From assembly GCA_964515405.1 (NCBI GenBank), contig CAZERD010000001.1, positions 7,629 through 71,628 of the forward strand: a stretch of 64,000 nt of DNA, given 5' to 3'. The DNA is from an uncultured Desulfurellales bacterium (GTDB taxonomy: Bacteria > Campylobacterota_A > Desulfurellia > Desulfurellales > CAZERD01). Each line of letters opens with the position of its first letter. Within the stretch, counting starts at the first letter, position 1. This document shows positions 1-64,000 of the stretch, piece after piece. A program made the translations under genes and the position numbers. Below the pieces are notes generated by a model. It was given only the letters and a program-made list of their open reading frames with translations. It was not told the origin of the DNA and ran no database searches.

Positions 1-701
1 CCATATTTTCCATGATAGTAGCTGTGATAATAGGTATATTTTATGGAACTTATGCAGCCTATCATCTCGGTAGTCCCCTGGATGTTTCTGCACGGGTGTA
101 CTCCATTTTTGTGTATTCATTTCCTGTGTTCTGGTTTGGATTGATGCTTCAGCTTGTGTTTGGTGTATGGCTTCACTGGTTGCCTGTTTCGGGTGAGTCT
201 TCTCCGTTTATGACCCCCAACCACGTGTATACGGGGCTTTATGTGATTGATGCTGTACTGAATGGGCAGTGGGACGTTTTGAAGGATTCTCTTGAGCATC
301 TCATTCTTCCGTCTATAACCCTTGGGGTGGTTATATCCAGTATATTCGTTAGAATGGTTAGATCTAACGTGCTTCTTACCCTTTCATCCCAGTTTGTAAC
401 TGCTGCAAGGGCAAGAGGTGTTAAAGAGAAGAAGGTGCTTTTCAAGCACGCCCTGAAGAACGCTATGCCCCCAATACTAACCATAATGGGGCTTCAGTTT
501 GCTCTCCTTTTGGGTGGTGCTGTTCTAACTGAGGTTACGTTTTCTTGGCCTGGTATAGGTAGTTACCTTGTGTCAAGGATACATGCAAGGGATTTTCCTG
601 CCATTCAGGGTACAATCGTATTTTTCGCCATATTTGTTGCTATTATAAGCATTCTTGTTGATGTAATAAACGCATGGCTGGATCCGAGGGTGAGGTATTA
701 A
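1..701 (+). CDS. ABC peptide/nickel transporter permease, DppB/OppB family (5' end truncated by window edge)
   Basis: The frame of ORF 12..701 stays open to the window edge. It is a polytopic membrane protein with a binding-protein-dependent permease core (TAARARGVKEKKVLFKHALKNAMPPILT). It is the first gene of a permease-permease-ATPase-ATPase run. Confidence 0.85.
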   Translation, partial: IFSMIVAVIIGIFYGTYAAYHLGSPLDVSARVYSIFVYSFPVFWFGLMLQLVFGVWLHWLPVSGESSPFMTPNHVYTGLYVIDAVLNGQWDVLKDSLEHLILPSITLGVVISSIFVRMVRSNVLLTLSSQFVTAARARGVKEKKVLFKHALKNAMPPILTIMGLQFALLLGGAVLTEVTFSWPGIGSYLVSRIHARDFPAIQGTIVFFAIFVAIISILVDVINAWLDPRVRY

Positions 702-704
702 TAG

Positions 705-1586
705 ATGGAAAGATACGACAATCAGATGCTTACGGCTCGCCTGTTTAGATTTGTCAGGCAGTTAATGGGGGATTCCTCTGGTATCATGGCGCTTGTCGGG
801 TTTATTCTTCTTATCAGCTTTATATTTATAGCTATATTCGCTCCCGTTATTGCTCCATATAGTCCGGTTAAACCATCTGGAACTCCACTTATGCCACCTA
901 ACTGGCACCACATCATGGGTACCGATAACATGGGATATGATGTGTTCAGCAGATTTCTGTGGGGTTCAAGGATGGCGTTGATTATAGCATTTCTTGCCAC
1001 GTTTATAGCAGCTTCTGTGGGTATTCCTATTGGGTTGATAGTGGGTTATATAGGAGGTCCTATTGACAGAGTGGTTACTATGATTATGGACTCAGTCTAT
1101 ACCTTTCCAGGACTTATACTTGCCATTGCCATAGCGGCTGTTTTGGGACCGGGTATAATAAATATCTCTCTCTCTATAGCTGTTGTTTATGTACCGACCT
1201 ACTACAGAGTCATAAGGAGTCAAGTTACCACGATAAAGTCTGAACTGTATGTTGAAAGTGCTTATTCCATAGGCGCGCGTACCAGGACCATAATATTTGA
1301 GTATGTGCTTCCAAATGTTCTACCGTCTATAATTGTGGTTCTATCAATGAATATTGCCGATGCGATAATGACTGAGGCGGGTTTGAGCTTTTTGGGTTTG
1401 GGTATAACACCTCCTACTCCGGATTGGGGATATGACCTCGCGAATGGCCAGCAATTTTTGATCTCAAACGACTGGTGGATGGCATTTTTTCCCGGGGTAG
1501 CGATTATACTTATTGTGCTTGGCTTCAGCATGTTTGCAGAGGGTCTGAATGAGTACTTCAATCCGAATATAGGGGAGAAGCGCTGA
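705..1586 (+). CDS. ABC peptide/nickel transporter permease, DppC/OppC family
   Basis: 293-aa multi-TM ORF with a permease loop (ESAYSIGARTRTIIFEYVLPNVLPSI). It starts 4 nt after the previous permease. Confidence 0.85.
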   Translation: MERYDNQMLTARLFRFVRQLMGDSSGIMALVGFILLISFIFIAIFAPVIAPYSPVKPSGTPLMPPNWHHIMGTDNMGYDVFSRFLWGSRMALIIAFLATFIAASVGIPIGLIVGYIGGPIDRVVTMIMDSVYTFPGLILAIAIAAVLGPGIINISLSIAVVYVPTYYRVIRSQVTTIKSELYVESAYSIGARTRTIIFEYVLPNVLPSIIVVLSMNIADAIMTEAGLSFLGLGITPPTPDWGYDLANGQQFLISNDWWMAFFPGVAIILIVLGFSMFAEGLNEYFNPNIGEKR

Positions 1587-1587
1587 C

Positions 1588-2541
1588 ATGCCGGTGGCTG
1601 AAATAAAAGAGCTGTCTATAGATTATATCACAAGGAGCGGGGTTGTCAGGGCTGTAGAGGATCTACGGCTTACCATAGGGGATAGAGAAAGTGTGGGTAT
1701 TGTTGGTGAGTCTGGATGCGGTAAGTCAACACTTGGAATGGCTATGCTGAACCTTCTGCCACCGAACGCGAAACCACGGGGGGAAATAGTATTTAAAGGG
1801 AGAAACCTCTTTAAACTTGGTAGGGAGGAACTCAGGAAACTTAGAGGTAGGTATGTATCAATGATATTTCAGGATCCTATGACCTCCCTTAACCCTATAA
1901 TGAGAATTAGGGATCATTTTTTTGAATTGTTTGAGGTGCACTACCCGGACATGAAGAGGGAAGAAATGATAAAAATAGCTTCTGATGCTTTGCTCTCTGT
2001 TGGGGTTGATCCCTCGAGGCTTGATAACTATCCTTTTGAGTTTAGTGGTGGTATGAGACAAAGAGTTATGATAGCTGTGGCTATAGCTCTTGAGCCAAAC
2101 TTGCTGGTTGCAGATGAACCTACGACTTCCCTTGATGTGGTGGTGCAGGAGCAGATAATGCAGGTGTTAAAAAAACTTAAAGCGACTAAGGACATGTCCA
2201 TAATGCTGATAACGCATGATATGGGTATAGTTGCAGAGCTTGCGGAAAAGGTAGGTGTAATGTATGCAGGACATCTTGTGGAATATGCTGAGGTCCACGA
2301 GCTCTACAATGAACCTTTGCATCCATATACGAAGTTGCTTCTGAAGTCCATTCCCAATGTGAAACTGGATGATATGGAGTTAAGACATATCCCTGGCAGT
2401 TTGCCGGATTTGAAAAACCCGCCCAGGGGATGTAGATTCTACCCCAGGTGTCCGTATGCCAAGGAGAGGTGTAAGAACGAGGAGCCGCCGGATATTAGGC
2501 TTAATAGTAGAAGGGTAAAATGTTGGTTGTATGGTGATTAG
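1588..2541 (+). CDS. Oligopeptide/dipeptide ABC transporter ATP-binding protein (OppD/DppD type)
   Basis: Walker A GESGCGKST, signature FSGGMRQR, Walker B LLVADEPTTSLD, H-loop ITHD, and the C-terminal oligopeptide-type motif CRFYPRCP. Confidence 0.9.
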   Translation: MPVAEIKELSIDYITRSGVVRAVEDLRLTIGDRESVGIVGESGCGKSTLGMAMLNLLPPNAKPRGEIVFKGRNLFKLGREELRKLRGRYVSMIFQDPMTSLNPIMRIRDHFFELFEVHYPDMKREEMIKIASDALLSVGVDPSRLDNYPFEFSGGMRQRVMIAVAIALEPNLLVADEPTTSLDVVVQEQIMQVLKKLKATKDMSIMLITHDMGIVAELAEKVGVMYAGHLVEYAEVHELYNEPLHPYTKLLLKSIPNVKLDDMELRHIPGSLPDLKNPPRGCRFYPRCPYAKERCKNEEPPDIRLNSRRVKCWLYGD

Positions 2542-2543
2542 CC

Positions 2544-3536
2544 GTGAAGGATAATGTACTTGTTAAAGTGAGCAGGCTAAGGAAGGAATTTGAATTAAAG
2601 ATCCCGTGGGTTAAGGCTTTGTTTTCCAGAAAACGTCCCACGATTAAGGCAGTTGACAATGTCTCTTTTTATATAAGGGTAGGGGAAACGCTGGGTATAG
2701 TTGGAGAATCCGGGAGTGGAAAAACGACAATGGGGAGAGCCGTTTTGAGGCTTGTTGAACCTACTAGTGGGGAAATAGTGTTTGATGGTGTTGATATACT
2801 AAAGCTGTCCAAGGAAAGGCTACGGAGGTCAAGAAGAAACTTTCAGATAATATTTCAAGATCCAATGGCTTCTCTCAACCCGTATATGAGGGTTGGTAGG
2901 ATAGTTTACCACCCCCTGGAGATTCACGGTATAGGGACTCCTAAGGAGAGAAAGGAAAAAATACTGGCCCTGTTTGAGAAGTTCAACCTGACGCCACCTG
3001 AAGAGTTTTATACAAGATATCCACGCTACTTATCGGGCGGGCAAAGGCAGAGGGTAGTGATAGCGAGAGCGCTGATAACAAATCCAAAATTTATCGTTGC
3101 TGATGAGCCTACGGCTATGCTTGATGTATCAGTGAGATCCCAGATTCTGAAGCTTATGCTGGATGTGAAGGAGGAATTTGGTCTGACGTATCTTTTTATT
3201 ACTCATGATCTTGCCAGTGCTAAGTACGTGTGTGATAGGATAGGGGTTATGTATTTAGGTAAGCTTGTTGAACTTGCGGAGACAAGGTATCTATTCAGGG
3301 AACCTTTGCATCCCTATACCAAGATACTGATGGGAGCTGTTCCGATACCGGACCCTAACCTTAGGAGGGAGAAGATAATGCCTAAGGGTGAGATTCCCTC
3401 TCCGATAAATCTACCTAGAGGGTGCAGGTTTCATCCGAGGTGTCCTTATGCTAAGAGTATGTGTTCTGAAAGTGAACCTGAGCTAAGAGATATAGGTGGG
3501 AGATGGGTTGCTTGCCATATTGTTGAGGGCCTCTGA
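2544..3536 (+). CDS. Oligopeptide/dipeptide ABC transporter ATP-binding protein (OppF/DppF type)
   Basis: GTG start. Walker A GESGSGKTT, LSGGQRQR, IVADEPTAMLD, ITHD, and C-terminal CRFHPRCP. Confidence 0.9.
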   Translation: MKDNVLVKVSRLRKEFELKIPWVKALFSRKRPTIKAVDNVSFYIRVGETLGIVGESGSGKTTMGRAVLRLVEPTSGEIVFDGVDILKLSKERLRRSRRNFQIIFQDPMASLNPYMRVGRIVYHPLEIHGIGTPKERKEKILALFEKFNLTPPEEFYTRYPRYLSGGQRQRVVIARALITNPKFIVADEPTAMLDVSVRSQILKLMLDVKEEFGLTYLFITHDLASAKYVCDRIGVMYLGKLVELAETRYLFREPLHPYTKILMGAVPIPDPNLRREKIMPKGEIPSPINLPRGCRFHPRCPYAKSMCSESEPELRDIGGRWVACHIVEGL

Positions 3537-3580
3537 AAGTTGAATCGTCTCAGTTGTTCGTTGTACAAATGTTAAAAATA

Positions 3581-3609
3581 TTGCAATATCAAGAATGTTG
3601 GATTATAAT
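3581..3609 (+). promoter_or_regulatory. Sigma-70-type promoter for thiC
   Basis: TTGCAA (3581-3586), 17-nt spacer, TATAAT (3604-3609), 55 nt upstream of the thiC ATG. Confidence 0.5.
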
Positions 3610-3663
3610 TTTTGAGAGTAAGGGAATTGGCGCTGGCATTACACATTCAAAAGGAGAAAATAA

Positions 3664-4950
3664 ATGACACAGGTCGAGGCGGCTCGTGCTGGTGTTATCA
3701 CGGAGGAGGTAAGATACATTGCAGAGAAGGAGCACAGGAGTGTTGAGTTCATTGCTGAGGGCGTGATGAATGGCACGATAGTGGTGCTTAGAAATGTTGC
3801 ACATGATGTGAAACCCGTTGGTGTGGGGAGTGGGCTCAGAACGAAGGTTAACGCCAACATAGGTACTTCTTCGGATGTTGCAGATGTTGAAAAAGAGCTA
3901 GCAAAACTGAGGGCGGCTATAGAAGCAAGAGCAGATACCGTGATGGATCTTTCAACCGGTGGAGATATAGATGGTATAAGGAGGGCCATTCTTAAGGAAT
4001 CCAGTATACCTGTGGGTAATGTGCCTGTATACCAGATAGCTGTTGAAGTGGCTACCCAGAAGGGTAGCATAGTCTACATGGACGAGGAAGATATATTCCG
4101 TACGATAGAGAAACAGGCAGGTGATGGCATAGATTACATGACGCTACATGTAGGTGTTACCCTTGAGACGCTGGAAAGACTTATAAAGCAAGGAAGGATA
4201 GCTGATATAGTCTCCAGAGGTGGGTCTTTTTTGTCTGTTTGGATGTTGTATAATGAGAGACAGAATCCCTTGTACAGTAATTTTGATAGATTGCTTGAGA
4301 TAGCTAAGAAGTACGACATAACTCTTTCCCTGGGTGATGGATTTAGACCGGGTGCTGTTGCTGATGCCACTGACAGAGCTCAGGTGCACGAGCTTATCCT
4401 TCTTGGTGAGTTGCATAAGAGAGCCTTGGAGGCAGGGGTTCAATCAATGATAGAAGGACCAGGACATGTTCCGATAGACCAGATTGTGACCAATGCGAAA
4501 ATGGAGAAGTTTCTCTGTGATGGGGCTCCGTTCTATGTGCTTGGTCCTGTTGTGACAGATATAGCTCCCGGCTATGATCATATAACCAGTGCCATAGGTG
4601 GTGCCCTCATGGCGGCTTCTGGGGCTGACTTTTTGTGCTACGTTACTAAGGCTGAGCATATAAGACTTCCGCTTCCGGATGACGTCAGGGAAGGGGTAAT
4701 GGTTACAAGGATAGCTGCACATGCTGCTGATATTGCCAAAGGTGTTCCGGGGGCACTGGATTGGGATAAAGAGATGAGTAGGGCAAGAAAAGGGTTGAAG
4801 TGGGATAGGATGGTGGAACTATCAATAGACCCGGAGCTTTTGAAGAGTGAAAGGGAGAAGTCTCTACCGTCTGATAAGGATGTCTGCACAATGTGTGGAA
4901 AATTCTGCGCTATAAAGCTCCTAAACCAGGCATTGAGGGAAGGTAAATGA
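3664..4950 (+). CDS. thiC: Phosphomethylpyrimidine synthase ThiC
   Basis: 428-aa ORF that reads as ThiC family along its length. It has the C-terminal cluster motif CTMCGKFCA, and AAGGAG lies 7 nt upstream of the ATG. Confidence 0.95.
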   Translation: MTQVEAARAGVITEEVRYIAEKEHRSVEFIAEGVMNGTIVVLRNVAHDVKPVGVGSGLRTKVNANIGTSSDVADVEKELAKLRAAIEARADTVMDLSTGGDIDGIRRAILKESSIPVGNVPVYQIAVEVATQKGSIVYMDEEDIFRTIEKQAGDGIDYMTLHVGVTLETLERLIKQGRIADIVSRGGSFLSVWMLYNERQNPLYSNFDRLLEIAKKYDITLSLGDGFRPGAVADATDRAQVHELILLGELHKRALEAGVQSMIEGPGHVPIDQIVTNAKMEKFLCDGAPFYVLGPVVTDIAPGYDHITSAIGGALMAASGADFLCYVTKAEHIRLPLPDDVREGVMVTRIAAHAADIAKGVPGALDWDKEMSRARKGLKWDRMVELSIDPELLKSEREKSLPSDKDVCTMCGKFCAIKLLNQALREGK

Positions 4951-5924
4951 ACGATGTGATACTGGAAGAGCTGTATAAGAATAAGAACAAGTATGTACCC
5001 AGTGATAGGATATGTGAGAGGTTGAACATAAGCAGAATAGCGGTGTGGAACAGGATAAAGTTCTTGAAAAAACAGGGCTACAAGATACATGCTAAAAGGG
5101 GTGTGGGTTATAGACTGCTTGAGGAGGGTAGGGATATATTGATACCGTACGAGGTCAAAAGGAGATTGAAAACATCTACCCTTGGGAGGGAAATAGTTTT
5201 TTTACCCTCTGTTACCTCCACAATGGATAAGGCGGGGGAAATAAGTGATGATCCTTCACGGAACGGTACCCTTATAATAGCAGACCAGCAGACCCATGGA
5301 AGGGGAAGAAAAGGCAGGCATTGGGTATCCCCGCCGGGGAAGAATGTTTATGCCTCCGTTGTTTATTATCCTCGGCATATGAGTATAGGTAGTGCTATAA
5401 TGTTGATATTTGCCACAGCTGTAGCTATAGTTAAAGCTGTGGCTGAGCTTGGAGTGGAGGGGTTGGGTATAAAATGGCCCAACGATGTTATGTTGAACGG
5501 TAAGAAGATCGCCGGGGTTTTGGTAGAAACTCGGAGTGAGGCCCACCTTATAAGCAGTGCTGTTGTGGGATTTGGTATAAATGTTAATATGGAGGAATTA
5601 CCTGAGTCTCTGCGCAATGTGGCAACGAGCCTGAAGATAGAAACAGGTAAGCATTATGATAGAGCTGAGCTTTTGGCCTCTGTTTTGCTGTATCTGGAAA
5701 CCCTTATTGAGGAGTTGGAGAGGGGGAATTCGGATTTGATTCTCAGCATGTGGAAGCTGTATGATACGGTGATTGGGAGGAGGATTGAGGTGCGCTCGGA
5801 CGGTGAGGTTGTGTCTGGAGTAGCAGTGGATGTAGATGATGATGGTTTTCTTATTGTTAATGGCAAAGGCTTCTCAAGGAGGATTATAACATCGGATTCT
5901 ATCAGGATTTTAGAAGATGGATGA
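4947..5924 (+). CDS. birA: Bifunctional biotin-[acetyl-CoA-carboxylase] ligase / repressor BirA
   Basis: N-terminal HTH (ISRIAVWNRIKFLKKQGYKI) plus a ligase core with GRGRKGRHW. The ATG overlaps the thiC stop by 4 nt. Confidence 0.9.
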   Translation: MNDVILEELYKNKNKYVPSDRICERLNISRIAVWNRIKFLKKQGYKIHAKRGVGYRLLEEGRDILIPYEVKRRLKTSTLGREIVFLPSVTSTMDKAGEISDDPSRNGTLIIADQQTHGRGRKGRHWVSPPGKNVYASVVYYPRHMSIGSAIMLIFATAVAIVKAVAELGVEGLGIKWPNDVMLNGKKIAGVLVETRSEAHLISSAVVGFGINVNMEELPESLRNVATSLKIETGKHYDRAELLASVLLYLETLIEELERGNSDLILSMWKLYDTVIGRRIEVRSDGEVVSGVAVDVDDDGFLIVNGKGFSRRIITSDSIRILEDG

Positions 5925-6858
5925 AAAGAGGCTTGCGTCTCTTGTAAGGGAGACTATATACAGGATGTCAAAAGACCGTGTTCCGTTTACCCCATTTAAT
6001 TACCTGGAGTTCTTTATAGAGACAGCTGATGCGTTGGGAATTGCTTATGATGAACTGGGAGACTTTGTGTATGGTCGGGTGGAACTTCCTGACGCTTCAG
6101 CGAGGGAGATTGAGGAGACGCTTAAAGAGGTAACGAGTGAGGCTTATAGGACTACATCTGAGCTTAGGAGTGGGATGAAACATTCTACGGTGGAGCAGAT
6201 GAAGGTGATGGAGGGGCTTGACGTTGACGCGGGTGACGTTAGGGTTGAGCCTATTCGGGTTGTTCAGGAGAGAATTGATCAGCTCAGGAGGATAAATAAT
6301 CAAGTGTTGAGCAGGCTGGAGCAGGCAAGGAGGGAACTGGAGCATCAGAAGGAAAGGATAGAGGTTTTGGCAGAATTGGCTACAAAGGATCCTTTGACGG
6401 GTTGCCTATCGAGGAAAATGCTGAGTGATGCGATAGACAAAAGCCTGTACAATCTCCATAGGTACGGAAAGCCTTTCAGCCTTATCATGATGGATTTTGA
6501 TAACTTTAAGGAGATCAATGACAGGTATGGGCACAACACAGGCGATATGGTGCTTGTTAAGTTTTCCAGAACAATAAAGGATAATATAAGGGAGACGGAT
6601 CAACTGTTCAGGTACGGAGGAGATGAGTTTACCCTTCTTCTGCCTGAAACTGCGGGCAAGTCTGCCTGTGCTGTGGCCAATAAGCTTAGAGACAGAGTTT
6701 TATCTCTCACTTTCATCGCCAGGAAGGAAGAGTTTTATATATCCGTCTCGTTTGGTGTTACGTCAGCCAGGGAGGGGGATACGAGAAGCTCGGTGATAGA
6801 GCGTGTGGATAGTGCTCTGTACAGGGCTAAGAAGGAGCACAGAGTAGTCTATATTTGA
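5917..6858 (+). CDS. Diguanylate cyclase (coiled-coil N-terminus + GGDEF domain)
   Basis: Intact RYGGDEF active site with an RETD I-site motif five residues upstream. The ATG overlaps the birA stop by 8 nt. Confidence 0.85.
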   Translation: MDEKRLASLVRETIYRMSKDRVPFTPFNYLEFFIETADALGIAYDELGDFVYGRVELPDASAREIEETLKEVTSEAYRTTSELRSGMKHSTVEQMKVMEGLDVDAGDVRVEPIRVVQERIDQLRRINNQVLSRLEQARRELEHQKERIEVLAELATKDPLTGCLSRKMLSDAIDKSLYNLHRYGKPFSLIMMDFDNFKEINDRYGHNTGDMVLVKFSRTIKDNIRETDQLFRYGGDEFTLLLPETAGKSACAVANKLRDRVLSLTFIARKEEFYISVSFGVTSAREGDTRSSVIERVDSALYRAKKEHRVVYI

Positions 6859-6879
6859 ATCCCAGGAGGTTATACCATA

Positions 6880-7968
6880 ATGAGGGTTGCTGATTTTATA
6901 ATGGCATTGAAACCGTATGAAGGTGGCAAACCTATTGAAGAGATAGAAAGGGAATATAACATAAGCCGTCCCATTAAGCTTGCTTCAAATGAGAATCCAT
7001 TGGGGCCATCCGAGAGAGTTGTGGAAGTTATAAGGAAAATTGCAGGCGGGGTTAATGTGTACCCGGATGGGAATGTGTATTATTTAAGGAGAAAACTTTC
7101 ATCCAAGCTTGGTGTTTCTCCAGATAACCTTGTATTTGGTAACGGATCTGATGAAATAATAGAGCTGATATACAGAACTTTTGCTACGGGAGAAGATGAT
7201 GAAGTGGTGTATTGCTTTCCCACGTTTATTGAGTACAGGATAATAGGAATGGCGTTCAATAAAAGGCTTGTTGAGGTCCCTTTGAAGGGTTTTGCCTATG
7301 ATGTGGATGCTATGATGGATGTCATAACAGATAAGACGAGGTTAGTGTTTTTGAATGTTCCAAATAATCCGACGGGTACCATATTATCTCTTGAGGATAT
7401 TGTCTCCGTGGTTGACGGTGTGTCTGATGATACTCTTGTAGTGATAGATGAGGCGTACCATGAATATGCTGCTGCGGAAGGCGATTATCCTGATATTCTG
7501 GATCTGTATGAAAGACCCAATGTAATAATACTGAGAACGTTTTCAAAGGCTTATGCTTTGGCGGGATTGAGAATAGGATACGGAATAGCTTCAAAGGAGA
7601 TAGTGGATTTTTTGAATAGAACGAGACCGCCCTTTAATGTTAATCTTATTGCTCAGGTTGCCGCTATGGCGGCGCTGGATGATGAAGAGCACCTCAGGAG
7701 GAGTGTAGAGATTAGTTTGAGAGGGAAGGATTTTTTATATAACTCTTTTAAGTCGATGGGTCTTGAGTATGTCAAGAGCTATGCTAACTTTGTTCTTGTT
7801 GATGTTGGTATGGAGGCTGATGAATGTTCTGAGGCTCTGTTAAGAATGGGAGTAATAATCAGGAGCATGAAAGGGTATGGGTTTCCTAACCATATCCGTG
7901 TAACGGTTGGAACACCTGAGGAGAACGAAATCTTTATAGACAGGCTGAGGAAAGTAATCGGTGTTTGA
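6880..7968 (+). CDS. hisC: Histidinol-phosphate / aromatic aminotransferase (HisC family)
   Basis: Class-II aminotransferase motifs: NPTGT and the PLP-lysine context RTFSKAYALAGLRIGY. Sits next to tyrA. Confidence 0.85.
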   Translation: MRVADFIMALKPYEGGKPIEEIEREYNISRPIKLASNENPLGPSERVVEVIRKIAGGVNVYPDGNVYYLRRKLSSKLGVSPDNLVFGNGSDEIIELIYRTFATGEDDEVVYCFPTFIEYRIIGMAFNKRLVEVPLKGFAYDVDAMMDVITDKTRLVFLNVPNNPTGTILSLEDIVSVVDGVSDDTLVVIDEAYHEYAAAEGDYPDILDLYERPNVIILRTFSKAYALAGLRIGYGIASKEIVDFLNRTRPPFNVNLIAQVAAMAALDDEEHLRRSVEISLRGKDFLYNSFKSMGLEYVKSYANFVLVDVGMEADECSEALLRMGVIIRSMKGYGFPNHIRVTVGTPEENEIFIDRLRKVIGV

Positions 7969-8821
7969 TGTTGTTGGTATAGTCGGTGTAGGATTGATAG
8001 GTGGTTCCATAGCTATTGACATGAAGAAGAAAGGCTTAACTAAACTTGTGCTGGGTGTAGATGTAAGCGAACCGAACATCATTGATGCTATGAGGTTGGG
8101 CATCATTGACAGCGCTGTTTCTATGGATGATCTGGGCGGATGTGATTTGGTAGTGGTGAGTGTGCCTGTGCTATCTATACCGGATGTGATGAGGGAGGTT
8201 ATCTCTTGCGCTAAAAGGGGTGCTGTCGTCATGGATGTTGGGAGCACGAAGAGAAATGTTGTTGAGGCGGTGAAATCTATTGATACAGGAGGGGTCCATG
8301 TGGTGCCAGCGCATCCCATAGCGGGTGTGGAACGCTTTGGACCAGGTGCAGCGAGAGAGAACCTCTTTAGGGATGCTTTTTTTATTATTACCCCCGTAGG
8401 TGATTTTGGGAGTGCAGAGAAGAAAGTGAAGGCATTGTTTGAGCGGCTTGGCAGTAAAGTTGAGGTTATGAGTCCTGAGAGACACGATAAGATATTCTCT
8501 TATATCAGTCACTTGCCCCATCTCCTTTCATATTCCCTTGTGGGTTTGATTGAAGATAGGCGCAAGAATGAGGAAGGGCTTAAGTTCATAGGGGGTGGTT
8601 TTAAGGATTTCGTTAGAATAGCTGCCTCTAGTGAGCATATGTGGGCTGATATATTTATAGCCAACGGGAAATACGTTGTGGAGGCTGTGGATGAGTTCAT
8701 TGCCACCCTTGAGCGTCTTAAGGGATTAGTGGAGTGTGGGGATAGAGGGGGTATTGTTGATTTTCTGAGAGAAGCAAGGTTTTTTAAGAAAGAAATAGAT
8801 GAGTTTTATAGTGACGATTGA
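7961..8821 (+). CDS. tyrA: Prephenate (or arogenate) dehydrogenase
   Basis: GTG start overlapping hisC by 8 nt. Rossmann motif GVGLIGGS, and the SHLPHLLSY segment typical of the TyrA family. Confidence 0.8.
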   Translation: MFDVVGIVGVGLIGGSIAIDMKKKGLTKLVLGVDVSEPNIIDAMRLGIIDSAVSMDDLGGCDLVVVSVPVLSIPDVMREVISCAKRGAVVMDVGSTKRNVVEAVKSIDTGGVHVVPAHPIAGVERFGPGAARENLFRDAFFIITPVGDFGSAEKKVKALFERLGSKVEVMSPERHDKIFSYISHLPHLLSYSLVGLIEDRRKNEEGLKFIGGGFKDFVRIAASSEHMWADIFIANGKYVVEAVDEFIATLERLKGLVECGDRGGIVDFLREARFFKKEIDEFYSDD

Positions 8822-9434
8822 TGGTCCTGCGGGATCTGGTAAGACTACTATATCGAGAATGCTTGCTGAAAGGGATGGTTTTGTGCGTATAGATACGGGA
8901 GCGGTGTACAGAAGTGTTGGGTATTTACTTGGTGAGCGCCCGATGAAGAAAGATCTTGATGAGCTCGGTCTTGAGATTGATTTGTCGTCTGGGTTTAGAG
9001 TGTTGCATCATGGGAAAGACATGGAACGGTATATAAGAAATGAGAAGGTCTCTTATCTTTCTTCTGTGGTTGGAAGAATACCCTGTGTTAGGGAATACGT
9101 AAACTCTCTGGTTAGGGGAGTGTTGGTGGGAAAAGGGCGTTATGTTATTGATGGAAGGGATGCTGGTAGTGTTATATTTCCAGAGGCGAATGTGAAGGTT
9201 TTTCTAACTGCTTCCGTTGAGATAAGAGCGATGAGGAGAGCAAGAGAGCTCGGGGTAAGCGTAACTCCCTCTCTGGTGGAATCTGTGAGGCAGAGAGATA
9301 TAAGGGATATGACAAGGGAGATAGCTCCGCTAGTCAAGCCTGAGGGTGCAGTTGAGATAGATACCTCAGAGCTCACGCTGGATGAGGTATATAGGCGAGT
9401 GAAGAAGGTTATAGAGGGAGATAGATGGAGATAA
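8799..9434 (+). CDS. cmk: Cytidylate kinase
   Basis: P-loop IDGPAGSGKTT and a 211-aa length typical of Cmk. Overlaps the tyrA end by 23 nt. Confidence 0.9.
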   Translation: MSFIVTIDGPAGSGKTTISRMLAERDGFVRIDTGAVYRSVGYLLGERPMKKDLDELGLEIDLSSGFRVLHHGKDMERYIRNEKVSYLSSVVGRIPCVREYVNSLVRGVLVGKGRYVIDGRDAGSVIFPEANVKVFLTASVEIRAMRRARELGVSVTPSLVESVRQRDIRDMTREIAPLVKPEGAVEIDTSELTLDEVYRRVKKVIEGDRWR

Positions 9435-10255
9435 GGGTGGCCGATAATGCTGGTTTCTGTTACGGGGTAATGAGAGCTATAAAGATGGCAGATGCTGCGT
9501 TGAGGAAAGCGGGGAGGCTGTATTCTCTAGGCCCGATAATTCATAATCCTCAGGTGGTTAGTGAATATGAAAAGAAGGGTCTCAAGGTGGTTGATGATAT
9601 CGGTGATGTAGATGGCCCTGTATTGATACGCTCTCATGGGGTTTCTCCTGACACATATAGGAGGATTCCAAGGGGCGTGGAATGCATAGATGCTACGTGC
9701 CCCTTTGTTAAGGAGGCTCAGGATTATGCGAGAAAGCTGCACGAGGAGGGATATTTTGTTGTTATTGTTGGGGACAAGGATCATCCTGAGGTTAGAGCTC
9801 ATGTTGCCTATGCAGGGTATGAGGCTCTGGTCATTAATTCTCCTCGGGAGGCCGAACGTGTGGGAGAAGAGAGGGTCGGTGTTATTTCTCAAACTACCCA
9901 GTCAGTGGAAAGCTTTGTAGATGTGATCTCGGAGTTGGTTAAGAAGTGTAAAGAGTTGAGGGTATTCAATACGATATGTGATGCTACTGAGAGGAGACAG
10001 GCTTCAGCACGGGAACTAGCGAAGGTTTCTGACGTTATGATAATAATAGGGGGGAGAAACTCTGCGAATACAAGGAGATTGTTTGAAATTTGTAGGGAGT
10101 ATTGTCCTCGTTCCTATCATATAGAAACCAGTGAAGAAGTGGAGAGGGAGTGGTTTGCTGGAACCGATAGTGTTGGTATTACTGCTGGAGCAAGTACTCC
10201 TTCTCGCCTTATTGATGAGGTTGTGGAGAAGATAAATGGTTGGTTCAATAAGTGA
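9425..10255 (+). CDS. ispH: 4-hydroxy-3-methylbut-2-enyl diphosphate reductase (IspH/LytB)
   Basis: The three conserved Cys contexts are present: GFCYGV, ATCPFV and NTICDAT. Confidence 0.9.
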   Translation: MEIRVADNAGFCYGVMRAIKMADAALRKAGRLYSLGPIIHNPQVVSEYEKKGLKVVDDIGDVDGPVLIRSHGVSPDTYRRIPRGVECIDATCPFVKEAQDYARKLHEEGYFVVIVGDKDHPEVRAHVAYAGYEALVINSPREAERVGEERVGVISQTTQSVESFVDVISELVKKCKELRVFNTICDATERRQASARELAKVSDVMIIIGGRNSANTRRLFEICREYCPRSYHIETSEEVEREWFAGTDSVGITAGASTPSRLIDEVVEKINGWFNK

Positions 10256-11039
10256 ATGGATAAGACTGTTCAGAGATATAGGTGTAAAGATAAGCGATAG
10301 TATAAGGGGTATCGTTGGAACTGATAAAGCGAAGAGCAGGGTTGGGAGGAATAAGTTCGGAGATACTACTGTTTACATAGATACCGTTGCGGACGAGATA
10401 ACAAAGTCTGTTCTTCTGTCTGTTGGTGGTTGTTCCGTGCTTACAGAGGAGTCAGGAAGTATTAAAGGAGATTCGGAGTTTCCTCTCGTCATAGTGGATC
10501 CTATAGATGGTAGCTTGAATGCCAAAAGAGGCATCCCATACTATGCATTTTCTATAGCTGTTAGCTATGGTCCTTCCACTGACGACATTGTGGCTGGATA
10601 CGTTATAGATTTGTCGTGTGGGAGAGAATTTTGGGCTGAGCGTGGAAAAGGTGCCTTTATGGATGGGATAAGGATCAGGAATAAAGGTAGAGATTTGAAG
10701 GTGGTAGTTGTGGAAGGGTTAAAAAGGGAAACAGATAGGGAGACGCTAAGTTCTGTTTTTTCTTCATTTTACAGGGTTAGAGCCATGGGGTCTGTTGCAC
10801 TGGACATGTGCTATCTCGCTGTGGGTGCCTTTGATGTGCTTGTTCATGCCCAACCCTCCCGTATTGTTGATTATGCGGCCGGTAAGGTGATTCTTGAGGA
10901 GTCTGGTGGGGTTATGTGTTTTCCCGATGGGGGCGTGTTCAAGTGCGATATATCTATAGATAAGTTCAAACCTTTCTGGTGTGTAGGTAACTCAGAGATT
11001 GTGCCGAAGGCTGTCAGAATGCTGGAAGGTGTGTTGTGA
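10236..11039 (+). CDS. Inositol monophosphatase / fructose-1,6-bisphosphatase family protein (archaeal-type IMPase/FBPase-like)
   Basis: Metal-binding motifs LTEESG and VDPIDGS, and a C-terminal VDYAAGK segment. Overlaps ispH by 20 nt. Confidence 0.75.
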   Translation: MVGSISEWIRLFRDIGVKISDSIRGIVGTDKAKSRVGRNKFGDTTVYIDTVADEITKSVLLSVGGCSVLTEESGSIKGDSEFPLVIVDPIDGSLNAKRGIPYYAFSIAVSYGPSTDDIVAGYVIDLSCGREFWAERGKGAFMDGIRIRNKGRDLKVVVVEGLKRETDRETLSSVFSSFYRVRAMGSVALDMCYLAVGAFDVLVHAQPSRIVDYAAGKVILEESGGVMCFPDGGVFKCDISIDKFKPFWCVGNSEIVPKAVRMLEGVL

Positions 11040-11902
11040 AGAGGATCATCAGATGGGTGTTGCTGCTGTTTATAATTCCATCTGTTGTGTATAGTAAACC
11101 GGTGGTTGTTACAAGTACGTTTCTTCTGTCGTCCATTGTACGTTCCGTTACAGGTGATAGAGTGAGTGTTTTTTATATTATTCCACCTTCGGCTATGCCT
11201 CATGTGTTTTCGCCTACGCCCCAAGAATTGAAGGTGCTTGTCAAAGCGCGTTTGTTTGTAGGTATAGGCTATGGATTTGAGTTTTGGTTGAGAAGTATTT
11301 CGGATATGCTTGTGGGTAAGAAAGTTTTGTTGTTGTCTTCCCTGTACAGGGACCCTATTAACCCTGTGAGTGCAGGAGGTATAACAAGGGCTAATCCCCA
11401 TATATGGCTTGATATGGTGTTCATGGAAAAGAAGGGCATACCAGCTATAACAAGGGCATTATGTGGGATAGATAGCGGGAATTGTCGTTTCTTTGAACTT
11501 AGGGAGAGAAAAATGTTAGTTAAATTGAGAAAGGTTATTGTGAGTTACAGGAGATTTTTCTCGCGTCTAAGGAACGAGTGTTTTGTAGAAGTTGATCCGG
11601 CTTTTTCCTATTATCTCAGGTCTTTTGGTGTCAAGCCCTGCGGTTCCCTCTTGGAGAAAGGTGGAGGAGAGCCCACACTCAGGGCTGTTGTTAGGCTTGA
11701 GAGGAATTGCGGGTGCAAAAGCGGCGTTGTTTTGTATGCATTTCATAGAGGTGTAGCTAAGACTGTTGGCAGTATGCTTCATTATGCTGTCGTATTCTTG
11801 AATCCGCTTGGGGATCCAGATACTCCTGGGCTTGACTCATATATTGGGTTGCTGGAGTACGACTTGGAGAAGCTTGAGAAGGCTATTCATGATAAGCCTT
11901 GA
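11036..11902 (+). CDS. Metal (Zn/Mn-type) ABC transporter substrate-binding protein, ZnuA/TroA family
   Basis: GTG start and a signal-peptide-like N-terminus (MKRIIRWVLLLFIIPSVVYS). It is followed directly by a matching ATPase and an ABC-3 permease. Confidence 0.65.
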   Translation: MKRIIRWVLLLFIIPSVVYSKPVVVTSTFLLSSIVRSVTGDRVSVFYIIPPSAMPHVFSPTPQELKVLVKARLFVGIGYGFEFWLRSISDMLVGKKVLLLSSLYRDPINPVSAGGITRANPHIWLDMVFMEKKGIPAITRALCGIDSGNCRFFELRERKMLVKLRKVIVSYRRFFSRLRNECFVEVDPAFSYYLRSFGVKPCGSLLEKGGGEPTLRAVVRLERNCGCKSGVVLYAFHRGVAKTVGSMLHYAVVFLNPLGDPDTPGLDSYIGLLEYDLEKLEKAIHDKP

Positions 11903-12662
11903 AAGTGTTACCGTCAAAGTCAATTCAAAGTACATACTGGATGATATAACTGTCACGGTTAAAGACGGGGAATTTGTAGGGATACTTGGTCCCAACGGCG
12001 CTGGAAAGACGACCCTTTTGAAAGTGATACTTGGATTGGTTAGTCCTACGGAGGGCAGTGTTTCTATAGATGGTTTGCCACCTCAGGACTTTATCAGGAG
12101 GAAAGATAAGAAGGTATCTTACTTACCGCAACATTCAATAGTTAACTGGACGATGCCTTTGAGGGTTATAGACGTGGTGCTTATTGAGAAACTGAAGCCT
12201 TTTTCTATTTTTAGGAAGCACAGCAGGAGCGATGTTGATAAAGCTATGTATTGGCTTGGTGTTTTCGGAGTGGATGATGTGGCTAATAAGTATATAAGAG
12301 AGCTCTCAGGTGGTCAGCAACAGAGAGTATCTATAGCCCGCTGTATGTTTTATGAGCCTTCTATACTGATTCTGGATGAGCCGAATACTGCTGTGGATGT
12401 CGTTTATAATGCGAAGTTGTACGAGACACTTTCATCTCTAAAAGAGAAGAAGGGTATGACTATTATTATGGCTACCCATGATATAGGAGCTGTGACTTAC
12501 TATGTTGATAGGGTTATGTGCTTGAATGTCAAATTACACTGTCATGACTATGCCAAGAGGATAGATTATTCAACACTTATAAGAGAGCTTTACGGTGATG
12601 AGATGGGGATTATAGTGCATAGGAACAGATGTGAAGGGTGCATATTCGGGAGAGGTAAATGA
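11889..12662 (+). CDS. Metal ABC transporter ATP-binding protein (ZnuC-like)
   Basis: I chose the internal ATG at 11889 because the ORF-track start at 11808 lies inside the upstream gene. Motifs GPNGAGKTT, LSGGQQQR, LILDEP and ATHD. Confidence 0.8.
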   Translation: MISLESVTVKVNSKYILDDITVTVKDGEFVGILGPNGAGKTTLLKVILGLVSPTEGSVSIDGLPPQDFIRRKDKKVSYLPQHSIVNWTMPLRVIDVVLIEKLKPFSIFRKHSRSDVDKAMYWLGVFGVDDVANKYIRELSGGQQQRVSIARCMFYEPSILILDEPNTAVDVVYNAKLYETLSSLKEKKGMTIIMATHDIGAVTYYVDRVMCLNVKLHCHDYAKRIDYSTLIRELYGDEMGIIVHRNRCEGCIFGRGK

Positions 12663-13471
12663 TCTGGCTCATTTTATCAAAAGCGCTTATAGTTGGTGTT
12701 ACACTGTCTATCCTACTGAGTGTTATGAGTTATTTTGTCGTTATGAGGAAAATGACATTTGCGGGAGTTGGTGTTGCTCATTCCATATTTGGAGGGATAG
12801 CTATCAATTTTATACTTGGTATAGCATCCATATTTATTCCTGTTGGTTTTGCTGTGCTTGCTTCTCTTATTATGGCCTTTATGTATAGGAAGGGTGGGCT
12901 TACAGAGGATAGTGCTATTGATATAATATTTGTATTTTCCATGGCTTTTGGTGTGTTTGTTCTCAGTCTTTCGTCAGGCTATTCGGCTAATCTTTTGGGG
13001 ATTCTGTTTGGGAATATACTTTCCGTTACGTTCACGGATGTGTATCTGGCGGTGGCTATATTCGTTGTTGGTGTGTTTCTTGTCTCGTATTTTTTTTCTG
13101 ACCTTCACCTTATTACCTACAACGAGGAGCTGGCTGCGGTTGCTGGGGTTAAGACGGAGTTTCTCTACTATATATTTTGGGCTTTGCTCGGAGTGACTAT
13201 AGTGTTATCTGTTAAGCTGATAGGGATAATCCTTGTGAATGCCTTTCTCGTTTTGCCCACCCTTGTGGGTTCTAATCTGTGCAGGGGGTATAAGTGTATA
13301 ATAGGTTCTGGAGTTGTATCATCTGTACTGAGCATATGGGCGGGAACAGGCATATCTTACTTCTTCAACGTGCCCACAGGCTCCTCGATAGTGCTTGTAT
13401 TAATAGGCCTGTGGGTTATAAGTGTGGGTTTTAGGTACTTCAAGAAGGTTGGTATCAGTGATTTACACTGA
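12659..13471 (+). CDS. Metal ABC transporter permease (ZnuB-like, ABC-3 family)
   Basis: 270-aa polytopic membrane protein that overlaps the ATPase stop by 4 nt. Confidence 0.8.
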   Translation: MIWLILSKALIVGVTLSILLSVMSYFVVMRKMTFAGVGVAHSIFGGIAINFILGIASIFIPVGFAVLASLIMAFMYRKGGLTEDSAIDIIFVFSMAFGVFVLSLSSGYSANLLGILFGNILSVTFTDVYLAVAIFVVGVFLVSYFFSDLHLITYNEELAAVAGVKTEFLYYIFWALLGVTIVLSVKLIGIILVNAFLVLPTLVGSNLCRGYKCIIGSGVVSSVLSIWAGTGISYFFNVPTGSSIVLVLIGLWVISVGFRYFKKVGISDLH

Positions 13472-14375
13472 GCTCTATAAACTTTTGAGCGCTATCGGCT
13501 GCTATGGCTCCATCTGAAGCTGCTGTTACTACTTGACGTAGGCTCTTTGTTCTTACGTCTCCGGCGGCGAAGATACCTGGAATGTTTGTTTCCATTGACT
13601 CGTTGGTTTTTATATACCCGTTCTCGTCAAGGTCTATGAGATCGGATATGAAATCAGTGTTTGGTTTAAGTCCCACATACACAAAAACCCCGTCGACCTT
13701 GAGTTTGTTTTTGGTGCTGTTTTTCACGTTCTCCACGATTATGCCCTCAACGAGCTGAGAGCCGTATATTTCTCTTACAACACTGTTAAGTATGAATTCT
13801 ATCTTGTCGTTTTTAAAGGCTCTGTCCTGAAGTATCTTCGTTGCTCTTAAGGCATCCCTTCTGTGGATCACGTAGACCCTCTTTGCAAGGTTTGTGAGGT
13901 AGAGCGCTTCACTTATAGCTGAGTCCCCACCTCCAACGACAGCTACTACCTTGTCTCTGAAGAAGTGGCCATCACATGTGGCGCAGAATGAAACACCTTT
14001 TCCAAGAAAACTTTTTTCCCCAGGGCAGCCGATGGTTTGTGGACTTGCACCTGTGGCTATGATCACCGTGTGGGTTTTTATAGTAGCCCCTGAGTCCAAG
14101 AAGACCGTCTTCGTTTTATCACCATTTTCTATTTTGTTTACTCCCTCGTAGCTGAACTCAACGCTGAACTTCTCTGCCTGTTTGATCATCTTGTCCATGA
14201 GGTCCATTCCACTGATGGAGTCAAAGCCAGGGTAGTTTTCAACCTCATAGGAGTTGACAATCTGTCCTCCCAATATCTGCTTCTCGCATATCTTAACCTT
14301 TAGTCCGCCTCTTGCAGCATATATTCCAGCAGTTACTCCCGCCGGTCCTCCGCCTGCTATTATAACGTCATACAT
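13455..14375 (-). CDS. trxB: Thioredoxin reductase
   Basis: Dinucleotide motifs IIAGGGPAG and VVGGGDSA, and the redox-active CATC. Confidence 0.9.
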   Translation of the reverse strand: MYDVIIAGGGPAGVTAGIYAARGGLKVKICEKQILGGQIVNSYEVENYPGFDSISGMDLMDKMIKQAEKFSVEFSYEGVNKIENGDKTKTVFLDSGATIKTHTVIIATGASPQTIGCPGEKSFLGKGVSFCATCDGHFFRDKVVAVVGGGDSAISEALYLTNLAKRVYVIHRRDALRATKILQDRAFKNDKIEFILNSVVREIYGSQLVEGIIVENVKNSTKNKLKVDGVFVYVGLKPNTDFISDLIDLDENGYIKTNESMETNIPGIFAAGDVRTKSLRQVVTAASDGAIAADSAQKFIELSVNH

Positions 14376-14377
14376 GG

Positions 14378-14704
14378 TTAATCCAGAATTTGGTTGAGTT
14401 TTTGTATGAAGTACTCTTTTGGAACAGCCCCTATTATTTGGTCTACAACCTCCCCGTTTTTGAATATCATCAGCGTAGGTATACTCATTATTCCGTACCT
14501 TATAGCTATGTTTGGTTCTTCATCGGTGTTTAGCTTGCCTACTTTGAGCTTATCTTTGTACTCATCAGCTATTTCTGCCACTATAGGGGCTACCATCCTG
14601 CACGGTCCGCACCATGGTGCCCAAAAGTCCACCAGAACGGGTTTTTCGGATTGGAGAACCTCTGTATCCCAATTCTCTTCAGTAAAGGTTGCCTGTTCTG
14701 CCAT
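14378..14704 (-). CDS. trxA: Thioredoxin
   Basis: 108 aa with a WCGPC active site. Confidence 0.9.
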
Positions 14705-14735
14705 TGAAACCTCCTTATATATGTTTCGTCAAGGA

Positions 14736-14764
14736 AATATAGGTTTATAACACCTTATTGTCAA
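14736..14764 (-). promoter_or_regulatory. Sigma-70-type promoter for trxA-trxB
   Basis: The minus strand reads TTGACA, 17 nt, TATATT. AAGGAGG lies just upstream of the trxA ATG. Confidence 0.5.
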
Positions 14765-14782
14765 GGTTAACAAGTCATACAC

Positions 14783-15169
14783 CTAAAACTGTTCCAGGGT
14801 TATAGACTCAAATATGGAATCTATGTAGTCATGCACCTTTTTCCACATGTACCTGGCTTCGCATTTGTCGTACAAGGTACATTTGTAGTCTCCATCAAGG
14901 CATGGAGCGAGCGTGAGATCTTTGTTGAAGACTCGCATTAGATCCAGAAGCGTGGTATCTCTTTTTGCTATTTTACAACCTCCACTTGGTCCTTTTTTAC
15001 AGGATATTATTCCTGCTTTACCCAGGGTTGTGGCAAGGTGCTTGAGATAGCCTTCGGAGACGTTTATTCTTTTGGATATTTCAGCAAGTGTCATTGGTTC
15101 TTCATTTTCTCTTAACTCTATAAGCATTCTTATGGAATACCTTACGCTTGTTGGTAAAAGCATACTCAC
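14783..15169 (-). CDS. Rrf2-family transcriptional regulator (probable Fe-S cluster-binding type)
   Basis: Rrf2 winged-helix N-terminus (VRYSIRMLIEL...LAEISKRINVSEGYLKHL) and a C-terminal C-x6-C-x5-C motif (PCLDGDYKCTLYDKC). Confidence 0.8.
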   Translation of the reverse strand: MSMLLPTSVRYSIRMLIELRENEEPMTLAEISKRINVSEGYLKHLATTLGKAGIISCKKGPSGGCKIAKRDTTLLDLMRVFNKDLTLAPCLDGDYKCTLYDKCEARYMWKKVHDYIDSIFESITLEQF

Positions 15170-16195
15170 CTACCTTATTAGGAGTTCTGCTATCTGGACG
15201 GCGTTTAATGCTGCACCTTTCCTCAGTTGGTCGCCAACAACCCAAAACGAAAGCCCATTTTCCATAGAGATATCCCTCCTTATCCTTCCGACGTAGCATG
15301 TGTCGTTGCCTGCCACAAATAGGGGCATAGGGTATTTAAGATGTTCGGGTTCGTCCAATACTTCAACACCGGGGGCATTACTAATTAATTCCCTTGCAGT
15401 TTCCGGTTCTATAGGTTCTTCTGTTTCTATGGTTATTGCTTCAGAGTGTGCCGAGATTACTGGTACTCTGACACAGGTTGCAGTTACCTTTATCCTGTCA
15501 TCGTGCAACATTTTTCTTGTTTCGTTAAACATTTTCATTTCTTCTTTTGTATACCCGTTATCTGTGAATACGTCAACGTGTGGTATTACGTTGAACAGCA
15601 GTTGGTAGGGGAACTGTTTTGTTATTATCTCTTTCCCGTTGACCCATGCTTTTGTTTGGTCCAGTAGTTCCTGCATGGCTTTGGCTCCTGCTCCGGAGGC
15701 TGCTTGGTAGCTTGCTACTATTACCCTTTTTACCCTTGAGTAGTCGTACAGCGGCTTGAGGGCTACTATCATAACTATCGTTGTGCAATTGGGGTTTGCT
15801 ATGATTCCTTGATGTTTGAATGCATCTTCGGGATTTACCTCCGGTACAACCAATGGAACATCTTTATCCATTCTAAATGCTGAGCTGTTGTCTACGACTA
15901 CTGCTCCTGCCTTGGCAGCATGGGGAGCGAACTCACGACTCCTTGATGAGCCGGCGCTGAAGAAGGCTATATCTATTCCCTTAAAGGAATCTGGTGTTAG
16001 CTCTTCTACCGTGTATTCTGTTTCCCTAAACAGCAACTTTTTGCCGACGGATCTCTTTGAGGCGAGGAGTTTGAGCTCACCGACCGGGAATTCTCTTTCT
16101 TCTAGGATTTTGAGAAAGGTTTGTCCAACAGCTCCTGTTGCTCCTGCAATAGCTACATTGTAGTTGTTTTTACCTTTCAGGCTTTTCATCAACAT
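15170..16195 (-). CDS. asd: Aspartate-semialdehyde dehydrogenase
   Basis: GATGAVGQ nucleotide motif and active-site NPNCTT. 341 aa. Confidence 0.9.
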   Translation of the reverse strand: MLMKSLKGKNNYNVAIAGATGAVGQTFLKILEEREFPVGELKLLASKRSVGKKLLFRETEYTVEELTPDSFKGIDIAFFSAGSSRSREFAPHAAKAGAVVVDNSSAFRMDKDVPLVVPEVNPEDAFKHQGIIANPNCTTIVMIVALKPLYDYSRVKRVIVASYQAASGAGAKAMQELLDQTKAWVNGKEIITKQFPYQLLFNVIPHVDVFTDNGYTKEEMKMFNETRKMLHDDRIKVTATCVRVPVISAHSEAITIETEEPIEPETARELISNAPGVEVLDEPEHLKYPMPLFVAGNDTCYVGRIRRDISMENGLSFWVVGDQLRKGAALNAVQIAELLIR

Positions 16196-16222
16196 ACACC
16201 CCTTACAGATTCAAATATGGGA

Positions 16223-16251
16223 ATTCTAATATTTTAACTGTTGTATGTCAA
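16223..16251 (-). promoter_or_regulatory. Sigma-70-type promoter for asd
   Basis: The minus strand reads TTGACA, 17 nt, TAGAAT. Confidence 0.5.
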
Positions 16252-16268
16252 CAACACCTTCGTTCTTC

Positions 16269-16297
16269 TTGCCAACTTAAGGAAAATTATGTATAGT
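16269..16297 (+). promoter_or_regulatory. Sigma-70-type promoter for the PAS/GGDEF/EAL gene
   Basis: TTGCCA, 17 nt, TATAGT. It diverges from the asd promoter. Confidence 0.45.
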
Positions 16298-16374
16298 ATT
16301 TTCGTTATGTTGCAGCGCACGTCTTGACTTTGCTTTGTTTTCAGCTCTGTTTTTCTCTATACAGGGGGTTTTTT

Positions 16375-19300
16375 ATGTTTAAGCAAGGATGTATAGTTGT
16401 ATGGGCTGTAAGGTTTGAGAAAAACAGGGGCGGTTTTATTTTGAAAGACTTAAGGTTTGTTAATGGAAACTGTGTGGAAGAGCTGACCGGGTACACCAAG
16501 AGTGAATTTCTGAAAAACCCCCGTCTACTGTTGGATGTGATTTATCCAGAGGATAGAGGGGTCATTGTGAGGCTGAGGGAAGGTGTATCCAGGGGAGAAC
16601 ATGTGGAGTTTGAAACGCGCCTCCGGAGAAGGGATGGTGTGTGTATCAGTGTTAAGCACCTCGTTGTGCCTGATGAGAACAGAGGGAAGGTGGTTGAGGC
16701 CATATATATTGTGAGGTCACTCTCTGCTGAGGAGAGGGAGGGAGAAGGTAAATACCAAGAGCTCTTTGAGAGGATGGTTCAATACCTCCCGGCGGGTGTT
16801 TTTCTGTACCGTGATAGAATTGTGTTTGCCAATAGGGCCTATGAGGAGATAACGGGTTACAGTCTGTCTGAACTCAGGGGGATGCATATATGGGATATCT
16901 TTGCTGATGAAGAGCAGAGAGAGAGCATAAGAAGTGTCGCAGAGAAGAGGATTAGGTGTGAAGGGACTCCCATGGTTTACAAGCATGCTCCTTTTTACAT
17001 GAGGGATGGGAGCTTAAGGTATCTTGACGTATATACGGATACGTTAGAGCTTGTTGATGGGTGTGGTGGTTTTGGGATTGCTATAGATGTAACCGAGGAA
17101 AGGGTGTTGAGGGACAAACTGGAGGAGGAGAGTTTATTGCTTAATGTTTTGACAGAGGAGTCCCCTGCCCTTGTTATGATATATGGTGAGAGACCTGTGT
17201 ATGCCAACAGGGTATTTCATGAACTGCTGGGGTATACCCCTAAGGAGTTAAGTGAAAGATATGTATGGGAGTTGATTAGCGAGGATCTCAGAGATACTGT
17301 TCGGGAATCTATTGAGCGCAGGTTGAGTGGGGATAACTTTACGTCTTTCTACCCGAAGGCGAAGTTTATAACAAAATCTGGTGACTTTAGGTATATTGAT
17401 GTTGTTTCAAGTACGGTTAGGTACAGTGGTAGGAGTCTTGGGATCCTGGTAGGGATAGATTCTACATCCGAGCACGAGAAGGAAGAGGCATTGAGGAACT
17501 TAAATGATATGTATGTCATACTGAGCAATATAAATCAGGCCATCGTTCGCATTTCCAGGGAAGACGAGATACTTAAGTCTGCATGTGAATCCTTTGTTGG
17601 GGGGAGCCGATTTAAAGCTACTGGAGTGTGGCTTCTGGATGAGACTGAAGGCGAGGTATATCCCGAGTATGTGTGTGGAGAGACCAAATGTACAGTATTT
17701 ACCGAAAGGCTCCCGCTACCTGGGGAGGTTGATTCTCGAGAGATGCATCCCCTGATCAGGTGTATTTCCAAAGGTGCTATAATCATTAACAATAATACTA
17801 TTAGAAATGCCCACCTGGGTTCCTGGAGAGCCCCTTTGCTTGCTAAGGGTTTTGCTTCTTCTGCTTTTATACCTCTCAAAAAGAAAGGAAAAACTGTGGG
17901 TGTTTTGGGTGTGTTTGCAGACAAACCCTTTGTATTTGATAGAGATGTCTATCTCCTGCTTAAGGAAGTGGCTCAGGACATTTCGTTTGCGCTCGACTCC
18001 ATAGAAAAGGAAAGATGGTTGTCTGTATTTAATTCTGTGCTTGAGTATGGTACAGACTGGGTTGTGATAACGGACAAGGATGGAACCATTGTGTACGCAA
18101 ATAGGGCTGTGGAAAAGATTTCGGGATACAAGAGGGGAGAAATTCTGGGTAAGAATCCAAGGGTGTTCAAGTCTGGAGTGCATGATAAACAGTTCTATGA
18201 GAATTTGTGGAGCACGATACTTTCTGGGGGTGTATTTAGTAGTATAGTTGTAAATAGAGCTAAGAATGGGGAGCTATTTAGGTTGAATAAGACCATTACA
18301 CCTGTTTTTATGAATGGGGAGATTCAGTACTTTGTTTCCGTTGATAAGGATATAACCCATGAGAAGAAGTTGGAAGAATTGATATACCGGCTTTCTACTA
18401 TTGATCCTGTAACCCATCTACCCAATAGGAAGTCATTTATAGAACAGGCGTCAGGCTTCTTTGAGGAAATGAAGCTTAAGGACTCTATAGCTGCTGTTGT
18501 TATTGTTTCTCCTTCGGGTATATCTGAAATCAACCAGGTGTTCAGCTTTGAGGAAGGTGATAAGGTGCTGAGAAAAATAGGGGCGGTGTTGAGGAAAACA
18601 GTGAGGAATTATGATCTGGTGGCGAAGCTTGTTGGCGATAGGTTTGCTGTTCTATTAAAGGACCTTAAAACTAAGGAGGATATACTCAGCATAGTGAATA
18701 AGATTAAGCAGGTTCTTTTTAGTGAGGTTGACATTGGGAGGGATGTGAAGCTGAGTTATAATATAGGGATATCTGTTTATCCTGATGATGGAACAGATGT
18801 GAGAGACTTGTTATCAAAGGCTGAGGTGGCTGTTAGCTATGCTCGTAAGAGCGGTGAGAATATACATGCTTTCTTCCAGAAGGATCTTGGGGAGGAGATA
18901 ACAAGAGCGTTTAACGTGAGGGTTGAGTTGTCAAGAGCTATAAAAGATGAGGAATTTGCCCTGTTCTATCAACCGTACTTTGACGCGCTAACTGGGGAGC
19001 TGAGGGGAGCGGAAGTACTGTTGAGGTGGAACAGGAGGGACAGCGGTCTTGTGCCACCGTCCGAGTTTATTCCCGTACTTGAGCAGACGAATATGATTGT
19101 TGACGTAGAAAAGTGGCTGGTTGAAAGGGTCTGCATGAATATAACAAAGTGGAGAAGCCTTGGGGTTAGTGTGGTACCATTATCCATTAACGTTTCCCCA
19201 CAGAGCTTTTCCATGGGCAGTATAGAAAAAGAGATACTGTCGGCTATTGATAAGCACAGTGTGGACCCATCACTACTAACAGTGGAGATAGTGGAAAGGA

Positions 19301-19680
19301 TGTTTATAGACAACCTTGAAAGGGCACGGGAAACTCTTCTCAGGCTCAAAGATATACAAGTTGCTGTTGCCATAGATGATTTCGGGACAGGTTATTCTTC
19401 TCTTTCCTACCTTAAAGTTTTGCCAGTAGATATTCTGAAAATAGATATCTCATTTATAAGGGAGCTTACGGAGGATGCTGAAACGCTTGCTATAGTTGAT
19501 GCCATAATTAATCTTGCAAATAAGCTTAACATGTCAACGATAGCAGAGGGTGTTGAAACCCAGCAGCAGCTTTCCCTTCTTAGGGATTTGAGGTGTACGA
19601 TGGTTCAAGGATTCCTGTTCTCCAAACCTCTTCCGGAAATGGATTTTCTCAAGATGCTTCTGAGGAATAGTCACGTATGA
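16375..19680 (+). CDS. Multi-domain c-di-GMP signalling protein: several PAS domains, GAF, PAS, degenerate GGDEF, EAL
   Basis: I chose the ATG at 16375; the ORF-track start at 16324 is a non-ATG start. The GGDEF position reads VGDRF. The EAL domain carries EVLLRW, SINVSP, EIVE, DDFGTGYSSLSYL, KIDISF, EGVETQ and QGFLFSKP. Confidence 0.85.
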   Translation: MFKQGCIVVWAVRFEKNRGGFILKDLRFVNGNCVEELTGYTKSEFLKNPRLLLDVIYPEDRGVIVRLREGVSRGEHVEFETRLRRRDGVCISVKHLVVPDENRGKVVEAIYIVRSLSAEEREGEGKYQELFERMVQYLPAGVFLYRDRIVFANRAYEEITGYSLSELRGMHIWDIFADEEQRESIRSVAEKRIRCEGTPMVYKHAPFYMRDGSLRYLDVYTDTLELVDGCGGFGIAIDVTEERVLRDKLEEESLLLNVLTEESPALVMIYGERPVYANRVFHELLGYTPKELSERYVWELISEDLRDTVRESIERRLSGDNFTSFYPKAKFITKSGDFRYIDVVSSTVRYSGRSLGILVGIDSTSEHEKEEALRNLNDMYVILSNINQAIVRISREDEILKSACESFVGGSRFKATGVWLLDETEGEVYPEYVCGETKCTVFTERLPLPGEVDSREMHPLIRCISKGAIIINNNTIRNAHLGSWRAPLLAKGFASSAFIPLKKKGKTVGVLGVFADKPFVFDRDVYLLLKEVAQDISFALDSIEKERWLSVFNSVLEYGTDWVVITDKDGTIVYANRAVEKISGYKRGEILGKNPRVFKSGVHDKQFYENLWSTILSGGVFSSIVVNRAKNGELFRLNKTITPVFMNGEIQYFVSVDKDITHEKKLEELIYRLSTIDPVTHLPNRKSFIEQASGFFEEMKLKDSIAAVVIVSPSGISEINQVFSFEEGDKVLRKIGAVLRKTVRNYDLVAKLVGDRFAVLLKDLKTKEDILSIVNKIKQVLFSEVDIGRDVKLSYNIGISVYPDDGTDVRDLLSKAEVAVSYARKSGENIHAFFQKDLGEEITRAFNVRVELSRAIKDEEFALFYQPYFDALTGELRGAEVLLRWNRRDSGLVPPSEFIPVLEQTNMIVDVEKWLVERVCMNITKWRSLGVSVVPLSINVSPQSFSMGSIEKEILSAIDKHSVDPSLLTVEIVERMFIDNLERARETLLRLKDIQVAVAIDDFGTGYSSLSYLKVLPVDILKIDISFIRELTEDAETLAIVDAIINLANKLNMSTIAEGVETQQQLSLLRDLRCTMVQGFLFSKPLPEMDFLKMLLRNSHV

Positions 19681-20813
19681 AGGAATATGTCGGAGGGTGT
19701 AACTGTGTCGGAGTCACAGAGGACACATGCCCTTTCTATGGCATTTTCTAGCTCTCTTACATTGCCCGGCCATGGGTATCCTTTTAATACCTTTATGGCT
19801 TCGGGTGATATATTCTTTATGGGTTTGTTAAATTTTGAGGAGTATATCCTAAGGAAGTGCAGGGCAAGGGGTTCTATCTCTTCCCTTCTTTCCCTCAACG
19901 GGGGGATATTTATTGGGAATACATTTATCCTATAGTAGAGATCCTCTCTAAATCTTCCTTCCTCCATTTCTTTTCTGACGTCTTTATTGGTGGTGCATAT
20001 TATTCTTACATCGACCTCAATAGGTTTTTCTGAGCCTATCCTGTCTATGGTCTTTTCCTGGATGACCCTTAAAAGTTTTGCCTGGAGCGTCTGTGGCATC
20101 TCTGTAATTTCATCTAAAAGGAGGGTACCTTTGTGTGCCTGTTCAAACTTACCCTTGTGTGATTTTATAGCCCCTGAGAATGCCCCTTTTTCATATCCGA
20201 ACATCTCCGCCTCAAGTAGGTTTTCCGGTATGGCTGCGCAGTTAAGAGCTATGAATGGTTTGTTTTGTCTGGGGCTTAATCTATGTATAAATTTTGCCAC
20301 TACCTCTTTACCTACCCCGCTTTCTCCCAACAAAAGTACTGTTGCATCTGTGTTCGCCACTTTTTCTGCGAGTGCGAATATTCTTTTTGTTAGCTCGCTT
20401 TCGCACACTATCTGGCTGGTTTCTGGAGTCTCTGGTAACTTGCGGGTTAGCTGTTTGTGCGACATGGCAAGCTTTATAGCTTTCTCCAACGTTTCTTGGG
20501 AGAAAGGCTTGAGGATAAAGTCAAACGCTCCTATCTTCATGGCTTCCACAGCGGATTCTACTGTGCCTACTGCCGTTATCATTATAAATGGTGTATCGCT
20601 AAGCTTCTTTACTTCTCTCAGGAATTCTATGCCATCCATTTTTGGCATCTTTAAGTCGCTGATTATGACATTGTACTGGTTGTTTTTCAACAGTTTTAGT
20701 GCTTCTTTGGCTCCTGAAGCTGCTGTGGGCTCAAATCCGAGGTGCTTTATGGTAGCTGATAAAGCTATTCTCATCTGATCATCGTCGTCCACAATTAGTA
20801 TTCTGGGAGTCAT
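19671..20813 (-). CDS. Sigma-54-dependent response regulator (receiver + AAA+ domain) without a C-terminal DNA-binding domain
   Basis: Receiver domain (ILIVDDDD...ISDLKMPKMDG), Walker A GESGVGKE, and the sigma-54 contact loop EKGAFSGA. The protein ends at 380 aa right after the AAA+ lid (GNVRELENAIERA...), with no Fis-type HTH. Confidence 0.85.
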   Translation of the reverse strand: MTPRILIVDDDDQMRIALSATIKHLGFEPTAASGAKEALKLLKNNQYNVIISDLKMPKMDGIEFLREVKKLSDTPFIMITAVGTVESAVEAMKIGAFDFILKPFSQETLEKAIKLAMSHKQLTRKLPETPETSQIVCESELTKRIFALAEKVANTDATVLLLGESGVGKEVVAKFIHRLSPRQNKPFIALNCAAIPENLLEAEMFGYEKGAFSGAIKSHKGKFEQAHKGTLLLDEITEMPQTLQAKLLRVIQEKTIDRIGSEKPIEVDVRIICTTNKDVRKEMEEGRFREDLYYRINVFPINIPPLRERREEIEPLALHFLRIYSSKFNKPIKNISPEAIKVLKGYPWPGNVRELENAIERACVLCDSDTVTPSDIFLHT

Positions 20814-20816
20814 TGT

Positions 20817-23800
20817 CTATTTTAGAATGTGGAATGGTAGCGTTAATGTTCTCTTGATTATACCCAATATTCCTTTTCCTACACTTTTAAATGGTATTGG
20901 ATGGGCATGCATTTTCCCATTTAAGTGTCCGTATACGTGGAAACTTAGTCCAGTAAAACTTTTTTCTTTCCCTCCTATTATCCATCCTACGACTGGAATA
21001 GAGGAGATCAATCTGTTTATGGTCCTGAATGTGATGAACGTGACGTCAAAATCCGCGTAGTTTTTTGGTATGTTGTAGGAGCCGTATGCGAATATGGAGA
21101 TGCTTTTTCCTTCAAAAGCAACTGCTTTGTCTTTTTGGGTGCTCAAAACTCCGTTTCTTAGGTAGAGGGGCGCAGTTATACGGTGATATATTAATTTTCT
21201 GTCAAAGTTCACTTTGCCGCTTAGGAGGGACACAATATTTGTGACTGCAAGGATCTTGTATACCGGTGGTACACCTATGAATTCCCCGTGTTTTGCTTCT
21301 GCATCTATTGGACCGTAAAGAGACTCGAGGCTTATATGCTTTGTCTTTTTACTCCTCAGTCTGAAGTTTACTTTGAGTATGTTGTTCTTCATTTTATTGC
21401 CTGTGAGGAAAGAAAAGATTTTTCTGTCCAGTATCTTACCTATTATATATGAGTTTTTTCTCTGTTTTATAGTGATATTCGCGTTTGTTTCCTTGGAGAT
21501 TAGTGAAAGTTTTGTGTTACCCCCTTGTTTTGTAGCGTGGAATGTGAGGTCGTTGAGTACGAATCTATCTTTCCTGCTAATAAACCTGAACTTCGCGAAG
21601 TGTATCAGAATGTCTGCGTTTATGGCTGGGATGTATATGTTTGGATTGAGCGTTCTATGCTTGCTTCTTGGGGTTTTTGTTCTTTTGGGATATCTTTTTG
21701 CGGTGATAAGCTTTTTTTCTTCATGGGTTGTTTTTAGAGTAAATAAGGGGGCATTAGCCCTAAATGTAACATATCTGGGCTTTGTCAGTATGACCTCCCC
21801 GTGGTATTTCAGTGGAGTGTCTGAGGATATTGCTGTTCCGTGTTGGATGAGTATTTCGTGTTTGCTGAACTTGATGTTGGTGGATATGTTTGTTAGTTGT
21901 AAGTTCCCAACTGCTCCACGGGATAGTGTTACGTTGCCATTTATTCGTTTTATGGTGCCTTTTGATATTAGAAATTCGGCTTTCCCGTTGAGGTATCCAG
22001 AGATATGCGAAACAGGAGTTAGTGAATTCAGTAGGTCAAGATTAAAGTTCTTTAACTGAATTCTTCCAGAATAGTTGTTGCTTTTGAAGTTAAGTGTACA
22101 CGTTGCTTTTAGTCCGCCTTTATTTCCAATCGCAATGTTGGCATTGTAGAGTGTTATTTGATCATTGGTTGCATTTCCTTTTATTTTTAGTAGTATGGGA
22201 AGCATCCTTCCATTGTTGCCATATGCCGTGTATGCTGTTGTGTTGAATGATAGGAGGTGTGGTTTGCCATTTATTGTACCTGATATTTTCATGGGTCCCT
22301 GAGGACTGAAAATGGCTTTATGGGATAGCGATTCTTCCAAGTATGATACGTCTGCCCTTGCCAGTTTTCCCGAGAAGGTGGAATTGAAGGACAGTTCTGG
22401 CTTTAGTGTGATATTTGTGCTATTTGTGCTGATGTGAGACCTTAGACTTTCTGCTTTAAAGTTCGTCATGTCAATATATAGGTAGACAGTATCGTTTTTG
22501 ATGAGTCTGGTCACCTCTATGTTTCCATTTACAGAGAGGTGTTTGCCAGGTACCCAATTGTCTTTTAGGGTTAGTTTGCTTATTTCTATGTGGATATGGA
22601 AATCGAAAGGTGGATGCGGTTTCCACCTGTAGTTTTTTATTTTCGCTGTGCCGCTAAGCGTTCCATGTAGGTTGCTGGGGTTACCAAGTTGTTTTATGTC
22701 TCTCTTAGAGAATATGTTGTGCTTGAGGAAGATTTCCGCCTCTTTCGTGAGATTACCTGAGAATCTCAGTATCATATTGCATGGATATCCTTTGGTCCTG
22801 TTTATTGTGACGGTGGAGTTGTTTAGTTGCATTTCACCGAGCGATCCGTTTAGATGGGCTGTTATTTCGCCTGGCGATACAATTATGGTGTCATACTCTG
22901 TGTTTATCCAGGGATCGTTCTTTTTGAATCTGAGTGTTGCTTTTTTTACCAAGATAGTCCCAGATTTTATGAAGTTTTTGTTGAATTTCCCTGAGAATCT
23001 TAGTTGTTTGACTTTTACCTCGGCACATTTTAGGTATCTTTCCACTTTTATCATATGAATCGTGTTGAGTACTTGTTGGTTTATGGCTAAATATGGCGTA
23101 GTTATTTGTCCGTTCAGGTTTGATAAAGAACGTGTGCTGGTGTTAATATTACCGTTCAGGAGTACGTTGTATCCATTCTCGGAATATAAGGTTAGGTTCT
23201 CCATTTGTAATGTGTTTCTACAGATTTGAATGCTGCCATCAACGGATACATTTGATGCACTGAACATCTTGTAGGTTATAGCGTTTAGTTTTAGGTGGAG
23301 TTTGATTTTACCTTGTAGGTGAGCGGTTAGTGAGCCGGATATGGTTTTTATACCGTGGAATGTTTTTCTCAGTTTAACCAGCAATTCAACCGAAACATGG
23401 TTTCTATGGAGTGTGGCGTTTATGGATGTGTGGTTTGTATTCAAGGTACCGTTGAGTGAAAGGATATTCGTTTTGTTTAACAGGTTGTAGGCAAGAGATA
23501 TATTTCCTCTGTATCCTATGGATGTGTTGTTGATTTTTAGCTTAATCGAGGACTGTAATACATGTATGTCTGCTGGGATTAGGGGAATGTGTAATGGATC
23601 GTGTTTTTTGTCTTTGGTTTTTATTGTTAGGCTGGCATACAGCTTTTTTATGTTTATCTCCCCGAGATACATTTTACCTGAGAATATTTTTGAGAACAGG
23701 AATTTAAAGATGGATACCTTGTCAGATATGTCTTCAGCGCGCACGAGGTTTGTGTTCTGGGATATCCATATGCGTGGAAGGATCACGATAACGTAGGGAA

Positions 23801-23987
23801 AGTCCCTTTTTACTACTGGGTTGCCCAGTTTGTTTACCCTGAGATTATGTATGGTTTTTAGTTTTTTCAGGATGGTTGAGCGGGATATACCCCCGACAAG
23901 CGGGGGTATAATTACATTCCATGTTACGAGTATTCCTGCTGTTAGAAAGATGAGTAAGCCGAGCAGAAACAAGCCCAGTTTTTTCAT
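20817..23987 (-). CDS. Large envelope protein with N-terminal membrane anchor, AsmA/YhdP/TamB-like (tentative)
   Basis: 1056 aa with a single N-terminal TM helix (LGLFLLGLLIFLTAGILV). The body is long, N/K/T/S-rich and beta-strand-like, and the C-terminal segment resembles AsmA-like C-termini (PVVGWIIGGKEKSFTGLSFHVYGHLNGKMHAHP). The family assignment has not been verified. Confidence 0.5.
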   Translation of the reverse strand: MKKLGLFLLGLLIFLTAGILVTWNVIIPPLVGGISRSTILKKLKTIHNLRVNKLGNPVVKRDFPYVIVILPRIWISQNTNLVRAEDISDKVSIFKFLFSKIFSGKMYLGEINIKKLYASLTIKTKDKKHDPLHIPLIPADIHVLQSSIKLKINNTSIGYRGNISLAYNLLNKTNILSLNGTLNTNHTSINATLHRNHVSVELLVKLRKTFHGIKTISGSLTAHLQGKIKLHLKLNAITYKMFSASNVSVDGSIQICRNTLQMENLTLYSENGYNVLLNGNINTSTRSLSNLNGQITTPYLAINQQVLNTIHMIKVERYLKCAEVKVKQLRFSGKFNKNFIKSGTILVKKATLRFKKNDPWINTEYDTIIVSPGEITAHLNGSLGEMQLNNSTVTINRTKGYPCNMILRFSGNLTKEAEIFLKHNIFSKRDIKQLGNPSNLHGTLSGTAKIKNYRWKPHPPFDFHIHIEISKLTLKDNWVPGKHLSVNGNIEVTRLIKNDTVYLYIDMTNFKAESLRSHISTNSTNITLKPELSFNSTFSGKLARADVSYLEESLSHKAIFSPQGPMKISGTINGKPHLLSFNTTAYTAYGNNGRMLPILLKIKGNATNDQITLYNANIAIGNKGGLKATCTLNFKSNNYSGRIQLKNFNLDLLNSLTPVSHISGYLNGKAEFLISKGTIKRINGNVTLSRGAVGNLQLTNISTNIKFSKHEILIQHGTAISSDTPLKYHGEVILTKPRYVTFRANAPLFTLKTTHEEKKLITAKRYPKRTKTPRSKHRTLNPNIYIPAINADILIHFAKFRFISRKDRFVLNDLTFHATKQGGNTKLSLISKETNANITIKQRKNSYIIGKILDRKIFSFLTGNKMKNNILKVNFRLRSKKTKHISLESLYGPIDAEAKHGEFIGVPPVYKILAVTNIVSLLSGKVNFDRKLIYHRITAPLYLRNGVLSTQKDKAVAFEGKSISIFAYGSYNIPKNYADFDVTFITFRTINRLISSIPVVGWIIGGKEKSFTGLSFHVYGHLNGKMHAHPIPFKSVGKGILGIIKRTLTLPFHILK

Positions 23988-24799
23988 TTTATCTCTTTGG
24001 AGAGATTATTAACCCCCTGAATAATAACGGCTTTTTCATCTCCTTCCATTACGAACATCGTTGGTGTGGCATTTATTCTATGACTCATGAGCAGTATTAC
24101 AAGGTCTCTAAGATGCTTGTTGTATTTTTTCTTGAGTTGGTTGTTAATGAGTTTTTTATTTTCATTCACGAGTTTGTCTACATCCGCGAATGATGCTGCC
24201 TCGATCTTGTCAAGGGCCTGCTTTAGTGTACCTGTGGCTTCGTAGTGCCAGAAGAGCAAAGTAGCTTGTACGGAGCGTTCTCCGTGGATTATGAGTGGCA
24301 AGACGTGGAGGGTTATTTTGTTTTCTTTAGCCAGCGACATGAGTGTTTTGAATTCCCTTTTGCAAAATGGGCAGTACGGGTCGCTGAACATATAGACCAC
24401 CGTTTTACCGTTCCCATAGGTCTTGTTTATGCTTTTGGGGAATTTCTTAATGAACTTTGTGAACCAGCTAACGTCAACGGCTACATGTTCTATACTGTTT
24501 TTGGGTAGAACCCTGTAGAGTTTTCCATCTTTCATTTTCAGAACCACAGGAATAACTCTTTTCTTATTGTGGGATACCCAGATGTAGGAATTTATGACTG
24601 TCCCTGTGGTTTTGTTCTTTATAGATACTTTAAGTGTGTCGTAACCTTTTATTTGTTCTTTATTTGTCTTCTTGATGGAGAACTCCATGTTTGGTGGTAT
24701 GAAATGCTTTACTATGTTTCTGTAGGTTTTCATTTCCCCTGCGAGTGCGGTTCCGGTGATGAATACAAACATCAGCATCCCTATAAGGATCTTTTTCAC
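23984..24799 (-). CDS. Periplasmic thiol:disulfide interchange protein, DsbC/DsbG-like
   Basis: GTG start with AGGGGG upstream, a signal peptide, an N-terminal dimerisation-like region and a thioredoxin fold with CPFC. Its stop overlaps the next gene's start by 4 nt. Confidence 0.7.
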   Translation of the reverse strand: MKKILIGMLMFVFITGTALAGEMKTYRNIVKHFIPPNMEFSIKKTNKEQIKGYDTLKVSIKNKTTGTVINSYIWVSHNKKRVIPVVLKMKDGKLYRVLPKNSIEHVAVDVSWFTKFIKKFPKSINKTYGNGKTVVYMFSDPYCPFCKREFKTLMSLAKENKITLHVLPLIIHGERSVQATLLFWHYEATGTLKQALDKIEAASFADVDKLVNENKKLINNQLKKKYNKHLRDLVILLMSHRINATPTMFVMEGDEKAVIIQGVNNLSKEIK

Positions 24800-24848
24800 A
24801 TTGCACCCCCTAAAGCTTTATCTATATTAAAAGTATATCAAAAAATAA

Positions 24849-25928
24849 CTATGTTGCACAAGTGGTTTGGGAGTGTTTTTCCACTATCTTTACATGCTCT
24901 GGTTTTACGGAGAGGTAGATAGATTTTCCTATGTCTATGTCCAGGTAATACATAGTGTATTTGGGTACGCATAGATCTACGCTGAATGGTTCCCTGGCGA
25001 ATGTGATGAGAAATTCGTGTCCCTGTGGGATGATATCTTTAACTTTTACTTCGACAGCGTTTAACCGGTATTCGCTTTTCATTGGCTTTCTGCCAAACAG
25101 GAATATATTTTCAGGTCTTATCGCTACGTTCACCGTCTTTTCCTTGATCACAGTATCATGGCTTAGGAACTCCACACCTTTAACCTCAACACTGGTTAGT
25201 TTTTTTATTTGTTTGACTGTTCCATCAAATAAGAATGTGCCGACGAACGATGCCACGAACTGGGAATTAGGTGTGTACGCGACTTCTCTGGTTGTCCCGG
25301 ACTGTAAGATTCTGCCATGATCTATGATTGCTATCCTGTTGGCCAGCGACCACACATCTTCCATGTCATGGGTTACGTGAATTACAGTCATGTGTATGTT
25401 GTTTATGGCTTTTCTTATTATCTGCCGTGCCATGCTTTTTGTTTGGTGATCCAAGGCGGAGAAGGGTTCATCCATGAGTATGAGCTTGGGTTCAACTATC
25501 AGAGCCCTTGCCAGCGCTACTCTTTGTTTTTCCCCGCCTGATAGTGACTCTGGCTTCCTGTCAAGCAGGTGGTCTATATGGAACATTCTCGCCATTTCTT
25601 TAACGCTATAAGTGGGGTTTGGCTTTTTTTTCAGGCCGTAGGCTATGTTGCTTGAGACACTCATATGGGGAAACAGAGCGTAGTCTTGATAAACTATCCC
25701 TATGTTTCTTTCCTCTGTGTCTAGTTCTGTTATGTTTTTTCCCTCCAGTTCTATCTTGCCACTCACAGGTCTGTGAAATCCTACTATGGTTTCCAAAAGT
25801 ACCGTTTTACCTGCGCCTGTTGGGCCTACGATGGCAAGATAGTCACCCTTTCTGAGGTTCAAGGATATGTTGTTGAGATGAAAGTCACCAACTATTATGC
25901 TAAGGTTTTCTACTCTAAGAAAGTCCAT
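24849..25928 (-). CDS. Molybdate/tungstate/sulfate-type ABC transporter ATP-binding protein (ModC/WtpC-like)
   Basis: GPTGAGKTV, LSGGEKQR, ILMDEP and VTHD, plus a C-terminal TOBE-like region (VNVAIRPENIFLF). Confidence 0.8.
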   Translation of the reverse strand: MDFLRVENLSIIVGDFHLNNISLNLRKGDYLAIVGPTGAGKTVLLETIVGFHRPVSGKIELEGKNITELDTEERNIGIVYQDYALFPHMSVSSNIAYGLKKKPNPTYSVKEMARMFHIDHLLDRKPESLSGGEKQRVALARALIVEPKLILMDEPFSALDHQTKSMARQIIRKAINNIHMTVIHVTHDMEDVWSLANRIAIIDHGRILQSGTTREVAYTPNSQFVASFVGTFLFDGTVKQIKKLTSVEVKGVEFLSHDTVIKEKTVNVAIRPENIFLFGRKPMKSEYRLNAVEVKVKDIIPQGHEFLITFAREPFSVDLCVPKYTMYYLDIDIGKSIYLSVKPEHVKIVEKHSQTTCAT

Positions 25929-26691
25929 GGATCTTGCTCACCTTCTCGAAGAGGAATATTGCTACGAACGAAACAGCGATAAGTACAAGTCCGCTGGCTA
26001 TTGCCATACCTATGTTTCCGTAGGATATGTTTAGGTACAGGGCTATTGGTAGGGTCTCGGTTTTCATGTATGTGCCTCCTGCGAGTATTAACACGGAGCC
26101 AAACGCTCCTATAGAGCGCGCAAATGCTATTATCATGGCTCCTATTAATCCCCTTGAGGAAAGGGGGAGGGAAATCTTTAAAAATGTTTCAAATCCAGAA
26201 TAGCCTAAGCTTCTTGATACGAATTCAAATCTGGGGTTGATGTAATCAAATGTGGCTTTAACGAGCTGTATAGCATAGGGTAGAGCTGTGAAGAATTCGG
26301 CTGTTATAACACCTAGCTTTGTGAATACGAAATTTATCCCGATGGAAGCGAACAGTTTCCCAAGGACGGTGTTTCCAAACAGGAGCAGGAGGCAGAGTCC
26401 AAGAAGGAGTTCTGGAAAGGCAAGGGGGAGGTCTATAATGGACTGTAGTATGTCTCTTCCGAAGAAAGGAAAACGGGATAGGCTGTACCCTATTGGGATG
26501 CTTACGAGCATTGTTATTGCTGTAGCTATAATGGATGTTGTGATAGAAAGGCGTAGAGAGAATAGCATTTCTCTACCTGTGAGGTCTGTTAGTAGTTCGT
26601 GCCAGTTGGCTACGAAAAAAAGCGAGCCTATAGCAAAGAGCAGAATAACCATGATGGTTATAGATATTAGGATGAATATTCTTCTGAACAT
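25915..26691 (-). CDS. Molybdate/tungstate/sulfate-type ABC transporter permease (ModB/WtpB/CysTW family)
   Basis: 258-aa polytopic protein with the family loop IAFARSIGAFGSVLILAGG. Overlaps the ATPase start by 14 nt. Confidence 0.75.
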   Translation of the reverse strand: MFRRIFILISITIMVILLFAIGSLFFVANWHELLTDLTGREMLFSLRLSITTSIIATAITMLVSIPIGYSLSRFPFFGRDILQSIIDLPLAFPELLLGLCLLLLFGNTVLGKLFASIGINFVFTKLGVITAEFFTALPYAIQLVKATFDYINPRFEFVSRSLGYSGFETFLKISLPLSSRGLIGAMIIAFARSIGAFGSVLILAGGTYMKTETLPIALYLNISYGNIGMAIASGLVLIAVSFVAIFLFEKVSKIHGLS

Positions 26692-26802
26692 GGGTGTTTA
26701 GGGGAAAGTTTTTTTTCTTTGTACTGAGATTTGGATTGGAGTTTTTTTGGTGATGAGAACGAAGCAGATCCCCATCTGAGCCTCCCTCACTATTTCTAGT
26801 TG

Positions 26803-26831
26803 AATATATCGCACTTTGGTAATATTGTCAA
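26803..26831 (-). promoter_or_regulatory. Sigma-70-type promoter for the modB-like gene
   Basis: The minus strand reads TTGACA, 17 nt, TATATT. This leaves a leader of about 105 nt before the ATG at 26691. Confidence 0.5.
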
Positions 26832-26903
26832 TAAAGCAAAAAGGTAAGTTCTGCTAACTATACTTGTATTGTAATGTGTGTAACCCCTTGGTTGGCTTTT
26901 CCT

Positions 26904-27365
26904 TTACCGATACACAAGGTTCTTTTTTATTTCGCTTAAGGCCTCCTGAGGGGAGGTTACGTAGACTGTTCCTTCGAGTCTCCAATTACATTTTAGACAG
27001 ACTACATCTTTTCCCAGGTTCAGGGCAAATGAAATTTCGTTTAGCGTTCCATACCTACCTTCAATAGCTACTATGTGGTCTGCTGAGTTTACTATAATGT
27101 AATTTCTTGCAAATCCCATACCTGTGCTTATTGGTATTTTTATATATGGGTTTGCTTCTGACTTTGAGTCGGAAGGCAGTATCCCTACAGTGAGTCCATC
27201 ATGTTCGTAGGCTCCCTTGCTGGCTGCTTCCATTATTCCTCCTCTTCCGCCGCATATTAGGATATAGCCTTCCTGTGCTATTAGTTTTCCCATCTCATAG
27301 GCTATTGTTTTCCCCCTCTCTGAGGGAATCTCTGACCCTATAACTGCTATCATAGGCTGATTCAT
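26904..27365 (-). CDS. LOG / TIGR00725-type Rossmann-fold protein (lysine-decarboxylase-like family)
   Basis: Motifs ICGGRGGIMEA and EGRYGTLNE. 153 aa, starting 2 nt after the uvrA stop. Confidence 0.7.
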   Translation of the reverse strand: MNQPMIAVIGSEIPSERGKTIAYEMGKLIAQEGYILICGGRGGIMEAASKGAYEHDGLTVGILPSDSKSEANPYIKIPISTGMGFARNYIIVNSADHIVAIEGRYGTLNEISFALNLGKDVVCLKCNWRLEGTVYVTSPQEALSEIKKNLVYR

Positions 27366-27366
27366 G

Positions 27367-30171
27367 TTAACCTCCGAGGATCCTTCTCAGGTATTTTGTT
27401 GTGTGGGTGTTAAAGGAGTTGACTATTTCTCTAGGAGAACCGAAGGCAACTACTTCTCCACCCATGTCACCACTCTCTGGGCCGAGGTCTATTATGTAGT
27501 CTGCAGATTTAATGATGTCAAGATTATGTTCTATTATGATAACGCTATTGCCTTTTTCTACGAGGCGGTTTAGCACCTTGATTAACTTTTTGATGTCGTC
27601 CATATGAAGGCCTATTGATGGTTCATCGAGTATGTATATGGTTTTGCCGGTGGGCGGCTGTATGAGGTGCTTTGCTATTTTCACCCTCTGGGCCTCTCCG
27701 CCGGATAGGGTGGTCGCGCTCTGGCCAAGTTTCAGGTAGCCTAGTCCGACCTCTCTTAAGGTGTTCAGTTTGGAAGCTACCCTTGGTATATCGCGGAAAA
27801 ATTCGTAGGCTTGGCTAATTGTCATTTCAAGGACATCGTATATACTTTTCCCATTGTATTTGATTGAAAGTGTTTGGTCGTTGTATCTTTTCCCCTTGCA
27901 TAGGTCGCATTTTACATAGATATCAGGTAGAAATTGCATCTCTATCTTTATTAAACCTTCTCCTTTACACTTTTCACATCTTCCCCCTTTAACGTTGAAG
28001 CTGAATCTTGATGGAGTAAATCCTCTTGCTTTTGCATCCTGTGTCTTTGCGAACAGTTCTCTCATGTCTGTGAACACCCCGGTATAGGTAGCAGGATTAC
28101 TTCGGGGAGTTCTTCCTATGGGTGTTTGGTCTATCTTTATGATTTTGTCTATTAGATGGAGATGGTTTATTCCGTCGCATCTGTCAGAAGGTGGGGTTTT
28201 CCCGTGAAGTACGGCTTCTATGTACTCATAAAAGCAGTCCAGAATAAGGCTTGATTTTCCTGATCCTGAAACGCCGGTCACACATACGAAGCATTCGGTT
28301 GGTATCTTTACGTTTATATTTTTGAGGTTATGAACTTTTGCTCCCTTTATCAGTAGAAAGTTTTGGGGTTTTCTATAGTGCTGTGGGGGTTCTATGGCGA
28401 GTTTTTTTGATAGGTAGAGTCCAGTGAGCGAACGGGGGTTATTTTCTATTTCTTCAGGAGTTCCTGTGGCTGTTATTTTACCACCCTCCCTGCCGGCCCC
28501 TGGGCCCATGTCTATGATGTGATCGGCTGCCCTTATAATCATTTCGTCGTGTTCTACAACTATTACGGTGTTATCTTTGTCTCTGAGATTTTTTAGGGTC
28601 TGTATGAGTACGTCTGTGTCCTTTGGGTGTAGACCTATGGATGGTTCGTCCATTACATAGGTTATGCCTTCCAATCTACTACCTACCTGGGTTGCTAGTC
28701 TTATTCTTTGGGATTCGCCTCCTGATAGGGTGGAGGCTCCCCTGTTTAGGGTCAGATATCCGAGGCCAGCGTCTATAAGAAACCTCAGCCGAGTTTTTAT
28801 TTCTTTGAGCAGTCTTGAGGCTATGTTCAGCCTGAACTCATCTAGGGTTTCCTCCAGCTTTTTGAAGAAGATGTACGAATCGGATATGGATAGATTTGCT
28901 ACCTCCATGATGTTTTTGTTCAGGAGCTTTACAGAAAGGCTTTCTCTGTTTAGTCTCATGCCGTTGCATGCAGGACAAGGTATGTTGTTCATCAGGTTTA
29001 GTATATCGTTTCTGACATTTGGGGATTCTGTCTCTGAGAATTGTTTTGATATGAGTTTTATTACACCTTCCCATCTTATTTTGGTTTTTCCCATCATGGG
29101 ATACTTTAGTTCTATCTCTTCCGTATATCCGTGAAGTATTATATCTTGGTGTCTCTTAGGGAGTTTGTTAAAAGGTGTGTATATGTCTATGCCTAATCCC
29201 AATGCTACTCGGAATAGGAGTTGTTGATAATACTTATGTCTGAGTTTGTTCCATATGGTTATTGCTCCTTCCCTTAGGGACAGATTTGGGTTGGGTATAA
29301 GTTTCTTTACATCAAGTTGGTGTTTTACACCGATTCCGAAACACTCTTCACATGCTCCAAGTGGGGAGTTGAATGAAAAGCTCTGTGGGGTTATAGGTTT
29401 GTAACTTATTCCGCAATACGGACATGCGAAGTGTTCGGAAAATATTTCTTCTTCGTTGCTATCTATGTCTTTTACATATACTACGCCTGAGCCAAGCTTT
29501 AGTGCTAATTCCACGGATTCTGAGATGCGCTGCTTGGACTTGTTTGACACTTTCAATCTATCAACCACGAGAAAGATATTGTGCTTCTTGTTGCGGTCTA
29601 ATTCTATATCTTCGTCCAGAAATTTCATCTGATTGTCTACAATTACCCTGAGGAACCCCTCTTTGGCAAGCTTCTCAAACTCGTTTTTGAATGTTCCCTT
29701 TCTGTTCAGGGCTACAGGTGCAAGTATTAGGATTCTTCTACCGGGGTTCTGAATTAGCGTGTTTATTATTGTTTCAGGGGTTTGCTTTGTTATTCTTCTG
29801 CCACAAGAATAACAGAATGCTTCTCCTGTATGAGCGTAGAGCAGCCTCATATAATCATATATCTCTGTAACTGTTCCAACTGTGGAACGTGGGTTATTTG
29901 ATATTGGCTTTTGATCAATGCTGATAGTTGGTGATAGACCTTTTATTTCATCAACATTTGGTTTGTCTATTTTATCTAGAAATTGCCTTGCATAAGCACT
30001 CAATGATTGGATGTAGTTTCTTTGTCCTTCAGCGTGTAATATATCAAAGGCAAGTGTAGATTTACCTGAGCCAGATGGCCCCGTGATTACCGTGAGGCTT
30101 GATTTTGGTATCCTAACATCTATGTTTTTTAGGTTGTGTTCTCTTGCTCCTTTTACTTCTATGTATTTCAT
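27367..30171 (-). CDS. uvrA: Excinuclease ABC subunit A
   Basis: 934 aa with two ABC modules (GPSGSGKST and GVSGSGKSS; two LSGGE signatures) and zinc-finger Cys pairs. Confidence 0.95.
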   Translation of the reverse strand: MKYIEVKGAREHNLKNIDVRIPKSSLTVITGPSGSGKSTLAFDILHAEGQRNYIQSLSAYARQFLDKIDKPNVDEIKGLSPTISIDQKPISNNPRSTVGTVTEIYDYMRLLYAHTGEAFCYSCGRRITKQTPETIINTLIQNPGRRILILAPVALNRKGTFKNEFEKLAKEGFLRVIVDNQMKFLDEDIELDRNKKHNIFLVVDRLKVSNKSKQRISESVELALKLGSGVVYVKDIDSNEEEIFSEHFACPYCGISYKPITPQSFSFNSPLGACEECFGIGVKHQLDVKKLIPNPNLSLREGAITIWNKLRHKYYQQLLFRVALGLGIDIYTPFNKLPKRHQDIILHGYTEEIELKYPMMGKTKIRWEGVIKLISKQFSETESPNVRNDILNLMNNIPCPACNGMRLNRESLSVKLLNKNIMEVANLSISDSYIFFKKLEETLDEFRLNIASRLLKEIKTRLRFLIDAGLGYLTLNRGASTLSGGESQRIRLATQVGSRLEGITYVMDEPSIGLHPKDTDVLIQTLKNLRDKDNTVIVVEHDEMIIRAADHIIDMGPGAGREGGKITATGTPEEIENNPRSLTGLYLSKKLAIEPPQHYRKPQNFLLIKGAKVHNLKNINVKIPTECFVCVTGVSGSGKSSLILDCFYEYIEAVLHGKTPPSDRCDGINHLHLIDKIIKIDQTPIGRTPRSNPATYTGVFTDMRELFAKTQDAKARGFTPSRFSFNVKGGRCEKCKGEGLIKIEMQFLPDIYVKCDLCKGKRYNDQTLSIKYNGKSIYDVLEMTISQAYEFFRDIPRVASKLNTLREVGLGYLKLGQSATTLSGGEAQRVKIAKHLIQPPTGKTIYILDEPSIGLHMDDIKKLIKVLNRLVEKGNSVIIIEHNLDIIKSADYIIDLGPESGDMGGEVVAFGSPREIVNSFNTHTTKYLRRILGG

Positions 30172-31514
30172 GTAGTGGTGGTGTAAACGAAGTCGGGTTT
30201 TACCATGTCTTTGAATGTGGTAGTTTCCTTTTGGAACACGAGTTTTACTGTACCCATTGGGCCATTTCTTTGTTTACCGATAATTATTTCGGCTATGTTT
30301 TTGTTTTCTTCCTTGTTCTTATGGTATACTTCATCTCTGTATATAAACATAATCAGGTCAGCATCTTGTTCGATGGCCCCAGAGTCTCTTAGATCTGCCA
30401 TAACAGGTCTTTTGTCTTCCCTGAGTTCTACTCCCCTATTTAGCTGTGATAGTGCTACTATTGGGATGTCCATCTCTTTTGCTAATATTTTTAGTGCCCT
30501 GGATATTTCTGATAACTCTTGGGTTCTGTTCTTTGTGGTGTTGCCTTGGATCAGTTGGAGGTAGTCTATAATAGCCATATCTATTTCCTTCTCAAGCTTC
30601 ATTTTCCTGAGCCTTGTTCTTATGTCTGTGACCGTTGACAGGGAGGAATCATCTATGTATATCCTTGTTCTTTTAAGCTTGTCCAAGGCTTTGATTAGAG
30701 AGTCCCATTCGGTATTTCTTATGAACCCAGTTCTTATTTTGGAGAATTCTATACCTGATACGGATGAGAGCATTCTGAGTATGAGTTGTCTTGATGTCAT
30801 TTCCAGGCTGAATATTCCAGTACTTATCCCGTGCTGCAATGAGGCATTTAGGGCTATGTTAATGGCTAAAGAAGTTTTACCCATGCTTGGTCTGCCGGCT
30901 ATTATTATAAGATCTCCTCTTTGGAACCCGCTGGTTTTTTCATCAAGATCTGCGAATCCAGTTGGTATGCCTGTTAGCACACTATCCCTTTTTCTTAAAG
31001 CCTCCAAATAGTTCAATGTCTCATCCAGCATGGATTCCACTGAGGTATAACCGGTGGATTTTCTGCTAGATATGTCAAAGATACTTTTCTCAGCGAAGTC
31101 TATGATTATGTCTATGTCTTCTGGTTCCTCGTATGCTATCTCTGCTATTTCGTTGGCTGTGTGGATCAGTTCTCTCAACACAGCTTTCTTATGTATAATT
31201 TCAGCATAGTATCGGGCATTGCCTGGGGCTGGTAGGTGTTCAAATAGGGATGTTAGATAGCTTAGTCCACCGACTTTTTCAAGTTCGCCTTTTTCCTTTA
31301 AAGTTTCGGTAACTATGACAAAGTCGAACGGAAACCCTTTCGCATGAAGGTGTTTTAAAACCTCAAAGATGATAGAGTGTCTTTCATCGTAAAAGTCCCC
31401 AGAATCAATAATTTCAAGCACGTCAAGTATTTTTGAACTGTCGAGCACAAGAGAGCATAGCAAGGCTCTCTCTGCCTCAATCGATTGGGGAAAGGATCTT
31501 TTAACGTCACTCAT
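30168..31514 (-). CDS. dnaB: Replicative DNA helicase DnaB
   Basis: 448 aa with Walker A GRPSMGKTS and DnaB N- and C-terminal domains. Confidence 0.95.
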   Translation of the reverse strand: MSDVKRSFPQSIEAERALLCSLVLDSSKILDVLEIIDSGDFYDERHSIIFEVLKHLHAKGFPFDFVIVTETLKEKGELEKVGGLSYLTSLFEHLPAPGNARYYAEIIHKKAVLRELIHTANEIAEIAYEEPEDIDIIIDFAEKSIFDISSRKSTGYTSVESMLDETLNYLEALRKRDSVLTGIPTGFADLDEKTSGFQRGDLIIIAGRPSMGKTSLAINIALNASLQHGISTGIFSLEMTSRQLILRMLSSVSGIEFSKIRTGFIRNTEWDSLIKALDKLKRTRIYIDDSSLSTVTDIRTRLRKMKLEKEIDMAIIDYLQLIQGNTTKNRTQELSEISRALKILAKEMDIPIVALSQLNRGVELREDKRPVMADLRDSGAIEQDADLIMFIYRDEVYHKNKEENKNIAEIIIGKQRNGPMGTVKLVFQKETTTFKDMVKPDFVYTTTT

Positions 31515-31953
31515 CCACGGGAATGACCTTCAACTTTACGATGGCTTTTATATCTCTAAAGATGGCCACGGGTATTTCATATTCCCCGATACTTTTTATC
31601 GTCTCCGTTTTTATCTGTTTTCTATTGATGTTTATACCCTTTTCTTTGAGAGCTTCTGAAATTTCACTGGCTGTTACTGAGCCAAACAATCTGCCCTTTT
31701 CTCCGGTCTTTGCTTTTATTTCTATTCTCACGCCATTCAGTTTTTCTCTGAGGGATTCAGCTTCCTTCAATTTCCTTTCGATTTTTCTGGCTATCGCTTT
31801 CTGTTTATCTTCTATGAGCTTCATATTTTTTTTGGTCGCAGGGAGAACCTTGCCTCTGGGTATGAGGTAGTTCCTAGCATATCCATCCTTTACCTCTTTG
31901 ACAGCTCCAGCGTACCCTAGCTTTTCTATATCTTCAAGCAGTATAACCTTCAT
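31507..31953 (-). CDS. rplI: 50S ribosomal protein L9
   Basis: Begins MKVILLEDIEKLGYAGAVKEVKDGYARNYLIPRGKV. 148 aa. Confidence 0.9.
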   Translation of the reverse strand: MKVILLEDIEKLGYAGAVKEVKDGYARNYLIPRGKVLPATKKNMKLIEDKQKAIARKIERKLKEAESLREKLNGVRIEIKAKTGEKGRLFGSVTASEISEALKEKGININRKQIKTETIKSIGEYEIPVAIFRDIKAIVKLKVIPVDE

Positions 31954-31956
31954 ATC

Positions 31957-32211
31957 TTACCCCTTAAGCTTCCTGCTTACGGTGAAAGGTATTAGAGCCA
32001 TATACCTTGCCCGTTTAATGGCTTTCGTCAGTTGTCTTTGGTGTCTTGCGCATGTTGCTGTCATTTTTCTGCCCATAATCTTATATCTTTCTGTGGTGTA
32101 TTTTAGCAGGGTGTCAACGTCTTTGTAGTCTATTTCTTCCACGTTGTTGACGCAGAAATTACACACCTTCTTTTTAGGATATCTGTACATTCTCTTTTTG
32201 CCGTTGTTCAC
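31957..32211 (-). CDS. rpsR: 30S ribosomal protein S18
   Basis: 84 aa with the S18 core [19 protein letters not shown] and ARYMALIPF. Confidence 0.9.
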
Positions 32212-32226
32212 CTTATCCTCCTCCGT

Positions 32227-32619
32227 TTAGAATGGTATATCTTCATCTTCGAGACCAGCTTCACTTGTGGTTTCCTGATCCCTATCCTTAGGACTTAGAA
32301 ACTGAAAGGAATTCATTATTATTTCGTGTTTAGCTCTCTTATTTCCAGATGAGTCTTCCCATGTTCTATACCTTAACCTGCCGTCCACAAATACGTTGGA
32401 CCCCTTTTTAAGGTAGTTTGCCACTGTTTCTGCCTGCTTGCCGAAAGCCACTATGTCTATAAATAACACTTCGGTTCTGAGTTGGTTGTTTTCATCCTTC
32501 CCAATCACTGTGTTAACTGCCAGTGTAAAGTTGCATATACCCAGTCCTGAGGGTGTGAACCTTATCTCTGGATCTTTCGTTAGATTGCCTGCCAAGAGCA
32601 CTTTATTCAGGTTGGCCAT
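32227..32619 (-). CDS. ssb: Single-stranded DNA-binding protein
   Basis: OB-fold N-terminus (MANLNKVLLAGNLTKDPEIRFTPSG) and an acidic C-terminal tail EDEDIPF. Confidence 0.9.
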   Translation of the reverse strand: MANLNKVLLAGNLTKDPEIRFTPSGLGICNFTLAVNTVIGKDENNQLRTEVLFIDIVAFGKQAETVANYLKKGSNVFVDGRLRYRTWEDSSGNKRAKHEIIMNSFQFLSPKDRDQETTSEAGLEDEDIPF

Positions 32620-32953
32620 TTGGATCCTCTAGCTTTGACTCTTTGGGTTTATATTGTTCTATGTCCTTCTTGAGCATATGTACTGTCATGTGTCTTAATA
32701 CGGGGTCTTTTATCCTGAAACGATTTTCCAGCAATTTTGGTGCGGACGGTTTGGCCCTGTAGTGCATTAGTACGTAGTATGCCTGTTTGAATTTCTTTAT
32801 GGGATATGCAAGGTTCTTTTTTCCCCACAGTTCGCTTTTGAGAACTTCAGCTCCCTCAGACTTGAGATACTCTTCAAATTCTGACATGAGAGACTTTAAC
32901 TCTTCCTCATTGAGGGTTGGTTCAACAACATACAGTGTTTCGTAGTAGTTCAT
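32603..32953 (-). CDS. rpsF: 30S ribosomal protein S6
   Basis: Begins MNYYETLYVVEPTL. First gene of the conserved rpsF-ssb-rpsR-rplI order. Confidence 0.9.
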   Translation of the reverse strand: MNYYETLYVVEPTLNEEELKSLMSEFEEYLKSEGAEVLKSELWGKKNLAYPIKKFKQAYYVLMHYRAKPSAPKLLENRFRIKDPVLRHMTVHMLKKDIEQYKPKESKLEDPNGQPE

Positions 32954-32975
32954 CTAACCTCCTTTCGGGCTTCTG

Positions 32976-33023
32976 GCTTCCACCTTCAAAGATGGAAGCA
33001 AGGATTATCTGCTGGATATTATA
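32976..33023 (-). promoter_or_regulatory. rpsF 5' region: TATAAT -10 element and a leader hairpin
   Basis: On the minus strand, TATAAT maps to 33018-33023 and a 7-bp hairpin GCTTCCA/TGGAAGC pairs 32976-32982 with 32993-32999. Both lie upstream of the AAAGGAGG SD. The best -35 candidate (TTGATT) has only a 15-nt spacer. Confidence 0.3.
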
Positions 33024-33040
33024 CAAAAGGTCCTCCAAAA

Positions 33041-34405
33041 TCAAGGCTTCCATTGGTTTTCTATATCTGGCAGATAGTTAAGAGCTTCCTTGACGCCCTC
33101 CTCTGGATATTCGTAGTTTTCCATATCTCCTGAGAGGAATGCATCATATGCTGCCATGTCAAAGTGGCCATGTCCTGAGAAGTTGAACAGGATCACCTTT
33201 TCCCTTTGTTCTTCTTTGGCTTTTAGCGCTTCATCTATGGCACCTTTTATGGCATGGCATGTTTCAGGGGCTGGTATTATACCCTCGGTTTTTGCGAATA
33301 GAACGCCTGCTTTGAAAACTTCAGTTTGCTTGTATGCAACAGCATCCAGTAGTCCATCCTTGCGGAGTTGACTGAGTATTGGTGCATCTCCGTGGTATCT
33401 TAGCCCTCCTGCATGTATGCTTGGGGGCATGAACCTGTGACCCAATGTATACATAAGCAGTAGCGGAGTCATTTTGGCTACGTCTGCAAAATCGTAGTGG
33501 AATATTCCCTTTGTAAGCGTTGGACAGCTTGCTGGTTCAACGGCAACTATTTTTACGTTTTTCCCGTGTATTTTATCTCTCATGAAGGGTAGGCTTATGC
33601 CGCCCAGGTTGCTCCCCCCTCCGCATGGTGCAAGTACTACATCTGGGTAATCCCCCACCGCTTTCAGCTGTTTTTTGGCCTCCAATCCTATAACTGTTTG
33701 GTGCATGAGGACGTGGTTGAGCACACTGCCTAATGCGTAGTTTGTATTTTCATGGGTCACAGCGTCCTCTATGGCTTCGCTTATAGCAAGACCTAAGCTG
33801 CCAGGGTTGTCTGGGTTTTCCTTGAGTGCTTGTTTTCCTATCCGGGTTTTGTCGCTTGGGGAAGCGAACACCTCGGCTCCCCACAGGCGCATCATTGATT
33901 TTCTGAATGGTTTTTGGTTGTAGCTCACTTTAACCATGTACACTCTTATCTTTAAACCCAACAGGCTACCAGCAAGCGCCAGGGCACTACCCCATTGTCC
34001 TGCACCTGTCTCTGTGGTTAATGTTTTGGCTCCTTCCTTTTTGTTGTAGTATGCTTGAGCTACCGCTGTATTTGGCTTGTGACTCCCGGCTGGTGATACA
34101 GATTCATTCTTGTAATATATCCTTGCGGGTGTACCGAGAGCTTTTTCCAAGTTGTAGGCTCTGACAAGAGGCGTTGGCCTCCACAAGGAGTATATTTCTC
34201 TAACCCTGTCGGGAATAGGGATTTCACTTTGGTTGCTTGTTTCTTGTTCTATAATGGATTTTGGGAATATTCTTAGATCATTCGGTGTTAGTGGTTTCTG
34301 GGTTTGGGGATTAAGTGGAGGGCTAAGAGGAGTAGGCATATCAGGTAGTATATTGTACCAGTATTTTGGCAAATCCTCTTCGTTTAACAGGATTTTCTTG
34401 GACAT
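33041..34405 (-). CDS. Tryptophan synthase beta chain, TrpB2 (TrpEb_2) type
   Basis: I chose the internal ATG at 34405 because GAGAAGGAG sits directly upstream. The PLP-lysine context is [10 protein letters not shown], and the long N-terminal extension ([14 protein letters not shown]) is typical of TrpB2. Confidence 0.85.
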
Positions 34406-34505
34406 AATACACTCCTTCTCGATGTTCTCAGTTTCCCATCCTATCACATACATGGGAGGATTACAAGATCGCTTTAGTGGTTTTTCGGGTGCAAGAGTGA
34501 GGGGG

Positions 34506-34533
34506 TTGACAGCCCTGCTTGTTGAGATATAAT
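34506..34533 (+). promoter_or_regulatory. Sigma-70-type promoter for the TRAP transporter operon
   Basis: TTGACA, 16 nt, TATAAT, 48 nt upstream of the dctP ATG. Confidence 0.55.
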
Positions 34534-34581
34534 AAAGGTATTAATTAAGTGGTTAAATGAATCCAATGGGGAGGTGTTGTC

Positions 34582-35586
34582 ATGAGAAGGTTTAGGTGGT
34601 TGGTGGCGGTGCTGTCTTTTGTCTTCATTTTGTGTTTCTCTGTATCTGGTTTTTCTTCTCCCACAGTGCTGAAGCTTGGGTTTGTTACAGCTCCCAATCC
34701 GAAGGATCCATACTACATAACTGCTAAAAAGTTTGCTGATTTGATCAAGGAATATACTCATGGGAGGTATGTTGTAAGACTTTATGGGAGTGGACAGTTG
34801 GGTAATGAGCGAGATATGGTTAACAATCTTATAATGGGAACTATGGATCTTGGAGTTATCACGAATGCCCCTGTAGGGACGTTCGTTCATGCTTTCATGA
34901 TTCTGGATATGCCGTTTTTGTTCCCGAACGCCCATGTGGCTCATAAGGTTCTTGATGGTCCTGCAGGAGAGTTGTTGTTAAAGCAGCTTAGGAAGATTCA
35001 TGTAGTTGGTCTTGCGTTTGCGGAGGGTGGTTTTAGGGATATGATTAACAATGTCAGACCGATTTACTCTGTCAAGGATCTTAAGGGGATAAAATTTAGG
35101 GTTATGAGGAGTCCTGTGTATATAGCGATGTTTAGAGCTCTTGGAGCTAATGCTGTTCCTATGCCCTGGCCAGAGGTATTTACAGCTGTTCAGGAGAAAG
35201 TTGTGGATGGTCTTGAGATACCTGTACCCGTTATCTACTCTAATAAATTTTTTGAAGTTACCAAGTATCTATCTCTGACGCAGCATACCTATTCTCCTTT
35301 GATAGTAATGTGCTCAGGGAGTTTGTGGAAAAGATTATCCAAGAGTGACAGAAGAGCTTTTAAAAGGGCAGCTGTGGAGGCTGTCAGATATGAGAGAAAG
35401 AAGATAGAAAGTATAGTCAATGAGTATATAAGTTTGTTAAAAGAGAAAGGAATGAAGATAAATAATGTTCCTGATAAGAAACCTTTCCAGGAGGCGGTTA
35501 AGCCTGTGTACAGGGAATTCGAGAACAAAATAGGAAGGAGATTTATGGAGACTGTACTCAAGGCAAGAGACGAAGCAGAAAAATAA
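34582..35586 (+). CDS. dctP: TRAP transporter substrate-binding protein (DctP family)
   Basis: Signal peptide and DctP-family sequence, followed by small and large TRAP membrane subunits. Confidence 0.85.
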   Translation: MRRFRWLVAVLSFVFILCFSVSGFSSPTVLKLGFVTAPNPKDPYYITAKKFADLIKEYTHGRYVVRLYGSGQLGNERDMVNNLIMGTMDLGVITNAPVGTFVHAFMILDMPFLFPNAHVAHKVLDGPAGELLLKQLRKIHVVGLAFAEGGFRDMINNVRPIYSVKDLKGIKFRVMRSPVYIAMFRALGANAVPMPWPEVFTAVQEKVVDGLEIPVPVIYSNKFFEVTKYLSLTQHTYSPLIVMCSGSLWKRLSKSDRRAFKRAAVEAVRYERKKIESIVNEYISLLKEKGMKINNVPDKKPFQEAVKPVYREFENKIGRRFMETVLKARDEAEK

Positions 35587-35624
35587 ATTTGAGGGGGTGT
35601 CCCCCTCTTTTCTTGTAGTTTCCT

Positions 35625-36104
35625 ATGGGTAAGATTAAGCTTTTTATAGATGGGATAATGATAGTTGTGCTTTTCGTTCAAGGTGTAGCTTTGCTTGTTC
35701 TAATAGGTATAGAGGTGTTTTTCAGGTATGTAGTGGGCAGTGCTTTGTCTTGGCCTGAAGAGGTAGCAGGTATAGTGTTTGTTTGGTTTACATTGGTTGG
35801 TGTATCTATTTTGGTAGGTGAGAATGCTCATATATCCTTTAGTTTTTTAGATAAATACTTTCCTCGTTTGGTTTCTCTATCAATAAAAGTCATGGCACAT
35901 GCTATAGTAATTTTGTATGGGGTGATAATGGTAGTGTATGGTTACAGGTACATGGTTTTGTTCCGGTATGAGGTTTCTCCAGCTGCAGGTATAAATTTGA
36001 TGTGGCTGAATTCTGCCATTCCGTTTAACGGGGTTTTAGTAGCATTTTATTCGCTTGTCAATGTAATAGAGGAGACAAGACGCTATTTTAGGGGTACAAA
36101 ATGA
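35625..36104 (+). CDS. dctQ: TRAP transporter small permease (DctQ family)
   Basis: 159 aa with four predicted TM segments. Overlaps the dctM start by 4 nt. Confidence 0.8.
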   Translation: MGKIKLFIDGIMIVVLFVQGVALLVLIGIEVFFRYVVGSALSWPEEVAGIVFVWFTLVGVSILVGENAHISFSFLDKYFPRLVSLSIKVMAHAIVILYGVIMVVYGYRYMVLFRYEVSPAAGINLMWLNSAIPFNGVLVAFYSLVNVIEETRRYFRGTK

Positions 36105-37387
36105 ACCCTGGAACAGTGGCGGTGTTTTTGTTGGGGATTTTTATACTCTTGGTTGTGATAGGGGTACCTATTGGTTTTGCTTTGGGCATGGCTGGGATAG
36201 TAGGCCTTGTGCTTATGAAGGTATCGTTTATGATGTTTGCGCAGACGCTTATATCAGGTATAAACAATTTTGCTCTTCTTGCTATTCCGTTTTTTGTACT
36301 TATAGGTTCCTTGATGGAGAAGAGCGAGATTTCTAAGTCTTTGATAGATTTAGCTGATGAACTTATAGGGTTTATACCTGGTGGGATGGCTGTGGTAGCA
36401 GTCTTGTCTAGCATGCTTTTTGCCACTGCCTCTGGTTCCGGACCAGCTACTGTGGCGGCCATAGGTTCAATTACGATACCAGAAATGGAGAAGAGAGGGT
36501 ATTCCTCTAAGTTTTCTGTTGGTATAGCTGCTACTGCTGGGGCGCTGGGCCCTATAATTCCTCCAAGTATCCCACTAATAATATATGGGGTGGTAGCCGA
36601 GGAATCTATAGTTAAACTTTTCCTGGGGGGATTGGGAGCTGGTTTGCTATTTGCTTTTCTTTTGATACTGTTTAGCATATTTAAGTCTATTAAGGAGAAA
36701 GTTCCTGTTTCTAACAAGAAACCATCTTTCTTGGGTGTATTAAAAGCTCTGTGGAGAGCCAAACATGCTATAGCAGTTCCTATAATAGTTCTCGGTGGAA
36801 TATATGGTGGTATTTTTACGCCTACGGAGTCTGGGGCAGTTGGATGTCTCTATGTATTGGTAGTGGGGAATTTTGTGACAAAAACGCTGAATTTGAGAAA
36901 GACATATGAATGTATGGTATCTGGAGCTAAAAATTCTGCTATGATAATGTTTGTAATAGCCAGTGCGAGCCTTTTTTCTTGGTTACTAGCTGCTGGGAGG
37001 ATTCCAGAGATAGCTGCTCATGCTATAGCAGTGGTGGCTGGTAGTAAGGTTATTTTTCTTTTGATGGTTAATGTTCTTTTCTTGTTTATAGGTTCTTTGC
37101 TTGATACCCCTGCGGCTATAGTGATAATGGTTCCCATACTACTTCCAATAGCTAAACATTTAGGGATAAATCCTCTCCATTTCGGGGTTGTGATTGTAGT
37201 CAACTTTGTGATAGGCTATATTACTGCTCCTTTTGGGTATAATCTGTTTGTCGCCAAGAGTATTACTGGAAAAACGATGGAAGAAGTTACGGTGGCCGTG
37301 CTCCCGTTTCTTGTGGTTGCATTGATAGGGTTGGCCATAATTACCTATGTACCTCAGATTTCTTTGTTTTTCCCACAGATGATGTAA
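36101..37387 (+). CDS. dctM: TRAP transporter large permease (DctM family)
   Basis: 428-aa polytopic protein that reads as DctM family. Confidence 0.9.
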   Translation: MNPGTVAVFLLGIFILLVVIGVPIGFALGMAGIVGLVLMKVSFMMFAQTLISGINNFALLAIPFFVLIGSLMEKSEISKSLIDLADELIGFIPGGMAVVAVLSSMLFATASGSGPATVAAIGSITIPEMEKRGYSSKFSVGIAATAGALGPIIPPSIPLIIYGVVAEESIVKLFLGGLGAGLLFAFLLILFSIFKSIKEKVPVSNKKPSFLGVLKALWRAKHAIAVPIIVLGGIYGGIFTPTESGAVGCLYVLVVGNFVTKTLNLRKTYECMVSGAKNSAMIMFVIASASLFSWLLAAGRIPEIAAHAIAVVAGSKVIFLLMVNVLFLFIGSLLDTPAAIVIMVPILLPIAKHLGINPLHFGVVIVVNFVIGYITAPFGYNLFVAKSITGKTMEEVTVAVLPFLVVALIGLAIITYVPQISLFFPQMM

Positions 37388-37396
37388 GGAGGATTT

Positions 37397-38215
37397 ATGG
37401 AAATGGACGGGATGTATGATGTTCATGTTCATAGTGCTCCGGATATAATTCCCAGAAAGTTTAATGATGTAGAGCTTGCTCTGCTATACAGAGAGGCTGG
37501 TTTTAAAGGGATGGTTATAAAGAATCATTATCTTGATACGGCGGGTAGGGCTGGGATTGTTTCTTATGTTGTAGACGGGTTGGATGTGTTTGGAGGGATA
37601 GCACTTAACTATAGTGTTGGTGGGTTAAATCCCTATGCTGTTGAGGCTTGCATGAAACTAGGTGGTAAGGTTGTTTGGATGCCTACAGTGGATGCAGCGA
37701 ATCACAGAGCAAAGGTAGGGAAAGGAGGCGGAATTAGTGTTTTGAATGGTAATGCTTTGAAAAGGGAAGTTCTTGAAATACTTGAGGTGGTGAGAGATTT
37801 AGGTGGAGTGATTGCCACAGGTCATTTGTCATTTGTGGAGATAGAGGTGCTTTTAAAATGTGCTTCAGAAATGGGAGTGGAAAGGAAGGTTGTGACTCAT
37901 CCTGAGTTTTGGATTACCAGACTTTCTATCCCTCAACAGAATCGACTCTTGGAGTTTGGGGTGTATATAGAACGATGTTTGTATTCTTCTTTGCTGAGAG
38001 ATTCCAGGCGTGTTCCTATTGAATGGATTGTCAGACAGATAAGAGAGACTGGAGGAGCTTCTTATACGATTGTAGCCTCCGATCTTGGTCAAGTGGAAAA
38101 TGGATCTCCGGTTGAGGTTATAGAGAGAGCTGTGGATTTTTTTAGCGAGAGCGGTTTTTCGGATTGCGAGATAAAGACTATGTTTGTTTCTAATCCAAGC
38201 TTTATTTTGAATTGA
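37397..38215 (+). CDS. Putative metal-dependent hydrolase, amidohydrolase/TIM-barrel-like (uncharacterised family)
   Basis: N-terminal HxH motif (YDVHVHSAPD), later His/Asp candidates (ATGHLS, VTHPEF, VASDLG). It starts 9 nt after dctM. The family has not been verified. Confidence 0.5.
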   Translation: MEMDGMYDVHVHSAPDIIPRKFNDVELALLYREAGFKGMVIKNHYLDTAGRAGIVSYVVDGLDVFGGIALNYSVGGLNPYAVEACMKLGGKVVWMPTVDAANHRAKVGKGGGISVLNGNALKREVLEILEVVRDLGGVIATGHLSFVEIEVLLKCASEMGVERKVVTHPEFWITRLSIPQQNRLLEFGVYIERCLYSSLLRDSRRVPIEWIVRQIRETGGASYTIVASDLGQVENGSPVEVIERAVDFFSESGFSDCEIKTMFVSNPSFILN

Positions 38216-38260
38216 GTTTTCTGGTGCGTTTTTTTGCCTTTCGGTCTAGGTGTTCTCGAT

Positions 38261-38289
38261 TTGACACTTTGGTTTCCGTATGAGATACT
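38261..38289 (+). promoter_or_regulatory. Candidate sigma-70-type promoter for the KamA-like gene
   Basis: TTGACA, 17 nt, GATACT, in the 100-nt gap before the KamA-like ATG. Confidence 0.35.
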
Positions 38290-38315
38290 GACTTTCGCTG
38301 GTTTGAGGTGTGAGT

Positions 38316-39236
38316 ATGCAGGGTGGTACGGGATATAGAGGTTATCTAGCTGATTTGATGAGGAAGAAAGGGGTGGGTGAGCAGTTCATTAACAAGGCAG
38401 ACGTTGCCGCGCCCTGCTGTAAAGATCCATTGTGTGAGACTAAATATTCCCCTGTAAAGGGGCTTATCCATAGGTATCCGGATAGAGTGGTGGTTACTAT
38501 TACTAACAGGTGTTTTGTTTACTGTAGTTTTTGCTTTCGCAAGAGAAATTGGACAGCGTTTGAGGGATTTAATCTGAATGAGGCTGTGGAGTATGTGTCG
38601 TCCCATAATGGGATAAGGGAGGTTATCGTTTCAGGTGGAGATCCTCTTGTACTTTCGGACGGGGAGCTTGTTGAAATACTTACCGGCTTTGCCGCTGTTG
38701 AGCATATATCGTTCTTGAGATTGGGCACTAGAGCACCCACGTTGAATCCTTTTAGGATTACAGATGGGTTCGCAGAGTTGTTGGGCTCATTTCGGAAGAA
38801 AGTGTGGATAGCTATTCACGTGAATCATATCAACGAGATAACCTCCGGCTTTGAGGGGGCTATTAATAGACTTATTAGTTGTGGTGTTCCCGTGGTGTCT
38901 CAGACTGTGTTGTTGAAGGGTATCAATGATACTGTTGAAGTGCTTGAACCCTTGTTCTGTAGGCTTGTTTCTCTTGGTATTAAGCCTTACTACCTGTTCA
39001 ACTGTGATCTGGCCGACGGTAATGAGCAGTATAGGGTAAGGCTTGAGGAAGCCATGAAAATAATGGAACAGCTCAGAGGTAGAATAAGTGGGCTGTGTGT
39101 TCCAGCTTTTGCGTTTGATTTGGAGGGTGGAGGTGGAAAGATTGTTGTGGAGCCAGACAGGATGATTGGGAAAGAGGGAAAGAAATATAGATTTAGAAAC
39201 TTTGAGGGGAAAATTTATGGATATACAGACTTTTGA
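38316..39236 (+). CDS. KamA-family radical SAM aminomutase (lysine 2,3-aminomutase-like, short form)
   Basis: I chose the ATG at 38316 because GAGGTG lies 7 nt upstream. Motifs: HRYPDRVVV, the radical-SAM CxxxCxxC (CFVYCSFC), and the PLP-lysine motif LEGGGGK. Confidence 0.8.
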   Translation: MQGGTGYRGYLADLMRKKGVGEQFINKADVAAPCCKDPLCETKYSPVKGLIHRYPDRVVVTITNRCFVYCSFCFRKRNWTAFEGFNLNEAVEYVSSHNGIREVIVSGGDPLVLSDGELVEILTGFAAVEHISFLRLGTRAPTLNPFRITDGFAELLGSFRKKVWIAIHVNHINEITSGFEGAINRLISCGVPVVSQTVLLKGINDTVEVLEPLFCRLVSLGIKPYYLFNCDLADGNEQYRVRLEEAMKIMEQLRGRISGLCVPAFAFDLEGGGGKIVVEPDRMIGKEGKKYRFRNFEGKIYGYTDF

Positions 39237-39597
39237 TTTGTGTGCTGAGATTGGAAGAATAAAGGAAAATATCGCTGGAGAAGGGCTTGGTATGATCCTC
39301 GTGCACAATGGTGTGGTAAGGGCTACCTCTAGAGAAGGGAAGGAGCTTGCTGTATCGGGGATGGTTTTGGATTACGATGAGAGGAAGTTAAATCAAGTGG
39401 TTGAAGAAGTTAGGTTGCGTCCTGGAGTAGTTTATGTTTCTGTGTGGATAAATAAAGGTAAATTGGATGTGGGTGACGATATAATGTACGTTGTGGTAGC
39501 CGGTGACAGAAGGAGTAATGTATTTCCTTCCTTTGAATGGTTGGTGGAAGTGTTGAAGAAGGAGGTGGTCAAGGAGGTTGAGCTTCATAGGTTTTGA
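39217..39597 (+). CDS. MoaE-like protein (molybdopterin synthase large-subunit fold), function unknown
   Basis: I chose the internal ATG at 39217, which overlaps the KamA-like gene by 20 nt. By eye it aligns with E. coli MoaE (VGDDIMYVVVAGDRRSNVF...LKKEVVKE versus PGDEIVFVGVTSAHRSSAF...LKTRAPFWKRE). Confidence 0.5.
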   Translation: MDIQTFDLCAEIGRIKENIAGEGLGMILVHNGVVRATSREGKELAVSGMVLDYDERKLNQVVEEVRLRPGVVYVSVWINKGKLDVGDDIMYVVVAGDRRSNVFPSFEWLVEVLKKEVVKEVELHRF

Positions 39598-40582
39598 AGC
39601 GTGGGTCTGCGTCTATCTTTGAGTAGTTATAGGTTCCTCTGCTGAGGCTAAGTGAAGCTACTTTTGCTATCATGACGGCGTTGTCCGTTGTCATTGGCAG
39701 TTCAGGAATGATGACTTTTAGTTTATGTGTGGAAGCTATTTCCTTCAGTTTGTTCCTTAAAAGGGAATTGGCGGATACACCACCAGAGATGGATAGCGTT
39801 TTTATTCCTGACACTTTTGATGCTTCAAAGAGACGGCGACAGAGTATATCTACCACGGATTTCTGGAAGGAAGCGGCAATGTCTGCTGTATCAGTTTTTG
39901 ACAGGTTACCTAGCTTTTTAACAAGGTTATTGACAAACGTTTTTGGGCCGCTGAAGCTGAAGTCTAATGTATTTTCCTGGGCCATTCCTTGTGGGATGCT
40001 GAATCGTTCAGGGTTTCCTTCTTTTGACAGTTTGTCAATTATGGGTCCCCCCGGGTATCCCACGCCCAGTATACGTGCTACTTTGTCGAAGGCTTCGCCT
40101 GCTGCATCGTCCAACGTTTTGCCCATTAATTCATAGTTCCCCACACCATTTACCTTGAATATATGTGTGTGTCCGCCGGAGACAACCAAAGAAATGAAGG
40201 GGAACTCTATTTCTCTGCCTATGAACGGGGAGAATATGTGACCTTCTATGTGATTCACAGGGATAATAGGTTTTCTATTGGAATATGCTATAGCTTTTGC
40301 GAATGCGACTCCGACCAGGAGTGATGGCATTAATCCTGGTCCTATGGTTACGGCTATGTGGTCTATATGTTTTATTTCCACTGAAAGTTCCCTGAGTGCT
40401 TCAGTGGTAGCCTGATGAATGGTGTTTACGTGGTTTCTTGCTGCGAATTCTGGGACGATGCCTCCGAACTTGCTGTGTACAGAGTTCTGAGAGATGACGA
40501 TGTTTGAGTATTTAGTATCGTCTTCGAAGGCACTTACAGCGGTGTCATCGCAAGACGTGTCAAAGGATAGTATCATGCTCAC
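39569..40582 (-). CDS. tsaD: tRNA N6-adenosine threonylcarbamoyltransferase TsaD
   Basis: 337 aa, Kae1/TsaD family, with the metal motif NHIEGH and the VVSGGHTH and GGVSAN segments. Confidence 0.9.
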   Translation of the reverse strand: MSMILSFDTSCDDTAVSAFEDDTKYSNIVISQNSVHSKFGGIVPEFAARNHVNTIHQATTEALRELSVEIKHIDHIAVTIGPGLMPSLLVGVAFAKAIAYSNRKPIIPVNHIEGHIFSPFIGREIEFPFISLVVSGGHTHIFKVNGVGNYELMGKTLDDAAGEAFDKVARILGVGYPGGPIIDKLSKEGNPERFSIPQGMAQENTLDFSFSGPKTFVNNLVKKLGNLSKTDTADIAASFQKSVVDILCRRLFEASKVSGIKTLSISGGVSANSLLRNKLKEIASTHKLKVIIPELPMTTDNAVMIAKVASLSLSRGTYNYSKIDADPRFKTYEAQPP

Positions 40583-41319
40583 CTCAGCACGTACTTGACG
40601 TCTATCATGTATTTTTCAAGTTTTTTCCTGTTCTTTTTAAGGGCTTCGTACATCGGCCAGTTGCAGTGTCCTATAGCCACTACGCTGTTATACTTCGAGA
40701 GTAAAGCTATGGCTTTGTTTATTTGCTCTGTTATGTATTTGACGTTCTTGTAGTCGTCAAGGAATACAAGCCTAACAGCGTACGGCACATGGTATTTTTT
40801 TGCTTCTGCTGCACCTATGCTCTTTGGTGTTGTCATGCTGTCTACGAAGAACATGTGATGTTTTCTGAGAAACATCATGATTATAGACATCTGTTTCCTG
40901 TCTTGAAGAAGTCTTGATCCTTCATGGTTATCAAGCCCTGAGGCGCATGGCAGTTTTCTTTTGGCTCTCCTTAATAGTTTCCATACTTTCTGGGGTGGTG
41001 TGTTTACATATATGGCATCTTTGCCTGGGTTTGTCCCTGGATAGGAGAGTGGTTGAGAAGGCATGTGTATCATTACTGTGAATCCCATTTTGCAGAACTT
41101 TTTGGATAGGGAAGGGCTGTAAGGCGCATCCGGGAGGAATGAAAAATCAAGAGGCAATCTTAAGGATATGAATCGGTGGGCCAGAATCTCGTTGTATCCC
41201 ATGTCGTCTATGATGATGGATAGCTTGCGGTTAAACAACCATGACGCTGTAGCGCCATGGGTGCTGCCTCCGAGCAGCACCCACAGGAGCAGGAGGGCTG
41301 TTATTATTTTTCTGGACAT
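40579..41319 (-). CDS. Divergent polysaccharide deacetylase family protein (YibQ-like)
   Basis: Signal peptide, the LSIIIDDMGYN motif and DNHEGS. Confidence 0.75.
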   Translation of the reverse strand: MSRKIITALLLLWVLLGGSTHGATASWLFNRKLSIIIDDMGYNEILAHRFISLRLPLDFSFLPDAPYSPSLSKKFCKMGFTVMIHMPSQPLSYPGTNPGKDAIYVNTPPQKVWKLLRRAKRKLPCASGLDNHEGSRLLQDRKQMSIIMMFLRKHHMFFVDSMTTPKSIGAAEAKKYHVPYAVRLVFLDDYKNVKYITEQINKAIALLSKYNSVVAIGHCNWPMYEALKKNRKKLEKYMIDVKYVLR

Positions 41320-42560
41320 ACCATACTTTCTGCCTTTATAAGTTCCACGGCTCTAAGCAGTTGGTAATCCCGTGCGAGCTTTTTATTAAGTTCGAGGGGT
41401 GGAACGGTTTTCTTTTTCTTTTGTTGGGAGGGTAGATGGTGTAGCAGATCGCTTTCCCTTAGTACGTATGGGTTTTTTATGGGTACCACCCTTGCTTCCG
41501 GCACAATTATATTTGGTTCTACACCTACGGCTTGGATACTTTTGCCGTTTGGTGTGTAGTATTCGGCGGTTGTAAGCCTGAGGGCAGAACCGTCTGGAAG
41601 GGGGATGATAGACTGAACTGAGCCCTTTCCAAATGTCCTTACACCCATTACTATTGCTCTTTTATGGTCTTTCAGGCATGCTGTTACAATTTCAGCGGCT
41701 GAAGCGGTACCGGAGTTCACAAGCACCACAAGAGGGTATTCGGGCTCAAACACATTCCCATTGGCATAAAACACCTGTTTATTTGCTGGATTTCTTCCCC
41801 TAACGGACACAATGATGCCATGTTTTACGAATATATCGCTAACTGCCACTGCTTGGGATAGCAATCCTCCAGGGTCGTTTCTTAAGTCCAAAACGACACC
41901 CAGGACGTGATGCTTTTTGAAGTTTTCGAGGGTTTTTCTTACTGCTTTTGCTGTGCCGCTCTGGAATTGAACTATTCTTATGTAGCCTACTTTATCAATG
42001 ATTTTGCTTTTTACGCTCTTTATATGAATTATTGCTCTTGTGAGTGTCACACTGAATGGAGCTTTCTTGCCCTTTCTGAGAATAGTGAGTGTGACTTTGG
42101 TTCCTGGTTTGCCTCTCATCAGGTTTACTGCTTTCTGTAAGCTCATTCCTATTGTACTTTCCCCGTTTATTTTGATTATCATGTCCCCTGGTTTTAGTCC
42201 TGCCTTGTAGGCTGGAGTTCCATCAATAGGTGCGAGTATTGTTATAACGCCGTTTTTCATTGTGATTTCCATACCCAGACCTCCAAATTCACCCCGCATG
42301 TCTATCTGAAGATCTTTGTATTCGTTTTTTGTGAGGTAGGAAGAATGCGGGTCCAGAGAACTCACCATGCCCTTTAGAGCACTGTCCAACAGTTTTACAT
42401 TGTTAACCTTGTGTACGTAGCTGTGGTCTATTATAGAGAGAACTTCTGCGAATATTTTCATCTTTTCGTATTCGCTCATGGAAGTGTTGCCCCAGGAGAC
42501 GCCCGTTATAGATAGTGCTGTGGCTATGATTATTCCTACCAGCAATATTCTCCTAAGCAT
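41304..42560 (-). CDS. Carboxy-terminal processing protease (S41 family)
   Basis: PDZ segment (GLKPGDMIIKING), catalytic Ser context GTASAAEI and Lys context TFGKGSVQ. Confidence 0.9.
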   Translation of the reverse strand: MLRRILLVGIIIATALSITGVSWGNTSMSEYEKMKIFAEVLSIIDHSYVHKVNNVKLLDSALKGMVSSLDPHSSYLTKNEYKDLQIDMRGEFGGLGMEITMKNGVITILAPIDGTPAYKAGLKPGDMIIKINGESTIGMSLQKAVNLMRGKPGTKVTLTILRKGKKAPFSVTLTRAIIHIKSVKSKIIDKVGYIRIVQFQSGTAKAVRKTLENFKKHHVLGVVLDLRNDPGGLLSQAVAVSDIFVKHGIIVSVRGRNPANKQVFYANGNVFEPEYPLVVLVNSGTASAAEIVTACLKDHKRAIVMGVRTFGKGSVQSIIPLPDGSALRLTTAEYYTPNGKSIQAVGVEPNIIVPEARVVPIKNPYVLRESDLLHHLPSQQKKKKTVPPLELNKKLARDYQLLRAVELIKAESMVCPEK

Positions 42561-43684
42561 TACCTCAAATACCTCCTGTTTAAGAATGTCAGTGGATTAA
42601 CGGGGTGGTAAAGATGCCTTATTTCAAAGTGTAGTACATTACTCTGCAACCTCCCTATGCATTGAAAGTATCTCACGAATTCTCCTTTCTTCATATGTGT
42701 TTTAACTCCACCATACACAGTATAATAATTGTTCATGTGATTTACAATAATAACGTTTCCGTAACCAGGGAGGTTTCCGATAAATGCTATTTTACCAGGG
42801 AATACAGCGTGAACACATTCTCCTTTTATGCCTTTTATATCCACGCCGTCATTTCTTGTGTATACATGCATCCTTGGATCGTATTTTATGCCGAACGTGC
42901 TTACTATAAACCCTCTTATGGGTGGTTTGAGTTTGTGTTTCATATTGGAGAACCTGAGAGAGGCAAACTTTCTTATCTTTCTCTTGATAGCAGCTAGTTT
43001 CTCCTGCTCCACTATTTTTTTTAGCAAACCCTCAAGTTTTTTCTTTTCCTGTTTGAGTCTGTTTATTTCGGCCAGGTATTTGTTTTTTTCAACCTCGAGC
43101 TCGTGAGTTAGGTATGCCACCTTCAAATTTTTTCTGTCAAGTTCGGCTTTCTGGTGTTTTATAGCGTTTAGCAGATTGGCTTTTTTCCGGCGGTAATTTT
43201 TAAGTTGTTTTATCTTGACAAGCAAAAGCTTATTTTTGCGTATATAGTTATTTATAGATTTCTCTATGTAGCCAGTTAGGGATTTGTTCATGCGTTCGTA
43301 CCATATTCCTTCGGCATAGTAGGACGATATCTTTGAATATTTGTAGTATTTTACGAGCTCCTTCATGAGCTTATTATACTGACCCTCCAACTTTTTATTA
43401 ATTTCACTGACGTCCAGCATCATTCTGTTGATTTTGCTGTCCAATTTCTTCATCTCTTTCTCTGACAGACGGAGTTTTATTCTCAGCGAGGCAGCTGCTC
43501 TTTCGACCCTTGTTTTTTCCTGGAGGAGTTTATCGTATTTTTTCTCTATTTCCATATAGCTTTTTTTCTTTATTTCTATGTTTTTGTTTATTGTTTCTAT
43601 TTTGTTTTCTACAGATGATTTATTAGAGGCGAATGTAGCGGATGTAATTAACAGTATTAGGAATAGAATGCTAAACTTTTTCAT
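42560..43684 (-). CDS. Murein hydrolase activator, coiled-coil + M23 (LytM) domain (EnvC-like)
   Basis: Signal peptide, about 230 aa of K/E-rich coiled coil, and a C-terminal LytM domain ending in HFEIR. Confidence 0.8.
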   Translation of the reverse strand: MKKFSILFLILLITSATFASNKSSVENKIETINKNIEIKKKSYMEIEKKYDKLLQEKTRVERAAASLRIKLRLSEKEMKKLDSKINRMMLDVSEINKKLEGQYNKLMKELVKYYKYSKISSYYAEGIWYERMNKSLTGYIEKSINNYIRKNKLLLVKIKQLKNYRRKKANLLNAIKHQKAELDRKNLKVAYLTHELEVEKNKYLAEINRLKQEKKKLEGLLKKIVEQEKLAAIKRKIRKFASLRFSNMKHKLKPPIRGFIVSTFGIKYDPRMHVYTRNDGVDIKGIKGECVHAVFPGKIAFIGNLPGYGNVIIVNHMNNYYTVYGGVKTHMKKGEFVRYFQCIGRLQSNVLHFEIRHLYHPVNPLTFLNRRYLR

Positions 43685-44504
43685 CTTTTATGAGGAAGGT
43701 AAACAGGGCTGATACAAAGGTTACTGTCACCCCTATTAGTATATTTATTATGACCCCTCCCGTTAGGGAAGACGATAACACCCCAGCTGGTATATGCATG
43801 ATTCTTGAGTACCCTGAGGAAATAGAGTATACCCCAATGATTAGAAGGGTTCCGAGTATGAGTGAAGCAACGGATACAATCATTGTTCTCTTTATGAAGA
43901 ATCCTAGTAGTGTTATCCTTTTCAGTCCAAGCATTTTGAGTGTGTCGTAGCTCTTTTTCTTGCTGGAGTAGAGTATTACTATTATGGAAGTCATAACTAC
44001 GAACTCGACAATGTATAACAGTGTGATAAGCAGTCTTCCTGAGACCTCAAACACGCCCTGTATTCTATTCATGTTCTTGAGAAAGTTAGTGGGATATTCT
44101 ACGCTTTCGACGGCTGGGTTCTTAAGCATGGTTTTTCTGAATGTTTTAAGGTTCTGGGTGGTCAAAAAGTAGGGTTTTAGAAACACCTTTATGGAGTATG
44201 GAAATGGGTTTTCCGAGAACATGGAGAGATCTATGGAAAACTTCTTTATCATGTTTTCCAAAGCCATTTCCCTTGTTATTACTTTGAATTTGTTGACCAT
44301 AATATTATCTGAAAGTTCAGTTTCTATTGCTATTATATCAGATTTTGAGGCCGACTTTTTGAGAAATATAAAGACAGGGATGCTTGCTTTTTTCAGGGCT
44401 ATAGTGTCGTTTGCTACAAAGTAAGAGCTTACGAATACACTCATCGTCAGGAAAAAAGCCATCACGACGAAGAACAGAGCAAGATCTACTCCACTTTTTC
44501 TCAT
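43671..44504 (-). CDS. ftsX: Cell division ABC transporter permease-like protein FtsX
   Basis: 277 aa with a TM segment, a periplasmic domain and three TM segments. Sits between ftsE and the envC-like gene. Confidence 0.8.
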   Translation of the reverse strand: MRKSGVDLALFFVVMAFFLTMSVFVSSYFVANDTIALKKASIPVFIFLKKSASKSDIIAIETELSDNIMVNKFKVITREMALENMIKKFSIDLSMFSENPFPYSIKVFLKPYFLTTQNLKTFRKTMLKNPAVESVEYPTNFLKNMNRIQGVFEVSGRLLITLLYIVEFVVMTSIIVILYSSKKKSYDTLKMLGLKRITLLGFFIKRTMIVSVASLILGTLLIIGVYSISSGYSRIMHIPAGVLSSSLTGGVIINILIGVTVTFVSALFTFLIKDEKV

Positions 44505-44507
44505 ACT

Positions 44508-45122
44508 TTATCCCATTGTTATGGTATAAAACCCTGGGTCAAGCTCTACCTGGGATGTTATAAGAAATGTTATATCCCTCCTCCTATTTATTCTCTTTAT
44601 GAGTTCAAGCACCATGTTTTTTTTGTCCTCAGATATAAATCTGAATGGTTCGTCTGCAACTATGAGCGGATAATTGTATGATAGGGCACGGGCTATACCT
44701 ATGAGCGCCTGTTCCGAAACAGAGAGTTCCTCTGGGTATTTGTCGAGTATGGTGCCTATATTTAAAACTTCCACTACTTCATCTATAAGGGAGAATGATT
44801 TGCCTGTATATCTACCTATAAACAGTATGTTGTCCCGTGCGGTTAAGCCGTCCACGAGTTTTATGTCTTCGAATATTATGCCAATGTATCTCCTTAGCAG
44901 GATGATTTTTGAGTAACTCAGGGAACTTATGTCTGCATCAAATACCCTTACGAAGCCATCATCTGGTTTTGTAGCCCCGTATATCATTTTTAGAACGGTG
45001 GTTTTCCCGCGCGATTGTGGAGCTATAAGTTGGTTGATCTTATCTGGCACTATACGAAAGCTAAGTGCTTTTATAACAAGCCTGTCGCCGTATGATTTGT
45101 ATACGTCTATGAACTCAACCAT
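44508..45122 (-). CDS. ftsE: Cell division ATP-binding protein FtsE homologue with degenerate catalytic motifs
   Basis: Colinear with E. coli FtsE by eye, and upstream of ftsX. Walker A reads APQSRGKTT, the Q-loop FED, the signature LSVSEQ, Walker B IVADEP, and the H-loop position ITSQ. Confidence 0.8.
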   Translation of the reverse strand: MVEFIDVYKSYGDRLVIKALSFRIVPDKINQLIAPQSRGKTTVLKMIYGATKPDDGFVRVFDADISSLSYSKIILLRRYIGIIFEDIKLVDGLTARDNILFIGRYTGKSFSLIDEVVEVLNIGTILDKYPEELSVSEQALIGIARALSYNYPLIVADEPFRFISEDKKNMVLELIKRINRRRDITFLITSQVELDPGFYTITMG

Positions 45123-46038
45123 TTAGTGCGCGCTTTATTCTTTTTGCGATAATCTCGGGTGTGAAGCCGAATTTGCAGAATAGATCTTCCTTTGAACCTG
45201 ACTCCCCAAATACGTCCTGTATGCCTATTCTATGTATTTCCACTGGGTTATTTTCTGATAGGAATTCGCATACAGCTCCTCCCAAGCCACCCAGTATGGA
45301 GTGTTCTTCGACGGTAAATACTTTCCCCGTTTTTTTTGCTGAGGTATATACTGTTTCGCCGTCTAAAGGTTTTATCGCTGGCATGTTGATTACTTCAACG
45401 CTTATTCCATCTGTGTTTAGAAGTCTGGCAACTTCAATGGAGATGTACACCATGAATCCGCATGCGATCACTGTGGCATCTTTGCCTTCGATGATTACGT
45501 TTCCTTTAACTTCAAAGGGTTTGCTCTCGGTGAATATAGGGGATTTTGCCCTAGATGTTCTTATATATACAGGACCTTCCAGTTCGTAGCTCTTGAGCGT
45601 AGCGTGGTAGGCTTCGTTGTAGTCCGCGGGGACGATGACGTGCATGTTGGGGAGGGCTCTCATTATGGCTATATCGACTACTGCCTGGTGGGAGCCTCCA
45701 TCTTCTCCGACGCTTATTCCTGAGTGCGAGCCGCACAGGACGACGTTGAGGTTCTGGTAGCATACAGACTGTCTTACTGATTCAAATGCTCGTCCGGTTA
45801 CGAACACAGCGAAGCTGGAAACATATGGTTTAAGTCCGGATAAGGCCAGTCCTGCTGCTACATCCACCATGTTTGATTCTGCGATGCCAAGGTTGAAGAA
45901 TCTCTCTGGGTAAACTTTCTTAAATTCGGCCGATTTTGTTGAAATAGAGAGATCAGCATCAAGTACCACTATATCCTTGTGGTTTTTTCCAAGCTCTACA
46001 AGCGCTTTGCCATAGGCTTCTCTGGTCGCTTTTTCCAT
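45115..46038 (-). CDS. Transketolase, C-terminal (pyrimidine-binding) subunit
   Basis: 307 aa, split-transketolase C-terminal half (FNLGIAESNMV...). Confidence 0.9.
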   Translation of the reverse strand: MEKATREAYGKALVELGKNHKDIVVLDADLSISTKSAEFKKVYPERFFNLGIAESNMVDVAAGLALSGLKPYVSSFAVFVTGRAFESVRQSVCYQNLNVVLCGSHSGISVGEDGGSHQAVVDIAIMRALPNMHVIVPADYNEAYHATLKSYELEGPVYIRTSRAKSPIFTESKPFEVKGNVIIEGKDATVIACGFMVYISIEVARLLNTDGISVEVINMPAIKPLDGETVYTSAKKTGKVFTVEEHSILGGLGGAVCEFLSENNPVEIHRIGIQDVFGESGSKEDLFCKFGFTPEIIAKRIKRALNG

Positions 46039-46847
46039 CAGTTTAGCTCCTTTAGGGCTCTTTTTAGCTCCTCATCCGTTGGGGCGACTCCGTGGTAATT
46101 AATTTTATTCTCCATAAAGGATACTCCCATACCTTTCACGGTTTTTGCAACCACTGCTGTGGGGTGATTGGGAGATATGTATCCTAAGGCCTCTGTAAGT
46201 TCTGGAATACTGTGCCCGTTGACCACACGGCACTCAAAACCGAAAGCTCTGAATTTTTCATCTATTGGTTCTATGTTCATGATGTCTGAACATTTTCCAT
46301 CTATTTGCAGTCCATTGTTGTCGACTATAACAGTCAGGTTGTGCAGGTGGTAGTGAGATGCCGCCATGAAAGCCTCGTATACGAGACCTTCCTGCATTTC
46401 ACCGTCCCCTATTATGCAAAAAACCCTATAGCTTTTGTTTGTGATTTTACCAGCAAGTGCCATACCTACGGCTTGGCTTATGCCATGGCCCAGTGAACCA
46501 GTAGATGCTTCAATGCCGGGCAGTTTTGTTGCGTCTGGATGTCCCTGAAGCGGACTGGATACTCTTCTCAGAGTCCATAGTAGCTTTTTGTCAAAGAATC
46601 CAGCGTGCGCCAGCACAGCGTACAGAGCCGGGGCACCATGTCCCTTTGAGAGCACGACTCTGTCCCTATCAGGCCACTTGGGGAATCGGGGATTGTATCT
46701 TACGATGCCCCCAAAGTATAGGCTCACCAGTATTTCAACAAGACTCAATGAGCCACCTGTATGCCCACTACCCGCTTTGTTTAGCATCACTAGTATGTCC
46801 CTTCTTATCTGTGTGGTTATGTTTTTAAGTTCTGTTGTTGAGTCCAT
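46038..46847 (-). CDS. Transketolase, N-terminal (TPP-binding) subunit
   Basis: 269 aa with SGHTGGSLS and the GDGEMQEG TPP motif. Confidence 0.9.
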   Translation of the reverse strand: MDSTTELKNITTQIRRDILVMLNKAGSGHTGGSLSLVEILVSLYFGGIVRYNPRFPKWPDRDRVVLSKGHGAPALYAVLAHAGFFDKKLLWTLRRVSSPLQGHPDATKLPGIEASTGSLGHGISQAVGMALAGKITNKSYRVFCIIGDGEMQEGLVYEAFMAASHYHLHNLTVIVDNNGLQIDGKCSDIMNIEPIDEKFRAFGFECRVVNGHSIPELTEALGYISPNHPTAVVAKTVKGMGVSFMENKINYHGVAPTDEELKRALKELN

Positions 46848-47728
46848 TGGTCCTCCTCTATGAGATTAAACATGCTTTCTATAGTAAACTTGGTAGGCAT
46901 TATACACTCCGCTCCAAAACTCTCAATGGCTTTTTTGGTCGTTGGTCCTATAGCTATGATGTTGTTTATCCTTCTAACTATACCTTTGCCATTTATTTGG
47001 ATGGTGTTTTTGAATGCTGATGGACTTGAAAATAGGGCATACTGAAAGCAATCATCGTACCTGTATGCGTAACTCTCTTTTGGTAGTACATTTTCGTACA
47101 CTTCTATTACTTCGAGCCTTTTTTTTTCGTAGATGTTGGAGTGCGCTTTTGCTGTTACTATAAGCGTTTCTGATGTTAGTTGTTTGATTAGCTCGGAGGA
47201 GACAAACGATTCTGGTACGAGGTCGATCCCTATTCCATACTTGGATATAAATTGCGCTGTTTTTTCTCCTATTGTACCTATCTTCTTGCCGCATAAGTAT
47301 TGCAGTTTTCCGGAACGAGTAAAAAAGTCAAATGCCCGTTTGCTTGTGAAGATTACCCATTCTATTTTTCTGTCCGGTAGCTTGAACTTGATAGGTTTAA
47401 AATCCATGCAGTAAACAGGGTATATATCCAGTTTCTCATCGTATTCTTCTGTGTATCTGATTAGATCGTCCCTGTTGGCGGCGAAGAGAACCTTTGGTCT
47501 TTTGGCGCTTGTTGCTGAACATTTTATTGTTATGTCACCGTCTCCTAGGGGGGTAACGGTTATATCTGATTGCTCATTTATGCCCTTGCATTTGAGGAGG
47601 AATTTTCTGTGTAGTAGGGGATGGTAGCTAACAAGTGAATCTATCATGGGGAAGAATCTGAGGGGGCAAGAATTTTGCACGGATATTATCACAGTGACCT
47701 CCTTATATGCTCGATGCACTCTTGGCAT
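46817..47728 (-). CDS. hemD: Uroporphyrinogen-III synthase-like protein (HemD-like) with N-terminal extension
   Basis: Lies downstream of hemA-hemC and has HemD-like segments (WVIFTSKRAFDFF, ALFSSPSAFKN). The start is uncertain (47728 or 47647) and neither candidate has a clear SD. Confidence 0.6.
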   Translation of the reverse strand: MPRVHRAYKEVTVIISVQNSCPLRFFPMIDSLVSYHPLLHRKFLLKCKGINEQSDITVTPLGDGDITIKCSATSAKRPKVLFAANRDDLIRYTEEYDEKLDIYPVYCMDFKPIKFKLPDRKIEWVIFTSKRAFDFFTRSGKLQYLCGKKIGTIGEKTAQFISKYGIGIDLVPESFVSSELIKQLTSETLIVTAKAHSNIYEKKRLEVIEVYENVLPKESYAYRYDDCFQYALFSSPSAFKNTIQINGKGIVRRINNIIAIGPTTKKAIESFGAECIMPTKFTIESMFNLIEEDQWTQQQNLKT

Positions 47729-48564
47729 ACTTTTTCTGGGTTGTGTCCCTCATGTTTGTGGTGCACTGTTTTTGAGAGGTCCTCGGGGAACCCATACATG
47801 ACCTTCATGGTGAATAGCTCTCCAGAGAAAGAGCAATGTGCTCCTATTGGATAATTACAGTTTGCGTTGAGTTCTCTGACAAATTTCCTTTCCATGTCTG
47901 TACATAGCCTAGTTTCTTTGTCTTCTATGTCTTTGAGTAACTCAATGAGCTCTGCTTTGGACGAGAGACACTCAACCGCTATCACGCCCTGTGAGGCCGC
48001 CGGCACTATGTTTAAATCCTCCATAGTGGCGCTGTTATACAGGTTTAGCCTCATTAGTCCGGCTTTTGATACAACTAGTGCATCTGCTTCCCCGTTCTTT
48101 AGCTTTTTGATGCGGGTATCCAAGTTTCCTCTTATGGGTGTAAATGTTACTTCTCCGAATGTTCTGAGCACTTCAGCCTGTCTCCTCAGGGAGGAGGTAC
48201 CTATGACTGTGTTTCTATTGATTATTTTTCCTTCTCTGTATATGATGGTGTCTTCAGGATAATCTCTCTTCAGTGTAAAAAAGGAAAACCTGCTGTCCTC
48301 GAATACGCTCATGTCTTTTAGACTGTGAACGGCAATTTCTATACTTCCTGCGAGTAGTTGTTCCTCAATTTCTCTTACAAAGAGCCCTTTTCCACCCGCT
48401 GTGTATAGTGGTTTATTTGCAAATCTGTCTCCGCTTGTTTTTATAATAACCGTCTCTGTAAAGAGGCCTTTTGAGCGTAGAATGGAAGCAACGATCTCTG
48501 TTTGTTTGAGGGCGAGTTTTGAGCCTCTTGTTCCTATTCTTAAGGGTTTTCTGAGAAGAAGCAT
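47689..48564 (-). CDS. hemC: Hydroxymethylbilane synthase (porphobilinogen deaminase)
   Basis: N-terminal LRIGTRGSKLALKQTE. 291 aa. Confidence 0.9.
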   Translation of the reverse strand: MLLLRKPLRIGTRGSKLALKQTEIVASILRSKGLFTETVIIKTSGDRFANKPLYTAGGKGLFVREIEEQLLAGSIEIAVHSLKDMSVFEDSRFSFFTLKRDYPEDTIIYREGKIINRNTVIGTSSLRRQAEVLRTFGEVTFTPIRGNLDTRIKKLKNGEADALVVSKAGLMRLNLYNSATMEDLNIVPAASQGVIAVECLSSKAELIELLKDIEDKETRLCTDMERKFVRELNANCNYPIGAHCSFSGELFTMKVMYGFPEDLSKTVHHKHEGHNPEKVCQECIEHIRRSL

Positions 48565-49850
48565 TTTACGTCTTTCTTTTTATCCTCAAGGTTGAATACT
48601 CTTTTAAGGAGCTCTATGTACAGGTCTCCCTCTGGATGGTCTATGAACTCTCTAATATTCATTGTTGGGTCGTGCAGAATCTTTTTTACTATGGCGTTTG
48701 TCATCTTATCAACATCATTTGCACATTTGTCATCCAGCTCTTTGTGTTTTCTCAGGAATCTTTTTACTTCGAGTTTCCTTGTTCTATCAGCCATTTCTCT
48801 TATTTTTGCGATCACGTTGTTGTAGTCCATTGACTCCACGTATGATATGTAGCTCTCCAGCTCGGCTTCTATTATGCTCTCCGCTGTTTCTAGTTGTTTG
48901 CCCCTCATTAGTTTTGTGTTTTCTATTATGTTTTTCAGGTCATCCAGATATATTAGCGTGATGTTTTCCATTTCTCCCACTGTTTCGTCTACATCCCTGG
49001 GTATGGCTGTGTCTATTATTAGGAGCTTTCCTCTCTTTTTGGAAAATGTTTCAGGTAACAATATGGGCTTCTCCGAGGAGGTGGAAGTGAATATTATATC
49101 GACGCTGTTGACGTGATTTGCTATATCATTTAAAGGGATTATTTTTGCTCCGTATTTCTTTGACAGTTCTCTGGCATTCTCAATGGTTCTATTGGCTATA
49201 TGGGTTATCCTAACGCCGCTTGAAGAGAAGTGCTCCGCTGCAAGCCTACTCATTCCTCCTACGCCAACAAGCATCATTCGTTTTGATCGTATATTTGTCG
49301 TGTTTTTGGCTTTTATAAGGGCTGCATATGCTATGCTCACAGCCCCTTTTCCTATGTTTGTTCGGCTTCTTATGAGCTTGGCGACATGAAATGCTCTCCT
49401 CATTATTCTGTTAAGCACGGCTCCGCTTGCCATGAAATCCACTGACCACCTGTAGGATTCCTTTATCTGACCCAGTATTTGCGGTTCTCCTACGACCATT
49501 GAGTCGAGTCCTGATGCAACCCTGAATATGTGTTTGACTACGTCAAGGTCTTTTTTTACGTACAGGTATCCTTTGAGTTCCCCTATGGGTATTCCTGAAT
49601 GTTCACTGAGATACTCTATTATGTCTGGGATTACGTCGCTTGATGAAACTGTTATGATTTCTGTTCTGTTGCATGTTGAAACGATCATAACTTCGCGTAT
49701 GCTTGGTATGGATTTTACCTCCTTGAGGTATATGTCAAGATTATCGGTGGGGAAGGCACATTTTTCACGGATGGTAATAGGTGAATAGTTGTGGTTCGTT
49801 CCTATTAATGAAAGGATCCCGCTTTCTTTACTTCTCTCTTTCAACGGCAT
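48540..49850 (-). CDS. hemA: Glutamyl-tRNA reductase
   Basis: Catalytic-Cys context VSTCNRTEI and NAD motif VGVGGMS. I chose the ATG at 49850; the ORF-track start at 49892 would add 14 aa inside the upstream gene. Confidence 0.9.
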   Translation of the reverse strand: MPLKERSKESGILSLIGTNHNYSPITIREKCAFPTDNLDIYLKEVKSIPSIREVMIVSTCNRTEIITVSSSDVIPDIIEYLSEHSGIPIGELKGYLYVKKDLDVVKHIFRVASGLDSMVVGEPQILGQIKESYRWSVDFMASGAVLNRIMRRAFHVAKLIRSRTNIGKGAVSIAYAALIKAKNTTNIRSKRMMLVGVGGMSRLAAEHFSSSGVRITHIANRTIENARELSKKYGAKIIPLNDIANHVNSVDIIFTSTSSEKPILLPETFSKKRGKLLIIDTAIPRDVDETVGEMENITLIYLDDLKNIIENTKLMRGKQLETAESIIEAELESYISYVESMDYNNVIAKIREMADRTRKLEVKRFLRKHKELDDKCANDVDKMTNAIVKKILHDPTMNIREFIDHPEGDLYIELLKRVFNLEDKKKDVKCFFSENP

Positions 49851-50781
49851 AGTCGCACATTGCCATGAGGTAATTTTTGTACTGTGAATCATCCAGGAGC
49901 TTTATGGTTTCTTTTGCCTTCTCTGAGTATTTCTTTGCCATGTTCAATGCTTCCTTTAGCCCCGATTCCCTTACCCCGTCGTGTATTGAATTCAGCAACC
50001 CCCCATCCCCTGTTTTGAAGTACTCTACTATATCCCTTCTGAGAGAGATGTGTTTTCTTATAGCGTAGAGGGTAGGAAGGGTTAATTTTCCCTCTTTGAG
50101 ATCATGTTCTGAATCTTTCCCCATTGTTTTTGTTTGTTCAAAGTCCAAGCAATCGTCCCTTATCTGGAATGCCATTCCCAAGTTTTTCCCGAATTCCCCA
50201 AAGATTCTTTGATAATTCTGGGTTGACAACATTGAGCCCACCACTGCACTTGATTCAATAAGCACCGCGGTTTTTTTATATATTATGTTCAGATATTTAT
50301 CAACAGATATATTCGGGTTGAAAGCGTGTTCTATTTCCTCTGTTTCCCCTTCAGATAACAGGTAAGCCGCTCTTGATATATTTTTTGCGATGGTTATATC
50401 AAATTCTAGTACCATATTAAAAGCCAAGGAGTAAAGATAGTCTCCACTGAGTATAGTTGGGTTGATTCCGTACACGGTGTGAGCTGTATCTTTATTCCTT
50501 CTCTTTGTGGCTTCGTCTATTACATCGTCGTGTAACAAACTTGCTGTGTGTATCAACTCCACTATGCATCCAAGCTTCAAAGCCTTTTCTATGTTTGTAC
50601 TTTCATTCAGAGAGAGAGCGGAGTATAGAACTATCAGCGGTCTAAGCCTTTTGCCTCCTTTTATTATCTGTTCATAGACTCCTTTTATTAGATTGCTGTT
50701 GGTTATAACTATTGTTGCAAGCATGTTGTCTATTAAAGGTATATCTATGGAAGCTCTTTGTTTAAGGAGTTCAATCATCAC
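49828..50781 (-). CDS. Polyprenyl diphosphate synthase (trans-IPPS, IspB-like)
   Basis: First and second Asp-rich motifs [10 protein letters not shown] and QIRDDCLDF. Confidence 0.85.
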
Positions 50782-53203
50782 TTGTTTCTACCCTTGAGAG
50801 TCCAACGACTTCGTCTCCATCTGAAAGCTCCATGAGTTTTATTCCATACGCCATTCTTCCCATAACTCTCAGCGTTTCTGATTTAATTCTTATGAGTTTA
50901 CCCTTTCTTGTGATGAGGAAGATATCATCCTCAGGGGTGACTATGGAGCTTGCCACCACATAGTTGCCCTCTTTCAATTTCATACCTATTACACCTCTTC
51001 CTCCTCTCTTTATAAGTCTGATGTCGGATGTGTTTATGAGTTTGCCTATTCCCATTGCTGTTACTATTAGCACTCTGGAGTTTTCTTCACCCCCAAATCT
51101 ATCTGCTGATACAACTATGTCGGTGTTGGTCAGTTTTATGCCCCTCACGCCTGAGGCAGTTCTGCCCATCAATCTTACGTCGGAAACCTTGAATCTTATA
51201 ACCATTCCGTGTTTTGTCGTCAGTATGATGTTATCTTTCTCCGCTGTTTCAAGCACCCTTATCAGCGAGTCGTCTTCTGAGAGTGTGATGGCTATCTTCC
51301 CAGCTGAGGTAATGTTTGAAAACTCTGTCTTGTTACATCTCTTTACTATGCCATTTGAAGTGACAAAAAATAGATTCCCTCTTGCTTTCATGGGTAGGAT
51401 TGTTTTAACAAATTCGCCGGGTTTGAGGTTTAGTAGGTTAACTATGGGTTTTCCTTTGGCTGTGGGTTGAAGTTTCGGTATTTCGTAGGTTTTTATTTTG
51501 TACACCCTGCCGGAATTTGTAAAGCATAGTAGGTCGTCTGTGCTTTCTGCTACAAAGACGTCCGATATGCTATCCCCGTCCGCAAAAGTGGATACGAGTC
51601 TCCCTTTTCCGCCCTTATTCTGAGTGGAGTAGTTGCCAGCCGTAATAGTTTTTATATACCCTCTTCTTGAGAAGACGACAACGAGATTCTCAATCTTTAT
51701 CATGTCCTCAATGTCTATTTTTTCTTCCTCTTCTTTTATCTCTGTTTTTCTTGAGTCTCCGTAGATTTTCTTGATTTCCGTGAGCTCTTTTTCTATTGTG
51801 AATTTCATTGCTTCTTTATTTGATAGTATTGTTTCGTATTGTTGTATGTCTTTGTTTAGTTGTTTGTATTCCTCAAGTAGCTTTTTTCTCTCAAGGCCTA
51901 CCAGACGGGAGAGTTTCATGTCCAGTATTGCTTGGGCCTGACGGTCAGATAACGTGAATCTTTCCTTGAGTTTGTTTCTGGCTTCCTGGGTGTTTTTGGA
52001 AGATTTTATTATGTTTACCACTTCGTCTATGTATTCCAGCGCCCTCATCAAGCCTTCAAGCACATGTGCCCTATCTCTGGCCTTGTTTAGTAAGAATGTG
52101 GTTTTCCTCTTTAGTATGTTTATCCTGTGCTTTACAAAGATTCCTATTAGTTCCTTTATATTGAGTACGCGGGGTACATTATCTTCAAGCGCTAGCATGT
52201 TTATGCCGAAAGTTATCTGCATGTTTGTATATTTATACAGGTTATTGAGCACAACATTTGCTTGTTCGTCTTTTTTTAGCTCGATAACTATTCTGACACC
52301 CTCCTTGCTTGATTCATCTCTAATGTCTGTTATGCCTTCTATTTTCTTGTTCTTCACGAGTTCGGATATGGATTGTATAAGCAGTGATTTGTTGACTTGG
52401 TAGGGTATTTCGTACACAATTATAGATTCTTTATTCTTATTTCTTTCTATTTTAGCTTTGGATCTTATTTTTACCCTACCCAGTCCGTGCTTGTAGGCTT
52501 CTACTATGCTGTTTCTGTCAAAACATATACCACCTGTTGGAAAGTCTGGTCCTGTTATTATGTTCATAAGTTCATCAATTGTGATTTCTCCTTCGCTTTT
52601 TAGGTAGGCGAGAGAAGCATCTATTATTTCGTTGAGGTTATGTGGTGGTATGTTTGTTGCGAATCCGACAGCTATTCCGCTTGAGCCGTTTATTAACAGA
52701 TTGGGTATATAAGAAGGGAGTACTGAGGGCTCTTTGAGGGATTCATCGTAGTTTGGGACAAAATCTACAGTGTTTTTGTCAAGATCCCTAAGCATCTCTT
52801 CGGCTACCTTTGATAATCTTGCCTCTGTATATCTCATAGCTGCTGGTGAGTCCCCGTCAAGGGAGCCGAAGTTACCCTGTCCATCCACGAGGGGATACCT
52901 CATTGAGAAATCTTGGGCCATTCTCACGAGGGCATCGTAAACGGCTGAATCTCCGTGTGGATGGTATTTACCCACCACATCCCCAACTACTCGGGCACAT
53001 TTTTTATAGGGTCTGTTATGTTCCAAGTTGAGTTCTTTCATAGCGTAGAGTATCCTTCTGTGAACGGGTTTGAGTCCATCTCTGGCATCAGGTATAGCCC
53101 TTCCAACGATTACACTCATGGAATAGTCAAGGTAAGACTGTTTCATGCTGGATTCTATATCGACTTCAACAATATTTTTGTTCGAAAACAACATTTCCTC
53201 CAT
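50771..53203 (-). CDS. gyrA: DNA gyrase subunit A
   Basis: 810 aa with the active-site Tyr context AAMRYTE and a C-terminal beta-pinwheel repeat region. Confidence 0.95.
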
Positions 53204-53211
53204 ACTCCACC

Positions 53212-56560
<3,349 letters not shown>

Positions 56561-56564
<4 letters not shown>

Positions 56565-57655
56565 CTCGTTATAGAGACTATGAGATATTTGTATTGAAAT
56601 AGATCGTTTTCTGCTTCGAACATCAGGGGAGAGCTTTTATCTCTGTAGAATATTTTGACCGTCTCTGATGAGATATGTGTTAGGAAATCTATAGCATACC
56701 TGCAGTCCAAGAGAAATTCTTCTCCATTTCCAGTGGATTCTGTTATATTTATTATGTCTGTAGCTTCTTCCCCTTCTGGACTTGTTGATATAAGTGTCAG
56801 TTGGTTTTTTTCTGTATCTATCCTGAAGGATGTTTCATTATTTTTGTATACCGTGAAGATCCTTTTTAAAGAGCTCAACAGTTCGTATTTGTTGACGATT
56901 ACCATGTTGTCTTCCTCTGATAACAGTATCTCCTTGTAATTTGGAAAGTTTCCTTCTATAGTCTTTATTCTAAATTCTGAGTATTCTGAACGGAGCACTA
57001 TGGAGTGTAATGTCCTGTAGAGTCCGGCGTTTGTCATATGTATTCTCGATACAAGCGAGGCTCCATCATATTCTATTATTTCTTTTAGGGTCTTGTCAGA
57101 TTTTTGGGTTGTCGACACTGTGGCAAGTCTATATCTGTCGGTGGCCGTAGATGTTATTCTTTCCCCATCTAATTCTATCAGCAAACCCGTGTACTCCCGT
57201 GATATGTCGTTCTTGCTGGCTGCGTATATTGAGGATTTGACCGTTTGTTTTAGGGTGTTGAAATCTATCTTTGATATGAATTCCACTTCCTCTTCTTCCT
57301 CCTGTGGGTATATCTCTGGGTCTATTGTTTTATAAGAGGTTTTGAAGTTGGAGTTTTTAAGTATGATTAGCTTATCTTGAACGGAGATTTCTGTTATTTC
57401 GTCCTCGAACTCTCTCAGTATAGAGCTTATTCGTTCTGGTGGCATTATAAATGCTGTTTCATCCATGCCGGTTTCCGTTTCAGCGTCTATTTTCTGTTTG
57501 GACGATACTAATCCGTTCGTTGAGTACACCGTTATGCTGGACGGAGAGAGTTTTATCAAACAGTTTGATAGTATATTGTTCTTGTCTTTGGAGGAAGTAT
57601 ACTCCGCTATTTGGAAAACATCCCTTAGTTTTTTGGTTTGGACTCTTATGGACAT
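56561..57655 (-). CDS. dnaN: DNA polymerase III beta sliding clamp
   Basis: About 364 aa with three-domain clamp length and sequence. I chose the second ATG (57655) because GGAGGTGA lies directly upstream; the first ATG (57667) has no SD. Confidence 0.9.
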
Positions 57656-57732
57656 TCTCACCTCCATGCTGGGTGTTTAATACTCACTTTATTATATACA
57701 AATTTTTTCACATGTTGAAGTGTTTCTTTCCC

Positions 57733-59565
57733 CTATTCTTTCAGACTGCTTTTTTTGTACTCGTATATGTCTGAGTATCCGGTGAGGGACTCCTTCGGGT
57801 TCATCATAGTGGTAGCTTCAATGACAAGCAATCCCAGTTCATTTACAGTGTTTACGCCAACATATCCAGCCTGTTTGCAAGCAAAGAATGCTTTTGAGAA
57901 GGTGTCTGGGGAAAGCCCGCTAGACTTTACGGCTTCTTTGGCCTTTTTGGGTGGTATCCTTATTTTTTTTTCGGATTCGTAGAGTAGCCCTGCCCTAGCC
58001 AAGGATGCAATCACCCTGTACATGGTAGGAGTTATGGGTGTTGCGAATCCCGCTGGTATGCTTGTTAGTACCTTGTGTATAATCCTACCGGCTTCTGTCT
58101 TCACTATGTTTCCATCTGGTAGTATCTCTATGAGATGTTCTGCTTCTAGTCTGTCCAATATACTTTCGAGTTTACTTTTTTCATTTTCATTTTTTGCATC
58201 TTTGAGTATATCCCAGATCGTGGTACCCTTTTCTCTTATTCTTTTGAATACTTCTCCATCTCTCTTTGTGATATATGGTTTTCTATCTATATTTTCCGAA
58301 AGAAATGCGTAAAAGTATCCGGATTTTGTTGGTTCATTGCTACCTATAATACCCTCCACTTGGGCCCTGTTGAACCACTCTGTGTTTGGGGCCGAAAATA
58401 CTTTTCTTGTCATGGTGATTGCCTTGATTGATGTTGAGGATATACTTCTCTTCTTTATTTTCTGGTCTTCAAGTACCTTTTTTCCAAAATACGTCAGTTT
58501 GAGCGTATCTGATGAATCCTCGTTTGTGTTTATCTCCACAAGATTAAAAGCTTCCAGGGAATATAGGATGTTTCTCAGTTCTGAGTCTTTGTTGATTTTT
58601 ATTTGGAGTTTTTTACTGTTCATGATTTCTTCAAGGTATACAACCTCTGAGTTTTTTTCTGTTTTCCTAAGGTTGTCTATGTGGAATAGCACTTCAATTT
58701 CTTTTTCTCCTATGGAGAACGACCACACGTCTGTTCTGTTCTTCCTTTTCCACAATCTGTGTACCTCCAGTGCCCACTCTCCTGCGGGTAGGAGTTCTCT
58801 ATGATTTCCAATGTAACCAAGTAGTTGAAGCCATAGAATTGTTGAATCAGGCACGTCATTGCCGTCGGCCACATCTGTCAGGTTTGCAAGTATGGTAGGT
58901 GTTAAAACGTATCCTTCTTTTACGAAACCTCCCAGCTCTAGTGTGTTCTTGACGGCTTGTCCAAGAGCTGTGAACGAATACACATTTGAGTCTGGGATGC
59001 TGTAGGCTATTAGCCTCATGGATTCAAGTAGATGCTCAAAATAACAGTTGTTTTTGAGTTTGGAACTGAGTGCTGGACCTGTTGGGAGTGTTCGGATGTG
59101 TTCTGCGAGTTCGTGAGACACTACAAGGAGAGGGGATATGGAGTTATAGAGACTAAACACTTCCCTGCCGGCTTCGTTGGTTTCAGGGTATGTCTTTTGG
59201 TTGTGTTCGTCCACAAACCCGCGCTCCTTTAGGGGTTCTATGGATGTATCTGTTATTCGCCCCCCTTTTATAGAGGAGTCGAGCATTGCTATCACTTCAG
59301 AGCCGAGCCATCGCCAGTCTGGATTCCACTGTTCTGGCGATAAGAGACGTCCTGAGTCTATAAGATTGCTCAGCGTGTTTGCTAGCTCAGCGCCTGAAAA
59401 GGTTAGAATGACCCTGAGGTTTGAATCCAGAGACACCAGCCCTGCTCTTTCTAGTGTTCTCACTGTTTCTGTGTTGTTTTGCTCCAGTACAGTCAAGGGT
59501 TCTCCCTCGGTTTTTTCTTTTAAGAGTGCTAGAAGCATTTTAGCTTGGGCGCTTTTTATTATCAT
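57733..59565 (-). CDS. Uncharacterised 610-aa soluble protein with repeated winged-helix-like motifs
   Basis: Long ORF with a strong SD (GGAGGTAAGG, 3 nt from the ATG) and its own promoter. It has no P-loop and no TM segment. wHTH-like motifs recur: LERAGLVSL, LKERGFVDE, LARAGLLYE, KQAGYVGV, LEAEHLIEIL and LEAFNLVEI. Confidence 0.6.
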   Translation of the reverse strand: MIIKSAQAKMLLALLKEKTEGEPLTVLEQNNTETVRTLERAGLVSLDSNLRVILTFSGAELANTLSNLIDSGRLLSPEQWNPDWRWLGSEVIAMLDSSIKGGRITDTSIEPLKERGFVDEHNQKTYPETNEAGREVFSLYNSISPLLVVSHELAEHIRTLPTGPALSSKLKNNCYFEHLLESMRLIAYSIPDSNVYSFTALGQAVKNTLELGGFVKEGYVLTPTILANLTDVADGNDVPDSTILWLQLLGYIGNHRELLPAGEWALEVHRLWKRKNRTDVWSFSIGEKEIEVLFHIDNLRKTEKNSEVVYLEEIMNSKKLQIKINKDSELRNILYSLEAFNLVEINTNEDSSDTLKLTYFGKKVLEDQKIKKRSISSTSIKAITMTRKVFSAPNTEWFNRAQVEGIIGSNEPTKSGYFYAFLSENIDRKPYITKRDGEVFKRIREKGTTIWDILKDAKNENEKSKLESILDRLEAEHLIEILPDGNIVKTEAGRIIHKVLTSIPAGFATPITPTMYRVIASLARAGLLYESEKKIRIPPKKAKEAVKSSGLSPDTFSKAFFACKQAGYVGVNTVNELGLLVIEATTMMNPKESLTGYSDIYEYKKSSLKE

Positions 59566-59597
59566 TTACCTTACCTCCGCAATTTGTTTCTCATCTA

Positions 59598-59625
59598 TAT
59601 ATAGGTCTATGGTTGAAAAGGTCAA
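59598..59625 (-). promoter_or_regulatory. Sigma-70-type promoter for the 610-aa gene
   Basis: The minus strand reads TTGACC, 16 nt, TATATA, about 30 nt upstream of the ATG. Confidence 0.55.
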
Positions 59626-59768
59626 ATTGGAGGTAACGTGATTCTGTATTGTTGGTAGGGACTGTCGGTTGGGGGATCTTGGTGATTTTATGGTAAAACG
59701 TGATGGAATGTTGTATATTTATTAGAGCATTATAATATTGTAAGTGATTGAAGTAAGGTTGGTGGCCC

Positions 59769-60563
59769 GTGGATCATGCGTTTCTTCTTATCATTGTCTT
59801 TTTTGTTGTATCAACATTTTTCTCAATGGTGGGGATAGGAGGAGGCATTTTATATGTGCCGATTCTTCTGTTTGCTGGTTTCTCTATGAAACAAGCTCCG
59901 GCCATCAGTTTAATCCTTATAGTGGCAACTTCAGTGTCTGCTCTGTTGACATACTGGCATAATCATAAGGTGGACTGGAAATTAGCTCTGGTGATAGATG
60001 TACCAACAGATATAATGGCTTTCGTCGGAGGCTATTTTAGCTGGGCTTTCTCTGAGGTAGTGCTTAAAGCCATGCTGGCAGGTGTGCTTGTTGTAGCTGG
60101 GATTATGATGATGGGAGGTAATACACACAGGGCTGCTTTGGTGGATGCTCCAAAGAGGCGCTGGTGTTGGCACCGTACTTTCAACGGTGTGGAGTACTTT
60201 GTTAATATGCCGTTGGTGTTTGCTGTTGCTGTTTTTATCGGTACTATCTCTGGTATGATAGGTGTAACGGGTGGTGTTGTTAAACTTCCCGTTATGGTGC
60301 TTTTGTGTGGTGTTCCCATGGATGTGGCTGTTGCTACTTCGACGGCTATGGTGGCTGTGACGGCTGCTTTTGGACTTGCAGGACATGCTGTACATGGGGC
60401 TATTCAGTGGAGGATGGGGTTATTTTTGGCACTTGCTGCTATAGCTGGCGGAATCTTGGGGAGCAATATATCCATAACCATGGATAAGCGTAGACTCAAA
60501 CGATTGTTTGGAGTTGTGCTTGTTCTTGTTGCTTTGAGGTTGGTCGCTCAGTTGCTTTTATGA
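59769..60563 (+). CDS. TauE/SafE (DUF81) family anion exporter-like membrane protein
   Basis: GTG start. 264 aa, about eight TM segments, and the family's Gly-rich motifs (MVGIGGGILYVP; GMIGVTGGVVKLP). Confidence 0.8.
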   Translation: MDHAFLLIIVFFVVSTFFSMVGIGGGILYVPILLFAGFSMKQAPAISLILIVATSVSALLTYWHNHKVDWKLALVIDVPTDIMAFVGGYFSWAFSEVVLKAMLAGVLVVAGIMMMGGNTHRAALVDAPKRRWCWHRTFNGVEYFVNMPLVFAVAVFIGTISGMIGVTGGVVKLPVMVLLCGVPMDVAVATSTAMVAVTAAFGLAGHAVHGAIQWRMGLFLALAAIAGGILGSNISITMDKRRLKRLFGVVLVLVALRLVAQLLL

Positions 60564-60660
60564 ATGGGTTGTGATTATTTTTTTGATATATTTCTGAAGC
60601 TTTGGTAATACCCAGGAGCTCAGGGGGGAGATATTTGGATTAGTAGAGCATATCTAATGA

Positions 60661-60968
60661 TTCTATCTCTTTGGTCTTCTTACGTTTGACCTGGAGGAGG
60701 TGTGAGTTTGGCTGCTCGTGTTGTGATGATGTGCGATGGTAGGATACTGTGAGTGGGCTCTCTTGAGGATATATTTGCTGTCCTGATTGATGGTTTTGTT
60801 GCTGACTTTGTTGAAGCCAGCACATTTGGATGTGTGGTTTCAGATTATGAGGGTAATTTGACAGTTATTGATATTAATGAGAGGTTGAAACTGTATTTCT
60901 CTGACAGAGAAATTGTTGTAGCCGTTAGGCCTGAGAGGATTATGTTTTCCAGGAACCCCTGGGTTTAA
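60661..60968 (+). pseudogene. Degraded 3' fragment of a ModC/CysA/PotA-type ABC ATPase gene
   Basis: Three pieces read as one ABC ATPase C-terminus. TFDLEEV (H-loop region) is followed by a frameshift. LAARVVMMCDGRIL is followed by an in-frame TGA at 60750. The last piece is VGSLEDIF...FVADFVEA...VAVRPERIMF (ORF 60753..60968). The Walker A/B half is absent. Confidence 0.6.
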
Positions 60969-61129
60969 GAGGAGGGTCGGTGCTTGATGTGAATGTTTGC
61001 CATTCAGGGCTTTGCTTACAATTAATGCCTGTGAGTTTCTTGAGTTGACCCGTGGTTCTGAGTTCTGAGGTGTTTGTTCAAATGGAGAGCAGGCATGCCA
61101 GAATAAGAGGTTGATGGATAAGTGTGGTG

Positions 61130-61158
61130 TTGACTTTATTCTGTAGATAGTGTATAAA
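61130..61158 (+). promoter_or_regulatory. Sigma-70-type promoter for the trp leader and operon
   Basis: TTGACT (61130-61135), 17 nt, TATAAA (61153-61158). Confidence 0.55.
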
Positions 61159-61186
61159 TAAATGTATGAATGGAAGGAAAGGATTA

Positions 61187-61222
61187 ATGCTCCATAGAAG
61201 CTGGTGGTGGGATAGCCGTTAA
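61187..61222 (+). CDS. trp operon leader peptide MLHRSWWWDSR
   Basis: 11-codon ORF with three consecutive TGG codons (61202-61210). GGAAGGAAAGGA lies upstream. It sits between the promoter and two terminators, directly upstream of trpE. Confidence 0.65.
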   Translation: MLHRSWWWDSR

Positions 61223-61233
61223 AGGGCTATCCC
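61209..61233 (+). promoter_or_regulatory. Leader hairpin (segments 1:2) overlapping the last Trp codon and the leader stop codon
   Basis: GGGATAGCC (61209-61217) pairs perfectly with GGCTATCCC (61225-61233). Segment 2 can alternatively pair with GGGATAG at 61276-61282. Confidence 0.55.
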
Positions 61234-61249
61234 TTGGAAGGTAAAGAGA

Positions 61250-61318
61250 GCCGCTTGAGGGCTGGCTCCTTTTAGGGGATAGACCTTAAAGGGGGTAAGC
61301 CATCGGGCGGCTTTTTTT
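61250..61318 (+). terminator. Attenuator terminator T1 (long imperfect hairpin + T7)
   Basis: 61250-61277 pairs with 61284-61311. By hand count that is 20 Watson-Crick pairs, 6 GU pairs and 2 mismatches, with a 6-nt loop, followed by TTTTTTT (61312-61318). Confidence 0.55.
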
Positions 61319-61322
61319 ATTG

Positions 61323-61366
61323 GCCGCTTGGTCCGATGGCCAACCATTGGATCGGGCGGCTTTTTT
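61323..61366 (+). terminator. Attenuator terminator T2 (17-bp hairpin + T6)
   Basis: 61323-61339 pairs with 61344-61360 (13 Watson-Crick and 4 GU pairs, CCAA tetraloop), followed by TTTTTT. It ends 14 nt before the trpE ATG. Confidence 0.65.
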
Positions 61367-61379
61367 GTTGGGGGGTGAT

Positions 61380-62819
61380 ATGGCGTTTACTAGGGATGAA
61401 TTTATCAAAGAGGCGGAGTGTGGATCGGAGAGGGTGGTTTTGTACAGAGAGGTTGGGGGAGATATGGATACCCCTGTGTCTCTCCTTCTTAAAGTTGCGG
61501 GAGATAGGAGGTGTTTTCTGCTTGAGAGTGCTAACATCAAGAAGGTTTATAGCAGGTTTTCCTTTCTGGGGTTTGATGTTGAATCTGAGTATGTGATTAG
61601 GGACGATGGGCTTTATTTGGACGGTAGACATGTGGGGGATCTTGGGGAGATAGAAAGGTTTCTCTCAGAGAATAGAACGGTCAGCGTATCGGAATGGAAT
61701 TTTGCTGGGGGATTGGTTGGCTATTTTGCTTTTGAGTTTGTAGATAAAACGCCCGTTCTTAAGAAACCCCTGAGCAAGAAACACGATACACTTGCTAAAC
61801 TGTTCCTGGTGGAGAGATTCTTGGTCTATGATAACTATACTAACAGATTGTATCTTGGGGTATCAAAGAAAGTGGATCATTTCTCTTGTGATTTTGGTTT
61901 TTCTGAGGCAAAAAGTGAGCTTGATCTCCTTGAGAGTGAGCTTTTTAAGAGGCGTGGATTCTTAGAGCCTGTCGCAGTTGGGCCGCGGGTAGTAGACATG
62001 GGTTTTTCCAAGCGTGAGTTTGAGAAGACCGTGTCGTATGTGAGGGAGTTGATAGGATGTGGTGAAGCTATTCAGGTGGTTGTAAGCAATTTTTACGATA
62101 TCCTTGGTATAGATCCCTTTGAGTTTTATAGGGCTTTGAGAAGGTTGAACCCTTCTCCTTATATGTACTTTTTTAAGGATGGGGATGAGTTTGTTGTTGG
62201 TTCGAGCCCGGAAATACATGTTAGGAAGAGGGGAGATAGGATTACCATAAAACCGATAGCTGGAACAAGGCCTCGTGGGGCTACAGAGGAAGAGCTGACG
62301 AGATTCAGAGAAGAGTTGATTTCTGATGAGAAGGAAAGGGCGGAACATTTAATGCTTGTGGATCTTGCCAGGAATGATCTATCCAGTGTTTGCAGAATTG
62401 GAAGCCTTGAGGTGTCAAGCTTCATGGATATAGAGGAGTATTCACATGTGATTCACCTTGTTTCTGAGGTGAATGCTCTGTTGGGTGATGGGTTTTCCGA
62501 GATTGATTTGCTGAAGAACACATTTCCTGCTGGTACACTCAGCGGTGCCCCAAAGAGCAGAGCCGTTGAGATTATAGACGAGGTGGAAAGAGAGGTTCGC
62601 TCCTGCTACGGTGGATGTATTGGATATATTGGATTCAATGGAGACATGGATATGGCTATAACGATAAGGACAGCTGTGTTTAGGCAAGGTGTTGCTAGGT
62701 TCCAAGCTGGTGCGGGTATCATCTATGACAGTGACCCTGAGAGGGAGTACTACGAAACGATAAATAAGCTCGCTGCTCTAGCGAGGGCAGGAGGTGTTGA
62801 TGATAGTATTGATAGATAA
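61380..62819 (+). CDS. trpE: Anthranilate synthase component I
   Basis: I chose the ATG at 61380 because GGGGGGTGA lies upstream; the ORF-track start at 61320 lies inside the terminators. Motifs LARNDL, GTLSGAPK and the N-terminal LLES segment. Confidence 0.9.
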   Translation: MAFTRDEFIKEAECGSERVVLYREVGGDMDTPVSLLLKVAGDRRCFLLESANIKKVYSRFSFLGFDVESEYVIRDDGLYLDGRHVGDLGEIERFLSENRTVSVSEWNFAGGLVGYFAFEFVDKTPVLKKPLSKKHDTLAKLFLVERFLVYDNYTNRLYLGVSKKVDHFSCDFGFSEAKSELDLLESELFKRRGFLEPVAVGPRVVDMGFSKREFEKTVSYVRELIGCGEAIQVVVSNFYDILGIDPFEFYRALRRLNPSPYMYFFKDGDEFVVGSSPEIHVRKRGDRITIKPIAGTRPRGATEEELTRFREELISDEKERAEHLMLVDLARNDLSSVCRIGSLEVSSFMDIEEYSHVIHLVSEVNALLGDGFSEIDLLKNTFPAGTLSGAPKSRAVEIIDEVEREVRSCYGGCIGYIGFNGDMDMAITIRTAVFRQGVARFQAGAGIIYDSDPEREYYETINKLAALARAGGVDDSIDR

Positions 62820-63372
62820 CTATGATTCCTTTACATACAACATATACTATTATCTGCGTCTCGTCGTTGATGAGGTGGAGGTTCTGAAAAGTCTTGAATC
62901 CTTCAGCAAACTGAGGTACTTGGATCCTGATGGAATAGTTATTTCGCCGGGCCCATCTTTTCCTGATGAGAACAGCCTGAGTTTTGAGGCCATAGATGGG
63001 TTCTATGGGAAGGTTCCCATACTTGGGATATGCCTAGGCATGCAGTTTTTGGGATTATACTTGGGTGCCTCTGTGAGGAGAGCTAAAAGCATTATGCATG
63101 GGAAGGTTGATACTATTAAGATTACAAAGGAGTCGAGGATGCTTGAGGGATTGGGCAAGGAGTTTGAGGCTGTTCGGTATCACTCGCTTGTTGTAGATGG
63201 AGATGTACCGGTTGTTGCTGTATCCAGACGTGATGGTGAGTTTATGGCTTTAGAGTACGAAGCAATGGGCATCTATGGAGTTCAGTTTCACCCAGAGTCC
63301 TACTTAACCAAGAATGGAATTACGGTTATAAAGAATTTCCTGGAGGTGGTTGATGATTGGAGAGATGCTTGA
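62800..63372 (+). CDS. trpG: Anthranilate synthase component II (glutamine amidotransferase)
   Basis: I chose the ATG at 62800 (GGAGGTG upstream). The N-terminus reads MIVLIDNYDSFTYN. Catalytic residues are in GICLGMQ and HPES. Confidence 0.9.
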   Translation: MIVLIDNYDSFTYNIYYYLRLVVDEVEVLKSLESFSKLRYLDPDGIVISPGPSFPDENSLSFEAIDGFYGKVPILGICLGMQFLGLYLGASVRRAKSIMHGKVDTIKITKESRMLEGLGKEFEAVRYHSLVVDGDVPVVAVSRRDGEFMALEYEAMGIYGVQFHPESYLTKNGITVIKNFLEVVDDWRDA

Positions 63373-64000
63373 GAAACTCAAACGGAGGGATGAGTTAAGT
63401 CAGGATGAGGTTTTCTATGTGTTTGATAGGATGTTGACTGGCGGTTTGGGCGATGAGGAGGTGGGAGAGTTTTTAAAACTACTTGCTTTTAGGGGAGAGA
63501 CACCGTCCGAGGTTGCAGCGTGTGTGAAGGCTGTTTTGAAGCATGCTGTGACTGTGGACACTGGGATGGAGCTTCTGGATACGTGTGGTACGGGGGGTGA
63601 TGGGAAGTTTACGTTTAATATATCAACAGCCTCGGCCATCGTGTGTTCTGTACATGTTCCTGTGGCGAAGCATGGGAATAGATCGGTTAGTTCAAGGTCG
63701 GGTTCGGCTGATGTACTTGAAAAGCTGGGTATACCTGTAGATATGGATGCAGATCAGGCTATTGACAGTTTGAAAAGAAACAATTTTGTTTTCCTGTTTG
63801 CTCAGAGATTTCATCCTGCCATGAGATATGTGGCTCCCATAAGAAAGAAGCTGGGTGTAAGAACTGTTTTTAATCTCGTTGGTCCTCTTGCCAATCCTTT
63901 TATGCCCAAGCATCAGCTTATAGGTGTGTTTGATAGAGCTTTTTTGCCCGTACTGTGCGAGGCTGCCCTTATGCTTGGTAGAAGAGATATATGTTTTGTA
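63353..64000 (+). CDS. trpD: Anthranilate phosphoribosyltransferase (3' end truncated by window edge)
   Basis: This frame is not in the ORF track because it is open to the window end. My translation gives MIGEMLEKLKRRDELSQDEV...CGTGGDGKFTFNIST...KHGNRSVSSRSGSADVLE. GGAGGTGG lies upstream, and the gene overlaps the trpG end by 20 nt. Confidence 0.9.
   Translation, partial: MIGEMLEKLKRRDELSQDEVFYVFDRMLTGGLGDEEVGEFLKLLAFRGETPSEVAACVKAVLKHAVTVDTGMELLDTCGTGGDGKFTFNISTASAIVCSVHVPVAKHGNRSVSSRSGSADVLEKLGIPVDMDADQAIDSLKRNNFVFLFAQRFHPAMRYVAPIRKKLGVRTVFNLVGPLANPFMPKHQLIGVFDRAFLPVLCEAALMLGRRDICFV

Follow-up and report, generated by a model that had tools for sequence, protein, structure and literature searches.

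The 610-amino-acid protein encoded directly upstream of dnaN-recF-gyrB-gyrA in the 64,000-nt stretch of DNA analyzed here (the window) belongs to the family DUF505 and is probably a winged-helix array, likely a scaffold, that came to lie beside dnaN through a lineage-specific rearrangement. The window organism is a Hippea-clade bacterium, and a chromosomal rearrangement in its lineage, rather than any tie of the family to replication, would explain why the DUF505 gene stands in the place of dnaA. The region around the junction comprises the following features:

50771-53203, minus strand: gyrA, with 65-67% identity (range for gyrB and gyrA) to GyrA of the relative L085
53212-55566, minus strand: gyrB, in the same identity range to GyrB of L085
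55563-56564, minus strand: recF, by Pfam match
56561-57667, minus strand: dnaN (beta clamp), Pfam DNA_pol3_beta, DNA_pol3_beta_2, and DNA_pol3_beta_3
57668-57732, minus strand: DUF505-dnaN spacer, with a promoter-like site (TCAACA, 16 nt, TATAAT) at 57718-57691 and without a terminator
57733-59565, minus strand: DUF505-family gene with an ATG start, 610 aa, PF04458 match; predicted (AF2 model) to form about nine winged-helix-like units
59569-59578, minus strand: Shine-Dalgarno sequence GGAGGTAAGG, 3 nt 5' of the DUF505 ATG, read from the sequence
59592-59625, minus strand: promoter-like site of the DUF505 gene (TTGACC, 16 nt, TATATA), read from the sequence as a consensus match only
59769-60563, plus strand: TauE/SafE-family membrane protein, divergent neighbor of the DUF505 gene, by Pfam match

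The open reading frame is present where the initial annotation had placed it, on the minus strand and separated from dnaN by 65 nt if the first dnaN ATG is taken or by 77 nt if the second is. The second ATG (57655) is likely the true start; it has GGAGGTG 5' of it and agrees with the 364-aa database form (P0122). All elements of the promoter and strong Shine-Dalgarno sequence described earlier were also found, with the TTGACC hexamer at 59625-59620, a site that our promoter scanner omitted because its rule accepts only -10 hexamers ending in T. Given the short, terminator-free gap, co-transcription of DUF505 and dnaN in the source organism is possible. The spacer stands in place of the AT-rich dnaA-dnaN gap (approximately 200 nt) of the relatives, and the TauE/SafE gene, which differs from what flanks dnaA in those genomes, appears to mark the other side of a rearrangement junction.

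In all five Hippea-clade relatives, the order is dnaA, an AT-rich gap, and dnaN-recF-gyrB-gyrA-hem, with dnaA directly before dnaN, and dnaA-dnaN is intact in Hippea sp. KM1; the DUF505 gene does indeed sit in dnaA's usual place, as had been proposed. We observe synteny with these relatives for recF-gyrB-gyrA (50771-56564, minus strand), extending from dnaN to hemD, at 67 to 70% identity for GyrB and 38 to 40% for dnaN. As for the whereabouts of dnaA and oriC, a question raised in the initial annotation, the window contains neither a dnaA gene nor an origin-like signal: a clade-specific DnaA HMM found no match across the whole window, a DHTT-type domain IV signature was not found in any reading frame, and whole-window searches for DnaA boxes, clade-specific boxes, and AT-rich regions yielded no origin-like cluster. 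Replication direction was read from third-position GC skew because whole-sequence GC skew is confounded by the coding strand. This skew is positive on the plus strand across the whole window, and gyrB, gyrA, and hemA, read along their coding strands, are skewed in the opposite sense to the relatives' orthologues, a pattern that shows an apparent inversion of the dnaN block relative to replication, with recF-gyrB-gyrA on the lagging strand. Taking the relatives as a guide, the ancestral order would have been dnaA, an oriC-like gap, and dnaN-recF-gyrB-gyrA-hemACD. In this lineage, a rearrangement would then have cut the chromosome immediately 5' of the dnaN promoter and inverted the dnaN block with respect to the direction of replication, the block ending up next to a stand-alone DUF505 gene and dnaA and oriC presumably elsewhere in the genome. 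A repeat search at the DUF505/dnaN junction returned nothing meaningful.

The guess that the protein might belong to a DUF-type family was borne out by the Pfam DUF505 profile, which matches the whole protein at 546.5 bits (cut-off, 28.7; E=1e-163) in two stretches, the best covering profile positions 354 to 621 of 622, and which also matches all 33 aligned family members. The remark that no characterized family could be recognized is superseded to this extent, since the protein is a full-length member of DUF505, a small family of uncharacterized function. At least 231 homologues were found, with identities of up to 56%, and an exhaustive profile search of 1.84 billion representatives recovered only 142 DUF505 clusters at 50% identity. 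The family has 66 invariant columns, all of which are kept in the window protein (among them W80, W264, W281, W397, R115, R158, K381, R517, and R536). Compared with annotated DUF505 proteins from Thermotomaculum hydrothermale, Hippea alviniae, Caldisericum exile, Thermodesulfatator, and Oceanithermus, it shows 37 to 56% identity over 97 to 100% of the length and the same multi-unit architecture. Most members, however, measure 640 to 675 aa, whereas the window protein is a short form (570 to 610 aa, found also in Hippea jasoniae and Acetothermia) that lacks the basic central insert of approximately 40 aa. Nothing significant was obtained for the window protein from NCBIfam, from PDB by sequence or profile, or from PADLOC and PHROGs. 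In the literature searched, no paper contains the whole word DUF505, the hits being confined to longer names that begin with it, such as DUF5059, and searches on COG1542, UPF0128, PF04458, and PF03673 returned no relevant paper.

The full-length AF2 model is compact and of high quality (pLDDT 90.4, pTM 0.89), and an independent model of the N-terminal half reached a pLDDT of 90.2. As modeled, the protein is one compact body in which about nine degenerate modules of the MarR/PadR winged-helix type can be made out; in each, a recognition-type helix is followed by a beta-hairpin wing, and the next helix opens with a T/S-x-x-G cap. The six winged-helix-like peptide motifs singled out in the initial annotation all exist, and every one maps to a predicted helix-to-strand junction; further junctions of the same type occur at residues 182 to 190, 246 to 254, and 402 to 409. 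Foldseek against PDB and BFVD gave no whole-chain match, and it gave many local winged-helix matches (probability approximately 1.0, range 0.99 to 1.0; rmsd, 2 to 4 Å, or 2 to 3 Å over approximately 85 residues), and MarR, PadR, RosR, and AF1382 turned up whether the whole chain or only its N-terminal half was compared. Kinship among the units themselves was recovered by profile comparison with hhalign (U2-U4, 93%, E=4e-7; U5-U7, 85%; U3-U5, 75%; U6-U9, 71%). Together with the model and the local Foldseek matches, this upholds the description of the protein as a series of winged-helix-like repeats. Weak Pfam winged-helix matches occur among the 33 family members (wHTH-PRTase_assc in 14 and PadR in 13, the PadR matches being subthreshold with a best E of 8e-4), and MarR lies outside the 25 most-matched families.

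Across the family, the proteins are acidic (pI 4.8 to 6.4); of the nine units, only 6 and 8 are net basic, and the other seven are neutral or acidic. Two conserved stretches carry the basic residues:

57925-57969, minus strand: unit 8 wing, residues 533-547, with R536 invariant and a family mean charge of +4.6 per 15 columns, more basic than any other conserved stretch in the family
58381-58425, minus strand: basic patch of unit 6, residues 381-395, with K381 invariant and conservation of 90% or more at T384, T386, and R387

On the model, the protein is acidic with a single predicted conserved basic face formed by units 6 and 8. The initial annotation was right that it has no P-loop and no transmembrane segment, as neither a Walker A nor a Walker B pattern is present and no 19-mer exceeds a Kyte-Doolittle score of 1.08. 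Nucleic-acid binding of a general kind is doubtful in view of the pI range and the two net basic units. With a catalytic signature absent and wings that are uncharged or acidic, the protein may serve as a nonenzymatic scaffold or adaptor, its winged-helix modules being used mainly for protein contacts and any nucleic-acid binding being local. Composition and fold make such a scaffold, with at most local nucleic-acid binding, the most likely function.

In other genomes, the obvious candidate partner of DUF505 would be UPF0128. Its gene is close to that of DUF505 in 17 of 80 genome loci, as a rule just 5' of it and in the same orientation; among the metagenome loci, 29 of 80 contain it. A set also recurs that consists of UPF0128, DUF505, two unknown proteins, a rhomboid-like protein, and an SDH-type protease, and the stress genes HSP20, peroxiredoxin, and YfdX are neighbors in some clades. 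These associations, and a patchy spread over at least eight bacterial lineages with a hydrothermal habitat in common, could be taken to mean that DUF505 travels on a mobile cassette spread by horizontal transfer, for instance one for defense or stress, and was inserted beside dnaN. We consider this unlikely. An anti-phage defense or phage protein was rejected, no PADLOC or PHROGs model matching at E<=1; integrase, transposase, tRNA, and flanking repeats are absent from the junction; and none of the cassette partners lies within the window. Moreover, the identity of the window protein to the H. alviniae copy (54%) falls between the dnaN and GyrB values, which is compatible with vertical descent.

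Adjacency to dnaN was the basis on which a chromosome- or replisome-associated role had been proposed, and this linkage is not conserved: dnaN, recF, or dnaA adjoins DUF505 in none of the 164 other loci, the window's copy being the sole member found adjoining dnaN, and dnaN fragments at approximately 10 kb were seen only at L060 and L064. A conserved dnaN-operon or replisome accessory gene was rejected on the same count, recurrent adjacency to dnaN, recF, or gyrB being absent. The closest homologues, those of Thermotomaculum and H. alviniae, have genomic contexts unrelated to that of the window. The genus Hippea thus has family members too: in H. alviniae, the gene is found apart from dnaN, does not share a contig with gyrB, and has no flanks in common with the window, and in Hippea sp. 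KM1, the dnaA-dnaN order is kept. When loci were grouped into independent contexts, single linkage merged 48 of them into one group. Gyrase genes do occur no more than 10 kb from DUF505 in three further lineages (L062, L041/L134, and six Campylobacterota loci), which could hint at a weak link to DNA topology.

It is quite unlikely that DUF505 is a replication or chromosome factor that cooperates with the operon of beta clamp and gyrase and has perhaps assumed an origin-proximal role after dnaA had moved. The terminator-free gap to dnaN, the position just 5' of that gene, the gyrase genes, and winged-helix folds like those of ORC/Cdc6, MukE/F, and other DNA-handling complexes favor such a factor, but the counts and contexts above speak against it, as do the unbroken dnaA-dnaN order in Hippea relatives, the acidic character of the family, and the promoter-like site that the spacer provides for dnaN itself. 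Nor was a beta-clamp-binding motif found in the protein. With DnaA (PF00308 plus PF08299), DUF505 has only the position upstream of dnaN-recF-gyrB in common; an identity with DnaA was rejected, the AAA+ domain with its ATPase function, Walker A, and domain IV being absent and there being no sequence or profile similarity, and the earlier statement that domain IV-like sequence is lacking holds, as Bac_DnaA and Bac_DnaA_C are without match. Comparative genomics gives no tie between the family and the replisome, and DUF505 does not appear to be a DnaA substitute.

The single units superpose on the DNA-binding domains of MarR, PadR, RosR, and MepR with Foldseek probabilities of approximately 1.0. 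For the MarR/PadR/RosR-type factors (such as PDB 5h3r, 6pcp, 4ejo, and 6ez1) and the stand-alone winged-helix protein AF1382 (2qvo), the unit fold is common at 24% identity or less, with an rmsd of 2 to 3 Å over approximately 85 residues, and two details recur, the junction of helix, G, and hydrophobic strand and a T-x-x-G cap that follows the wing. These proteins, however, form small dimers in which a single basic domain reads the DNA, whereas the window protein joins about nine units in one acidic chain. A sequence-specific transcription regulator made of many MarR/PadR-type wHTH domains, to which weak PadR and TrmB profile matches in family members might also point, is quite improbable: no regulator family reaches its Pfam cut-off, the rigid 610-aa chain of nine fused units is unlike dimeric single-domain regulators, the wings lack MarR's basic residues in a protein with seven of nine units neutral or acidic, and no conserved target operon is evident in the neighborhoods. 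Membership in a MarR/PadR-type regulator family was rejected, the fold being shared but the HMM matches falling below the gathering threshold and the architecture comprising nine units.

The multi-winged-helix scaffold subunits TFIIH p52/Tfb2, Pol III RPC62, MukE/MukF, and MksE are the top-ranked matches in the whole-chain Foldseek comparison, and, as proposed here for DUF505, they use winged-helix arrays mainly for protein contacts inside nucleic-acid machines; however, TM-scores of 0.08 to 0.15 and E values above 1e-3 indicate no shared arrangement and provide no evidence of homology. The MksE profile matches the DUF505 protein weakly (13.7 bits against a cut-off of 27, E=0.083). A Kite/condensin accessory protein (MksE, MukE) was rejected, with the HMM below cut-off, a Foldseek TM-score of at most 0.14, and recF as the only SMC-like neighbor; SMC or kleisin genes were not found nearby, and Mks/Muk are absent from the Pfam-annotated neighbor clusters. 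That DUF505 is a thermophile-specific, DNA-associated winged-helix scaffold for topology or replication at high temperature, its proximity to dnaN and gyrase here and to gyrase in three other lineages then reflecting function and not chance, strikes us as highly doubtful. An assembly artefact, that is, a chimeric join, is the least probable explanation of the adjacency and a very remote one: the source is a 94.6-kb MAG contig with no close database relatives, and the one other contig with an identical gyrB is only 2.8 kb long and stops short of the junction, but third-position GC skew and GC content run smoothly over the junction, the spacer has a plausible dnaN promoter and Shine-Dalgarno sequence, and the join is without a repeat.

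The observation thus amounts to a known uncharacterized family and a lineage-specific change of gene order, and not to a new replication system. The family now has a structural description, about nine predicted winged-helix modules in a compact array that shows one conserved basic face; its named hosts, from many phyla, are all hydrothermal or thermophilic bacteria, and its recurrent partner UPF0128 is likewise an uncharacterized family. In this Hippea-clade lineage, dnaA and oriC would be detached from dnaN, and dnaN-gyrBA would run head-on to replication, which matters for the prediction of oriC in MAGs where it is anchored on dnaA-dnaN synteny.

The gene in the position before dnaN is real and encodes a new member of a known but uncharacterized family, DUF505. 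The initial annotation had described a 610-aa open reading frame (ORF) directly before dnaN-recF-gyrB-gyrA, and this arrangement is confirmed, with Pfam matches for dnaN and recF and with 65 to 67% identity of the window gyrB and gyrA to the called GyrB and GyrA genes of the Hippea-clade relative L085.

57733-59565, minus strand: DUF505 ORF, 610 aa, ATG start (ORF listing)
56561-57667, minus strand: dnaN (Pfam match), followed on the same strand by recF, gyrB, and gyrA

Two in-frame ATGs (57655-57667) could start the dnaN ORF; the gap to the DUF505 gene is 65 nt, or 77 nt from the second ATG. Because a GGAGGTG Shine-Dalgarno sequence precedes this second ATG and the 364-aa database form of the protein agrees with it, the true start is probably 57655. 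Upstream of the DUF505 gene, TTGACC and TATATA separated by 16 nt, as well as GGAGGTAAGG, were found exactly as described in the annotation, and to judge from its sequence the gene is probably expressed.

Whereas no family had been recognized at first, the protein belongs to Pfam DUF505 (PF04458): the profile match spans virtually the full protein and scores 546.5 bits (cutoff 28.7). Searches of NCBIfam, PDB sequences, PADLOC, and PHROGs gave no matches, and a literature search for the whole word DUF505 returned no paper. The family is small; a set of 1.84 billion representatives contains 142 DUF505 clusters (50% identity), many of which are fragments. Homologues with 37 to 56% identity are carried by Thermotomaculum, Hippea, Thermodesulfatator, Caldisericum, Oceanithermus, Thermopetrobacter, Sulfurivirga, Nitratiruptor/Nautiliaceae, Hydrogenimonas, Thermosulfuriphilus, Hydrothermota, Acetothermia, and many hydrothermal MAGs, organisms which we take to be thermophiles or vent dwellers. 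The window protein is a short form without the basic central insert of ~40 aa, and the C-terminal units are the part best retained in distant members.

The winged-helix repeats proposed from the sequence are supported by structure prediction, local structural matches, and comparison of the units with one another. An AlphaFold2 model built from a 33-sequence alignment shows one confident body (pLDDT 90.4, pTM 0.89), and in the predicted secondary structure a helix-helix-hairpin-helix pattern recurs about nine times. All six of the peptide motifs initially singled out fall at junctions between a helix and the first wing strand in the model, which contains three further such junctions. Foldseek searches of PDB and BFVD found no whole-chain relative (all matches with E > 1e-3 and TM ≤ 0.15), the top-ranked of these matches being the tandem winged-helix subunits TFIIH p52, RPC62, and MukE/F. 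Local winged-helix matches are many, including MarR, PadR, RosR, MepR, and LmrR (probability ~1.0, rmsd 2 to 3 Å, ~85 residues). Similar matches, AF1382 (24% identity) among them, were obtained with a separate model of the N-terminal half (pLDDT 90.2), so both halves contain winged helices. Profile-profile comparison of the units (U2-U4, 93%, E = 4e-7; U5-U7, 85%; U3-U5, 75%; U6-U9, 71%) points to several being related to one another, and winged helix-turn-helix family profiles match DUF505 members below threshold.

GyrB is 67 to 70% identical to the Hippea clade, including named Hippea species, before identity drops to 55%, which places the organism, on this sequence measure, in that clade. 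The premise that dnaA belongs in the slot before dnaN holds here, as all five relatives compared (L085, L087, L088, L089, and L090, the last being Hippea sp. KM1) share the order dnaA, an AT-rich gap of ~200 nt, dnaN, recF, and gyrB. On contigs reaching far enough, gyrA, a polyprenyl synthase gene, and hemA-hemC-hemD follow. The order from dnaN to hemD is common to the window and its relatives, with DUF505 standing in the window where dnaA stands in the others.

AT-rich dnaA-dnaN gaps of the relatives: L085, 9793-10000; L087, 5168-5376; L088, 5708-5906; L089, 5715-5923; L090, 5699-5911

These gaps (GC 0.18 to 0.34) contain repeated boxes of the TTATTAACA or (C)TGTCAAAA/TGACA type, candidate oriC elements, and the small ORFs of 43 to 75 aa called within them are probably spurious. 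The 65- to 77-nt spacer in the window holds a promoter-like site only; a clade-specific DnaA HMM had no match over the 64-kb window, and no DnaA-box cluster was found there.

Because the third-codon-position GC skew of the plus strand is positive in every stretch of the window, on whichever strand the genes lie, the plus strand is taken to be leading throughout, and the window contains no replication origin. By the same skew, 31 of the 56 window genes, including dnaN, recF, gyrB, gyrA, and the hem genes, are head-on to replication. The coding-strand skew of gyrB, gyrA, and hemA is +0.11 to +0.33 in the relatives versus -0.19 to -0.33 in the window, and this opposite sign indicates that the dnaN block has been inverted relative to replication and that the skew has since had time to re-equilibrate. 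A chimeric assembly could also join DUF505 to dnaN, but such an artifact at this junction is unlikely. The occupation of the dnaA slot by DUF505 is best read as a lineage-specific rearrangement, which would be old, with a breakpoint immediately before the dnaN promoter; we assume that dnaA lies elsewhere in the genome. On the other side of DUF505 are TauE, trpE, and trpG, which flank dnaA in no relative.

60564-61380, especially 61241-61365, plus strand: hairpin-rich region before trpE, with no plus-strand ORF longer than 71 aa

The hairpins include GGGATAGCC...GGCTATCCC and a GC-rich stem with a T run after it, and a trp leader or attenuator may lie here. Its best Rfam match is below threshold (34 bits versus a gathering score of 67), and no family in Rfam, tRNA included, attains its gathering score anywhere in the window (1-64000).

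Linkage to dnaN is not conserved. Among the loci surveyed by tblastn and clade HMMs (80 from genomes, 80 from metagenomes, and 4 looked up individually), dnaN, recF, or dnaA never adjoins DUF505; a dnaN fragment lies ~10 kb away in two Campylobacterota loci. The closest named homologues, in Thermotomaculum and Hippea alviniae, have contexts unrelated to dnaN, the latter with a radical-SAM gene on one side and a gene for a polysaccharide deacetylase on the other. Thermotomaculum hydrothermale and a related MAG have an HSP20 small heat-shock gene adjacent and divergent to DUF505 (L081, 7281-7727; L082, 7293-7739). The position before dnaN, probably arising from rearrangement, is therefore not evidence for the replication- or chromosome-associated role initially suggested.

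The recurrent neighbor is UPF0128 (PF03673/TIGR00703), another uncharacterized family, found in 17 of 80 genome loci and 29 of 80 metagenome loci, sets that overlap in origin and whose counts are not independent.

UPF0128 immediately upstream of the DUF505 match: L004, L006, L011, L016, L019, L024-L030, L035, L042, L045, L054
UPF0128 in metagenome loci: 29 of L092-L171
Wider recurring DUF505 cassette: e.g., L030 (Thermaceae MAG), ~3.6-8 kb; L008, L009, L017 (Thermodesulfobacteriota)

As UPF0128 typically precedes DUF505 directly and in the same orientation, with examples from at least five phyla, gene order suggests a two-gene module. Its frequent companions, which recur in the wider cassette, are two unknown small proteins (one of 165 aa with two winged-helix-like motifs, the other of 241 aa with an N terminus that bears a faint, nonsignificant resemblance, at E ~0.9, to the RAMP protein Csm5), an SDH-type ClpP-like protease (PF01972), and a rhomboid-like gene. 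Neither UPF0128 nor the other recurrent partners occur in the window.

Gyrase genes near DUF505: L062, 12038-14467; L041, 7013-9595; L134; L052, L053, L060, L064, L070, L077 (first 2.6 kb)

Three further lineages carry a gyrase gene no more than 10 kb from DUF505: in a Sulfurovum MAG the next gene downstream is gyrA, in a Hyphomicrobiales MAG (L041) gyrA is divergent, metagenome locus L134 also has gyrA, and gyrB is ~7 kb upstream in six Campylobacterota loci. Given this proximity, a tie to DNA topology keeps a small probability.

The protein is a soluble, compact winged-helix array with no catalytic motif. As first noted, it lacks a P-loop (Walker A and Walker B motifs are absent) and any hydrophobic stretch of membrane-spanning length, and no clamp-binding motif was found. 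The family has a pI of 4.8 to 6.4, and of the nine units only 6 and 8 are basic across it, with conserved patches K381/R387 and R517/R536, the other seven being neutral or acidic. By its fold and composition, the protein would be a nonenzymatic scaffold or adaptor whose winged helices serve mostly for protein contacts, on the model of TFIIH p52, RPC62, or MukE. One local face may bind nucleic acid, and UPF0128 is a likely partner where present. The main value of these results lies in the structural description of DUF505, in the pairing with UPF0128, and in the confinement of the family to bacteria that are thermophiles or live at vents.

Follow-up and report, generated by a model that had tools for sequence, protein, structure and literature searches.

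The host of this DNA is a Hippea-like bacterium, and the comparison of its sequence with those of relatives gives good support to the view that its trpE leader is a genuine Trp attenuator, a conserved RNA switch ahead of the tryptophan-synthesis operon. The whole stretch of 64 kb that was analysed is called the window below. In the reading that we favour, to which a probability of about 0.6 is assigned, the leader would be a ribosome-mediated, Trp-sensing attenuator of trpEGDC in which a chain of three hairpins holds two intrinsic terminators, T1 and T2, coupled by a relay helix. The odds are about even for the fuller picture of a single-sensor, two-terminator "domino" attenuator, in which one stall at the WWW codons would disarm both terminators, the two would act in series under repression and multiply their efficiencies, their four arms would co-evolve so as to preserve the relay, the leader ORF would be leaderless, and the device would be shared by Desulfurellia and Syntrophia/Syntrophorhabdia-type bacteria.

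The proposed switch would work as follows. When Trp is plentiful, the ribosome would reach the TAA codon and cover segment 2, or would depart and let hairpin P1 form; by either route the copy of segment 1 would stay within the T1 apex, and T1 would form and terminate transcription. Polymerases escaping from T1 would face an intact T2, so that leakage would be the product of two failure rates. When Trp is scarce, the ribosome would stall at WWW and cover segment 1, and segment 2 with its 3′ flank would pair with the apex and upper left arm of T1, forming the antiterminator (AT). The remaining T1 left arm would be locked in a small enclosed loop, which would make T1 unable to form. The T1 right arm, now without a partner, would take the emerging left arm of T2 and delay T2, and the polymerase would pass both T-runs into trpE. 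The OFF state would consist of 1:2, T1, and T2, and the ON state of 2:1′ and T1R:T2L.

Table 1. Elements of the trpE leader and the genes that follow it (window positions).
Feature	Positions	Strand	Description
Promoter	61130–61158	+	−35 TTGACT (61130–61135), 17-nt spacer, −10 TATAAA (61153–61158); read from the sequence
Leader peptide ORF, most likely extent	61166–61222	+	18 codons (MNGRKGLMLHRSWWWDSR); probable leaderless ATG 61166, 7 nt past the −10; WWW codons 61202–61210; stop TAA 61220–61222
Hairpin P1	61209–61233	+	segment 1 GGGATAGCC (61209–61217) with segment 2 GGCTATCCC (61225–61233)
Antiterminator (AT), predicted	61222–61287	+	5′ arm 61222–61241 (segment 2 plus TTGGAAGG) with 3′ arm 61268–61287 (CCTTTTAG plus segment-1 copy GGGGATAGACC, 61275–61285)
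Terminator T1, predicted	61250–61318	+	62-nt hairpin 61250–61311, −42.9 kcal/mol; T7 61312–61318
Proposed relay helix	61299–61340	+	61299–61312 with 61322–61327 and 61333–61340; 14 bp, 5-nt bulge; loop formed by the T1 T-run
Terminator T2, predicted	61323–61366	+	17-bp hairpin 61323–61360, −29.8 kcal/mol; T6 61361–61366
trpE SD	61370–61378	+	GGGGGGTGA
trpE	61370–62819	+	positions include the SD; ATG 61380; 479 aa; Pfam Chorismate_bind
trpG	62794–63372	+	next after trpE; Pfam GATase

The leader and its relatives

The same architecture is found before trpE in 11 other independent genomes, whose TrpE proteins are 49–56% identical. The carriers include two cultured organisms, Hippea maritima DSM 10411 (CP002606.1, with the leader at about 1,536,630–1,536,900) and Desulfurella multipotens, as well as Syntrophus-like and Syntrophorhabdus-like MAGs, and the gene order trpE-trpG-trpD-trpC is found in relatives. 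Common to the 12 genomes are a TTGAC promoter, an ORF ending in WWW(D/G)S, the hairpin 1:2, T1 with its apex copy of segment 1, and T2. The element is thus no oddity of one genome but belongs to a conserved family. Relatives were gathered by protein search and contig look-up via the exact protein. A scan of a genome collection with TrpE returned relatives all at ≤45% identity, because the collection holds no close relatives, and among the matches listed in a metagenome scan with the TrpE alignment, all were relatives at 37–45%.

The promoter layout given in the earlier note is found in place and recurs in the relatives: in 12/12 genomes the leader ATG is preceded, at the same spacing, by a −35 of the form TTGAC and a −10 of the form TAnnnT. 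A scan for consensus promoters made no call at 61130–61158, because the −10 TATAAA lacks the final T. Transcription would start about 7 nt past the −10, and the leader ORF is therefore probably translated from a leaderless AUG. On promoter spacing only, its start is most likely ATG 61166, which gives 18 codons; this ORF fits the family better, in which an in-frame ATG lies 36–40 nt past the first −35 base in every one of the 12 genomes. An internal in-frame ATG at 61187 with the SD-like GGAAGGAAAGGA gives the 11-codon version MLHRSWWWDSR. This peptide with its three Trp codons had been read at the right site, whereas the 11 codons and the SD-driven start give way to the longer, more probably leaderless form. 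Leader peptides of the family have 18–26 aa and a C-terminal WWW(D/G)S followed by 0–2 residues (WWWCNML at locus L057), and the WWW codons, which specify the end product of the pathway, are kept in 12/12 genomes in a short ORF directly before trpE.

Furthermore, the leader folds far more stably than expected for its composition, as a check proposed in the earlier note had asked: the MFE of 61165–61380 (216 nt) is −112.9 kcal/mol against −71.2 ± 4.8 kcal/mol in dinucleotide shuffles (n = 200; z = −8.7), none of which is equally stable. Alignment of the trpE upstream regions, a second such check, gives a conserved WWW ORF and conserved pairings with compensatory changes; in RNAalifold, P1 and the base helices of both T1 and T2 are recovered, with compensatory changes at 15 of 31 pairs. 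That all this is non-regulatory, a chance WWW mini-ORF beside ordinary or duplicated terminators, has a virtually nil probability: in 12/12 genomes the ORF with WWW, then P1, then T1 with its apex copy, and finally T2 stand in constant order directly before trpE, no neighbouring gene, upstream or convergent, needs a terminator at the leader position, and the stability of the fold points the same way. Conservation effectively refutes it.

Searches with Rfam 15 found no relevant family in the whole window at the gathering threshold, in 60900–61500 at E ≤ 10, or in 14 related leaders, again at the gathering threshold. The Trp-leader model RF00513, whose scan had also been suggested, gave no match in 60900–61500 at E ≤ 10 and none in the 14 related leaders. 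By sequence comparison, the element is a conserved RNA family that Rfam does not include. The Rfam matches that did appear were to a tRNA and a Moco riboswitch, both in flanks, and weak chance matches to miRNA/sRNA hairpin models.

Hairpin P1, the antiterminator, and ribosome geometry

Segment 1 overlaps the codons for the last Trp and for D-S-R, and its pairing with segment 2 in P1 is kept in 12/12 genomes. In the alignment, 94.8% of cells are paired for P1, against 44–54% when the partner is slid (12 genomes). In the folding model, P1 is the anti-antiterminator. A near-copy of segment 1 with its flank (61276–61293 versus 61209–61226, 89% identical) lies in the T1 apex, and the apex copy is kept in the family; both this copy and the P1 pairing had been pointed out from the sequence, at the same positions.

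Within the antiterminator, the T1 left arm forms a small hairpin of its own (61249–61252 with 61260–61263). Inverted repeats in the sequence mark AT and P1, as well as part of the relay helix described below. If segment 1 is masked and the RNA stops short of the T1 right arm, AT is the MFE structure at −34.7 kcal/mol. Under masking of segment 1, AT is likewise the MFE in 10/12 genomes, while the masked MFE differs from the AT helix at loci L056 and L149; the AT duplex has −15 to −30 kcal/mol in all 12. Covariation was taken from per-genome folds and from a spliced P1-plus-apex alignment, both because MAFFT was unable to align the variable T1 interior. For the AT core helix 95.1% of cells are paired, against 33–61% in slid controls, and 0/500 shuffles equal it; both sides have changed at 3 of 7 pairs, and segment 2 and the apex copy are altered together at L056 and L057.

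P1 and AT both use segment 2, and AT would exclude T1 via crossing helices. Indeed, AT leaves the lowest 9–14 nt of the T1 left arm unpaired within its loop, so that T1 would be excluded by topology and sterics and would not be sequestered directly. At equilibrium T1 is more stable than AT in 11/12 genomes, and barriers for refolding from AT to T1 are estimated at 14–27 kcal/mol in 11/12.

The position of the ribosome fits this arrangement. Counted from the first nucleotide of the third Trp codon, segment 2 starts 13–18 nt further on in the 12 genomes; counted from the first nucleotide of the stop codon, it ends 12–15 nt further on in 10 of them (18 and 22 nt in the other two). This spacing is the geometry required by the classical attenuation model; the ribosome footprint size used in the comparison is established knowledge. 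The earlier note had proposed ribosome-mediated attenuation of the E. coli style, in which segment 2 would pair into the T1 apex. The retention of the WWW ORF, P1, AT, and both terminators in 12/12 genomes, the compensatory changes, and the spacing all give this proposal good support, as does the finding that AT is the masked MFE in 10/12 genomes.

Two terminators and the proposed relay

In 12/12 genomes, two predicted intrinsic terminators separate the leader ORF from trpE. The stem of T1 can be extended onto the T-run via A-rich bases upstream, from about 61240; in its conserved base helix, both partners have changed at 9 of 10 pairs, and a T-run of 5–8 T follows in 12/12. T2 is present 10–18 nt past T1 in 12/12 genomes; its base helix covaries, and its loops and interiors are not conserved among genomes. 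Both hairpins with their T-runs, and the ATG of trpE after them, lie where the earlier note had put them, and so do the arm sequences that it had found identical in T1 and T2: a common left arm GCCGCTTG at 61250 and 61323, and a common right arm plus U-tract ATCGGGCGGCTTTTTT at 61302 and 61351, the latter being the sole two matches in the window at ≤3 mismatches. The likeness is restricted to the arms at the stem base, the interiors being unlike. A scan of both strands of the whole window gave no further hairpin followed by a T-run with an energy below −15 kcal/mol. The arm motif occurs just twice in the window, which rules out a terminator element that is mobile or repeated; a genome-wide habit of tandem terminators is ruled out too, T1 and T2 being the sole strong terminators in 64 kb. 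An automatic terminator criterion (≥5 T, −12 kcal/mol or better), applied to about 118 distant trpE loci, missed known cases.

A chain of alternating helices is familiar from the his leader of Salmonella and E. coli, where A:B, C:D, and E:F alternate with B:C and D:E; this chain was reportedly described by Johnston and others in 1980. Like the his leader, the present leader has three successive OFF hairpins and two register-shifted ON hairpins, with the signal passed to a distal terminator, and computationally the ON fold is obtained in 12/12 genomes. It might thus be that T2 is the sole effective terminator and T1 the middle "C:D" hairpin of such a chain, its T-run a by-product of a right arm that resembles that of T2. 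The parallel in the OFF/ON scheme and the unusual length of T1 for a terminator (62 nt), together with the ability of its T-run in the window to pair with upstream A-rich bases, speak for this idea, which we nevertheless hold to be quite improbable. While C:D of the his leader has no T-run and is no terminator, the G+C-rich base helix of T1 is followed by 5–8 T in 12/12 genomes, the canonical signature of an intrinsic terminator, and a functionless T-run would not be expected to last at 49–56% TrpE identity. The shared terminator arms here, and the amino acid, peptide, and sequence, also differ from the his case.

In the coupled, two-terminator reading, the link would be the relay helix. The potential pairing of the T1 right arm with the T2 left arm, recognized in the earlier note, is present in the sequence; its length is 14 bp and not 10. 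With AT imposed and the T2 right arm not yet made, the relay helix is the MFE structure in 12/12 genomes, and in 3/12 it survives even with the T2 right arm present. At this locus the isolated relay hairpin has −25.6 kcal/mol versus −29.8 kcal/mol for T2, and the barrier to refolding is estimated at 14.4 kcal/mol; among the genomes relay hairpins range from −11 to −28 kcal/mol, and in 6/12 they are at least about as stable as T2. Equilibrium favours T2 over the relay helix in 9/12 genomes. Because T1 beats AT and T2 beats the relay at equilibrium, the model depends on co-transcriptional kinetics, which were approximated by pseudoknot-free direct-path barriers. In the alignment 86% of cells of the relay helix are paired, and 2/500 shuffles reach its covariation score. 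Duplexes of T1R with T2L average −17.3 kcal/mol within a genome versus −13.5 kcal/mol across genomes (permutation p = 5e-5), and the T1–T2 linker is 10–18 nt in every genome. On these models, a relay function coupling T1 and T2 is plausible.

The mirror pairing joins the T1 left arm to the T2 right arm and plays no part in the relay; it is as complementary and covarying as the relay helix. The two were compared in three ways of low power, by short arms, full arms, and alignment counts, and none gave a difference; the comparison is weak because selection for the relay itself predicts mirror complementarity. Since the mirror covaries equally, the data show that T1 and T2 stay alike, without directional support for relay selection. 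What stands of the relay first proposed is therefore a helix that can form in 12/12 genomes from arms that covary, while selection for it is inseparable from plain likeness of T1 and T2.

Such likeness would also be expected if the pair were uncoupled, with only T1 regulated, T2 a constitutive partial back-stop, and the similar arms products of duplication or homogenisation. Besides the equal standing of relay and mirror, the thermodynamic preference for T2 in 9/12 genomes favours this possibility, as does the weak relay (−7.7 kcal/mol) at L104, a distant tandem-terminator locus; generic GCCG...CGGC arm ends explain part of the complementarity, as the off-diagonal mean of −13.5 kcal/mol indicates. 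We regard it as possible, and rather unlikely. By a logical argument, an unregulated terminator would bring no regulatory gain over a weaker promoter, because induced and repressed levels would fall alike, and such a T2 would hence hardly be conserved in 12/12 genomes; in fact it is kept 10–18 nt past T1 across the Desulfurellia and Syntrophia-type lineages. Both stems carry compensatory changes between genomes, yet they are alike within each genome, and the likeness consists of two short separated arms with no contiguous tract, which makes recent duplication or gene conversion hard to invoke.

Another possibility is a two-input leader, in which T2 or T1 would respond to a further signal independent of the first, be it a small molecule, a protein, or a tRNA. 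Tandem T-boxes and tandem riboswitches exist. Two-sensor tandem arrangements are further exemplified by the mgtCBR leader of Salmonella with its tandem attenuators (PMC3641672). Like the present leader, these have more than one attenuation decision point, but there each point has a sensor of its own (two ORFs or aptamers, often with two signals), while a single WWW sensor is present here. A second signal is highly improbable: the leader has no other small ORF, just 10–18 nt link T1 to T2, the loops and interiors of T2 are unconserved, and no Rfam family appears in the window or the 14 related leaders. The TRAP mechanism was rejected, as 61130–61380 holds no run of ≥5 (G/U)AG triplets at 2–3 nt spacing, and so was the T-box mechanism, with no Rfam match to RF00230 and no T-box core motif.

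Relation to known leaders and meaning

The closest known system for the sensor part is trpL of E. coli and Salmonella (RF00513). In both, a short ORF with consecutive Trp codons just before the stop stands directly ahead of trpE, a 1:2 hairpin lies over the Trp codons, the intrinsic terminator is excluded when segment 2 pairs instead with a segment downstream, and the logic is that of ribosome position. The leader described here differs in sequence and structure from RF00513, to which it has no match even at E ≤ 10, and has three Trp codons instead of two, a probably leaderless ORF, and two terminators instead of one. Furthermore, the place of "segment 3" is taken here by a near-copy of segment 1, located at the apex of a terminator that is long; with the copy in this position, antitermination would trap the T1 left arm in a loop and would involve no shared stem strand.

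Other systems resemble single aspects of the leader. In some Gammaproteobacteria, the rimP-leader has a second terminator in tandem (Naville and Gautheret, 2010, PMC2965389). It likewise has two premature terminators within a single 5′ leader, and a potential antiterminator accompanies the upstream one, but it is without a leader peptide, amino-acid sensing, or a described coupling, and the genes and lineages differ. In the synthetic tandem pT181 attenuators of the Lucks laboratory, placement in series alters threshold and sensitivity (bioRxiv 10.1101/003335). These attenuators in series offer a proposed rationale for the natural design, whereas each synthetic copy is separately bound by the same antisense RNA, with neither a helix relay nor ribosome sensing. 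The polycysteine uORFs of mycobacteria are leaderless uORF attenuators (bioRxiv 10.1101/834739), in which a short regulatory ORF at the transcript 5′ end senses one amino acid, as would be the case here; the phylum and the amino acid are different, the mechanism there is not one of paired intrinsic terminators, and here the leaderless start is deduced from spacing.

A limited full-text literature search did not find two terminators in one amino-acid leader described, and this result and the Rfam checks are consistent with the earlier surmise that the design is undescribed. To our knowledge, leader-peptide attenuation is known almost entirely as single-terminator cases in Proteobacteria and a few Actinobacteria. 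If the coupled reading is true, one sensor over two serial terminators would be a natural route to less leakage and a wider dynamic range with no repressor, the same solution as that of tandem attenuators in synthetic biology, and the his-type helix chain would extend to a middle hairpin that is itself a terminator. The new RNA family may be useful for the annotation of trp operons in Desulfurellia and Syntrophia-type genomes, and the element is directly testable, since two of its hosts, Hippea maritima and Desulfurella multipotens, are in culture. Even if the relay fails, there would be a new, well-conserved family of Trp leaders with an apparently leaderless leader ORF.

The leader of trpE and its surroundings

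The features of this leader exceed chance expectation. All of the sequence features described upstream of trpE in the earlier note, including the 8-mer and the right-arm 16-mer common to the first and second terminator hairpins (T1 and T2), were found at their positions. A fold of the region 61165–61380, which that note had proposed as a check, gave a minimum free energy (MFE) of -112.9 kcal/mol versus -71.2 ± 4.8 in dinucleotide shuffles (z = -8.7), and 0 of 200 shuffles matched it. The 16-mer has no third match in the 64 kb even with three mismatches tolerated. On both strands of the whole window, no hairpin with a T-run is stronger than -15 kcal/mol outside T1 and T2, and the top two terminator-like sites of the 64 kb are both in the trpE leader. 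The promoter was not called by a simple promoter scan of the window because TATAAA lacks the final T.

Features of the window leader (T1, T2: terminator hairpins) and of distant tandem-hairpin leaders
Feature	Position	Strand	Basis or detail
Promoter	TTGACT 61130, 17-nt spacer, TATAAA 61153	+	read in sequence
11-codon ORF MLHRSWWWDSR	ATG 61187, WWW 61202–61210, TAA 61220–61222	+	read in sequence
Segment 1 GGGATAGCC	61209–61217	+	complementary to segment 2 GGCTATCCC, 61225–61233
Segment-1 near-copy, 18 nt	61276–61293	+	89% identity to 61209–61226
8-mer GCCGCTTG common to T1 and T2	61250 and 61323	+	sequence match
16-mer ATCGGGCGGCTTTTTT common to T1 and T2	61302 and 61351	+	sequence match
T1	62-nt hairpin 61250–61311, then T7	+	-42.9 kcal/mol
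T2	17-bp hairpin 61323–61360, then T6	+	-29.8 kcal/mol
trpE	start 61380	+	sequence; SD GGGGGGTGA before it, trpG after
Distant tandem-hairpin leaders	L081 941–1085; L104 1000–1160; L119 895–1045		metagenomic; leaders NNWCWW..., SWWWW...

Elsewhere in the window, gyrA, gyrB and a recF-like gene form a run of minus-strand genes, adjoined by a 610-aa DUF505 protein (50771–56564 and 57733–59565, both minus strand), and the plus-strand GC skew is very strong (0.2–0.35) in several 4-kb bins; this gyrA/gyrB/recF-like neighbourhood may be the chromosome-origin region. A 1056-aa ORF (20817–23987, minus strand) matches no Pfam family at E <= 0.001.

Conservation of the leader in relatives

GyrB of the window (53212–55566, minus strand) is 67–68% identical to that of Hippea species, which places the source among uncultured relatives of Hippea (Desulfurellia), and the nearest TrpE among 5.8 billion sequences reaches 56% identity, no higher. 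The trpE upstream regions of eleven relatives were obtained via exact-protein look-up; among them are Desulfurella multipotens (locus L148), Hippea maritima (L149, CP002606), a Syntrophus sp. MAG (L151), another MAG with a Syntrophorhabdus sp. protein in its TrpE cluster (L144), and further MAGs with closely similar leaders (L145, L146 and L150). In all eleven, the order of leader parts is identical to that in the window: a promoter with -35 TTGAC and -10 TAnnnT; a leader ORF ending in WWW(D/G)S plus 0–2 residues (WWWCNML in L057); a hairpin in which the WWW-run end pairs with its complement, segment 2; an extended hairpin followed by 5–8 T, whose apex contains the segment-1 near-copy GGGRTAGC (GGGTCAAC in L057); and a second hairpin followed by 6–8 T, 10–18 nt past the first. 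An SD and trpE-trpG-trpD-trpC come next.

RNAalifold on the 12 leaders recovered P1 (the hairpin of segments 1 and 2) and the bases of T1 and T2, with both-side changes preserving 15 of 31 pairs. For the antiterminator (AT), in which segment 2 with its flank pairs with the segment-1 copy in the T1 apex, the P1 region was spliced to 20 nt around each T1 loop, picked independently of pairing. In this alignment 95.1% of cells are paired in the segment-2/apex-copy helix, a value equalled by 0 of 500 shuffles (slid controls, 33–61%), with both-side changes at three of its seven pairs; for P1, the figure is 94.8%. The plainest covariation cases are L056, with segment 2 GTTATCC and apex copy GGATAAC, and L057, where segment 1 (GGTGCAAT), segment 2 (GTTGCCC) and the apex copy are all altered jointly. 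Conservation of the WWW ORF and its pairings, on which the earlier note had staked its reading, holds in the 12 leaders, compensatory changes included.

The Rfam Trp-leader models had also been suggested for a scan, and none matched, RF00513 (E. coli trp leader) included. No family, tRNA included, reached its gathering score in the 64-kb window, and none in Rfam 15 matches the window leader or 14 related leaders. The leader is a member of a conserved family that is apparently uncatalogued. In three distant loci (L081, L104 and L119; TrpE ~40% identity), a Trp-rich leader likewise precedes two hairpins with T-runs, and tandem-terminator Trp leaders may extend beyond the 12-genome family.

Other elements were seen around these leaders. 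In L060, a second tiny frame with a GRWWW-stop end (~1697–1712), immediately 5′ of the trp promoter, may represent a relic or a duplication of the leader. L056 (1933–1975) and L151 (1151–1181) have a third hairpin, lacking a T-run, between T2 and the trpE SD; a Moco/tungsten riboswitch (RF01055, 81.6 bits) lies just 5′ of the L057 trp leader on the opposite strand (1514–1634, minus strand), and a tRNA gene just 5′ of the H. maritima trp promoter (814–887, plus strand). Many distant trpE loci of beta/gamma-proteobacterial type (L001–L007, L023, L024, L085, L094, L107, L118, L124, L127, L129, L137 and L139) carry different though still identifiable Trp leader peptides, which end in ...WRW(W/C) or contain AWPWRR or AWLWRRW; the terminator criterion used is too stringent for dependable terminator counts there.

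Probable ribosome-governed choice between hairpins

The leader ORF had been read as 11 codons from ATG 61187. Its ATG, WWW and TAA are present, but the probable start is ATG 61166, in frame with the former, giving an 18-residue peptide, MNGRKGLMLHRSWWWDSR (18–26 residues in relatives). In 12/12 genomes an in-frame ATG lies 36–40 nt past the start of the -35, or 7–10 nt past the -10, and the same -10/ATG spacing is found in L081 and L119. Since the ATG is so close to the -10, the leader ORF of the family probably begins at the transcript 5′ end or a few nt in, on a leaderless or nearly leaderless mRNA. ATG 61187, preceded by SD-like GGAAGGAAAGGA, may be used too; identical WWW codons are read from both starts. 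A direct repeat (TGGAAGGAAAGGA/TGGAAGGTAAAGA) is also seen, one copy of which (61171–61183) is the SD-like stretch preceding ATG 61187, and the other (61235–61247) the 3′ extension of segment 2 and a component of the AT; hence pairing of the SD-like copy with the T1 upper left arm, CCTTTTAGG, would be possible as well.

Segment 2 starts 13–18 nt past the first nucleotide of Trp codon three, so that a ribosome, whose footprint size is well established, would hide segment 1 and leave segment 2 free when stalled at WWW. In 10/12 genomes segment 2 ends 12–15 nt past the first nucleotide of the stop codon, and a terminating ribosome would therefore hide most of it. When the first 22 nt were masked and the transcript stopped short of the T1 right arm, segment 2 paired with the apex copy in the MFE structure of 10/12 genomes, enclosing a small T1-left-arm hairpin; in the window this AT helix joins 61222–61241 to 61268–61287 (~20 bp, -34.7 kcal/mol). 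The unmasked fold gave P1 and the upper T1 stem instead. The AT would leave the T1-base strand unpaired with the AT itself and caught in a short closed loop, so that AT and T1 cross and would be mutually exclusive by topology. At equilibrium T1 is stabler than the AT in 11/12 genomes, so the control must be kinetic, like in other attenuators; direct-path barriers from AT to T1 are estimated at 14–27 kcal/mol in 11/12 genomes by a pseudoknot-free heuristic.

This first step of the mechanism, the ribosome-governed choice among P1, AT and T1, is well supported. Geometry, masked folds and covariation agree with the E. coli-style attenuation proposed at the outset, and the leader is, with a probability of about 0.9, a ribosome-mediated Trp attenuator, which resembles the E. 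coli trp leader in mode of working. A TRAP or T-box mechanism was rejected, TRAP-type triplet repeats and the T-box core being absent.

Proposed coupling of the two terminators

In the proposed relay, a helix between the T1 right arm and the T2 left arm would couple T2 to antitermination of T1. With the AT imposed and the T2 right arm unmade, the MFE structure has this pairing in 12/12 leaders; with the T2 right arm present, it is retained in 3/12. The helix expected from the earlier note thus forms in folds of the window, with 14 bp rather than 10 (61299–61312 with 61322–61327 and 61333–61340). Isolated relay hairpins range from -11 to -28 kcal/mol, and in six genomes their stability roughly equals or exceeds that of T2; relay-to-T2 barriers are estimated at 6–17 kcal/mol (pseudoknot-free heuristic). 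The potential is uneven in the distant L081, L104 and L119 (-19.7, -7.7 and -16.1 kcal/mol).

Duplexes of the two arms are stronger within genomes than across them (-17.3 versus -13.5 kcal/mol; permutation p = 5e-5). In the alignment, 86% of cells are paired in the 9-bp relay base, whose covariation score was equalled by 2/500 shuffles. The mirror image of the relay helix, in which the T1 left arm meets the T2 right arm, plays no part in the relay and scores equal or better; it is a control of little power because selection for the relay itself predicts mirror symmetry. A T1 right arm obliged to pair with both left arms would make these converge, and the right arms too. Comparison of the arm sequences establishes that they co-evolve four ways: both stems are altered between genomes by compensatory substitutions, yet are alike inside each genome. 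The likeness is confined to two short separated base arms with unrelated interiors, a pattern expected under the relay and poorly explained by a recent duplication or by gene conversion over a contiguous tract, though not proof. Furthermore, an unregulated T2 would logically cut induced and repressed expression alike, with no reason for its retention. T2 is kept 10–18 nt past T1 in 12/12 genomes, which would be unexplained if it were unregulated, and this design argument favours the relay. The relay, which can form in all leaders and whose arms co-evolve but whose mirror scores as well or better, is the best available explanation from folding, arm co-evolution and design, and coupling of both terminators by it has even to slightly better than even odds.

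The Salmonella his leader alternates between A:B, C:D, E:F and B:C, D:E. The present leader shares its three-hairpin OFF, two-hairpin ON logic and differs in its middle hairpin, T1, which is a canonical terminator in its own right. Tandem arrangements are recorded elsewhere: some Gammaproteobacteria have a tandem premature terminator in their rimP-leader (PMC2965389), mgtCBR is under two-sensor “tandem attenuators” (PMC3641672), and synthetic tandem pT181 attenuators have a shifted threshold and sensitivity (bioRxiv 10.1101/003335). The design had been thought previously undescribed, and a limited full-text literature search, with the likeliest survey of these taxa outside its reach and an earlier description possible, turned up no account of an amino-acid leader-peptide attenuator with a pair of intrinsic terminators, whether coupled or uncoupled. 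Cultures exist of Hippea maritima and Desulfurella multipotens, which makes the attenuator readily testable.
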